Origin: a virus
Lineage: Duplodnaviria > Heunggongvirae > Uroviricota > Caudoviricetes
DNA: 8,657 nucleotides
Virus record (IMG/VR): IMGVR_UViG_2778261299_000009
Direction: 5' to 3' (one strand)
Part shown: piece after piece, positions 1-8,657 of the stretch
How the letters are laid out: every line of letters begins with the position of its first letter
How positions within the stretch are numbered: position 1 is the stretch's first letter
Notes under the pieces: model-generated
Seen by the model: only the letters and a program-made list of their open reading frames with translations
Databases searched by the model: none
Told to the model about the DNA's origin: nothing
Program-made: the position numbers and the translations under genes

Positions 1-26
1 CATATTATCTTTGTATCATTTCTGAT

Positions 27-1875
27 AGTTAACATTACAAGATATAAGTAATGGACGCACTCCCAATTAGTCTATTTAAATCGCCACGAGTTTAACTGAC
101 AACCCATGATCAATTATGAATTGCAACTATTTCTGTAGTCACTTTTGTGGGGACAGTCCACAAAACTGCCAACTTCCGCTTCTTGCTCTTAGCGGACATT
201 AGCATAGGCTATTTACCATAACGCCTCATTACGCGCACCGCCCAGACTGACTCAGCGCGTTTCTGGCATATCCCCGGTAAAACAAGTAACAAACCACCCG
301 AAAATGAACACCAGAAACGCGACTTAAGAATCTACCCTATGAATGGATATGCACTCAACCGAATCGATCTTGGTTTCAATCTTTTTTATCGGGATCAGGC
401 TTCTTTTTAGGTAACTTCGGGGGCTTAACTTGCTGATGACTTTGCGTTCGGCGCGTAAGCCAGGGATGGTCAGCTTTAGGTTTAACATAGTATTTTGAGC
501 GTAAATCAATACGGGCATTATCCACTCGTTCATGGACACTCTTTTCATCATCCAGTGGTATAGGCTCCGGGCCATCAACATACTTTTCCCAGCCCAGCGC
601 TTTCCCGTCATACAGAACGTTAATTTCACCGTCAAAGTTCTCGCATACAGTAACAACCGAATGCCTAAGTCGATATCCCCGGCCCTCACTGCGTACCTGA
701 AACGCACTGCTTTTGTACTGGAAAGTGAGATTTTTAGACAGAACGCGCTTCGCCTGTAGGCTGAAGATATAACCCAGTTCCTCTTCAGAATGGTGCACAT
801 CAAGATGAGCATTATCAGTAGTACGAGGCGACGTAGCGAACCGGTTGTTATAGGCTTCAATAAAGGTCGGCAACCATGCATTTGCTGTTTCAATATCACT
901 GATATTCTGAAGCCGCATTTCTTTGACCAGCCTGTCCTGTAGTGTCTGATTGGCGCGCTCTACCCGCCCTTTTGCCTGCGGGCTGTTGGCATGGATTGGC
1001 TCGATGCCCAGTGTCTTTATCGCACGAGTGAACTGGGTCAGCTCACCTTCCCGCTCTGGGTTATTTACCCTGAATATACTGTGTCTATCAGAGTAGAGAG
1101 CGAGCGGTACGCCATGATCATTAAGGTAACCCCGGAGGGTTTCCATGTAAGCCCGGGTTGTTTCAGCAGGCACAAAACGCAACGCCATCAACGCACTGGT
1201 GGCATCATCAATGAAAACGATCAGTGTACATCTGGGGCCTCGATTTTCAAACCAGTCATGAGGTGAGCCATCAATCTGGATCAGTTCACCGTAAGATGGT
1301 CGTCGCATGCGGCGTTGATATATACGGGCAATTTTACGACGGCGTTCACGCCATAACCCCTCTTCTATCATCCACTTTCTGAGAGTTTCAACGGATAAAG
1401 ATAAACCGTGTATCTCGCGCAATTTTTCGCACGCAAACGTAGGTCCAAAATCAGCGTAACGGCCTTTGAGGAGTGAAATTACTGTTGCTCTGAATTCAGT
1501 AGAAAAGGAATTATTAGGACGCTTTCCACGTCGGTGGGAAACCAGACCAGAAGGCCCTTCATTTCTATACCGTTGCACCAGACGTTTAACCTGCCGAATA
1601 GAAATGCCAATGCGTGCCGCAGCTTGTTCCTGAATAATCTGAAGTCGGTGGAGTTCCTTATGACTCATCGTAACAGTCTCTTTGATCATGAAAAATCCCC
1701 CAGAGAATTGTCTGGGGACATTTTAGAATGGTTCAAAGGGGACATTACAGCTTGGTGTTAACAATAGCCTGCTTCTCCGTGCCTTTCGGCACGTAAGAGG
1801 CTAACCTACATGTGTCTAGCATGAAATTGGCCTCAGATTAATGTTAAGCGTCTTGCAGGACGCGTAATGTTAACT
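27..1875 (-). mobile_element. Putative insertion sequence carrying an rve-type transposase; boundaries are tentative and set by a 12-bp inverted repeat
   Basis: AGTTAACATTAC at 27-38 matches the reverse complement of GTAATGTTAACT at 1864-1875, bracketing the transposase ORF. No target-site duplication is visible, and the repeat does not extend beyond 12 bp. Confidence 0.3.
376..1689 (-). CDS. DDE transposase with N-terminal HTH and integrase (rve) catalytic core, IS481/ISNCY-like
   Basis: 437-aa ORF with ATG at 1689 preceded by a GGGGGA ribosome-binding site. The N-terminus (GISIRQVKRLVQRY) looks like an HTH, the middle region has the look of a retroviral-integrase-type DDE core, and the C-terminus is a basic KPPKLPKKKP tail. 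Family is assigned from memory, not from a search. Confidence 0.85.
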   Translation of the reverse strand: MIKETVTMSHKELHRLQIIQEQAAARIGISIRQVKRLVQRYRNEGPSGLVSHRRGKRPNNSFSTEFRATVISLLKGRYADFGPTFACEKLREIHGLSLSVETLRKWMIEEGLWRERRRKIARIYQRRMRRPSYGELIQIDGSPHDWFENRGPRCTLIVFIDDATSALMALRFVPAETTRAYMETLRGYLNDHGVPLALYSDRHSIFRVNNPEREGELTQFTRAIKTLGIEPIHANSPQAKGRVERANQTLQDRLVKEMRLQNISDIETANAWLPTFIEAYNNRFATSPRTTDNAHLDVHHSEEELGYIFSLQAKRVLSKNLTFQYKSSAFQVRSEGRGYRLRHSVVTVCENFDGEINVLYDGKALGWEKYVDGPEPIPLDDEKSVHERVDNARIDLRSKYYVKPKADHPWLTRRTQSHQQVKPPKLPKKKPDPDKKD

Positions 1876-2023
1876 GGGGCTTTTCTCTATCTGCCGTTGG
1901 TGTCCATGCCCGAGGCAGATAGCCTCAAGCACCCGCAGTCATTCTACTTAACTAAGATTTCCCCGCAAACCGTTTTTGTCCAGCACAGTAAATATCCAAC
2001 TAAACCAATGGAGTTCGCTGTAT

Positions 2024-2203
2024 TTACCGCCAGTATTCAATGCACATGACCGCCATGAACACCCCTAAAAAAAGGGCATTTATATATCCAAATATTAATA
2101 TCAAAACATCAACTTTTTCCATATACCTTGCTGTGAAGATGATGGGCATACATGATGCGAACAACCAGAACGCAACAAACAAAAACTGCAATGCGTTTTT
2201 CAT
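2024..2203 (-). CDS. Small hydrophobic protein (59 aa from the ATG), probably two transmembrane helices; function unknown
   Basis: The track ORF 2024-2242 begins with GTG; an internal ATG at 2203 is preceded by AGGAGG (GTAGGAGGaataATG). The product MKNALQFLFVAFWLFASCMPIIF...LILIFGYINALFLGVFMAVMCI is strongly hydrophobic, and it sits in an AT-rich island. Confidence 0.35.
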   Translation of the reverse strand: MKNALQFLFVAFWLFASCMPIIFTARYMEKVDVLILIFGYINALFLGVFMAVMCIEYWR

Positions 2204-2457
2204 TATTCCTCCTACAATCAATGTGCAATTACATTTAAACACACCTCAATTTGGCCGGACATATAAATATCTAAACCAGAAAAAATCACTTACATAGCGT
2301 TACAAACTCTTTAGTCTAAAGGTTCATCGTAAAACATTCCCCATACTTATCAGTCCGTTCCGCGCCAGGTAGCTCATTGCCTTATCTGGCAACCTGTAAT
2401 CAGGTTTCCGCTTTTTCAGTTGGCTGGTCGTTTAACCGACATAGTTAATCCATTAAT

Positions 2458-2745
2458 CTAGTTGCCGGATGTTGGTGGATTTTCGCGTTTTAGTTGTTCA
2501 TAAAAGTGCACAGCTTTAACCAGTTCTTCTGATGTAACTGGGACTGGTGAGGCAGTGAATAAGGCCTGAATTTGATAGTTCGGCCTGTCGTTACAATCCT
2601 CTTTTTTCGGTACATATTTCCAGTCACCAGACCACTACTTCCCCTGAAAGTCCGTAACGCCTTTTTTCACGTAGCGATATCGCCATGCCACTGGTTTTGC
2701 TTGCCCCGCCGTTTCATGCCCTTCCTGATAATTAATCTCGCTCAT
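2458..2745 (-). pseudogene. Candidate pseudogene: about 95 codons interrupted by one in-frame TAG
   Basis: ATG at 2745 (GGGG-rich ribosome-binding site) gives MSEINYQEGHETAGQAKPVAWRYRYVKKGVTDFQGK, then TAG, then 58 more sense codons in the same frame (WSGDWKYVPKKEDCNDRPNYQIQALF...ENPPTSGN) with no start codon of their own. Confidence 0.3.
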
Positions 2746-2807
2746 TCATCGCCCCACTCATCACAATATGCTTCGACCGGAGTTTTTCCCGCTTCATAGT
2801 CATCACG

Positions 2808-2933
2808 CTAGGATTCGACATCAGCAGCACTTCCACCGCGTAACTCACCATAGTCCATTAATAGTTCATCCCGCTCTTCAAAACTGATGTTATATTTAGC
2901 TGAACAAAAATCAGCCACTTTGTTCTTCCTCAT
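2808..2933 (-). CDS. Small ORF (41 aa), hypothetical
   Basis: ATG at 2933 and TAG stop at 2808-2810. Product MRKNKVADFCSAKYNISFEERDELLMDYGELRGGSAADVES is protein-like, with a weak ribosome-binding site. It shares the N-terminal MRK-x-K with the neighbouring small ORF. Confidence 0.3.
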   Translation of the reverse strand: MRKNKVADFCSAKYNISFEERDELLMDYGELRGGSAADVES

Positions 2934-2982
2934 CGTCTTTTATTTCGTGGTATGAGTAATTGCAGTAGTTAAAGAAAATTTC

Positions 2983-3093
2983 TTATGCTCCGTCATGAAT
3001 TTCCTCAGGTGTTGCGTCATCGTCCACTTCGAATACATCCTCAAAATCTCCACCAGCTATTCCCGTTTCAATAATAATTTTGAACTTTCGCAT
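2983..3093 (-). CDS. Small acidic ORF (36 aa), hypothetical
   Basis: ATG at 3093. Upstream on the minus strand is AGGAGG, then a CCGCCC-GAAA-GGGCGG hairpin, then TAGTGAA and the ATG. Product MRKFKIIIETGIAGGDFEDVFEVDDDATPEEIHDGA. Confidence 0.35.
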   Translation of the reverse strand: MRKFKIIIETGIAGGDFEDVFEVDDDATPEEIHDGA

Positions 3094-3355
3094 TTCACTA
3101 CCGCCCTTTCGGGCGGCCTCCTGATGTTCTGAGGGTGCAGAAATCCATCCGGTTAAGTATTAAATTTTATTTACAGAACTGAATTTAATTATTCAGATAT
3201 ACGTATCTGTAGCCTTACGAATCTACTCACTGGATGCCTCTTTCATAAAAATAATCCAGTGGGTTTTATCGTTTTTTCCCTGTTCGTTGACAGATAACAG
3301 GTTTTCTGTCTGTCAGTGCCAGAATCTGGCTTACCGGTATTTGCGTTTCATTCCA

Positions 3356-3712
3356 TTAAAAAATCAGAACGCCGTGCGGCCTCAACACCCGAAAGGCTTC
3401 TTTAAATCTCTGTCGCGAATCATCACGCCAGGCATCTTTATTCAGCCGTCCATATTTCTTTCCCATCCAGGCGTTATCACCAACACTCTCAAGATGCGGA
3501 GGGTCTAATACAACCATCGAAAAAGATGCGTCTGCAAATGATAATGCACGAAAATCTGCGATAATGTCAGGGCTGATAATCAAGCGTCTCCCATTGCGTA
3601 ATGTGTATCCTTCTTTTCTGATATCGCTGAATATCGCCCGTTCGTCAGACTTATCGAACCAGAACATGCGGCTGCCACAGCACATATCAAGAATGGTTGC
3701 CGGTGCACTCAC
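3356..3712 (-). CDS. Minimal DNA methyltransferase (AdoMet-dependent, N6-adenine/N4-cytosine type), 118 aa, possibly truncated
   Basis: Motif I-like LDMCCGSR near the N-terminus and motif IV DPPH about 60 aa later. GTG start overlaps the upstream stop (GTGA coupling). No target-recognition domain follows; 29 sense codons continue in frame after the TAA stop. Confidence 0.7.
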   Translation of the reverse strand: MSAPATILDMCCGSRMFWFDKSDERAIFSDIRKEGYTLRNGRRLIISPDIIADFRALSFADASFSMVVLDPPHLESVGDNAWMGKKYGRLNKDAWRDDSRQRFKEAFRVLRPHGVLIF

Positions 3713-4131
3713 TGCGCCACGTCCTGAAAATTACCCTGATAGAAAGCCAGTATGCGCTGCATAACTTCGCTCTTCCGGCACTCGCGACAGATTATGTTTA
3801 GGCGACTGTCGTAGCGACGTATTTCTCCGTCAGGTGATGACCAGATAAGGTCCGGATCAACCACAGCAGGTTTCTTCACCTTTGCCCTCGAGAGTTTTTT
3901 GCGGGCGTTTTGCCAGTCCTTACGCGCCTGTTCAGAGGGGAATAACCCGTAGCCGGAGTTGTATACATCGCCACTGGCTACCAGCTCTCTGGCAAGAACG
4001 CTCATCAGATATCTAGTCGCACCTGTTTTAGCTTCCAGTTGCCGTAACGTCTCACGGCCGCTCTGGCGCACGAGTTCCACCACCTGCCATTTAATTTTTT
4101 CCCGCTCTTCTTGTGTAAAAACTTTTGCCAC
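3709..4131 (-). CDS. Hypothetical phage early protein (140 aa), possibly DNA-binding
   Basis: GTG start at 4131 preceded by AAGGGGGA. It lies between the replication initiator and the methyltransferase in the same operon. Basic, with a CRECRK motif; I do not recognise a family. Confidence 0.6.
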   Translation of the reverse strand: MAKVFTQEEREKIKWQVVELVRQSGRETLRQLEAKTGATRYLMSVLARELVASGDVYNSGYGLFPSEQARKDWQNARKKLSRAKVKKPAVVDPDLIWSSPDGEIRRYDSRLNIICRECRKSEVMQRILAFYQGNFQDVAQ

Positions 4132-4171
4132 AAGTCCCCCTTAAAATTACCTCATGACCTGAAATCAACAC

Positions 4172-5137
4172 TTATCCTCTGAAACCAGGCGGAATTTCTG
4201 TATCCGGTTCAGAAATATGATTAACACAACGCTGTACAGGTGAACGTCCCAGGCGGATGACCAGTTCGTCCCATTTTTCGCGGAGCTTTGACGGGCTCAT
4301 GATGTTTTTTACCCAGAATGGATCTCGCTGAACCCGACCAAACATTTCGCAAATTTGTCTGTGGCTTCTGCCATCCAGCATCCGCATTGTGCGCACGTCA
4401 TTGGCCCAGGCAGTCCAGTTAGGCTCTTTTGGTCGCATGATCTCGCCATCATCACTGGCTGCCTGTTCGTAGAGACCCACGATCCGCCCCCAGATCCACT
4501 GCGCACACGCCAAATCCTCCCTGCTACCCCACTGGCGTTTTTTCGCACTAAACACAACCGCGTCGGAGTTCCGGGTTAAAAAATCCTGTTCAGTCGTCTG
4601 CGGGTCCGGTTGCGAAGCTTCCGGACGAAAAGTGTTTTTATTCTCTGTAGTAATCTCTGTTGTATTCTCTGTAAGATCATCAGGCCATTTTGACCCGATG
4701 ACATTGGGTCGTTTTGAACCAATGGAGCGTTTCATTTTGACCTCTTCCATCGTGTCATTTTGACCTGATGGAGCGGCGCATTTTGAACCGATGGATTCGC
4801 TCAATTTGCCACCATCTAAAAGCTCGCTCCCATAGTTGATCGTGTAGAAATTGGTCATATCGCGCTTTGATTTATTGAGCTTTTCACAACGCAAAAGCCC
4901 CAGCGTTTTCAGACTTGCAAACGCGCGCTTTAACGTTGACTCTGACCAGAATGGGAACTGTTCCAGCCATTGTTCCGTTGTGTTATAAATCCAGCGAACA
5001 CCATCACATTCCATGCCGGAGTTGGTATCTCTCAACCAGTAGTGCAGTTGTTGCAAAACAATGGCTTCGTTTAAGCCAATTTTCATTGCCAGCTGCGTGT
5101 TTATAACCAGTGGGCGTTCAGCAAAAAGAAGGCTCAT
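4172..5137 (-). CDS. Phage replication initiator, lambda-O-like (replisome organiser)
   Basis: N-terminus MSLLFAERPLVINTQLAMKIGLNEAIVLQQLHYWL is typical of phage replication-initiator N-terminal domains. The middle of the gene encodes a repeated SIGSK peptide produced by the iteron array. I placed the start at ATG 5137; the track's start at 5191 is a TTG. Confidence 0.8.
   Translation of the reverse strand: MSLLFAERPLVINTQLAMKIGLNEAIVLQQLHYWLRDTNSGMECDGVRWIYNTTEQWLEQFPFWSESTLKRAFASLKTLGLLRCEKLNKSKRDMTNFYTINYGSELLDGGKLSESIGSKCAAPSGQNDTMEEVKMKRSIGSKRPNVIGSKWPDDLTENTTEITTENKNTFRPEASQPDPQTTEQDFLTRNSDAVVFSAKKRQWGSREDLACAQWIWGRIVGLYEQAASDDGEIMRPKEPNWTAWANDVRTMRMLDGRSHRQICEMFGRVQRDPFWVKNIMSPSKLREKWDELVIRLGRSPVQRCVNHISEPDTEIPPGFRG
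4642..4672. repeat. Three direct TCTCTGT repeats at 12-bp spacing next to the iterons
   Basis: TCTCTGT at 4642-4648, 4654-4660 and 4666-4672. Confidence 0.35.
4686..4816. repeat. Iteron array (5-6 direct repeats, about 23-bp period) inside the replication initiator gene; putative phage origin
   Basis: CATTTTGAC/ACC-N-GATGG units starting near 4686, 4710, 4733, 4756 and 4779, plus a degenerate unit near 4803; the spacing is about two helical turns. Confidence 0.6.
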
Positions 5138-5639
5138 AATTCCATCCAGCTTTTTGTTGGTATTGCTGTCGATACGCAAGTTTGAAAGCAATTGCTTTTT
5201 CTATAAGTTCGTCAGTTTCACGATCCACTACGGCAGGATCAGCAAAAAGCAGTCCGGACTCCACCACATCGCCATATTCTTTGTTTAACCCGGCGATCAT
5301 GCACGTGATGCTTTTTCCGTCAGTAATTTCACGATACAACCTGAAATCATTAATCCGGATAGCCTCCATAATTGCAGGCACTAGCGCCGTGAACTTTTCA
5401 CGCTTATCCCTGGTGTCGATAGCCTTCCAGCGTTCAAATATCTTCACTCGATTAACGCCAAGCGCTCGCTGATCAATCGCGCCACCTTCATATGTGACAC
5501 GCTGAACATCGATGTTCGGGCGCTCTTTCAAAGCCCAGAATGCTTCAGTGATTAATATCGTCGCCTGCTCCTGTGTCATTCCTGGTCGACATATCCAGGC
5601 ATCCAGAGCCTCACGAGCCTGTTCAGGAGTGATTTTCAT
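5118..5639 (-). CDS. YdaT-like protein (CII-position early regulator, so-called YdaT toxin family)
   Basis: 173 aa with ATG at 5639, immediately downstream of the Cro-like gene. The segment REKFTALVPAIMEAIRINDFRLY resembles the YdaT segment REKIQKLIPAILAILPRELRHRL as I recall it. Confidence 0.65.
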   Translation of the reverse strand: MKITPEQAREALDAWICRPGMTQEQATILITEAFWALKERPNIDVQRVTYEGGAIDQRALGVNRVKIFERWKAIDTRDKREKFTALVPAIMEAIRINDFRLYREITDGKSITCMIAGLNKEYGDVVESGLLFADPAVVDRETDELIEKAIAFKLAYRQQYQQKAGWNYEPSFC

Positions 5640-5853
5640 TGTTCAACCGCCCCGCCCGCTTCGTCTTACGATATTCATCATAAACTTTGGGATCATACTG
5701 AAGCTCCCCGCCAGATGCCTCCTGTAGACGCATCGCGCGACCTTCGGGAACTAAATCCCCTTTCCAGCTATAAAGCGAAGCCAAACGAATACCTGCTGCT
5801 TGTGCAAGTTTTGTTTTTGAACCGAAATACAAAAGAGCGTCAGTTTTAAGCAT
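5623..5853 (-). CDS. dicC: Cro-like (YdaS-family) DNA-binding regulator DicC
   Basis: 76 aa, ATG at 5853 preceded by AAAGGTG. It is divergent from the CI-like repressor, and the sequence matches my recollection of E. coli Qin DicC. Confidence 0.85.
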   Translation of the reverse strand: MLKTDALLYFGSKTKLAQAAGIRLASLYSWKGDLVPEGRAMRLQEASGGELQYDPKVYDEYRKTKRAGRLNNENHS

Positions 5854-5867
5854 TTAAAACACCTTTA

Positions 5868-5887
5868 TTGTTAGTCATAACTAACAA
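5868..5887. promoter_or_regulatory. Operator: perfect 8-4-8 palindrome TTGTTAGT-CATA-ACTAACAA
   Basis: Read directly from the sequence; it sits in the dicC-dicA intergenic region and overlaps the -10/+1 of the predicted dicC promoter. Confidence 0.5.
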
Positions 5888-5913
5888 GATAGATGTTAAC
5901 AAAAACATAGTCA
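5886..5913 (-). promoter_or_regulatory. Putative sigma70 promoter of dicC
   Basis: On the minus strand, -35 TTGACT (5908-5913), 16-nt spacer, -10 TATCTT (5886-5891). Confidence 0.4.
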
Positions 5914-5936
5914 ATACGATTTAGCATTAGCTAACT

Positions 5937-6344
5937 ATGGAAACAAAAAATTTAACTATCGGCGAACGCATCAGGTATCGTCGGAAAAACCTCAAACACA
6001 CCCAAAGGTCTCTTGCTAAAGCCCTGAAAATCTCCCATGTGTCTGTATCACAATGGGAACGGGGTGATAGTGAACCTACAGGGAAGAACCTTTTTGCCCT
6101 CAGCAAAGTATTGCAATGCTCACCAACATGGATTCTATTTGGCGATGAAGACAAGCAACCAACACCACCTGTTGAGAAGCCAGTTGCCTTATCCCCCAAA
6201 GAACTAGAGCTCCTTGAGCTGTTTAATGCACTGCCAGAATCAGAACAGGATACCCAGCTCGCCGAAATGCGAGCTCGAGTAAAAAACTTCAATAAACTCT
6301 TTGAAGAATTACTAAAAGCCCGTCAGCGGACAAATAAAAGATAA
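5937..6344 (+). CDS. dicA: CI-like HTH (XRE family) repressor DicA
   Basis: 135 aa with an N-terminal HTH (LKHTQRSLAKALKISHVSVSQWERG); divergent partner of dicC; matches my recollection of K-12 DicA. Confidence 0.9.
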   Translation: METKNLTIGERIRYRRKNLKHTQRSLAKALKISHVSVSQWERGDSEPTGKNLFALSKVLQCSPTWILFGDEDKQPTPPVEKPVALSPKELELLELFNALPESEQDTQLAEMRARVKNFNKLFEELLKARQRTNKR

Positions 6345-6405
6345 CATCATCAATGAGTTATCTTTTACCACATCAATTATGTTAGCTATAGCATACAAAA
6401 TCACT

Positions 6406-6434
6406 TGACCGATATGTTAGTCATGGCTAATCTT
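6406..6434 (+). promoter_or_regulatory. Putative dicB-operon promoter with an operator-like site
   Basis: -35 TTGACC (6406-6411), 17-nt spacer, weak -10 TAATCT (6429-6434). TGTTAGTCATGGCTAATC at 6415-6432 matches the intergenic operator at 14 of 18 positions. Confidence 0.35.
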
Positions 6435-6510
6435 GTTTGCATCAACACACCGCACGGTGTTCTCAGCAAACAGTTCCGCTACCCCAGCGTTAAGGGGAAA
6501 TGAGGTCAGC

Positions 6511-6666
6511 ATGGATACTATCGATCTTGGCAACAACGAATCTCTGGTGTACGGCGTGTTTCCAAACCAGGACGGCACGTTCACCGCAATGACGTATACC
6601 AAAAGCAAAACGTTTAAAACCGAAAATGGTGCCCGTCGCTGGCTGGAAAGAAACTCAGGTGAGTGA
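6511..6666 (+). CDS. ydfA: YdfA-like small protein (51 aa, DUF1391-type)
   Basis: ATG at 6511 preceded by TGAGGT; the track ORF 6433-6666 starts at a TTG. Product MDTIDLGNNESLVYGVFPNQDGTFTAMTYTKSKTFKTENGARRWLERNSGE. Confidence 0.8.
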   Translation: MDTIDLGNNESLVYGVFPNQDGTFTAMTYTKSKTFKTENGARRWLERNSGE

Positions 6667-6667
6667 T

Positions 6668-6796
6668 ATGGATTTCGACACAATCATGGAAAAGGCTTAC
6701 GAAGAATACTTCGAAGGCCTTGCCGAAGGCGAAGAAGCTCTCAGCTTCAGTGAGTTTAAACAGGCGCTTTCCAGTTCGGCAAAATCTAACGGCTGA
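6668..6796 (+). CDS. ydfB: YdfB-like small protein (42 aa)
   Basis: Below the track's length threshold. ATG at 6668, preceded by AGGTGAG, lies just after the ydfA stop. Product MDFDTIMEKAYEEYFEGLAEGEEALSFSEFKQALSSSAKSNG. Confidence 0.6.
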   Translation: MDFDTIMEKAYEEYFEGLAEGEEALSFSEFKQALSSSAKSNG

Positions 6797-6825
6797 TAAG
6801 CGAAACAGCACCGCGAGGAATCAGT

Positions 6826-7044
6826 ATGCAGAAACGAGAACCCGTCATCATCGCGCCAGACTATACCGATGATGAACTTTATGAGTGGATGCGCCAGAAA
6901 ATTAATGCAGCGCAGGATCTGAAATGGGCTAATGAAGCCAGGGCTAAGCAGGCTGAAAATCTGTCCGCTCTGGAGCAGGATATCACCAATCTGGAAAAAG
7001 CAGCGGCATTAAGCATTGCCAGAATGATTACATACCCGCGTTAG
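6826..7044 (+). CDS. ydfC: YdfC-like protein (72 aa)
   Basis: ATG at 6826 preceded by GAGGAA; the product has a coiled-coil-like C-terminus. Confidence 0.8.
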   Translation: MQKREPVIIAPDYTDDELYEWMRQKINAAQDLKWANEARAKQAENLSALEQDITNLEKAAALSIARMITYPR

Positions 7045-7384
7045 TAGCTAATCAACAAAGCTAAGGTTAGTAATTAAGGAGTTCTCCACGGGTGAGGTGG
7101 AGTGCGTGCGCCGGACACGGGTGCGCATCCGGAACTGACAGTTTACTGAAAGGATATTTCCCTGAAAAGTCAGACCATAACGCGAAAGCGCACGGCGAGG
7201 TAGCTGGTTCATAGATAGCCTGTCGTTAAATTTTCGTCGACCGTGCGCTTCCGGTTGTGGCAACCCGCGAAATGGCGCGGCGGTAAGTATGGCGGGGTTA
7301 TTCCTTCCCCGTTGAGGACACCGGGTTGTCAGGTTGACCATACGCTTAAGTGACAACCCCGCTGCAACGCCCTCTGTTATCAAT

Positions 7385-7442
7385 TTTCTGGTGACGTTTG
7401 GCGGTATCAGTTTTACTCCGTGACTGCTCTGCCGCCCTTTTT
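7385..7442 (+). ncRNA. dicF: DicF small RNA (ftsZ-targeting sRNA of Qin-type prophages)
   Basis: TTTCTGGTGACGTTTGGCGGTATCAGTTTTACTCCGTGACTGCTCTGCCGCCCTTTTT matches DicF as I recall it, and it lies between ydfC and dicB as in K-12. GGCGG/CCGCC stem plus a T-run at the 3' end. Confidence 0.7.
7399..7442 (+). terminator. Intrinsic terminator-like 3' end of DicF
   Basis: GC stem GGCGG (7400-7404) pairing with CCGCC (7432-7436), followed by TTTTT (7438-7442). Confidence 0.45.
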
Positions 7443-7611
7443 AAAGTGAATTTTGTGATGTGGTGAATGCGGCTGAGCGCACGCGGAACAGTTAAAACCA
7501 AAAACAGTGTTATGGGTGGATTCTCTGTATCCGGCGTTAATTGTTAACTGGTTAACGTCACCTGGAGGCACCAGGCACTGCATCACAAAATTCATTGTTG
7601 AGGACGCGATA

Positions 7612-8657
<1,046 letters not shown>

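Follow-up and report, generated by a model that had tools for sequence, protein, structure and literature searches.

A probable 59-codon membrane protein gene beside a split hok locus in a Qin-type lambdoid prophage

A 59-codon open reading frame (ORF) upstream of a hok leader in a Qin-type lambdoid prophage of E. coli or Shigella is very probably a genuine small gene. The DNA analysed here, which we call the window, is a stretch of 8,657 nt from this prophage. Taken as a whole, we consider it likely that the ORF is a real gene, that it encodes a membrane protein, that it is cargo of the phage early operon and that a hairpin located downstream of it forms part of the leader of the neighbouring hok mRNA.

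The 59-codon ORF and its same-length paralogue

The ORF and the features immediately around it are as follows.

2024–2203, minus strand: small ORF of 59 codons including its stop codon (ATG at 2203–2201, TAA at 2026–2024), hereafter family A
2208–2213, minus strand: Shine-Dalgarno sequence AGGAGG, 4 nt 5' of the ATG, as read from the sequence
1977–2306, no strand: AT-rich module that holds only the 59-codon ORF and is missing from most other prophage hok loci

The family A product, MKNALQFLFVAFWLFASCMPIIFTARYMEKVDVLILIFGYINALFLGVFMAVMCIEYWR, is 59 residues long. In agreement with the preliminary description, which had reported a strongly hydrophobic ORF of this length preceded by AGGAGG, both elements lie at these minus-strand coordinates, and the product has a GRAVY value of 1.27 with two hydrophobic stretches at approximately residues 4–25 and 31–55. 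Many alleles carry AGGGGG in place of AGGAGG (position 2210, A>G). A longer start, GTG at 2242, would give a 72-residue version and is not preceded by a well-spaced ribosome-binding site.

The AT-rich island first described at 2040–2300 is likewise real. The GC content measures 0.375 at 2001–2200 and 0.355 at 2101–2300, whereas values of about 0.43–0.47 are found on either side. Equal AT-richness also occurs elsewhere in the window, for example at 5801–6000 with a GC content of 0.325. Within the ORF, composition follows a period of three, with T making up 38/52/23% and GC 34/28/50% of codon positions 1/2/3. Since the AT-richness resides mostly at codon positions 1 and 2, the island would largely reflect the amino-acid composition of the product. 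We further generated 3000 dinucleotide shuffles of the 330-nt AT-rich module as a chance test. An ATG-initiated ORF of at least 59 residues arose in 469 of these; among the 469, a GRAVY of at least 1.2 was reached in 9 and two separated hydrophobic segments in 6, which corresponds to 0.2–0.3% of the 3000 shuffles.

The coding assignment is carried mainly by a second E. coli family (family B; P0037, P0042), which was retrieved in an exhaustive phmmer (HMMER) search of 1.84 billion representatives. Its product is exactly 59 residues long and aligns with that of family A over residues 1–59 at 41% identity (E = 1.2e-8). The coding DNA of the two families is 59% identical with zero indels. Mismatches are distributed as 25/17/31 over codon positions 1/2/3 (permutation P = 0.006), and this comparison, which is that of one pair of families, yields a dN of 0.45 and a dS of approximately 2.3 (Nei-Gojobori), hence a ratio of about 0.19. 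Among the six reading frames, the 59-residue frame alone is open in both families, and an 85-residue ORF on the plus strand is interrupted by two stops in family B. A Shine-Dalgarno sequence, AGGGA, is located 7 nt before the family B ATG. The residues that are invariant between the families include W13, S17, C18, P20, I21, I22, T24, F38, G39, N42, A43, L44, E56, W58 and R59. Moreover, the common family A alleles M37 and H40 are the residues found in family B. We also looked for a third or intermediate lineage by profile search and by scans of genomes, viral sequences and metagenomes, and these returned just families A and B.

Based on these comparisons, the coding status of the ORF is well supported. 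The earlier proposal of a gene for a small two-helix protein has thus been strengthened by a paralogue of the same length without indels, by divergence of the coding type and by the helices predicted below.

The family B locus is what remains of a decayed prophage at the attachment site of Rac, with the order dbpA, ttcA, integrase fragment, ORF, sitD fragments, uspF, ompN. The ORF is the sole intact one of this remnant; integrase, hok and sitD are all fragmentary. A search for phages that carry family B in an intact context found none.

Recent variation gives a different signal from the deep divergence. In a sample of 223 family A loci (35 haplotypes), family A varies at 13 nonsynonymous and 0 synonymous sites, with 4 indel alleles in addition, and within family B there are 4 nonsynonymous and 0 synonymous variable sites. 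Pooling both gives 17 nonsynonymous against 0 synonymous sites, with no sign of purifying selection on the protein; given that about 19% of sites are synonymous, 0 of 17 has a probability of approximately 0.03 even under neutrality. In the same loci, the DUF977 gene shows 64 synonymous and 30 nonsynonymous sites, and the replication gene 97 and 45, respectively. The changes in family A are mostly conservative (A16V, V31I, I37M, L44I). The ORF has 17 variable sites in 180, about half as many as its immediate flanks (40 in 182), and this low diversity may partly be ascertainment bias, because many of the loci were collected through their similarity to the ORF.

The preliminary description had named conservation in related prophages, with an undisrupted frame in close homologues, as a check on the gene. 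This turned out to be true in part. The ORF is kept in related prophages, being intact in about 96% of the sampled family A loci and in 23 of 23 full-length family B loci, and a paralogue with only 41% identity keeps the frame. However, the frame is broken in about 3% of the sampled copies and in L087. In this most divergent copy, several indels of single bases occur and the Shine-Dalgarno sequence has been lost, while the hok next to it is intact. This pattern of polymorphism together with the frameshifted alleles makes a present-day function in cryptic prophages uncertain. In our reading, the gene was probably shaped by selection in phages, while its role in today's cryptic prophages is uncertain.

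It is possible, if doubtful, that the ORF has gone further along this path and is a relic, that is, the working membrane protein of ancestral phages that now drifts neutrally and is inactive in the ttcA remnant and in today's Qin-type prophages, most of which are cryptic. The 17 nonsynonymous and 0 synonymous polymorphisms, the several frameshift alleles and the decay of the L087 copy all fit such a history. The same holds for damage by insertion sequences: ETEC4089, one of eight genomes among those listed in which IS1 splits the match, carries the IS1 82–96 nt upstream of the ORF start, and the protein database shows several truncations at IS junctions. In addition, the nin neighbours of the ORF are pseudogenes in the same genomes, and family B has neither an upstream operon nor a promoter. 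A drifting relic is harder to reconcile with an ORF that varies about half as much as its flanks and that is still intact at the frequencies given above, despite the ruined state of hok, integrase and sitD next to family B. Moreover, the ORF is present in the inducible or complete phages PhiR42_1 and vB_EcoS-813R8.

That the ORF is spurious is very unlikely. It would then be a non-coding AT-rich spacer or promoter region 5' of hok, with a T-rich strand that reads as hydrophobic by chance. Translation of T-rich DNA does give hydrophobic residues, PGAP is silent among the RefSeq records listed, two phage annotations call the opposite strand instead, and the zero synonymous polymorphisms would be in accordance with this idea. 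It leaves unexplained why a paralogue of identical length shows no indels at 59% DNA identity, why conservation between the families is lowest at codon position 3 and highest at position 2, with a dN/dS of about 0.19, and why the other frames are closed in family B. T contents of 52% at position 2 and 23% at position 3, and the 0.2–0.3% outcome of the shuffle test, also speak against a chance origin.

Prophage setting and the neighbouring hok locus

The window is identified as Qin-type by genes of the dic region.

5623–5853, minus strand: dicC
5937–6344, plus strand: dicA
7386–7437: DicF RNA (76.7 bits)

The genes ydfA/B/C and dicB/ydfD are also within the window. Many E. coli chromosomes carry the 601 bases around the 59-codon ORF with 100% identity. 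The match to K-12 MG1655 is confined to window positions 1–560 and 5360–7841; its Qin prophage therefore appears to have lost 561–5359, including the 59-codon ORF.

The AT-rich module is peculiar to this lineage and is found in 37 of 108 distinct hok-anchored upstream sequences; the other 71 are without it. The hok loci of Stx phages share only window positions 1850–1980, corresponding to promoter and leader of hok, and the similarity of other phages is limited to 2307–2449. In intact relatives (a CFT073 prophage, vB_EcoS-813R8 and PhiR42_1), the genes are arranged on one strand in the order cro-like, ydaT-like, replication, DUF977, methyltransferase, small nin genes, ORF, hok, small gene, DUF968, rusA and Q. 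The ORF is thus located in the nin-type region, upstream of Q, and reads in the same direction as the early rightward operon (dicC to Q).

Prophage cargo had been suggested from the outset, and this placement in the nin-type region, in a module that comes and goes between loci, agrees with it. The ORF most likely represents accessory cargo of Qin-like lambdoid prophages, present in some related phages and absent from others, as judged from these comparisons. The arrangement is reminiscent of phage morons. As in morons, a discrete, compositionally atypical AT-rich insert with one small ORF is present or absent between homologous phages, lying between conserved genes with boundaries near 1977 and 2306. 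However, a classic moron has a dedicated promoter and terminator, which let the repressed prophage express it, and our scans around the ORF found neither. A consensus sigma-70 promoter scan of 1700–2700 returned none, a relaxed scan near it yielded just one 8/12 site (2353–2326), and no minus-strand terminator flanks it. Since we recognise neither a promoter nor a terminator dedicated to the ORF, its mRNA most likely comes from read-through of the early operon. We hypothesise that this transcription takes place in the course of lytic development and that translation starts from the AGGAGG of the ORF.

Downstream of the ORF lies one half of a hok locus, followed by an insertion.

1763–1934, minus strand: 5' leader of a hok-type mRNA, matching the Rfam RF01794 'sok' model in hok-sense orientation over the full model (1–157)
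1887–1922, minus strand: 9-bp hairpin, the inner stem of the leader's first helix, which is paired in the Rfam consensus structure
1941–1968, minus strand: likely hok promoter, TTGCGG-16 nt-TAGAAT, found in a relaxed scan, with the 5' end of the leader 7 nt downstream
1764–1778, minus strand: 15-nt direct repeat GGAGAAGCAGGCTAT, the last 15 nt of the hok leader, repeated at the far end of the insert
1736–1763, minus strand: terminal inverted repeat TGTTAACACCAAGCTGTAATGTCCCCTT, 28 bp, matching the other end of the insert in L001 at 21 of 28 positions
376–1689, minus strand: transposase ORF of the ISNCY family, taken from the ORF list and named 'ISNCY family transposase' by PGAP in identical genomes

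The match to RF01794 scores 104.1 bits (gathering score 59; E = 2e-23). Because this model ends in the hok AUG and hok follows directly in intact relatives, we take the match to be the hok mRNA leader in sense orientation. The hairpin had been noted approximately 100 nt downstream of the ORF on the same strand, and it does begin 101 nt past the stop codon. Its stem is formed by CTATCTGCC (1922–1914), which pairs with GGCAGATAG (1895–1887) on the minus strand, and the variants 1915 C>T and 1890 A>G retain G-U pairs. As far as the leader model can tell, this hairpin is a stem of the neighbouring hok leader and unrelated to the 59-codon ORF. A role as terminator of the ORF was considered and rejected, as the hairpin has no T-run after it and is a paired stem of the leader model. 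The truncated leader is strongly structured (folding z-score –4.56), with the minimum free energy structure preferring an alternative 5' hairpin; alternative folds of hok mRNA are known. The TTGCGG-TAGAAT pair is likely to be the hok promoter, and an identical promoter sequence precedes intact hok loci.

In the window, hok itself has been displaced. Homology to intact hok loci ends at 1764, directly after the 'AT' of the start codon, with the junction at 1764/1763. In a full Qin-type prophage (L001), 3,274 bp separate the leader from the hokD coding sequence, and this block contains the ISNCY transposase, ydfW, flxA, ydfV, relB and relE. Together with the direct and inverted repeats listed above, this arrangement has the appearance of one transposition event that targeted the translation-initiation region of hok. 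The Qin-type prophage would accordingly retain the promoter and leader half of a hok locus, the coding half of which is hokD, behind relBE.

Family B also adjoins hok. At 55 nt past its stop codon, 62 nt of hok coding sequence are found at 81% identity. This remnant suggests that ORF and hok were already neighbours in the ancestor of families A and B. In other prophage hok loci, this position is taken by small transmembrane ORFs that are unrelated to the one described here. A functional link between the ORF and hok is suggestive, and common descent together with the small-gene density of nin regions explains the arrangement equally well.

The predicted protein and its possible roles

AlphaFold2, run with a shallow alignment, predicts helices at residues 2–26 and 28–58 with a mean pLDDT of 74. 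The N-terminus is positively charged (K2 in family A, R2 and K3 in family B), and the loop that joins the two helices has a neutral to acidic character. This charge distribution favours a predicted N-in/C-in topology. Several polar or small residues within the helices are invariant between the families, namely S17, C18, P20, T24, G39 and N42. The conserved Ser, Cys, Pro and Thr of helix 1 and the Gly and Asn of helix 2 suggest a part in helix packing or oligomerisation. Our best reading is a helical hairpin of the inner membrane expressed from the early operon, or possibly a small lipoprotein via Ser17-Cys18.

A Foldseek search of the BFVD viral models gave nothing significant (best E = 0.94), and the mechanism that follows is accordingly put forward as a proposal. 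The hairpin would insert into the inner membrane, where its conserved Asn/Gly/Ser/Thr face could mediate self-association that perturbs the membrane or its potential, or could bind a host membrane protein. In this way, the protein might serve host takeover or exclusion, side by side with the adjacent membrane toxin Hok. This specific membrane-perturbing or host-modulating mechanism is offered tentatively. In prophages the ORF adjoins the locus of a membrane toxin, which makes it an inexpensive candidate for a phage factor of host takeover, exclusion or toxin modulation.

The lipoprotein alternative is rather unlikely. Residues 1–17 would serve as a signal for signal peptidase II, and Cys18 would be lipidated, leaving a mature 42-residue peptide at the periplasmic face with its C-terminal helix in the inner membrane. 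In line with this, Ser17-Cys18 is invariant at a family identity of 41%, with Pro20 close by. Substrates of this peptidase combine a positive N-region with a hydrophobic stretch and a lipobox whose invariant terminal Cys falls at residues 15–35. The lipobox rule of PROSITE PDOC00013 and DOLOP is a pattern of this kind, and a PROSITE-style version fits 27 of 29 full-length members, with the Cys at position 18 and a Lys or Arg among the first seven residues. Family B (V-I-S-C) even fits the strict [LVI][ASTVI][GAS]C box. On the other hand, family A has an unusual Phe at position –3, the hydrophobic run extends 7 residues beyond Cys18 as in an ordinary 22-residue transmembrane helix, and AlphaFold2 draws a continuous helix across residues 2–26. 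The lipobox pattern is moreover known for false positives in membrane proteins, and no lipoprotein family matches the product. Small enterobacterial lipoproteins such as the entericidins are comparable in that they share the short precursor, the positive N-terminus and a lipobox-like ...SC, which in families A and B is conserved at residue 18. However, the ORF protein is hydrophobic after the Cys and has a second transmembrane helix, and it has no family match.

Returning to the helical hairpin, a comparison with the membrane toxins GhoT and OrtT of E. coli is instructive. These are about 57 residues long and have two transmembrane helices. The ORF protein shares their near-equal size, the helical hairpin, the near absence of a soluble part and the enterobacterial origin, and damage to the membrane or loss of proton-motive force could plausibly be shared as well. 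There is no sequence relationship by Pfam (E <= 1) or PADLOC, however, and the ORF is early-operon cargo of a prophage with no GhoS-like antitoxin gene adjacent to it.

The Hok/Gef proteins are likewise small, hydrophobic, prophage-encoded inner-membrane proteins, as is predicted for the ORF product, and hok immediately follows the ORF in family A as well as in family B. Whereas Hok has a single helix and about 50 residues and comes with a folded mRNA leader, mok and the Sok antisense RNA, the ORF product has two predicted helices and no such RNA apparatus. No Pfam match places it in the Hok family, and the RF01794 leader (1934–1763) is downstream of the ORF without overlapping it. The neighbouring locus, by contrast, qualifies as hok/sok on account of its full-length leader above threshold and of the hok gene that follows in intact relatives. 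It would be a long shot to propose that the ORF protein and Hok make up a conserved two-gene membrane module, in which the former might tune, shield against or cooperate with Hok, possibly as a lipid-anchored, single-pass 'mini-lipoprotein' kept in the inner membrane.

The preliminary description had also raised a small membrane toxin and called for a plus-strand promoter and antisense RNA search. A type I toxin controlled by a plus-strand antisense RNA is highly improbable. The product has a suitable size and hydrophobicity (59 residues, where such peptides have fewer than about 60; GRAVY 1.27) and adjoins a genuine type I locus, hok/sok. However, known type I toxins usually have a single helix, and no Rfam family is found over 1977–2306 at E <= 1. 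The sole promoter-like site on the plus strand matches at 8/12 with a poor –10 element, and the sole terminator-like hairpin on that strand (2391–2416) is weak and within chance expectation. The plus-strand ORF is not conserved either. The toxin reading of the preliminary description therefore finds no antisense promoter, terminator or RNA family over the ORF to build on.

Its holin-like reading fares worst, and a class II holin, pinholin or antiholin acting in lysis is scarcely credible: although the ORF product has two hydrophobic helices, about the size of a pinholin and a weak fold match to a holin (E = 3.0), and resembles the pinholins and class II holins (S21 of phage 21), as well as the T4 Imm exclusion protein, in its predicted form of a small two-helix inner-membrane protein of phage, the ORF lies in the early region upstream of Q, outside the lysis cassette and with no endolysin alongside, its product ends four residues after helix 2 (EYWR) instead of in a charged tail and has one Met at its N-terminus and thus no dual start, and no Pfam or PHROG holin family and no significant fold match was found.

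Distribution and annotation

Family A is present in 1568 of 5426 complete E. coli genomes (at least 95% identity), in addition to the two phages named above, and family B in 1045 of the 5426, with one copy each. The two lineages thus occur in about 29% (A) and 19% (B) of the complete E. coli genomes; CFT073, ST131 and Shigella are among the carriers. Neither the ORF nor its paralogue matches any entry in Pfam (scanned at E <= 1), PHROGs, NCBIfam or PADLOC, and PGAP calls nothing over family A or B among the RefSeq records listed. Other pipelines have deposited the ORF as 'hypothetical protein' or 'membrane protein'. A query of the full-text literature with the peptide sequences gave no match, and our searches turned up no expression, proteomic or phenotypic record of the ORF. 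By these searches, the ORF belongs to an unnamed, E. coli-restricted family of two members that RefSeq has missed. The finding overturns no current understanding and is of a familiar kind: if translated, the ORF would be another small membrane protein overlooked by standard annotation. For CFT073, a Ribo-seq preprint has reported 15 small membrane ORFs in intergenic regions (bioRxiv 10.64898/2026.09.28.754932).

Two annotations on the opposite strand were rejected. The plus-strand ORF of 85 residues at 2040–2297, which appears in two phage records and is once named 'hornerin', is considered spurious, with stop codons in 66 and 12 loci and the two family B stops mentioned above. A plus-strand ORF of 60 residues at 1867–2049 matches PHROG 7511 (E = 1.7e-32). 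It runs antisense to the hok leader and promoter, and we read it as an annotation artefact that has been propagated into a PHROG family.

An ISNCY-type unit within the hok locus

In the locus taken from a genome with a full Qin-type prophage (L001), the hok locus is interrupted by an ISNCY-type unit of 3,274 bp (in the region L001 2640-5929), which carries the transposase, ydfW, flxA, ydfV and relBE. The ends of the unit are imperfect 28-bp terminal inverted repeats, and its 15-bp target duplication, GGAGAAGCAGGCTAT, lies at the hok start codon. Two parts of this arrangement fall in the window:

376-1689, transposase of the ISNCY-type unit
1736-1778, junction between the ISNCY-type unit and hok

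Splitting of the hok locus by this unit would explain why hokD is found behind relBE, where it lacks a leader, mok and sok of its own.

The orphaned hok leader and its neighbouring ORFs

The minimum free energy fold of the hok leader left behind in the window replaces the Rfam consensus stem with an alternative 5' hairpin, GUGCUUGAGGC/GCCUCGGGCAU (1906-1932, minus strand). Metastable 5' structures are known for hok mRNA, and the predicted hairpin is reminiscent of them. On the strand opposite the promoter and leader of hok runs a 60-aa ORF (1867-2049, plus strand) that matches PHROG 7511 with an E-value of 1.7e-32; this PHROG was probably built from mis-called ORFs.

Other prophage hok loci (L208-L303) carry unrelated small transmembrane ORFs about 100 nt ahead of the promoter, which stop shortly before the hok -35 element. 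None of these ORFs gave a significant match when compared with PHROG. Examples are:

...VYCLVVFLMDRLGN*
...AIYCLVIVLMEHLSD*
MTWPEAFTTVGIALAVALVVYSICRWG*, preceded by a GGAGG ribosome-binding site

At the ttcA/Rac attachment site lies a prophage remnant whose sole intact ORF is the paralogous 59-aa ORF of family B (L305 6001-6180 with its flanks, and L306). On the 3' side of this ORF lie a 62-nt fragment of the hok coding sequence and fragments of sitD. This ORF occurs in 1045 of 5426 genomes and has no PGAP annotation.

IS1 in the AT-rich module

In ETEC4089 (H5, locus L359), IS1 lies within the AT-rich module, at a position corresponding to window 2285-2299 (approximate), 82-96 nt upstream of the start of the small ORF. 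A split match together with an IS1 annotation was likewise found in seven other genomes among those listed (H1-H4 and H6-H8), and the protein database holds several IS-junction truncations of the small ORF itself, such as entry P0038. The AT-rich module looks like an IS target.

Comparison with MG1655 Qin and the right end

The window matches K-12 MG1655 Qin (L358, MG1655 1641000-1651000) only at 1-560 and 5360-7841. The intervening 4.8 kb (561-5359), absent from MG1655 Qin, contain the larger part of the ISNCY transposase, the leader of hok and the small ORF, together with the nin genes, the methyltransferase, DUF977 and the replication gene.

The DicF-dicB interval contains a sub-threshold Rfam match to STnc100 (7435-7644, plus strand), which scores 34.4 bits where the gathering score is 47. 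Identity to MG1655 Qin stops at 7841, within ydfD, and beyond this point lies a 244-aa ORF (7908-8642, minus strand) with the P-loop GPSGVGKT. This ORF looks like an IS21-type IstB helper, and ydfD is therefore probably interrupted by an IS.

Follow-up and report, generated by a model that had tools for sequence, protein, structure and literature searches.

Lambda-type replication modules and the prophage stretch

In phage lambda, the gene for Ren (96 aa) follows the replication genes O and P. Ren relieves Rex exclusion and probably has a role in replication. It is dispensable for growth and coexists with P. The C-terminal domain of lambda O is the domain that contacts P. The ren gene is transcribed from pR with O and P, and its product has been described as 'likely involved in DNA replication'. 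In addition, two-hybrid interactions of the Rex proteins with both O and Ren have been reported (bioRxiv 10.1101/2021.04.19.439022).

Members of the Pfam family DUF977 (PF06163) have been reported to carry a winged helix (PMC2686095). The Rac prophage encodes one of them, YdaW ('LygF' in annotation). The protein described below resembles this family in that it matches the DUF977 model over its full length, has about the typical size of 140-141 aa and is encoded in a prophage replication module. In Rac-type modules, the DUF977 gene comes after ydaU, ydaV and a DUF1627 gene, whereas at the locus described here it directly follows the initiator gene. The neighbouring methyltransferase gene belongs to the same family as the small phage methyltransferases of Salmonella phage vB_SosS_Oslo, Listeria phage A118 and Streptococcus phage T12 (phrog_954, PDLC03288 and PDLC03730).

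The stretch analysed here (the window; 8,657 nucleotides, IMG/VR record IMGVR_UViG_2778261299_000009) represents the early-right operon of a decaying, cryptic lambdoid prophage of the Qin type in E. coli. Its genes are arranged on the minus strand in the order dicC/cro, a YdaT/cII-like gene, a lambda-O-like initiator gene with internal iterons, the Ren-like DUF977 gene, the methyltransferase gene, and a decayed nin-like region (Table 1). RefSeq copies of the same DNA are annotated with dicA, dicC, a YdaT-family gene, the 321-aa initiator gene (labelled 'hypothetical' or 'phage replication protein O'), the DUF977 gene and a class I SAM-dependent methyltransferase gene. Past the last of these, on its downstream side, are two genes that bear the flag 'frameshifted; internal stop', along with a partial ISNCY transposase gene, while ydfA, ydfB, ydfC, DicF and dicB are located on the other side of dicA.

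Positions 1-7841 of the window are 100% identical to many E. coli chromosomes, and PhiR42_1, a deposited phage of ECOR13, is 99.8% identical over the region. The IS21-type element that begins after position 7841 is an insertion specific to the source strain. An Rfam search of positions 3356-4131 returned no RNA family, and promoter and terminator scans of positions 2900-4300 gave nothing convincing.

The initial annotation had drawn attention to two ORFs in this operon, a larger one and a methyltransferase ORF whose GTG start overlaps the stop codon of the first, and the ORF coordinates bear this out. Our best explanation for the pair, which we consider very likely when all of its parts are taken jointly, is that the 118-aa methyltransferase ORF is a pseudogene of a small phage methyltransferase, that its neighbour is a Ren-like DUF977 gene, and that the two are joined by ordinary packing.

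Table 1. Features of the window discussed in the text
Feature	Position	Strand	Remarks
Whole methyltransferase gene, very likely a pseudogene	3223..3712	-	Ancestral 162 codons + TAG + 1 inserted base
+1 frameshift site	3278..3280	-	GGG then A6, versus GG then A6 in the intact allele
Nonsense codon TAA in place of Lys119 (intact allele: AAA)	3356..3358	-	A-to-T change, seen when the DNA is aligned to the intact 2014C-3599 allele
Truncated methyltransferase ORF	3356..3712	-	118 codons + TAA, GTG start; N-terminal 73% of the ancestral gene
GTGA overlap	3709..3712	-	Methyltransferase GTG start on the DUF977 TGA stop
Ren-like / DUF977 gene	3709..4131	-	140 aa, GTG start, intact
Lambda-O-like replication initiator gene	4172..5137	-	321 aa from ATG; phrog_391, E=1e-91; RefSeq CDS limits
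DnaT-like C-terminal tail of the initiator, QRCVNHISEPDTEIPPGFRG	4175..4234	-	14/20 identities with the C-terminal 20 residues of E. coli DnaT
Iteron array (probable origin)	4678..4809	.	Five imperfect ~23-bp repeats, 23-24 bp spacing, inside the initiator gene
IstB (IS21-type element)	7908-8642		Only DnaC/IstB-family (IstB_IS21) protein found in the window

A Ren-like protein beside a lambda-O-like initiator

The 140-aa protein had been described as basic and uncharacterised. It is indeed basic (pI 9.7), but its family is known. The protein matches Pfam DUF977 with E=5e-29 and 101.5 bits against a cut-off of 22.1, wherein residues 1-136 align with positions 1-134 of the 134-position profile. 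Its DUF977 relatives form 869 clusters, nearly all with proteins of 140-141 aa. The protein and lambda Ren also fall into the same PHROG, phrog_142 'Ren-like exclusion protein', with E=1.6e-47 and E=1.6e-41, respectively. In a BLASTP comparison with lambda Ren, 10 of 20 residues are identical in a C-terminal motif (E=2e-6), and the two proteins also align over the helix-turn-helix region. The conserved motif that is common to lambda Ren reads N-I/L-x-x-x-E-C-R-x-S-x-x-M-x-R-x-L-A-x-Y. The protein is composed of an N-terminal winged helix (three helices followed by a beta hairpin) and a small C-terminal domain, and is thus a winged-helix protein. Its gene begins 40 nucleotides downstream of the O-like initiator gene, which is the position of Ren after the replication genes. 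Judged by its sequence, the protein is an intact member of the lambda Ren / DUF977 family.

The two proteins therefore share phrog_142, a helix-turn-helix or winged-helix N-terminus, the C-terminal motif (NxxxxECRxSxxMxRxLAxY in short form) and a place in the pR operon. However, the window protein is 44 aa longer than lambda Ren, with an extra N-terminal helix, a basic linker of ~30 residues and a beta insert, and lambda Ren scores below the Pfam DUF977 threshold that the window protein clears. By analogy with lambda, the Ren-like protein would be a DNA-binding accessory that is not essential and is inherited along with the replication module. A PDB sequence search with DUF977 gave no informative relative. 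A literature search on DUF977 and LygF found no functional study, and 'LygF' seems to be a label to which no function is attached.

The initiator is of the lambda O type. Its C-terminal domain and that of lambda O are homologous, with 34% identity over 148 aa (E=2e-26). The iteron array within its gene is the probable origin. Unlike in lambda, no P gene follows. The initial annotation had noted that a helicase loader would be expected downstream of the initiator and was not recognisable there. This absence holds up, since neither the DUF977 protein nor the methyltransferase resembles P, DnaC, IstB or DnaB in Pfam, NCBIfam or PHROGs, and no P-, DnaC-, YdaV- or DnaB-like gene is annotated in the identical copies in RefSeq.

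However, the layout is not an anomaly. No P, DnaC, YdaV or DnaB homologue was found within 4 kb in 70 of the 80 viral contigs that carry this initiator type, and the isolated phages HannyBb, mEp460 (mEp460_ev081), Tritos and Evi have the same O-then-DUF977 order. The loader-less arrangement is thus a regular module type rather than a gap specific to the window. A first scan for related loci with an initiator alignment returned only relatives of at least 95% identity, and so it is informative about allele states and not about diversity.

Given this layout, the DUF977 protein might itself be the missing helicase loader or adaptor, acting as a functional substitute for lambda P or DnaC. It occupies the position that P has in lambda, and both the 70 contigs that lack a recognisable loader within 4 kb and the shared gene order of the four isolated phages would agree with such a role. 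Nevertheless, we regard this proposal as quite improbable. The protein matches DUF977 and Ren in the profile libraries and none of the loader families, and its homologue lambda Ren coexists with P and is dispensable. Moreover, DUF977 is present in 29 modules that already encode the DnaC-like YdaV, and its small winged-helix fold includes no ATPase. Our preferred reading therefore remains that the 140-aa protein is a Ren-like accessory of the module.

Lesions and packing of the methyltransferase gene

The motifs reported for the methyltransferase ORF in the initial annotation are present as described. Motif I (DMCCGSR) occupies residues 9-15, D30 is the acidic residue after strand 2, and motif IV (DPPH) occupies residues 70-73. 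The ORF ends 45 residues past DPPH, close to the earlier estimate of about 40, and the 29 open codons that had been noticed after the stop are also there: the frame continues past TAA 3356-3358 as WNETQIPVSQILALTDRKPVICQRTGKKR, up to a TAA at 3266-3268. The ORF carries the motifs of a class I SAM-dependent methyltransferase, but not the complete seven-stranded Rossmann-like core. It covers only positions 52-165 of the 229 in phrog_954 and so is not a full-length match. The Pfam search that had been suggested for both proteins, which placed the neighbour in DUF977 over its full length, yields for this ORF a marginal match to Methyltransf_11 that is barely above threshold (21.6 bits against a cut-off of 21.2).

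Alignment with full-length homologues, also suggested earlier as a check, confirms that the gene is truncated. Intact homologues have 157-162 aa, and the 29 codons after the stop align residue for residue with their conserved segment WNETQIPVSQILALTD.KP.I.QRTGK, wherein the stop takes the place of a conserved Lys. The proposal of a nonsense-truncated gene is thus upheld, but it was incomplete, since it missed a frameshift and two damaging substitutions. An extra G at 3278-3280, located 26 codons after the nonsense codon, changes the reading frame, such that the conserved DKTHWIIF.KE tail is lost and the premature TAA at 3266-3268 is reached. When the first TAA is changed to AAA and one G is deleted, a 162-aa ORF results. 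It terminates at the TAG (3223-3225) that intact alleles also use, and 142 of its 162 residues are the same in P0002. The two substitutions, F69L (next to DPPH) and G102R, affect positions at which 90% or more of 39 diverse homologues agree.

The truncation also removes every one of the positions K119, W120 and P138, which are invariant among these 39 homologues, and T150 and K157, which are nearly invariant. In an AlphaFold2 model of P0004, an intact homologue (pLDDT 92.4, pTM 0.88), a helix at residues 127-131 and strands at residues 140-144 and 150-156 all come past the truncation point. Because the two strands follow residue 118, the truncated product would be without two strands of the core. 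The gene would thus have been inactivated by the change of Lys119 to a stop codon, the +1 frameshift and the two substitutions at conserved positions, and the comparison with homologues and the model suggest that the 118-aa product most probably neither folds nor methylates. The alternative offered in the initial annotation, an unusually small orphan enzyme, is apt for the intact family, whose members have about 155-162 aa and no target-recognition domain, but the copy in the window is not a working minimal enzyme.

Degraded copies of this gene are typical of the module. Methyltransferase remnants occur in 23 of the 80 viral contigs with this initiator type, and none of the 23 is intact. The TAA at codon 119 is found in 13 of these remnants, and another seven retain residues 1-62 only, as in phage HannyBb. 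Across 74 species-level methyltransferase loci, 69 have intact ORFs (150-251 aa) and five are degraded. A stretch of 543 nucleotides that spans the gene (window 3170-3712), stop codon included, has matches of at least 99% identity in 384 E. coli records. The simplest cause of this 99-100% conservation of the truncated allele is vertical inheritance of the cryptic prophage, and a retained function would also be compatible with it.

The PGAP annotations of these copies differ. The label 'frameshifted; internal stop' is given to a 98.7%-identical copy in strain C11, and 'internal stop' to a copy that lies in another prophage, of O157:H7, while the 118-aa ORF appears in most genomes as an ordinary CDS (WP_001310834.1). 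The labels for one and the same gene thus conflict, with a pseudogene flag in some genomes and a 118-aa protein in the majority, and they deserve correction.

The overlap of the two genes has a similarly ordinary explanation. The methyltransferase GTG is preceded by AGGA at a distance of 9-10 nucleotides, and DNA alignment shows no difference at the GTGA junction between the window and strain 2014C-3599, in which the pair is intact. With start sites that we approximated, the methyltransferase gene overlaps the upstream gene by 4 nucleotides in 29 of 69 intact loci, whatever that gene is, and so the coupling is a general packing habit of the methyltransferase gene. The translational coupling proposed earlier therefore stands as an overlap, but not as evidence of a functional pair. 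Among the 74 methyltransferase loci, a Ren/DUF977-like ORF is found no farther than 4 kb upstream in only 13, and it is the immediate neighbour in three. Conversely, DUF977 occurs without the methyltransferase in 47 of the 80 viral contigs with this initiator type, and Gram-positive, actinobacterial and Bacteroidota phages in which no DUF977 was seen have intact copies of the methyltransferase. The GTGA overlap reflects the usual tight spacing of genes in phage operons and came from an ancestor with an intact gene, and the pairing is positional, a mosaic junction equivalent to the boundary of lambda ren and the nin region, and not a two-component system.

Three other explanations of the pair have to be weighed against a pseudogene with a Ren-like neighbour. 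The two proteins could be the subunits of a past or present enzyme, wherein the winged helix of DUF977 supplies target recognition to a methyltransferase that lacks such a domain, and this would explain both the coupling and its preservation in the intact pair of 2014C-3599. We consider this highly unlikely, because the low counts of nearby and adjacent Ren-like ORFs, the intact methyltransferases of phages without DUF977, the tendency of DUF977 to track the replication module with or without the methyltransferase, and the 4-nucleotide overlaps with unrelated upstream genes all argue against a partnership.

The 118-aa ORF might instead be a functional minimal methyltransferase, or a SAM-binding regulatory fragment that is under selection. 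Retention of motif I, the motif II acidic residue and DPPH, a plausible Shine-Dalgarno sequence that makes a usable ribosome-binding site in combination with the 4-nucleotide overlap, the wide occurrence of the allele at 99% identity or more, and the CDS calls by PGAP would be expected of such a gene. However, its chance of being right is very slim. The invariant residues K119, W120 and P138 are missing together with the last two beta strands, the retained part carries F69L beside DPPH and G102R, the copies linked to this module are each degraded in a different way, and the flanking genes are pseudogenes. In addition, the second lesion lies downstream in the same frame, where it is irrelevant to a truncated product, and this is the usual sign of continuing decay. 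Finally, the stop codon and frameshift could be sequencing or assembly errors in an intact gene. The frameshift does fall in a G3A6 homopolymer context that is error-prone on some platforms, but the TAA is a substitution and not a homopolymer error, the same stretch recurs at 99% identity or more in 384 independent complete genomes, and PhiR42_1 is identical through both lesions in the alignment, which leaves next to no chance of an artefact. We therefore retain the pseudogene as the best reading of the methyltransferase ORF.

The intact methyltransferase family and the DnaT-like tail

When the read-through sequence was used as the query, 6662 relatives were found. Clustered at 50% identity, the family has 2038 clusters (E at most 0.001). 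The close full-length relatives have 157-162 aa, and a subclass of ~248 aa has a C-terminal extension. Copies are found in 254 phage records at 45-65% identity to the E. coli protein. Their hosts include Streptococcus, Vibrio, Acinetobacter, Porphyromonas, Listeria, Gordonia, Lactobacillus, Enterococcus and others, and the family occurs across phages of Proteobacteria, Firmicutes, Actinobacteria and Bacteroidota. The window copy is 82-87% identical to 162-aa members from E. coli and 45-65% identical to those of other phyla, and it shares with the small phage methyltransferases the motif order I, DPPH, FKWxE and THW..F.K. Unlike the intact proteins, it stops at residue 118 of 162, is frameshifted, and is mutated at F69 and G102.

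The family matches phrog_954 'DNA methyltransferase', PADLOC MTase_II (E=1e-72) and oMTase (PDLC03730), and intact P0004 covers positions 3-163 of 169 in PADLOC MTase_II PDLC03288. NCBIfam has no specific model for it, and the only Pfam match is the marginal one to Methyltransf_11. Even intact members have no target-recognition domain, as their 162 aa are all core. The N-terminal extensions of some 200-300-aa homologues were considered as a conserved DNA-binding domain, but they differ from one another and resemble mis-called starts or fusions. PDB sequence searches with the intact methyltransferase and its profile gave no informative relative. A literature search on phrog_954 and on DPPH orphan phage or minimal methyltransferases found no functional study of the family. 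From these PDB and literature searches, no solved structure or characterised member emerged.

The [DNS]PP[YFWH] motif is associated with N-methylation of an exocyclic amino group, and DPPH as motif IV implies this chemistry for the family. A similar motif, (D/N)PP(F/Y/H), is found in the RNA amino-methyltransferases Trm11, TrmN, RsmC and RsmD. However, these enzymes are only 13-19% identical to the phage proteins and, unlike them, carry extra RNA-binding domains (THUMP, N-terminal duplications), such that the resemblance is one of chemistry and not of membership. We infer that DNA is the likely substrate of the intact family, as befits a phage early gene, where the DNA-methyltransferase label comes from the PHROG and PADLOC library names and the DPPH motif.

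The initiator contributes a second feature of interest. Its C-terminal tail matches positions 160-179 of the NCBIfam DnaT profile, and the similarity to E. coli DnaT is confined to this tail. A scan of viral contigs for IPPGFRG followed by a stop codon identified 105 initiators that end in the tail and have at least one downstream ORF, with O-like, YdaU-like and other N-terminal types among them. In counts that are not independent because the loci are largely redundant E. coli prophages, 48 of the 105 are followed by the DnaC-like YdaV and 57 by no recognisable loader, while DUF977 lies within three ORFs downstream in 76, of which 29 also have YdaV. Since these 29 loci have both, DUF977 is not an alternative to a loader. 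The idea that the tail replaces a loader was likewise rejected, because the 48 loci with YdaV show that it is not confined to loader-less modules.

The order of a tail-bearing protein followed by a DnaC-like gene mirrors the host dnaT-dnaC operon. Because the tail is common to DnaT and to otherwise unrelated initiators, about half of which are followed by YdaV as in dnaT-dnaC, it could dock DnaC-type loaders. This raises the possibility, tentative and on balance unlikely, that the tail (...SEPDTEIPPGFRG-COOH) is a docking peptide for such loaders, which here would recruit the host DnaC-DnaB while DUF977 serves as a module-linked accessory. How DnaT recruits DnaB/DnaC is stated to be still unknown in a 2026 structural paper (PMC13377028). 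If the docking proposal were true, the tail would point to the element by which DnaT does so, and the DUF977 and methyltransferase genes would stay ordinary.

Both genes of the pair are already catalogued, one as a DUF977 protein and the other as a class I SAM-dependent methyltransferase, and so the finding is ordinary and in essence already known. Only two points may repay further work, the uncharacterised family of small methyltransferases and the DnaT-like tail. The methyltransferase family is worth keeping in view, as it is very small, is widespread across phage phyla and has no target-recognition domain. The tail shared by phage initiators and DnaT offers a cheap and testable lead on the recruitment of helicase loading.

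Prophage identity and insertion elements

DicF and DicB are both present in the window, which confirms that the prophage is of the Qin/dic type (see the table below). A match to the sok antitoxin RNA lies near the small ydfW gene, which suggests that this prophage remnant carries a hok/sok-type locus. Two other ORFs carry domains of mobile elements. For DNA identical to that of the 437-amino acid ORF, RefSeq gives a shorter CDS and treats it as a pseudogene of a partial ISNCY-family transposase. The other encodes an IS21-family IstB ATPase and lies within positions 7842-8657. Because the match to other E. coli chromosomes stops at 7841, just past dicB and within ydfD, this segment is a strain-specific IS insertion. 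It should be noted that a naive search for a DnaC-like helicase loader would pick up this IstB ORF.

Features located in the window and in two compared E. coli loci
Feature	Location	Strand	Evidence or remarks
437-aa ORF	376-1689	-	HTH and rve_3 integrase-core domains
sok antitoxin RNA match	1763-1934	-	Rfam, 104 bits
Two genes directly 3′ of the methyltransferase	~2324-2745, ~2911-3093	-	Both PGAP-flagged pseudogenes
Iteron array	4678-4809		Inside initiator gene; five imperfect direct repeats, ~23 bp each
DicF sRNA	7386-7437	+	Rfam, 76.7 bits
DicB	7612-7800	+	Pfam, E=2e-40
IS21-family IstB ATPase ORF	7908-8642	-	Pfam IstB_IS21, E=3e-110
Methyltransferase pseudogene, other prophage context	L083 3069-3542		E. 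coli O157:H7 Rafaela_II
Methyltransferase pseudogene, other prophage context	L082 1554-1998		E. coli C11

The O-like replication initiator

The repeats inside the gene for the lambda-O-like initiator are spaced 23-24 bp apart with a consensus near CATYNGGYCATTTTGACCYGATG, and they look like an iteron array of the ori-lambda type. The last 20 residues of the encoded protein (QRCVNHISEPDTEIPPGFRG, window 4175-4234, minus strand) are identical to the last 20 of E. coli DnaT at 14 positions. The same DnaT-like tail is found at the end of 105 phage initiators, whose N-terminal parts are of several types, and about half of them are followed by a gene for the DnaC-like protein YdaV, a gene order that matches that of dnaT-dnaC. 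The tail may serve as a docking peptide for DnaC-type loaders.

The small methyltransferase and its surroundings

The nin-like region is decaying as a whole. Of the two genes directly 3′ of the methyltransferase, PGAP flags the one for a hypothetical protein as 'frameshifted; internal stop' and the one for a DUF7167 protein as 'internal stop'. Their coordinates were converted from compared locus L080 by subtracting 1500 and are approximate.

In E. coli 2014C-3599, genes for a 'beta family protein' and a 'sce7726 family protein' on facing strands (L005 2111-3746) adjoin the intact pair of DUF977 and methyltransferase genes. The two neighboring genes may constitute a defence-type moron.

Members of the methyltransferase family, at ~155-162 amino acids, share 45-65% identity across phages of Enterobacteria, Streptococcus, Listeria, Gordonia, Porphyromonas, and Vibrio (L006-L079 among the compared loci and phage matches H60-H119). 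For an accessory phage gene whose product lacks a target-recognition domain, this degree of conservation is unusually high. The pseudogene copies in the Rafaela_II and C11 strains are independent, and their lesions differ. We speculate that the methyltransferase might have been lost recurrently in E. coli because the enzyme is costly in this host, for example if it were to clash with methylation-dependent restriction.

What the first reader, a model, noticed from the sequence alone, without database searches (positions are those of the whole stretch)
4172..5639. Replication module without a recognisable helicase loader
The operon order is Cro-like, YdaT-like (CII-position), O-like initiator, then a 140-aa unknown. 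None of the ORFs shows a Walker-A DnaC-type or lambda-P-like signature, so either the element depends on host DnaC/DnaT or the 140-aa protein is a new loader or adaptor. The C-terminal part of the initiator (QWIWGRIVGLYEQ...PFWVKNIMSPSKLREKWDELVIRL) may supply the helicase-recruitment function.
Basis: inference. Interest (0 to 1): 0.4.

Follow-up and report, generated by a model that had tools for sequence, protein, structure and literature searches.

The report
Loader-less lambda-type phage replication module
This prophage replication unit encodes an origin-binding initiator but no helicase loader, and the initiator ends in the same 20-residue tail as the host protein DnaT, so it probably borrows the host's DnaC loader.

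Summary
On the minus strand the operon runs dicC/cro, YdaT-like gene, O-like initiator, 140-aa protein. No operon ORF has a Walker A motif or any DnaC, P or DnaB similarity. The complete 45-kb phage HannyBb carries the same module and also has no loader.

The window lies in a Qin-type cryptic prophage of E. coli. The initiator has a winged-helix N-domain. A disordered linker is encoded by the origin: five 23-bp iterons plus an AT-rich tract. Its C-domain is homologous to that of lambda O (E 1e-26). Its last 20 residues are 70% identical to the extreme C-terminus of host DnaT.

This tail tracks DnaC-type loaders. It ends 77 of 79 initiators upstream of phage DnaC genes and 0 of 79 P-linked O proteins. 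Initiators at least 80% identical to this one (two at 93%) occur both with DnaC and without it.

The 140-aa protein is DUF977/Ren-like. It is present whether or not DnaC is, so it is not a replacement loader.

Best reading: a loader-less form of a DnaC-dependent lambda-type module that recruits host DnaB-DnaC, probably through the DnaT-like tail. The tail's binding partner is inferred, not shown.

The parts
5937..6344 (+). dicA / cI-type repressor, divergent from the replication operon
   Evidence: HTH_3 E 1.3e-16 and Phage_CI_repr E 7.5e-6. RefSeq names it dicA.
5886..5914 (-). PR-like sigma-70 promoter (TTGACT-17-TATCTT) upstream of dicC/cro
   Evidence: Consensus scan, 9 of 12 matches. This is a consensus match only and its function is inferred.
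5623..5853 (-). dicC / Cro-like regulator, first gene of the operon
   Evidence: P22_Cro E 1.7e-11. NCBIfam DicC E 1.8e-47.
5118..5639 (-). YdaT-family protein in the cII position
   Evidence: PF06254 E 4.5e-5. phrog_163 'CII-like transcriptional activator' E 5.5e-40.
4172..5137 (-). Replication initiator, 321 aa from the ATG at 5137 (339 aa if the TTG at 5191 is used)
   Evidence: phrog_391 'replication initiation O-like' E 1.3e-91. No Pfam family. Annotated as 966 nt in RefSeq and phage records.
4814..5107 (-). N-terminal winged-helix domain of the initiator (aa 11-108), the presumed iteron-binding domain
   Evidence: AlphaFold2 block pLDDT 63-84 with an H-H-strand-strand-H-H-strand-strand pattern. 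The best Foldseek hits are RepA_N plasmid initiators 5kbj and 4pql, but weakly (E 0.02). It is not the Pfam Phage_rep_O domain.
4678..4793 (.). Origin iterons: five 23-bp units, imperfect palindromes CATCnGGnCATTTTGACCnGATG on the + strand, at 4678, 4702, 4725 (weaker), 4748 and 4771
   Evidence: Direct-repeat families D1 and D2 with 23-24 bp spacing. The core GGTCAAAATG occurs 4 times against 0.94 expected, and 0 of 200 shuffles reach 4. They are translated as the repeated IGSK motif. The layout matches ori-lambda (PMC7466680).
4636..4677 (.). AT-rich tract next to the iterons, the presumed unwinding element
   Evidence: Read directly from the sequence. Two TATTCTCTGTA repeats (D4/D6). It is encoded within the disordered linker, aa 109-175.
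4250..4597 (-). C-terminal helical domain of the initiator (aa 181-296), homologous to the lambda O C-terminal domain
   Evidence: BLASTP against lambda O: 34% identity over 148 aa, E 1e-26. AlphaFold2 predicts helices, block pLDDT 58-80.
4175..4237 (-). DnaT-like C-terminal tail VQRCVNHISEPDTEIPPGFRG (aa 301-321), the proposed loader-recruiting motif
   Evidence: 14 of 20 residues identical to E. coli DnaT 160-179, E 9e-8. Found by PDB phmmer in 2ru8, 6aep and 9zbt_D and by NCBIfam DnaT. hhalign probability 92.5%. Predicted disordered.
4132..4171 (-). 40-nt spacer between the initiator stop and the DUF977 start; relatives carry DnaC-like plus DUF1627/YdaW-like genes here
   Evidence: Junction comparison of loader-less and DnaC-containing relatives. 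Layout survey.
3709..4131 (-). 140-aa DUF977 / 'LygF' / Ren-like protein (GTG start); an accessory winged-helix protein, not a loader
   Evidence: PF06163 E 5.1e-29. phrog_142 E 1.6e-47. 20-aa motif shared with lambda Ren. AlphaFold2 winged helix at aa 7-83, pLDDT 86-96. Only generic winged-helix fold hits.
3356..3712 (-). Truncated SAM-dependent DNA methyltransferase (118 aa), last intact ORF of the operon here
   Evidence: phrog_954 E 6.7e-58, covering profile positions 52-165 of 229. Pseudogenes follow it in RefSeq.

Best explanation
This is a lambda-type origin-plus-initiator module of the class that works with DnaC-type loaders, in a form that has lost the phage's own DnaC gene.

Proposed steps:
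1. Transcription from the PR-like promoter passes through dicC, the YdaT-like gene and the initiator gene (inferred).
2. The initiator's N-terminal winged helix binds the five iterons inside its own gene, and the adjacent AT-rich tract opens, as in ori-lambda (inferred from the anatomy).
3. No phage loader is made. The initiator recruits the host DnaB-DnaC complex directly.
4. The most likely recruiting element is the 20-residue C-terminal tail that copies the tail of host DnaT, the protein encoded just upstream of dnaC in the host (inferred from co-occurrence; the contact is not shown).

The 140-aa DUF977 protein is a Ren-like accessory winged-helix protein, not a loader. In this genome the module sits in a defective Qin-type prophage, so it may be silent. 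The same layout occurs in complete phage genomes.
For: Anatomy: iterons and an AT-rich tract lie inside the gene, and the C-domain is homologous to lambda O at E 1e-26. The predicted layout is wHTH, disordered linker, helical CTD, disordered tail.

No loader: none in the operon or in the full HannyBb genome. The same layout occurs in PhiR42_1, mEp460_ev081 and Tritos.

Tail match: the tail equals DnaT 160-179.

Coupling of the tail to DnaC:
- Among 79 IMG/VR initiators chosen only because a DnaC-like gene follows, 75 end in IPxGFRG and 2 more carry it with a short extension.
- 0 of 79 O proteins upstream of lambda P carry it; they end in ...TDWIYGVDL.
- No P or DnaB follows any of 111 informative tail-bearing loci.
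- In 80 Enterobacteriaceae species DnaT keeps the tail and dnaC follows almost immediately (same small offset in 76 of 80; a 2-nt gap in E. coli K-12).

Loader is optional: three initiator clusters (>=80% identity) occur both with DnaC and without it, including two 93%-identical relatives of this initiator. Phage DnaCs are 48-51% identical to E. coli DnaC.

Tail variants: the host-identical variant IPPGFRG is loader-less in 48 of 111 informative loci. The variants IPTGFRG and IPSGFRG lack a loader in at most 3 of 110.

Tail is always present: every initiator directly upstream of DUF977 in 73 loci chosen by DUF977 alone carries it, 56 of 56. So do 108 of 120 whole-protein homologues; the other 12 are incomplete or differ at the C-terminus.

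Selection acts on the protein: all synonymous codons are used at conserved tail positions, including both serine codon classes.
Against: No direct evidence shows that the tail contacts DnaC or DnaB-DnaC. The function of DnaT residues 154-179 is not stated in the papers I could read (PMC13377028, PMC4132743). Ducos et al. 2026 favour the DnaT N-domain for DnaB/DnaC recruitment.

The tail coding sequence abuts the dnaC start. Its last codons (AGG GGG TAA) resemble a Shine-Dalgarno site, so part of the tail-DnaC association could reflect physical linkage and translational coupling rather than a protein contact.

The surveyed loci are phylogenetically related, so the counts overstate independent events.

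The C-domain is homologous to the lambda O domain that binds P, yet no P is present. What that domain does here is unknown.

This copy lies in a cryptic prophage with IS elements and pseudogenes.
Confidence: 0.6

Rival explanations
1. The DnaT-like tail docks on host PriA instead of DnaC. The initiator would then nucleate a PriA-PriB-DnaT restart primosome at the opened origin, and that primosome would load DnaB.
For: In the cryo-EM preprimosome the DnaT C-terminal domain docks on PriA through a conserved hydrophobic interface of 640 A2 (PMC13377028). The tail is hydrophobic and conserved. SPN1S-type initiators carry the whole DnaT C-domain, 63% identical over 94 aa.
Against: The tail is tied specifically to DnaC-type loaders and is absent from P-linked initiators. 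A PriA-docking role does not predict that. The published model was built from DnaT 84-153, and the text does not place residues 160-179 at the PriA interface. Phages with their own DnaC still keep the tail.
Confidence: 0.2
2. The loader-less layout is simply decay. The loader gene was deleted in a dead prophage and the module no longer replicates.
For: The window is a Qin-type cryptic prophage with an ISNCY transposase, an IS21 IstB, a truncated methyltransferase and pseudogenes. Relatives with DnaC plus a YdaW-like gene exist, so the loader-less form looks like a deletion derivative.
Against: The same layout is found in complete phage genomes deposited as phages: HannyBb at 45 kb, and also Tritos, mEp460_ev081 and SPN1S. 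It recurs in at least three initiator clusters and in 48 of 111 informative IMG/VR loci. The initiator ORF and its tail are intact in 108 of 120 homologues.
Confidence: 0.1
3. The 140-aa DUF977 protein is a new loader, or an adaptor that bridges the initiator to DnaB.
For: It always follows the replication genes, and it shares a DNA homology block with the tail and the spacer. Its function is untested.
Against: It is equally present in modules that have a DnaC-like loader. It is absent from other loader-less tail-bearing modules, where DUF1064 or other genes follow. It is predicted as a small winged helix with no AAA+ or P-like fold. It shares a motif with the non-essential lambda Ren and nothing with P.
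Confidence: 0.05
4. Host DnaA bound at the phage origin recruits DnaB-DnaC, as in several iteron plasmids, and the tail is irrelevant.
For: Iteron plasmids such as pSC101 and R6K use DnaA in this way (established knowledge, not tested here).
Against: There is only one relaxed DnaA-box match in the window, at 4112-4120 inside the DUF977 gene. That is the chance expectation (0.96), and there is no cluster at the origin.
Confidence: 0.05

Closest known systems
Bacteriophage lambda O-P replication module (ori-lambda)
   Same: The origin lies inside the initiator gene, with 23-bp-spaced palindromic iterons that have a TCAAAAYG core, followed by an AT-rich tract. The C-terminal domain is 34% identical to lambda O (E 1e-26). 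A Ren-like gene sits at the end of the module. The operon order is cro, cII-position gene, initiator.
   Different: There is no P gene. The N-terminal DNA-binding domain is not Pfam Phage_rep_O. The extreme C-terminus is DnaT-like instead of the ...TDWIYGVDL tail found in all 79 P-linked O proteins.
Initiator plus DnaC-like loader modules of enterobacterial prophages (Rac YdaU-YdaV type, Gifsy-1/2, Stx phage 75/02)
   Same: The initiator carries the same DnaT-like tail. DUF977 is at the module end. Two relatives 93% identical to this initiator carry DnaC-like, then a DUF1627/YdaW-like gene, then DUF977.
   Different: Here the DnaC-like and YdaW-like genes are missing. A 40-nt spacer joins the initiator stop to DUF977.
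E. coli dnaT-dnaC operon (primosomal protein DnaT)
   Same: The last 20 residues are 70% identical. A tail-bearing gene sits where a DnaC gene follows within 2-6 nt in the host and in phage relatives.
   Different: There is no DnaT N-domain and no PF17948 DnaT DNA-binding domain; only the tail aligns. This protein binds a double-stranded origin through its own iterons. The RAST label 'Primosomal protein I' on phage copies is therefore misleading.
DopC of Cellvibrionales/Oceanospirillales (Brezellec et al. 2017, PMC5509034)
   Same: It is an O-like N-terminal HTH protein carrying a DnaT C-terminal motif, seen there by HHpred against 2ru8_A.
   Different: DopC is chromosomal, has no iterons, is paired with a P-like protein (DopE), and is thought no longer to be an initiator.
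Initiator-only phage replication modules (I recall the category from Weigel and Seitz 2006; I could not verify the term in the library)
   Same: The phage encodes an origin-binding initiator and relies on host helicase and loader.
   Different: Here there is a specific candidate recruiting element (the DnaT-like tail), and sister phages still carry the loader.

Membership tests
Lambda-type origin/initiator module | Iterons plus an AT-rich tract located inside the initiator gene | tested here: met
   Five 23-bp iterons at 4678-4793 and an AT-rich tract at 4636-4677.
Lambda-type origin/initiator module | C-terminal domain homologous to lambda O | tested here: met
   34% identity over 148 aa, E 1e-26.
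Lambda-type origin/initiator module | N-terminal Phage_rep_O (PF04492) DNA-binding domain | tested here: not met
   No Pfam hit for the window protein. Lambda O and Gifsy-1 O hit PF04492 in the same search.
Lambda-type origin/initiator module | Adjacent P-type helicase loader | tested here: not met
   No P similarity in the window or in the HannyBb genome.
Initiator plus DnaC-type loader modules (Rac/Gifsy type) | Initiator ends in the ...PDxxIPxGFRG tail | tested here: met
   The tail is present on 77 of 79 DnaC-linked initiators.
Initiator plus DnaC-type loader modules (Rac/Gifsy type) | DnaC-like AAA+ gene immediately downstream | tested here: not met
   Absent here; DUF977 starts 40 nt after the stop. 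It is present in two 93%-identical relatives, L182 and L210.
DnaT (primosomal protein I) | DnaT N-terminal oligomerisation domain and PF17948 DNA-binding three-helix domain | tested here: not met
   BLASTP and hhalign align only the last 20-21 residues. No PF17948 hit, whereas the SPN1S initiator hits it at E 3.9e-18.
DnaT (primosomal protein I) | Conserved extreme C-terminal tail | tested here: met
   70% identity to DnaT 160-179. The tail is conserved in 80 DnaT orthologues.
DnaC/IstB AAA+ helicase loaders | Walker A/B ATPase domain (PF01695) | tested here: not met
   No operon ORF has it. Only IstB of an IS21-type element at 7908-8642 does.
DUF977 / Ren-like (the 140-aa protein) | Match to PF06163 above its gathering score | tested here: met
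   101.5 bits against a cut-off of 22.1, E 5.1e-29, full length.
DUF977 / Ren-like (the 140-aa protein) | Rex-exclusion (Ren) function | not testable with these tools
   Only a 20-aa C-terminal motif is shared with lambda Ren, 50% identity.

The most novel reading that the evidence does not exclude
The C-terminal peptide N-x-(I/V)-S-x-P-D-x-x-I-P-x-G-F-R-G may be the short linear motif that recruits DnaC, or the DnaB-DnaC complex. It is shared by host DnaT and by at least seven architectures of phage initiators. On this reading, loader-less lambda-type phages hijack the host loader by mimicking DnaT. The same motif would also answer how the PriA-PriB-DnaT preprimosome recruits DnaB/DnaC, which Ducos et al. 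2026 state is unknown. A corollary is that the dnaT-dnaC operon is a domesticated phage initiator-plus-loader pair.
Probability: 0.4. Interest if true: 0.75.

Novelty: new variant of a known kind. Interest (0 to 1): 0.55.

Why it matters
Lambda is the textbook case of a phage that brings its own helicase loader. This module shows a common alternative in E. coli prophages and phages: keep the lambda-type origin and initiator, drop the loader, and use the host's.

The initiator's DnaT-like tail gives a concrete molecular handle that can be mutated. It ends nearly every initiator that works with a DnaC-type loader and no P-linked one.

If the tail is the DnaC-recruiting element, two things become testable. 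One is how these phages start replication. The other is how DnaT hands DnaB-DnaC to a restart primosome, which the 2026 structural paper still lists as unknown.

It also corrects two annotations. 'Primosomal protein I' on these phage genes reflects only a 20-residue tail. The neighbouring DUF977 gene is not a loader.

Tried and rejected
- Pfam and NCBIfam on the initiator gave no family beyond the DnaT tail.
- PDB sequence search gave only the tail, plus a chance YteR match at E 0.013.
- The AlphaFold2 model of the initiator is mediocre (mean pLDDT 57.8, shallow alignment). Foldseek gave only weak winged-helix hits, best E 0.017, so the RepA_N resemblance is a lead and not a result.
- Profile-profile comparison of this family with the DnaT C-domain family aligns only the tail, so I rejected a deeper DnaT-CTD homology for this protein.
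- The DUF977 model gave only generic winged-helix hits, E above 0.04. The PDB sequence search for it found nothing meaningful.
- The name 'LygF' leads only to Salmonella genome notes and carries no function.
- I found no paper stating what DnaT residues 154-179 do.
- I could not verify the terms 'initiator-solo' / 'iSolo' in the library.
- I could not link mEp460_ev081 to an experimental description.
- DnaA boxes occur at chance level.
- The first tail-based IMG/VR scan returned only identical copies, so I replaced it with a DNA-pattern scan.
- A stricter adjacent-ORF rule (ATG only) under-called DnaC genes, so loader counts rest, not.
- Covariation between tail position -5 and DnaC clade is only partial. 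T and S go only with the Gifsy/Klebsiella clade, but P goes with both clades. It could reflect linkage.
Full report
**What is in the window.** The 8.7-kb window is a Qin-type lambdoid cryptic prophage of E. coli. 7.8 kb of it is 100% identical to many complete chromosomes, where it lies next to rspB and is annotated dicA, dicC, 'toxin YdaT family protein', 'hypothetical protein' (966 nt) and 'DUF977 family protein'.

The minus-strand operon, in order:

| Gene | Coordinates |
|---|---|
| dicC / Cro-like | 5623-5853 |
| YdaT-family gene in the cII position | 5118-5639 |
| Initiator | 4172-5137 (321 aa from the ATG; 339 aa from the TTG at 5191) |
| 140-aa DUF977 protein | 3709-4131 |
| Truncated methyltransferase | 3356-3712 |

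A PR-like promoter lies at 5914-5886, and the dicA repressor diverges from it. Its coordinates cover only the initiator and the YdaT-like gene.

**Is a loader really absent?** Yes.
- No operon ORF hits DnaC/IstB, lambda P or DnaB in Pfam, NCBIfam or PHROGs.
- The only real Walker A ORF in the window is IstB of an IS21-type element at 7908-8642. It lies beyond the immunity region, in DNA that the best-matching genomes do not share there.
- tblastn with E. coli DnaC, four phage DnaC-likes, lambda P and DnaB finds nothing in the operon.
- The same module is carried by records deposited as phages: PhiR42_1 (99.9% over 3.1 kb), HannyBb (96%) and mEp460_ev081 (97%).
- I read the whole 45-kb HannyBb genome. 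Its only annotated replication gene is the O-like initiator. It has no homologue of any loader or helicase, and its only clear Walker A protein is the terminase; two weak matches lie in short ORFs of the lysis region.
- So no loader sits 'just outside the window'.

**Anatomy of the initiator.** AlphaFold2 gives four parts (shallow alignment, mean pLDDT 57.8):
- a winged-helix N-domain, aa 11-108;
- a disordered linker, aa 109-175;
- a helical C-domain, aa 181-296;
- a disordered tail, aa 297-321.

The DNA that encodes the linker is the origin. It holds five 23-bp imperfect palindromes (CATCnGGnCATTTTGACCnGATG, 4678-4793) followed by an AT-rich tract (4636-4677). These explain the repeated IGSK motif in the protein. 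This is the ori-lambda layout, and even the TCAAAAYG iteron core is shared (PMC7466680).

The C-domain is homologous to the lambda O C-domain: 34% identity over 148 aa, E 1e-26. The N-domain is not the Pfam Phage_rep_O domain. Its fold matches are weak and the best are RepA_N plasmid initiators at E 0.02.

**The unexpected feature.** The last 20 residues, QRCVNHISEPDTEIPPGFRG, are 70% identical to the extreme C-terminus of E. coli DnaT ([20 protein letters not shown], residues 160-179).
- Four searches found it: PDB sequence search, NCBIfam, BLASTP (E 9e-8) and profile-profile comparison at 92.5% probability. Only the tail aligns.
- The tail sits on otherwise different initiators of enterobacterial phages. 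Their other parts include the lambda O-type C-domain, a DnaD-like C-domain (Tritos, 75/02 Stx), a Phg_2220_C-like domain, the full DnaT C-domain (SPN1S, 63% identical to DnaT 86-179, PF17948 hit) and the Phage_rep_O N-domain (Gifsy-1).
- It therefore behaves as a portable C-terminal motif.
- Brezellec et al. 2017 noted a DnaT C-terminal motif in the chromosomal O-like protein DopC (PMC5509034). I found no description of the motif in phage initiators beyond RAST's 'Primosomal protein I' label.

**What the tail travels with.** I sampled IMG/VR in several independent ways.

| Sample | Result |
|---|---|
| 120 loci found only by a DNA pattern for IPPGFRG-stop (111 informative) | 56 have a DnaC-like gene a few nt after the stop, usually followed by a DUF1627/YdaW-like gene and DUF977. 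48 have no loader (45 with DUF977 41 nt after the stop, as here; 3 with DUF1064). 7 other. None has P or DnaB. |
| 80 loci chosen only by a DnaC-like gene | 77 of 79 upstream ORFs carry the tail |
| 80 loci chosen only by lambda P | 0 of 79 O proteins carry it; all end ...KPKLDLTNTDWIYGVDL |
| 73 loci chosen only by DUF977 | The upstream gene is a tail-bearing initiator (56) or a YdaW-like gene of the DnaC layout (17); never a tail-less initiator |
| 80 Enterobacteriaceae species | DnaT keeps the tail, and dnaC follows almost immediately (same small offset in 76 of 80; 2-nt gap in E. coli K-12) |

Conserved tail positions use all synonymous codons, including TCN and AGY for serine. Selection therefore acts on the peptide. 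The last codons (AGG GGG) may also double as a ribosome-binding site for dnaC.

**The loader is optional.**
- Three initiator clusters (at least 80% identity) occur in both layouts. Two loci with initiators 93% identical to this one carry DnaC, YdaW-like and DUF977 genes.
- The phage DnaCs are 48-51% identical to E. coli DnaC over their full length.
- Loader-less layouts are common when the tail reads IPPGFRG, as in host DnaT: 48 of 111 informative loci. They are rare when it reads IPTGFRG or IPSGFRG: at most 3 of 110.
- These counts are not phylogenetically independent. The direction still fits a tail that must match whichever DnaC is available.

**The 140-aa protein.**
- It is DUF977 (E 5e-29) and phrog_142 'Ren-like'.
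- Its first 83 residues are confidently predicted as a winged helix.
- It has only generic fold matches.
- It shares a 20-residue C-terminal motif with lambda Ren and nothing with P.
- It is present with or without DnaC, and it is absent from other loader-less tail-bearing modules.
- It is therefore an accessory gene in the Ren position, not a replacement loader.

**Explanation and its limits.**
- Shown: the origin anatomy, the homology to lambda O, the absence of any loader, the DnaT-like tail, and the tail's tight genomic coupling to DnaC-type but not P-type loaders.
- Inferred: that the initiator recruits host DnaB-DnaC, and that the tail is the contact.

The main rival is that the tail docks on PriA, as the DnaT C-domain does in the 2026 cryo-EM structures, and starts a restart-type primosome (PMC13377028). 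The text of that paper does not place residues 160-179 at the PriA interface, and it says that how DnaB/DnaC is recruited remains unknown.

Physical linkage and translational coupling between the tail codons and dnaC could also inflate the association. In this particular genome the module sits in a defective prophage and may be silent.

**Verdict.** Its interest lies in the DnaT-mimicking tail, which gives a testable candidate for the DnaC-recruiting motif in both phage initiation and host replication restart.

Noticed in passing
window 7908-8642 (-): IstB-like IS21 helper ATPase (PF01695, E 2.9e-110), the only real Walker A ORF in the window. It is a DnaC-related AAA+ protein and could be mistaken for a phage loader. 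The listed best-matching E. coli genomes align only to position 7841, so this IS sits just past dicB/ydfD in DNA they do not share there.
   Followed up: partly
window 376-1689 (-) and 1700-3350: An ISNCY-family transposase gene, annotated as partial in RefSeq. It is followed by decayed genes: a frameshifted hypothetical and a DUF7167 pseudogene. These separate the replication operon from the rest of the prophage.
   Followed up: partly
window 1763-1934 (-): Rfam sok antitoxin RNA (104 bits, E 2e-23), implying a hok/sok-type toxin-antitoxin locus beside the transposase.
   Followed up: no
window 7386-7437 (+) and 7612-7800 (+): DicF sRNA (Rfam, 76.7 bits) and the dicB cell-division inhibitor gene, preceded by ydfA/ydfB/ydfC homologues at about 6433-7044. 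This is the leftward operon of Qin.
   Followed up: no
window 3356-3712 (-): The methyltransferase ORF covers only profile positions 52-165 of 229 in phrog_954. The matching gene is also fragmentary in HannyBb (207 nt).
   Followed up: no
L216-L295 (IMG/VR loci with lambda P): All 79 P-linked O proteins end in a conserved tail of their own, ...KPKLDLTNTDWIYGVDL. This suggests that the extreme C-terminus of O-type initiators is the loader-specific part in lambda as well.
   Followed up: partly
L009:2748-3563 (Salmonella phage SPN1S); also L188, L151, L199: Some phage initiators carry the entire DnaT C-terminal domain plus the tail: 63% identity to DnaT 86-179 and a PF17948 hit. They occur with or without a DnaC gene. 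This fits dnaT-dnaC being related to a phage initiator-plus-loader pair.
   Followed up: partly
window 4172-4195 and relatives (L182, L101, L144): The last tail codons plus the stop (TTC AGG GGG TAA) look like a Shine-Dalgarno site placed 6 nt before the dnaC ATG in relatives. The loader-less window copy reads AGA GGA TAA.
   Followed up: partly
P0001, P0002, P0004 (448 aa): Some database proteins fuse a YdaT-family N-terminal part (PF06254) to the full initiator sequence. One is seen on 56 contigs. I did not determine whether this is a gene-calling artefact or a real fusion.
   Followed up: no
L150 (IMG/VR), downstream of a tail-bearing initiator: A small winged-helix-like ORF and a 727-aa fused C5/N6 DNA methyltransferase follow the initiator instead of DnaC or DUF977. 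This is another loader-less layout.
   Followed up: no

Follow-up and report, generated by a model that had tools for sequence, protein, structure and literature searches.

Oc at dicC and two candidate DicA operators at the dicB-operon promoter in the Qin immunity region

The window analysed here is a stretch of 8,657 nucleotides from a Caudoviricetes record (IMG/VR IMGVR_UViG_2778261299_000009). Its positions 5600-7841 are 100 % identical to the dicC-dicA-ydfA-ydfB-ydfC-dicF-dicB segment of the Qin prophage as it occurs in numerous complete genomes of E. coli (K-12 derivatives, C, W and ATCC 8739 among them), and about 240 genomes align with positions 1-7841 nearly end to end. The similarity to Qin stops at 7841, and an istB ORF of the IS21 type lies at 7908-8642. 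The DicF RNA was found at 7386-7437 using Rfam. Compared with Qin of E. coli K-12, the regulatory region shows no difference at all, while the prophage arm is more complete here, with YdaT-like, O-like and DUF977 genes upstream of dicC. The locus shares its genes, promoters and regulatory logic with K-12 Qin, in which DicA represses dicC and dicBp and activates its own gene. It represents the immunity switch of Qin, a cryptic prophage of the lambdoid type, and was described by Béjar, Cam & Bouché 1986, Béjar, Bouché & Bouché 1988, Yun et al. 2012 and Ragunathan et al. 2023. The features of the region are collected in Table 1.

The dicC and dicA genes are divergent, with 83 bp between them. DicC matches the Pfam family P22_Cro (E 1.7e-11) and, in the PDB, P22 Cro (1rzs, E 6.8e-6). 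DicA consists of an N-terminal helix-turn-helix (HTH) domain (Pfam HTH_3, E 1.3e-16) and a non-peptidase C-terminal part, and its residues 7-71 match the N-terminal DNA-binding domain of P22 C2 in the PDB search (E 8e-20, 58%-like similarity). The Pfam search recovered no S24 peptidase domain in DicA, and by its length and the lack of this RecA-cleavable C-terminal domain the protein differs from P22 C2. DicA also has no Ala-Gly site for RecA cleavage; its repression is lifted by the antirepressor Rem instead (Ragunathan et al. 2023, PMC10448788). A self-cleaving repressor of the LexA/lambda-CI kind was considered and rejected on these three grounds, namely no Peptidase_S24 match, a size of only 135 aa and, from the literature, the missing Ala-Gly bond. 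DicA acts like CI at operators and, because it carries no S24 domain, stands outside the self-cleaving CI/LexA class. A hairpin followed by a U-run lies over the dicA stop codon. It folds at -11.8 kcal/mol (z -4.8), and in the SJ2D variant paired changes extend the stem to -16.7 kcal/mol. It is probably an intrinsic terminator that shields dicBp from dicA read-through.

Table 1. Genes, promoter elements and operator-like sites of the region, in window coordinates.
Feature	Positions	Strand	Basis and remarks
dicC, Cro-like regulator, 76 aa	5853-5623	-	ORF; RefSeq annotation 'dicC', 100% identity
dicC promoter (dicCp)	5914-5886	-	promoter scan; -35 TTGACT 5914-5909, 17-bp spacer, -10 TATCTT 5891-5886
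Oc, primary DicA (and DicC) operator, TTGTTAGTCATAACTAACAA	5868-5887		sequence; same 20-mer as in Yun 2012
Middle OR-like site, probable 'Om'	5893-5912		left half ATGTTAAC; 10/20 to Oc, very weak; coordinates assigned here
Third OR-like site, probable 'Oa'	5918-5937		core TTAGCATTAGCTAA (5921-5934), exact TTAG-N6-CTAA; abuts dicA ATG
dicA, short CI-type repressor, 135 aa	5937-6344	+	ORF; annotation
Hairpin + U-run over dicA stop codon	6335-6371	+	inverted repeat, 11/11 complementary
OB2, distal candidate dicBp operator, ATGTTAGCTATAGCATACAA	6379-6398		14/20 to Oc; ends 6 bp upstream of -35
dicBp -35, TTGACC	6405-6410	+	invariant in 10 natural variants; TTGNCN there in most relatives
OB1, proximal candidate dicBp operator, ATGTTAGTCATGGCTAATCT	6414-6433		14/20 to Oc; exact TTAG-N6-CTAA core; over spacer and -10
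dicBp -10, TAATCT	6428-6433	+	17-bp spacer from -35; is the right half-site of OB1
ydfA (DUF1391), first gene of the ydfABC-dicF-dicB operon	6511-6666	+	ORF; Pfam DUF1391, E 1.7e-28; annotation

Every sequence quoted in the first-pass annotation of this DNA was found at the coordinates it gave, including the Oc palindrome, which it had called perfect. Strictly, Oc is 18/20 self-complementary, with 8-bp arms TTGTTAGT and ACTAACAA, an asymmetric CATA centre and the core TTAG-N6-CTAA. The proposed overlap of this palindrome with the -10 and the start of dicCp is borne out both by our promoter scan and by the published mapping of the start. We place +1 of dicCp at about 5879, within the palindrome, since the -11 A fits the mapped start (Yun 2012) together with the scanned hexamers, and Oc then reaches from about -8 to +12. 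The functional evidence for Oc comes largely from Yun 2012 (PMC3441716), where the dicC start was mapped by 5' RACE, the -11 A is in register and Oc overlaps the -10. In the same study the Oc 20-mer cloned alone before a reporter gave DicA-dependent repression in vivo, the single change A16C abolished DicA-dependent repression/binding, and high-copy cloning of the dicA-dicC promoter fragment succeeded only for versions with point mutations in Oc. Reg-Seq also recovers a DicA site at dicC. Moreover, in a ChIP-seq preprint on DicC the known DicA site is occupied by DicC, with the motif TT(A/C/T)G...C(G/A/T)AA.

Two weaker sites lie between Oc and the dicA start codon. The middle one is 25 bp from Oc and equally far from the third, and heteroimmune relatives have degenerate half-sites there too. 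The third has an equivalent directly before the repressor ATG in 14/14 loci compared. An octamer TTAGCTAA at 5927-5934, which had been proposed as an auxiliary half-site, is instead the right part of the core of this third site. The site at 5918-5937 is most likely the published Oa and the one at 5893-5912 probably the published Om; for both, and for the dicBp operators, the literature coordinates are taken here second-hand. Béjar et al. 1988 had proposed the names Om and Oa on sequence grounds only (per Yun 2012, PMC3441716), and neither was bound by DicA in the assay of Yun 2012 (PMC3441716). The DicC ChIP-seq preprint reports DicC binding within the dicC-dicA intergenic region.

Regarding the promoter of the dicB operon, the generic promoter scan did not call dicBp, because its -10 matches the consensus in 3/6 positions, and we positioned it manually, using the -35, the 17-bp spacer and a conserved CATCAA. 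The start is predicted at about 6440-6441, in the CATCAA. The published RNase III position 813/814 (190-nt DicF species), combined with the location of DicF in the window, puts position 1 near 6436. In heteroimmune relatives TAAATT occupies the place of the -10 and is likewise derived from the operator half-site of the locus itself.

The first-pass annotation reported a 14-of-18 match to 5869-5886 at 6415-6432 (TGTTAGTCATGGCTAATC), and our rescan recovered it with the same score. It had been placed between a TTGACC -35 and a weak -10; the TTGACC -35 stands, while the site covers the spacer and also the whole -10 and so does not lie strictly between the hexamers. The full 20-bp site, OB1, overlaps both spacer and -10 because a 17-bp spacer from TTGACC leads to 6428-6433. 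A stretch at 6382-6395 (TTAGCTATAGCATA) had been regarded as another auxiliary half-site and turned out to be the core of a full-length site, OB2, with the same 14/20 similarity to Oc. OB2 has a perfect left and a degenerate right half-site, and it differs from Oc at position 16, where the change from A to C kills Oc. The centres of OB2 and OB1 are 35 bp apart, about 3.3 turns, a spacing with no obvious phasing for side-by-side cooperativity. Because a review mentions 'three operator sequences', we searched for a third clear site at dicBp, and nothing upstream of 6379 or downstream of 6433 rose above background. The sequence TTGTTTGCATCAACA at 6433 was considered and rejected, as a manual count gives 11/20 and, judged by eye, heteroimmune relatives share it only from CATCAA on.

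The 5' leader of ydfA (6440-6510) deserves a separate description, as its conservation extends to loci with different operators and a different downstream gene. At 6474-6499, in its 3' part, it reads GTTCCGCT-A-CCCC-A-GCGTTA-A-GGGG, and the motif stands 3-12 nt before the Shine-Dalgarno sequence. Using a tight pattern scan, we recovered it in more than 120 IMG/VR contigs, before many unrelated small ORFs. The stem arms occur as GCC/GGC, CCCC/GGGG, GTCC/GGAC, CCCTG/CAGGG and GCCT/AGGC, and one stem pair is G-C in 16 distinct sequences, C-G in 15 and unpaired in none. The stem covariation score was 0.216 compared with 0.078 in shuffles and was reached by 0/500 shuffles; this is suggestive and not proof, because related sequences were aligned by manual fitting to the stem. 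The overall fold energy of the leader is unremarkable (z = 0), MAFFT/RNAalifold on 8 leaders gave a weak and partly different structure, and Rfam returned no family for the leader even at E 10. An antiterminator RNA like put of HK022 was rejected, as 6430-6520 shares only 9-10-mers with the PL-nun region of HK022, and for want of putL similarity and of an Rfam family we set aside any put-like or nut-like antiterminator reading. No second copy of the leader was found on the rightward side of the window, and a literature search with the hairpin-motif sequence string returned nothing relevant. 'Boundary sequences' have reportedly been noted in lambdoid phages by Clark et al. 2001. The leader motif may be one of these, or it could be a small translational or processing element.

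We then asked how often such operator-like sites would arise by chance. Scanning both strands of the 8.6-kb window with the 18-mer at 5869-5886 returned as the top three the 18-mer itself, the copy at 6415 (14/18) and a copy at 6380 (13/18), all other matches being at 12 or below. First-order Markov simulations give 0.08 expected matches of at least 14/18 per window, so that taken by itself the 14/18 match is only modestly improbable over the window. Three exact TTAG-N6-CTAA cores are present (at 5871, 5921 and 6417), each within one of the two regulatory regions, with 0.10 expected, and three cores were reached in 0/200 shuffles. A half-site motif search had been suggested for the region and for homologous prophages; here the cores cluster in both regulatory regions and the sites are positionally kept in relatives.

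For comparison among close variants, we drew on genomes and IMG/VR contigs to assemble a same-immunity set with 7 distinct sequences of IG1 and 10 of IG2. In the seven Oc variants substitutions were seen only at 5875, 5876, 5879 and 5880, within the central six bases, and the arms TTGTTAG and CTAACAA were invariant. In OB1 the arms TGTTAG (6415-6420) and GCTAAT (6426-6431) were invariant as well, with changes in the centre (6421, 6422 and 6425) and at the outer edges (6414 and 6432), and the left arm of OB2 was invariant among the same-immunity variants. Invariant arms around a variable centre are the usual signature of an operator of a dimeric HTH protein, whose central bases would be uncontacted.

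A second comparison used heteroimmune loci, whose DicA-like repressors are alike in the C-terminal half and different in the HTH. This set covers 13 immunity types from E. coli, Citrobacter, Enterobacter, Rahnella, Symbiopectobacterium and others. All of these loci display the same order, namely a cro-like gene, about 80 bp, the repressor, a terminator-like hairpin, a site, the -35, a second site and CATCAA. Qin in the window has the cro-side palindrome TTGTTAGTCATAACTAACAA and the leftward -35 sites ATGTTAGCTATAGCATACAA and ATGTTAGTCATGGCTAATCT, the ATCC 25922 type has TTGTTAGACTTTTCTAACAT with TTGTTAGACTAATCTAACAA and ATGTTAGGTTATTCTAAATT, and the mEp460 type has ATTGAGTTTTCTCAAT with CTTGAGTTTTCTCATC and AATGAGAAAACTAAAT. 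In further immunity types the leftward sites likewise change in step with the IG1 palindrome of their own locus. The words shared between IG1 and IG2 are the palindromes at fixed positions around the -35. Across the 13 types the best shared IG1-IG2 16-mer had 13.9 matches within a locus versus 12.3 between loci (permutation p about 5e-5), a test that draws on few independent immunity types, several of them with a common TGTTAG half-site. Row by row, the own-locus score was tied with a cross-locus score in 7/13 types, and two others ranked second and fourth. We consider OB1 a putative operator because its arms are invariant around a variable centre and because the sites covary with the cro-side palindrome. 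More broadly, sequence comparison supports reading both dicBp copies, at 6414-6433 and 6379-6398, as DicA operators.

The same comparison bears on the possibility that the dicBp copies are leftovers or chance resemblances, and that DicA acts through another site or indirectly, via DicC, YjdC or H-NS/Cnu. Several observations point that way. The authors of Reg-Seq graded the DicA site for dicB as low-evidence and gave its location as unknown, the operator-like Om and Oa were not bound by DicA (Yun 2012), H-NS/CnuK9E and YjdC also act on the locus, and the 13/18 and 14/18 matches are individually weak statistics. Against it, in at least 10 heteroimmune relatives the sites hold their places relative to the -35 while their sequence tracks the IG1 palindrome, and among close variants the arms are conserved and the centres variable. 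We therefore regard this explanation as very unlikely.

Another explanation would reserve the dicBp sites mainly for DicC, with DicA needing only Oc and reaching dicBp by long-range contact. The DicC motif from the ChIP-seq preprint fits all the sites, its authors mention DicC sites at promoters transcribing dicB/dicF, and DicC is annotated as 'dicB transcriptional regulator'. These points are not exclusive, because a lambdoid repressor and its Cro use the same operators. Moreover, a dicBp fusion placed outside the locus, with no Oc nearby, was still repressed by DicA, and deletion of dicC left dicBp activity unchanged (Ragunathan et al. 2023), so we give this explanation only a slim chance. 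That the palindrome at 5868-5887 acts as a nucleic-acid hairpin, as a 5' stem of the dicC mRNA or a cruciform, is scarcely credible: it is transcribed from about +1 to +12 of dicC and could pair 8-bp arms around a 4-nt loop, but only about half of it is in the transcript, the equivalent dicBp sites lie upstream of +1, natural variation is central and not compensatory in the arms, and DicA-dependent operator activity before an unrelated promoter and gene (Yun 2012) contradicts it.

The reading of the locus as a DicA switch, in which one repressor acts at Oc and at OB1/OB2 to control both dicC and the dicB operon, is in our view very probably correct. The first-pass annotation had put forward such shared control of dicC and ydfABC-dicF-dicB, and it is supported by the published repression through Oc, by the published repression of dicBp and by our comparative tests. 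Deletion of dicA derepresses dicBp 22-fold, and both intergenic regions have been described as carrying operator sequences like OR and OL of lambda (Ragunathan et al. 2023, PMC10448788).

In terms of known systems, the sites belong to the class of lambdoid OR/OL operators and are closest to those of P22 immC. CI-type and Cro-type genes are divergent, the divergent promoters carry partly symmetric sites that share half-sites, and the operator is repeated at the far-side early promoter, where its position is kept while its sequence follows the specificity of the repressor. P22 immC (C2 structures 1ADR, 2R1J and 3JXB; Cro 1RZS) has the same divergent repressor and cro genes, and the recognition helices of C2 (SHVSVSQWER) and DicA (SNVAISQWER) are nearly identical. 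P22 also has partly symmetric operators, a triplet at the rightward and maintenance promoters and more copies at the leftward promoter, as does Qin. The P22 operator reads TTAAG-N4-CTTAA (2R1J) compared with TTAGT-N4-ACTAA in Qin, and TTA is equally far from the dyad in both. Since the half-site sequences differ, the two are heteroimmune. Unlike P22, with OR1-3 and OL1-3, the window has two clear leftward sites flanking the -35 and not three adjacent ones. The bistable logic is also that of lambda CI/Cro, where the repressor shuts down both early promoters and stimulates its own, and the Cro-type protein shares the sites. The C-terminal domain of the lambda repressor is unrelated, the operator sequence is different, and nothing in the present data points to adjacent-site cooperativity or OL-OR looping in Qin.

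A working model can be drawn from these data and from the literature, according to which DicA binds Oc, represses dicC, represses dicBp and stimulates transcription of dicA. A DicA dimer would recognise partly symmetric sites of about 20 bp with the core TTAG-N6-CTAA. Bound to Oc, it covers the edge of the -10 and the start of dicCp, and dicC is off because RNA polymerase is excluded. The sites at 5893-5912 and 5918-5937, 25 and 50 bp from Oc, would complete an OR-like triplet. DicC probably uses the same sites as DicA in a different order of preference, like Cro, and these two weaker sites are probably the ones it prefers, shutting off dicA. At the other side of dicA, binding of DicA to OB1, which supplies the -10, and to OB2 would occlude dicBp and keep ydfABC-dicF-dicB silent, the sites being predicted from sequence and comparison. 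The 3' end of OB1 is CTAATCT and not CTAACAA, probably a consequence of its second role as a usable -10, which has to end in T.

Two operators around the -35 and an operator-derived -10 are kept in most of the immunity types examined. This leftward-promoter design could represent a distinct repression architecture of short, antirepressor-controlled repressors of the DicA type, a tentative idea that we consider unlikely. Repression might need DicA at both sites, or bridging from them to Oc, 546 bp away on the far side of dicA, in a miniature version of the OL-OR loop, and such bridging, if it occurs, would explain the conservation of the weak-looking OB2.

The finding itself is an ordinary one, because the operators were described decades ago. 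Oc and the idea of operator-like copies at dicBp date back to publications of 1986-1988, and the arrangement is the textbook lambdoid OR/OL layout that Béjar 1988 had put forward. What the present analysis adds is limited to the precise assignment of two candidate 20-bp targets at dicBp, OB1 and OB2, which are identical in K-12, together with the bases in them that the comparison predicts should be mutated. As the dicB operon governs cell division, phage resistance and the output of the sRNA DicF, a defined dicBp operator would be useful for reporters and for studies of bistability.

Between the start of the dicBp transcript, the promoter of the ydfABC-dicF-dicB operon, and ydfA, we found a short leader motif, GTTCCGYT-N-[3-5-bp stem]-GCGNTA(A)-[stem], with the Shine-Dalgarno sequence and ATG of ydfA beginning 3-12 nt downstream. 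The motif is portable: in more than 120 IMG/VR contigs it was found ahead of many unrelated small ORFs of enterobacterial prophages (loci L148-L247, for example L212, L160 and L233). Its stem covaries, with one pair being G-C in 16 cases, C-G in 15 and unpaired in none, and its covariation score was 0.216 vs 0.078 for shuffles, although the alignment was fitted by hand to the stem and the sequences are related, so that these values are suggestive. An H-type pseudoknot is possible, with CGCU pairing to the loop AGCG, but the bases concerned are invariant. No family matching the motif was found in Rfam, and a literature search by sequence returned no match.

The predicted start of the dicBp transcript, immediately before this motif, is kept in heteroimmune E. 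coli prophages, which have the same layout and another HTH. In four Citrobacter/Enterobacter loci (L007, L008, L010 and L022) the element is still recognisable, with changed hairpin arms and retained pairing. Because of its position a put- or nut-like element was considered, but similarity to HK022 putL is absent and the fold energy is unremarkable, and this reading was rejected.

At the other end of the promoter region, an inverted repeat overlapping the end of dicA is probably the dicA terminator. Its predicted fold reaches -11.8 kcal/mol (z -4.8), and in strain SJ2D (L001) paired substitutions lengthen the stem, to -16.7 kcal/mol. This repeat contains too few G-C pairs for the generic terminator scan to have called it.

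Features of the switch region and the prophage arm in the window
Feature	Position	Strand	Remarks
Transposase ORF, 437 aa	376-1689	-	HTH and rve_3 domains; ISNCY family by annotation of matching genomes
sok antitoxin RNA, full-length	1763-1934	-	Rfam, 104 bits
Probable dicA terminator	6335-6371		AT-rich 11-bp inverted repeat, then TTTT; overlaps dicA stop codon
dicBp transcript start	6440-6473		CATCAA, hairpin AACACC-GCAC-GGTGTT (6446-6461), CTCAG
Leader motif	6474-6499		upstream of ydfA
IstB ATPase ORF	7908-8642	-	IS21-type

The full-length sok RNA indicates a hok/sok-type toxin-antitoxin module upstream in the same prophage arm. The transposase and IstB ORFs both belong to insertion sequences. 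Identity to the reference E. coli genomes stops at 7841, just past dicB, and thus the source of the window apparently has at that position an insertion of IS21 type that is missing from the best-matching genomes.

Three of the compared genome contigs that carry this E. coli-type prophage switch (L006, L016 and L017) are assigned to MAGs labelled Collinsella sp., Bacillota bacterium and Veillonella parvula. Their repressors match those of E. coli loci, one being 99% identical to DicA, and they are most likely mis-binned Enterobacteriaceae prophage contigs.

Compared by eye across types, the recognition-helix motif (DicA residues 33-42) tracks the operator half-site: ...SQWE occurs with TTAG, ...SLWE with TGAG and ...FKWE with TAAC-type half-sites. 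The plain TTGAG/CTCAA is present only in L003 and L019, and L008 and L022 have TGTTGAG mixed with TTAAC/TAAAC half-sites. Residue 39 (Q or L) of DicA and its relatives is aligned with Gln37 of P22 C2. The P22 operator consensus is TTAAG-ATAT-CTTAA (2R1J), and the third OR-like site of four heteroimmune relatives (L003, L008, L019 and L022), directly 5′ of the repressor ATG, is very close to it (ATTAAGATATCTAAA). In the same loci the first operator, by the cro-like gene, has another half-site, TTGAG/CTCAA or TGTTGAG. The P22-like third site together with this different first operator hints that repressor-preferred and cro-preferred sites differ in specificity.

Follow-up and report, generated by a model that had tools for sequence, protein, structure and literature searches.

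A covarying, pseudoknotted RNA domain directly upstream of DicF recurs in lambdoid prophages and P1 and may control transcription elongation

DicF was one of the first bacterial small RNAs (sRNAs) to be described, and its operon is still actively studied. A 190-nt DicF species has its 5' end set by RNase III and runs to the DicF terminator; RNase E shortens it to the 53-nt DicF (Ragunathan et al. 2023, citing Faubladier 1990). The 190-nt species is reported to be stable and to accumulate in stationary phase, to become more abundant on RNase E inactivation and to be absent without RNase III (Ragunathan et al. 2023; Faubladier 1990). MicL and CpxQ are, like DicF, cut from a longer mRNA by RNase E just past a structured segment. 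For MicL, Updegrove and colleagues reportedly found that an upstream stem-loop directs precise RNase E processing.

Structured leader RNAs also act on transcription elongation. The put RNA of HK022 is the precedent for a leader that makes RNA polymerase terminator-resistant, and consists of two stem-loops with a triplex, about 70 nt in all; put RNAs suppress termination in cis, need no protein factors and depend on the beta' zinc-binding domain of the polymerase. EAR is another pseudoknotted or triplex leader RNA associated with terminator-resistant RNA polymerase. Antitermination of the lambda nut and rrn types uses a boxA motif (NusB/NusE); nut combines it with a 15-nt boxB hairpin and the phage's N gene, and the lambda N leader has an RNase III site near nutL. 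Here we compare these systems with the DNA that separates ydfC from dicF in the Qin prophage.

The window, the whole stretch of DNA analysed, is 8,657 nt long (IMG/VR record IMGVR_UViG_2778261299_000009) and corresponds to the immunity and early-left region of the E. coli Qin prophage, including the dicBF operon, with the Qin gene order dicC, dicA, ydfA, ydfB, ydfC, dicF, dicB, ydfD. Rfam RF00039 places DicF on the + strand, positions 7386-7437, with 76.7 bits where the gathering score is 48; this 52-nt model covers DicF proper only, and the ydfC-dicF spacer lies outside it. As ydfC ends at 7044, the spacer runs from 7045 to 7385 (341 bp). A sequence-only reading had described it as GC-rich, rich in stems and free of credible open reading frames (ORFs), and had suggested that its stems help to process or stabilize DicF and that it could hold a second stable RNA. 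We resolved the spacer and DicF into the following features.

7045-7182, + strand: 5' part of the ydfC-dicF spacer, non-coding, with local hairpins in the minimum free energy (MFE) and centroid folds, for example 7103-7127
7183-7253, + strand: long hairpin with arms 7183-7198 and 7237-7253, 16 bp and one bulge
7243-7252, + strand: boxA-like motif directly 5' of the conserved domain, degenerate here and reading GTGCGCTTCC
7254-7368, + strand: conserved pseudoknotted RNA domain of ~115 nt, with five helices and a loop-to-junction pseudoknot
7254-7261 with 7361-7368, + strand: helix P1
7265-7269 with 7276-7280, + strand: helix P2
7282-7284 with 7320-7322, + strand: helix P2a
7282-7284 with 7344-7346, + strand: extension of the pseudoknot proposed by RNAalifold, alternative to P2a
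7287-7292 (GUAUGG) with 7338-7343 (CCAUAC, in the P4 loop), + strand: pseudoknot
7293-7297 with 7307-7311, + strand: helix P3, a variable hairpin, usually with a pyrimidine-rich UCCU loop
7323-7331 with 7351-7359, + strand: helix P4, the perfect stem GGGTTGTCA/TGACAACCC with a 19-nt loop
7369-7385, + strand: linker, A/U-rich and single-stranded, 41% GC
7386-7442, + strand: DicF sRNA with its intrinsic terminator and U-tract (Rfam RF00039, 76.7 bits)

The spacer has a GC content of 52.8% and the core domain 58.3%, so that 'GC-rich' holds relative to the window (46.1%) and in no other sense. The absence of a credible ORF was borne out. Most of 53 Qin-type homologues interrupt the 40-aa + strand ORF (7092-7214) with an in-frame stop, and in a 54-aa ORF on the - strand the variable columns at codon positions 1, 2 and 3 number 21, 26 and 29, without third-position bias; on these two grounds we rejected a protein-coding spacer. 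The - strand ORF is sometimes annotated as hypothetical in RefSeq genomes. No tRNA or tmRNA was found. An Rfam 15 scan of 6950-7520 with permissive filters and E values up to 10 returned DicF and one chance match downstream of it (E = 6), and a known RNA family for the spacer was rejected because DicF alone was recovered, at the gathering threshold as well as at E up to 10.

Taken by itself, this sequence gives modest evidence of structure. Both perfect stems singled out earlier, GGGTTGTCA/TGACAACCC with its 19-nt loop and GCGCACGG/CCGTGCGC (7188-7195 with 7241-7248), are present as described. Folding of the single sequence gives z = -3.0 for the + strand and -2.6 for the - strand; among dinucleotide shuffles, 6% contain a perfect stem of 9 bp or longer and 3% contain two or more that reach 8 bp. 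A proposed CGC-GAAA-GCG hairpin does occur, at 7181-7190, and finds no support as an element of its own: it reuses GCG 7188-7190, which the larger GCGCACGG/CCGTGCGC hairpin also needs, so the two are mutually exclusive.

The GCGCACGG/CCGTGCGC stem is the core of the 16-bp hairpin 7183-7198/7237-7253, within a 13-nt inverted repeat (7183-7195/7241-7253), and the fold of 7160-7260 has a z-score of -3.8. Counting 190 nt back from the DicF 3' end (7438-7442) leads to 7249-7253, inside the 3' arm of this hairpin, and from the published length we infer an RNase III cut at about 7248/7249. The hairpin is a probable RNase III substrate because it spans that point, placing a long double-stranded stem over the cleavage position. 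Its arms are invariant in the 53 Qin-type homologues, and covariation therefore speaks neither for nor against it. The 190-nt species would thus run from ~7249 to 7438 and comprise the conserved domain plus DicF; it is the same RNA as the 190-nt DicF precursor, processed from the dicBF mRNA, of Faubladier (1990) and Ragunathan et al. (2023). The start of the DicF model and the RNase E dependence in the literature place the cut that yields the DicF 5' end at 7385/7386, in the 7369-7385 linker, with part of the DicF seed paired to the linker in the single-sequence MFE fold. A weak similarity between 7181-7197 and 7266-7282 was rejected as an internal duplication because 35 of 500 shuffles scored as high. 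Deletion variants apparently join at this repeat.

Two of the earlier suggestions can be judged against this background. The stems had been cast as processing determinants for DicF, and for the GCGCACGG/CCGTGCGC hairpin, which spans the published RNase III cut, that description fits; the P4 stem is instead part of a wider domain. A role in DicF maturation only is too narrow for that domain, because it occurs in phages without ydfC, in P1 and in two relatives without a nearby DicF-like sRNA or terminator. The suggested second stable RNA is half borne out: it corresponds to the domain-plus-DicF species, which was already known and is reported as stable in stationary phase.

Comparison with other phages separates two parts of the spacer. 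The 5' part (7045-7182) is conserved among Qin-type prophages only (53 homologues), and BLAST showed that just the 3' third of the spacer is common to phages otherwise unrelated there, namely cdtI, Stx2c phages, Ayreon, P1, P7 and a phage labelled Actinobacillus; cdtI, P1 and other relatives share with the Qin spacer its 3' part alone. Pattern scans yielded 282 loci and from these 125 distinct sequences, all retrieved with patterns containing GGTTGACCAT. Across the 125 sequences CAGGTTGACCAT is invariant, as is the P4 loop GGUUGACCAUACGCUUAAG, which provides the 3' strand of the pseudoknot; this invariance is partly built in, because every sequence was collected with GGTTGACCAT-containing patterns.

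The conserved fold at 7254-7368 is real. Folding with homologues, which the sequence-only reading had put forward as its check, gave strong covariation for P4 and its surroundings, with 15-19 of the 36 pairs changed on both sides against 6-8 in shuffles, counted over 100-125 distinct homologues. In the MAFFT alignment the figure was 15 of 36 (shuffles 6.1 ± 1.6, none of 500 reaching it; slid controls 4-8 pairs). In the model-fitted alignment, which is biased towards the covariance model by construction, it was 19 of 36 (7.6 ± 1.7 shuffled, again 0/500), and slid controls over both alignments gave at most 10 pairs. P4 has compensatory changes in six of its nine pairs, such as GGGTAACCA/TGGTTACCC and GGATCACCA/TGGTGATCC, and in some members P3 and P4 are wholly rewritten with pairing kept (CAGGTG/CACCTG in P3, GGATCACCA/TGGTGATCC in P4). 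The pseudoknot itself covaries, GUAUGG:CCAUAC being replaced by GCAUGG:CCAUGC in P1 and one lambdoid member, and RNAalifold recovers this helix independently on the unfitted alignment. The abundance of G-U pairs identifies the + strand as the RNA; the covariance model matches the window on that strand only (177.6 bits) and finds exactly one copy in each of 100 loci. An alternative helix (7258-7267 with 7322-7331) is pairable in 91% of sequences, and we rejected it as a switch because its covariation does not exceed that of shuffles.

The domain is a mobile, self-contained RNA family of temperate phages of Enterobacterales. Of 5,426 complete E. coli genomes 4,326 contain it, with as many as eight copies in one genome, and P1-like plasmids carry it too; Rfam has no entry for it, and no annotation of it was found. 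The 510 plasmid matches fall almost entirely on non-mobilisable replicons of about 90-100 kb, which we read as P1-like phage-plasmids. A genome scan with a relaxed two-block pattern gave true matches in Enterobacterales only, and a wider taxonomic range was rejected because the matches elsewhere were due to chance.

Its genomic position is strict. In every lambdoid member the domain is encoded downstream of a cI/DicA-type repressor gene, on that gene's strand, where the early-left operon begins. It stands directly after a PL-like promoter and leader in cdtI, Ayreon, the Actinobacillus-labelled phage, and Erwinia and Izhakiella prophages, follows ydfABC downstream of the repressor gene in Qin and Tritos, and is also present in phages without ydfC; in P1 the C1-controlled Pban promoter lies about 30-40 nt ahead of its start. 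There is one copy per locus (100 loci), always on the PL or Pban side, and a second copy analogous to putR was rejected because each locus gave one match and the PR side gave none.

A terminator usually follows. Among 31 representatives sharing less than 90% identity, 29 have a hairpin and T-run downstream, 27 of them within 36-118 nt, and this terminator usually belongs to a DicF-type scaffold with differing 5' seed sequences; in the window the DicF terminator itself lies directly downstream of the domain. The terminator of P1 is a strong one, with a stem of 8 bp, a UUCG loop and six U, and it separates Pban from the tRNA, tci and ban genes. Tritos, a complete phage, has dicB, exonuclease VIII, xis and int on the far side of the DicF terminator. 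Two relatives keep the domain without a nearby DicF-like sRNA: one (L177) has no terminator within 230 nt of the domain, and in the other (L159) the nearest is at 159 nt. The genes downstream are heterogeneous and include dicB/kil, RdgC-like and YfdQ-like genes, tRNAs and ban.

Most lambdoid relatives carry, 1-5 nt upstream of the structured RNA, a motif that we call boxA-like from its resemblance to known boxA elements. It reads GTGCTCTCTT, ATGCTCTTTC or GCGCTCTTTT, compared with TGCTCTTTA in rrn boxA and CGCTCTTA in lambda, and GTGC-CT is at least 90% conserved in 125 sequences whose further-upstream DNA differs. Against the boxA consensus YGCTCTTTA, TGCTCTCTT, TGCTCTTTC and CGCTCTTTT in relatives have 6-8 of nine matches and TGCGCTTCC in the window has six. 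P1-type members have no clear boxA match and no clear P1 helix. In the window the motif forms the 3' arm of the RNase III hairpin, and a cut there would sever it from the domain.

Among described systems, put is close in arrangement. In HK022 and HK639 it is, like the domain, a structured RNA just downstream of a repressor-controlled early promoter and ahead of terminators; these phages are lambdoid and lack an N protein, a point in which we liken the domain-bearing phages to them, and the putL-like element of HK639 is annotated as 126 nt, near the size of the domain. The two differ in architecture, put having two stems and the domain, at 115 nt, five helices and a loop-to-junction pseudoknot, and also in number, put occurring downstream of both PL and PR and the domain once, on the PL side (or after Pban). 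Searches of the HK022 genome and the HK639 putL-like region with nhmmer and the covariance model gave nothing significant; the model aligned the boxA-like flank to a CGCTCTTTC-plus-hairpin site in HK022. Membership of the put family was rejected because sequence and structure do not match, the architecture differs and a PR copy is lacking.

A point of resemblance to the nut and rrn boxA systems is the boxA-like motif of the relatives, just upstream of a structured RNA at the start of the PL operon, and the lambda N leader has in common with the domain leader a nearby RNase III site. In contrast to nut, the domain operons have no boxB-like hairpin and no recognisable N. A PHROGs search with YdfA, YdfB, YdfC, DicB and orf39 returned families of unknown function only, and none of these proteins begins with an arginine-rich stretch. 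The left operons examined contained no protein recognisable as N-like, which is weak evidence because N proteins are poorly conserved.

On the side of sRNA maturation, the guides of MicL and CpxQ are simple one-gene hairpins, whereas the domain is a complex pseudoknot with near-invariant loops, found in phages with differing sRNA seeds. The accessible papers on DicF regard this segment as part of a long untranslated region and as a processing intermediate; in none of them did we find the fold, its covariation or its occurrence in P1 and other phages described. A 'dicF-like region' annotated in P1 (NC_005856 68791-68892) overlaps P4, the sRNA-like segment and the terminator; this annotation records sequence similarity only, leaves out the domain's 5' half and proposes neither a structure nor a role. 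In the DicF, put and ban literature other than Faubladier and Bouché (1994) and Łobocka (2004) we found no description of the fold, and the 7254-7368 domain apparently had not been described before.

We tentatively read the domain as a cis-acting elongation-control (antitermination) leader, comparable to nut and put and belonging to neither family, at somewhat under an even chance. This reading is based on the position at the operon head, the adjacent terminator, the boxA-like flank, the lack of N and a complex fold with conserved loops. The folded nascent domain would act in cis on the RNA polymerase transcribing it, as lambda nut or HK022 put does, and Nus factors recruited by the adjacent boxA-like motif may cooperate with it. 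Some elongation complexes would then become Rho-resistant over the long untranslated region and pass the DicF terminator into dicB, ydfD, the exonuclease gene, xis and int, unmodified complexes would terminate and yield DicF, and one leader could in this way set the ratio of sRNA to downstream early proteins. Counting for elongation control are the nutL/putL-like position (after a cI/DicA-like repressor gene, or after Pban in P1), the terminator downstream in 29 of 31 representatives, and the two relatives that keep the domain with neither sRNA nor terminator nearby.

Several observations count against elongation control. HK022 needs both putL and putR, and the domain has a single PL-side copy; it is unlike put in sequence and structure; the boxA-like motif of the window is degenerate and hidden within the RNase III hairpin; and neither a clear boxA nor a clear P1 helix is seen in the P1-type members. 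Left-operon genes are dispensable for lytic growth, and strong termination there could be tolerated, which also counts against it. Northern blots of uninduced K-12 mainly show species ending at the DicF terminator, with no long ydfABC-dicFB band (Ragunathan et al. 2023), so antitermination in Qin would have to be partial, or its products quickly processed.

The main rival places the domain in sRNA maturation, as the structured 5' body of a pro-sRNA whose fold resists RNase E, directs it to the downstream A/U-rich stretch, fixes the 5' end of the seed and controls the rate of DicF release; the 5' end of this pro-sRNA would be defined just upstream, by RNase III or, in P1, by the promoter itself. 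We consider this explanation somewhat unlikely, even though much agrees with it: the known 190-nt species equals the domain plus DicF and is reported to behave accordingly in stationary phase and towards RNase E and RNase III, the terminator that follows the domain in 29 of 31 representatives mostly belongs to a DicF-type scaffold, domain and sRNA apparently move together into unrelated phage backgrounds including P1, the MFE fold pairs part of the DicF seed with the linker, and the upstream stem-loop of MicL is a precedent for guided RNase E processing. A barrier to RNase E, however, needs no five helices, pseudoknot and highly conserved loops, and maturation leaves unexplained both the boxA-like flank and the two members without a nearby sRNA; the seeds vary so widely that no conserved pairing between seed and domain exists. 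The same RNA might instead act in trans: the ~137-nt piece that RNase III and RNase E together release, or the 175-190-nt RNA as a whole, would bind a host or phage protein or another RNA. Initiation at the promoter in P1 and RNase III cleavage in Qin are two routes to a discrete RNA of much the same size that carries the domain close to its 5' end, the near-invariant loops, whose invariance comes partly from the search patterns, suggest specific macromolecular recognition, and the 190-nt RNA is reported as stable. We nevertheless judge action in trans improbable, as no 137-nt species is reported (published probes target DicF), no partner is known, and the strict placement at the operon head next to a terminator goes unexplained.

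A compact pseudoknot whose junction and loop nucleotides are highly conserved, placed immediately before an intrinsic terminator, could also be a riboswitch-type aptamer that senses a small molecule or ion and controls the terminator hairpin. Transcriptional riboswitches, however, are a poor model here: the linker between domain and terminator varies from 12 to 45 nt, mutually exclusive pairing is not conserved (covariation of 7258-7267 with 7322-7331 is at background), the heterogeneous downstream genes share no metabolic theme and no Rfam riboswitch family matches, and we hold this explanation to be very improbable. That the stems are by-products of composition or recent prophage ancestry, without function at the RNA level, we regard as scarcely credible. 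The modest single-sequence statistics, the more than 90% identity of most homologues and the RNase III hairpin's lack of covariation would be in keeping with such an origin; against it stand many independent compensatory changes, including full replacement of P3 and P4 with pairing kept, the sharing of the domain by lambdoid phages and P1 despite unrelated flanks, and the strand-specific signal with its G-U pairs.

Carried further, the elongation-control reading would make the domain a new class of phage cis-acting RNA that gives E. coli RNA polymerase resistance to termination, structurally unrelated to put and possibly assisted by Nus factors and boxA, and that forms with an Hfq-type sRNA a cassette for a choice between terminating and reading through. 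We offer this more specific proposal with greater reserve. About 80% of complete E. coli genomes carry the domain-sRNA cassette, as do P1-like phage-plasmids.

The RNase III hairpin and the 190-nt RNA were already known, and the 7254-7368 domain is apparently new: a covarying, pseudoknotted RNA directly before DicF, very common in E. coli and unannotated. If it turns out to be a pro-sRNA domain, it would be a remarkably elaborate signal for maturation. If it does control elongation, it would explain how lambdoid phages without N, and the ban operon of P1, pass a strong promoter-proximal terminator, and how the balance between DicF and the toxic DicB is set in cells.

Downstream of the pseudoknotted RNA domain (7254-7368), the position occupied in the window by DicF (7386-7442, + strand) carries at least half a dozen distinct 5' seeds among homologous loci that bear the domain (L005, L190, L169, L032, L170, L003 and others), and the terminator scaffold that carries these varied seeds, TTTGGCGG...CCGCCCTTTTT, is similar from one relative to the next. 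Judged from these sequences, the arrangement looks like a swappable sRNA cassette placed after a constant leader domain. Features of the window discussed alongside it are as follows:

7443-7475, immediately 3' of the DicF terminator: post-terminator block, AAAGTGAATTTTGTGATG(C/T)GGTGAATGCGG
7048-7212, - strand, opposite the spacer between ydfC and DicF: 54-aa hypothetical protein WP_001331716.1, annotated by RefSeq in some genomes (2504-2668 in L002, one of the compared loci)
1763-1934, - strand: sok antitoxin RNA (Rfam RF01794), full-length match, 104 bits

The post-terminator block is found at the same position in L190, L127, L169, L004 and other relatives, and is kept even where their sRNA seed and hairpin differ. 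It may be related to the RNase III cut that, according to the literature, generates the 3' end of the 72-nt DicF species. L004 (PP818812.1, 'Actinobacillus phage vB_Apl-pPE4') and E. coli prophages have the block in identical form, and in L004 the domain is surrounded by DicA, YdaT, Kil and exonuclease VIII. This region resembles an E. coli-type lambdoid phage; the host assignment may be doubtful, or the likeness to E. coli prophages may reflect recent transfer.

Upstream of the domain, deletion variants equivalent to window positions 7181-7282 were found in L013, L229, L050 and L266, which include viral and genomic contigs. At their junction, the upstream copy CGCGAAAGCGCACGGCG (7181-7197) is fused to a partial repeat, CGCGAAATGGCGCGGCG (7266-7282), so that the RNase III hairpin loses its 3' arm and helix P1 its 5' strand, and the boxA-like motif is gone; taken alone, the similarity between the two repeats is weak. 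Part of the domain's covariance model, namely its 5' flank and helix P1, aligned weakly (E = 0.09) to HK022 (29104-29157, + strand), where the aligned stretch, CACGCTCTTTCTGTTGAAC…GTTCAAC, consists of a boxA-like sequence and then a hairpin.

No coding signature was detected in the substitution pattern of the WP_001331716.1 ORF, and the annotation is therefore probably spurious. The RF01794 match marks a hok/sok-type toxin-antitoxin locus in the window, away from the spacer.

The terminator hairpin is larger in prophages of Erwinia, Izhakiella, Trabulsiella and Serratia symbiotica (L278, at ~4680-4760, L282, L273, L262 and L134), and its loop (…AGGAGAGCGAAGATAATGTTCTACCG…) contains an ATG as well as a Shine-Dalgarno sequence, so a short ORF may start inside the terminator in these prophages. 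If it does, translation-coupled control would be possible.

Follow-up and report, generated by a model that had tools for sequence, protein, structure and literature searches.

The window (the whole stretch of DNA analyzed here, 8,657 nucleotides) covers a Qin-type prophage immunity region with the genes dicC, dicA, ydfA, ydfB, ydfC, dicF, and dicB. DicF and DicB are textbook prophage inhibitors of cell division. The coordinates of dicF in the RefSeq annotation of E. coli MG1655 (1649382-1649434) were transferred to the window by anchoring dicB, at 1649609, on position 7612. In the MG1655 RefSeq record zero features are annotated in the 174 nt between dicF and dicB, the spacer that contains the inverted repeat described here. 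The main features around it are as follows:

5623-5853, minus strand: dicC, Cro-like
5937-6344: dicA
7385-7437, plus strand: DicF small RNA, 53-nt form, matched by the Rfam DicF model at 7386-7437 (76.7 bits) and followed by the terminator U-tract at 7438-7442
7612-7800, plus strand: dicB coding sequence, 62 amino acids (Pfam DicB, PF05358, E = 1.9e-40; RefSeq annotation)

A scan of the spacer for promoters and terminators returned one weak promoter-like site on the minus strand (0.7 expected) and zero terminators, although the same scan, owing to its limit on loop size, also missed the terminator of DicF. An exact 9-nt direct repeat, GTTGAGGAC, occurs at 7311-7319, upstream of DicF, and again at 7597-7605, where it forms the ribosome-binding region of dicB. 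The ydfD frame begins at 7797, overlapping the dicB stop codon, and terminates at 7898, as compared to position 7988 for K-12. Since this frame ends early and is adjoined by an IstB gene of the IS21 family on the minus strand (7908-8642; Pfam PF01695, E = 2.9e-110), ydfD was probably interrupted by an insertion sequence, and the window accordingly differs from K-12 itself. Elsewhere in the prophage, a sok antitoxin RNA was detected on the minus strand at 1763-1934 (Rfam RF01794, 104.1 bits), which marks a hok/sok-type toxin-antitoxin locus.

The earlier note had described an inverted repeat in the dicF-dicB spacer, with arms GTGAATTTTGTGATG at 7446-7460 and CATCACAAAATTCAT at 7581-7595 that match at 14 of 15 positions and enclose a loop of about 120 nt. 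The positions of both arms were borne out, as were those of the dicB ribosome-binding site (AGGA, 7601-7604) and start codon (ATG, 7612-7614). The single position without a Watson-Crick match, G7446/T7595, is a G-U wobble in RNA, so that all 15 positions pair at the RNA level. A repeat search lengthened the arms to 7447-7465 and 7576-7594, and reading the sequence base by base extended the unbroken pairing to 21 bp (7445-7465 with 7576-7596). Beyond a bulged G7597, seven further pairs (7438-7444 with 7598-7604, three of them G-U) bring the helix to 28 bp with one bulge, an outer extension that is not consistently kept in other contexts. The duplex energy of the full helix was -29.9 kcal/mol, as compared to -18.0 kcal/mol for the 15-mer alone. 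Fold prediction, which the earlier note had proposed as a check, gave a minimum-energy structure of 7438-7630 that closes on the repeat helix (z = -4.9; as good in 1 of 200 shuffles), and the same helix-closed fold was recovered in a 331-nt context (7330-7660; z = -3.3). The inverted repeat is real, but it does not enclose a bare loop: the enclosed segment belongs to a conserved, apparently pseudoknotted RNA domain of the STnc100 class. Likewise, the GTTAAC-rich palindrome that had been pointed out at 7540-7560 is present, its actual identity being the loop and 3' strand of a hairpin (P4). The domain is a folded RNA of about 130 nt that comprises the repeat helix (P1), hairpins P2, P4, and P5, a variable insert, and a putative pseudoknot:

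7438-7444, plus strand: outer extension of P1, 5' side, made of the terminator U-tract and AA; from the folds, with predicted partner 7598-7604
7445-7465, plus strand: P1, 5' arm; from repeat search, folds, and covariation, with a putative RNase III cut after about 7456/7457
7469-7484, plus strand: hairpin P2, 7469-7473 with 7479-7484 and A7481 bulged; from RNAalifold
7485-7532, plus strand: variable insert with a closing helix of 3 bp (7485-7487 with 7530-7532)
7489-7495, plus strand: CAGUUAA, putative 5' strand of the pseudoknot, within the post-P2 junction; partner 7544-7550
7533-7559, plus strand: hairpin P4, 7533-7538 with 7554-7559 and loop 7539-7553
7560-7575, plus strand: junction A7560 and hairpin P5, made of CCUGG (7561-7565), loop AGGCA (7566-7570), and CCAGG (7571-7575)
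7576-7596, plus strand: P1, 3' arm; from repeat search, folds, and covariation, with a putative partner cut near 7585/7586
7597-7604, plus strand: bulged G7597 and outer extension of P1, 3' side, including the dicB Shine-Dalgarno GAGGA (7600-7604); from sequence and folds

The assignment to the STnc100 class derives from homology searches. When queried against phage genomes with BLAST, the repeat-bounded segment (query 53-217, equivalent to window 7432-7596) matched independently at 80-86% identity in Stx and Rac-type phages, and the core alone matched in P7 and D6, two phages that resemble phage P1; nothing was annotated at the matching places of these records. In the Shigella phage 75/02 Stx the element lies directly upstream of kil, and in P7 it is preceded by two tRNA genes and directly followed by tciA (TerB family). 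A search of 7380-7660 against Rfam with E values up to 10 returned only DicF, STnc100, and two noise hits. The STnc100 model (RF02076) matched 7449-7589 with 34.1 bits (E = 4.7e-6) over model positions 21-154, helix for helix, with the repeat in the place of the closing helix of the model. This score is below the gathering score of 47 bits, and the match was absent from the scan at the gathering threshold. Nevertheless, the closing helix, P2, P4, P5 with its conserved GGAGGCACC hairpin, and the putative pseudoknot are common to both, and the element shares the habitat of the family in enterobacterial phages and prophages, being found in the Qin-type window and, among its homologues, in Stx phages, Rac, P7, and D6. 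It does not have the form of a stand-alone gene: GAGGA and the dicB ATG follow 4 and 16 nt past the 21-bp helix, and no terminator comes after it. Other classes of structured RNA were considered and rejected. A riboswitch is at odds with a P1 of 21-28 bp and about -30 kcal/mol, which is not a short switchable helix, and zero riboswitch families matched at E values up to 10; nor did any ribozyme, tRNA-like, or Y-RNA model of Rfam match 7380-7660.

A search of viral contigs for TCACCNGGAGGCACCNGGCAC, the invariant motif of P5, retrieved 136 elements (104 distinct) that fall into two architectural classes. Stand-alone elements have their own terminator about 30-40 nt downstream, often occur in tandem or beside tRNA genes, and most of them score 68-161 bits against the Rfam STnc100 model. 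Operon-embedded elements start with GGUGAAUGCGGCUNNGCGCACGCGG and lack a terminator, and a small gene has its ribosome-binding site 4-25 nt further on; every tested copy scored 31.9-45.1 bits against STnc100, under the cut-off. With R1, a covariance model built from embedded copies only (alignment A2), embedded copies scored 115-150 bits and the intermediates L141, L019, Arsenophonus, and Phlomobacter 71-85 bits, while true STnc100 genes gave full-length matches of 34-64 bits with E values of 4e-6 or better. The relationship thus holds both ways, since the Rfam model matches the element and R1 matches STnc100 genes. The window contains one copy. A scan of genome contigs with GAATGCGGCTNNGCGCNCG, a short and GC-rich pattern, yielded 120 stretches, most of which were chance occurrences in high-GC genomes; by regular expression or R1, the element was confirmed at a handful of loci, in genome contigs of Citrobacter, E. 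albertii, E. coli, Arsenophonus, Phlomobacter, and Pantoea as well as in L205 and L206. We regard the helix, the fold, and the homology to STnc100 as close to certain.

The family also included copies of unusual arrangement. In the viral contig L109 a mosaic joint lies in the 3' arm of P1, such that a dicB-type core and 5' arm are followed by a kil-type 3' arm with a bulged A and by kil itself; here the RNA element seemingly serves to link phage modules by recombination. In the E. coli contig L141 (minus strand, about 1376-1598) the order is reversed, with a short-P1 element followed by a DicF-like terminator hairpin (GGCGGUACCAGC...GCUGGUACCGCUCUUUUU), and the scores of this copy (45.1 bits with Rfam and 84.7 bits with R1) place it between the two classes. 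Arrays of the STnc100 class were found beside phage tRNA genes in L020 (2795-3798), L022 (342-1253), and L001, which is P7 (1705-2616). The P7 element is preceded by tRNA-Asn, tRNA-Thr, and a weak tRNA-like match. The position of these arrays next to phage tRNA genes suggests that the tRNA-adjacent element is processed together with the tRNAs and serves, like them, as a stable RNA.

Conservation of the helix was analyzed in A1, for which 40 distinct embedded copies were aligned with MAFFT from sequence alone. RNAalifold paired columns 14-33 with 167-187 of this alignment, corresponding to 7446-7465 with 7576-7595, which is exactly the repeat helix. The arms covary in the homologues: both-sided changes occur at 13 of the 20 pairs, and 95.9% of cells are paired. 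By comparison, 0 of 500 shuffles reached any of the five observed measures, and registers slid along the alignment were 32-44% paired. The tolerance of G-U pairs at several positions (GU 17 versus GC 19 at one pair and UG 8 versus CG 28 at the next) is in keeping with a helix in a plus-strand RNA and speaks against a function of the repeat at the DNA level. At least four unrelated arm sequences, each keeping 21-23 bp, were distinguished (the dicB/kil, L029/L034/L082, Citrobacter L133/L205, and L070/L206 types), and these versions cover the outer two thirds of P1 (AAAGUGAAUUUUGUGAUG..., CAGACCUUGCAAUGCAGUG, AGCAGGCUUUAAGGUGCGGUG, and AAAGCGAAUUUUGUGGUG..., with CAGACCUUGCAAUGCAGUG being that of L029/L034/L082). 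The median length of P1 was 28 bp with flanks in operon-embedded copies versus 7 bp (7-8) in stand-alone STnc100 genes. Some embedded copies have a short P1 (9 bp in P7 and 10-14 bp in Arsenophonus), and the fact that those of P7, L141, and L110 lie within 7-10 bp identifies the long P1 as a derived feature of a subset. Furthermore, a long P1 also occurs in the absence of an upstream DicF-like RNA (L029, L034, L082, L133, and L205), and therefore the formation of the DicF 3' end cannot be its whole purpose.

The interior of the domain is conserved to different degrees. The loop of P2 bears the family motif CUNNGCG, and the hairpin is invariant among leader-class copies, which makes covariation uninformative; it aligns with P2 of STnc100, including two non-canonical pairs. 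In P4 both-sided changes were seen at four of the six pairs. U7559 together with 7560-7575 constitutes the family signature UCACCNGGAGGCACCNGGCAC, and the middle pair of P5 covaries, being U-A in 31 sequences and G-C in 9, with additional compensatory variants in the copies of Arsenophonus and Phlomobacter. The proposed partner of CAGUUAA is UUAACUG (7544-7550) within the loop of P4. In both classes these two strands take many different yet mutually complementary sequences (e.g., CCAGUC/GACUGG, CUGGUG/CACCGG, ACUGGAUA/UAUCCAGU, and AAGGUUG/CAACCUU), and the mean duplex energy was -8.4 kcal/mol for strands of the same element versus -4.8 kcal/mol for cross pairings (Mann-Whitney p = 7e-16). The retention of complementarity between varied strands, and the greater strength of self over cross duplexes, indicates on comparative grounds a pseudoknot between the post-P2 junction and the P4 loop.

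Among homologues the core, measured from GAAT to GGCAC, is 103 to 128 nt long, and its length changes by steps other than multiples of three. A conserved reading frame in the core was for this reason excluded on either strand, including the minus-strand ORF at 7413-7748. A GTG-initiated frame in phase with dicB (7507-7800) reaches back across the RNA core, but length changes in homologues break it, which points to the ATG at 7612 as the real start of dicB. The 5' seed region of DicF, GGUGACGUUUGG (7390-7401), is complementary to AACGUCACC in the core (7554-7562) and also to codons 6-9 of dicB (7627-7636; 10 bp with one G-U). These complementarities were set aside as marginal (duplex energies versus shuffles, p of about 0.03-0.04).

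The genes that follow the embedded element, which we refer to as cargo genes, are diverse. They encode two DicB alleles, Kil, TciA/TerB, an Ash/Rha protein, and several small unknowns, among them two hydrophobic peptides of 36 residues. Most embedded copies directly follow the terminator of a DicF-like RNA or of KilS, a validated sRNA of the Rac prophage of E. coli K-12 (PMC8175672). The MG1655 copy in Rac lies between kilS and kilR (L244, 4231-4405, minus strand; R1 127.9 bits at 4257-4393) and fills the gap from the KilS terminator to the kilR start codon, a gap in which the RefSeq annotation of MG1655 has no feature. This KilS-kilR 5' UTR has the same layout as the dicF-dicB spacer, with a DicF-like terminator, a long P1 plus core, and the ribosome-binding site of a division inhibitor. 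On the other hand, the two loci have different sRNA seeds and cargo genes, a bulged A and one additional G-U pair are found in the 3' arm of the KilS-kilR copy, and one base pair of P5 is broken in K-12.

That the repeat might be an RNase III substrate, as the earlier note had suggested, found support in a duplex of 21-28 bp, in the maintenance of its length by compensatory change, and in the calculated location of a published DicF end. In Balasubramanian et al. 2016 (PMC5069750) and a 2022 review (PMC9438474), both citing Faubladier 1990, RNase III is stated to act on the full-length dicBF RNA to give a DicF of 72 nt. Counting from the 5' end at 7385/7386, the 3' end of this species falls at about 7456/7457, inside the 5' arm of P1; this arithmetic relies on those secondary statements and is good to about 3 nt, and any error below about 8 nt would leave the end within the arm. 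In the folds of 7438-7630 and 7330-7660, no other duplex spans 7456/7457. [quoted passage not shown] 2023 (PMC10448788): its start at about 7248/7249 falls in a separate predicted helix of about 24 bp (7175-7200 with 7235-7260). DicF would thus be flanked by two predicted RNase III helices, that one and P1.

Additional properties of P1 agree with cleavage. The helix provides 21 unbroken pairs, with about 20 or more bp of near-continuous double-stranded RNA being what the enzyme calls for, and its length is kept in spite of sequence change, with four arm types at 21-23 bp. In vivo, RNase III leaves a 2-nt 3' overhang and a G-C pair is usual between the cuts (PMC6212723). By this rule the partner cut would lie at 7585/7586, and the pairs between the two putative cuts, U7456-A7585 and G7457-C7584, include one G-C pair, in agreement with the rule. 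The predicted 128-nt core (7458-7585) still folds, at -39.8 kcal/mol. The dicBF operon is repressed in standard laboratory growth (PMC10448788), and two genome-wide RNase III studies refer to DicF by citation alone. Going by the secondary accounts, the cut itself has been known since 1990 and the RNase III part of this analysis is largely a rediscovery.

Taken together, we consider it probable that the repeat serves as closing helix in an embedded STnc100-class domain and was lengthened to two turns, allowing RNase III to part DicF from the core RNA and the core RNA from the dicB mRNA. Transcription of the embedded element would require RNA polymerase to read past the DicF terminator. With a P1 extended over two helical turns (21-23 bp, or longer if flanks are counted), the embedded class would have acquired an RNase III substrate, and staggered cleavage near 7456/7457 and 7585/7586 would divide the read-through transcript into three RNAs: a DicF with a 19-nt tail, which would be the 72-nt species of the accounts cited above; a folded core of about 128 nt; and a dicB mRNA whose short leader, with a 5' monophosphate, begins about 26 nt before the AUG. 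In this scheme we infer the exact cut positions, the second cut, the release of the core, and any effect on the translation or stability of dicB. A bolder proposal, which we put forward only tentatively and hold to be somewhat doubtful, is that the spacer and its KilS-kilR paralogue specify a third gene product, namely an RNase III-excised, pseudoknotted STnc100-class RNA of about 128 nt that acts on its own. If so, the invariant junctions and the GGAGGCACC hairpin of the core might, for example, bind a host or phage factor, what becomes of the division-inhibitor mRNA would likewise depend on this cut, and lambdoid phages would be reusing a three-in-one processing cassette (sRNA, structured RNA, and toxin mRNA) with interchangeable cargo.

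Other explanations give P1 a different role. The earlier note had also raised translational control of dicB, an idea for which the case is weak. In the read-through RNA the Shine-Dalgarno positions 7600-7603 are predicted to be paired (probability unpaired 0.04-0.11), they are open in the RNA 7586-7700 (0.82-0.89), and in every cargo gene seen the end of the helix lies 4-25 nt upstream of the Shine-Dalgarno. P1 might then be mainly a translational operator, in which the extended helix hides the dicB Shine-Dalgarno until it is opened or cut. However, this site is held by just seven weak pairs with the U-tract, three of them G-U, and purine-rich Shine-Dalgarnos often match such tracts by chance. 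The opening after cleavage is lost when the RNA is folded only to +60, and the covarying part of P1 (7446-7465 with 7576-7595) excludes the Shine-Dalgarno. Moreover, across 11 cargo contexts (including kil, tciA, L029, L070, L133, and L205) the accessibility of the Shine-Dalgarno did not differ consistently between full-length and processed RNAs, and after this survey its occlusion was rejected as a conserved feature. We consider the operator explanation unlikely; the folds weakly suggest translational control of dicB as a secondary effect, in which our confidence is low. We think it likewise unlikely that P1 is only a structural closing helix, lengthened to insulate the fold from the flanking mRNA and cut by RNase III incidentally. 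Such a role would be in keeping with the presence of P1 in all family members, with the embedded copies in which it is short (P7, L141, and L110), and with the conservation of the core fold, including the putative pseudoknot and invariant junction bases, well past the needs of a nuclease site. Yet a length of about two helical turns (21-23 bp) was reached by independent lineages, which is far above what closing a multiloop takes and above the 7-8 bp of stand-alone genes, and the RNase III-dependent end, as given in the secondary accounts, would map within the helix.

A role of the repeat as DNA, whether as a palindrome bound by protein, as a cruciform, or as the joint at which phage modules recombine, was judged very improbable. 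The element does sit at a module boundary, and L109 shows recombination within it, but the arms are 110-120 bp apart, their sequence is wholly replaceable provided that complementarity stays, and the interior covaries as RNA helices and a putative pseudoknot. In addition, pairing is kept via G-U wobbles, which are A-C mismatches on the other strand and meaningless in duplex DNA. Finally, an inverted repeat with at least 14 of 15 Watson-Crick matches within 200 nt occurs 0.083 times per dinucleotide-shuffled window (about 8%), so that its frequency alone is modest evidence against a chance match without function. The match does extend to 21 unbroken pairs, and chance is excluded by the homologues: 13 of 20 of the P1 pairs are compensatory in 40 homologues, and 0 of 500 shuffles equal this, which leaves a functionless coincidence a negligible probability.

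RNase III stems that form from distant flanks are known from the precursors of 16S and 23S rRNA, the early mRNA sites of T7, and the N leader of lambda. In these cases the flanks of a structured RNA pair over about two helical turns, and a staggered cut by RNase III separates the products of the transcript. The probable RNase III-cleaved closing helix at dicF-dicB differs from them in that the RNA predicted to be excised is about 128 nt long and apparently pseudoknotted, with an Hfq-type sRNA upstream and a toxin mRNA downstream, and in that, of its two cuts, just one has backing in the published accounts cited above. The upstream RNase III site of dicBF that yields the 190-nt DicF (Faubladier 1990, as cited in secondary accounts; PMC10448788) is on the same transcript, is cut by the same enzyme, and likewise has its putative cut in a long predicted helix. 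That helix, however, is a local hairpin, whereas P1 is the closing helix of a conserved domain. The upstream site was confirmed by primer extension in 2023, while the 3' site goes back to the 1990 work.

Members of STnc100 (RF02076), which include EcOnc27/sRNA103 downstream of stx2 and are related to PasD, live in the same phage and prophage habitat as the dicF-dicB element. Both have a closing helix, the CUNNGCG loop of P2, the putative pseudoknot, and a P5 of the form CCNGG-AGGCA-CCNGG with flanking UCACC...CAC. Unlike STnc100, the element has no terminator of its own and is placed inside an early-left operon, where the terminator of an sRNA precedes it and a small gene, often toxic, has its ribosome-binding site after it; its P1 measures 21-28 bp versus 7-8 bp, and its P2 and P4 loop have conserved sequences of their own. 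Hfq association has been reported for stand-alone STnc100 members (EcOnc27; PMC12711010). STnc100 is among the most frequently annotated enterobacterial sRNA families, without an assigned function (PMC9029176), and it is also described as lacking an established function in bioRxiv 10.64898/2026.05.13.724894 and PMC12370729.

Three aspects of these results appear to be new: the identity of the dicF-dicB spacer as a pseudoknotted relative of STnc100, the reuse of this module before cargo genes that are interchangeable and often toxic, KilS-kilR in K-12 being one instance, and a lengthening of P1 that is specific to one class. As the RNase III cut was already known, the overall gain is moderate. 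Still, the analysis supplies a structural basis for the 72-nt DicF, links the dicF-dicB locus to the STnc100 family, and suggests that read-through transcripts yield a third RNA. The module is present before kilR, kil, tciA, and other small phage genes, and its action probably bears on how prophages restrain their toxic early genes; it also provides a tractable K-12 setting in which to study the STnc100 fold.
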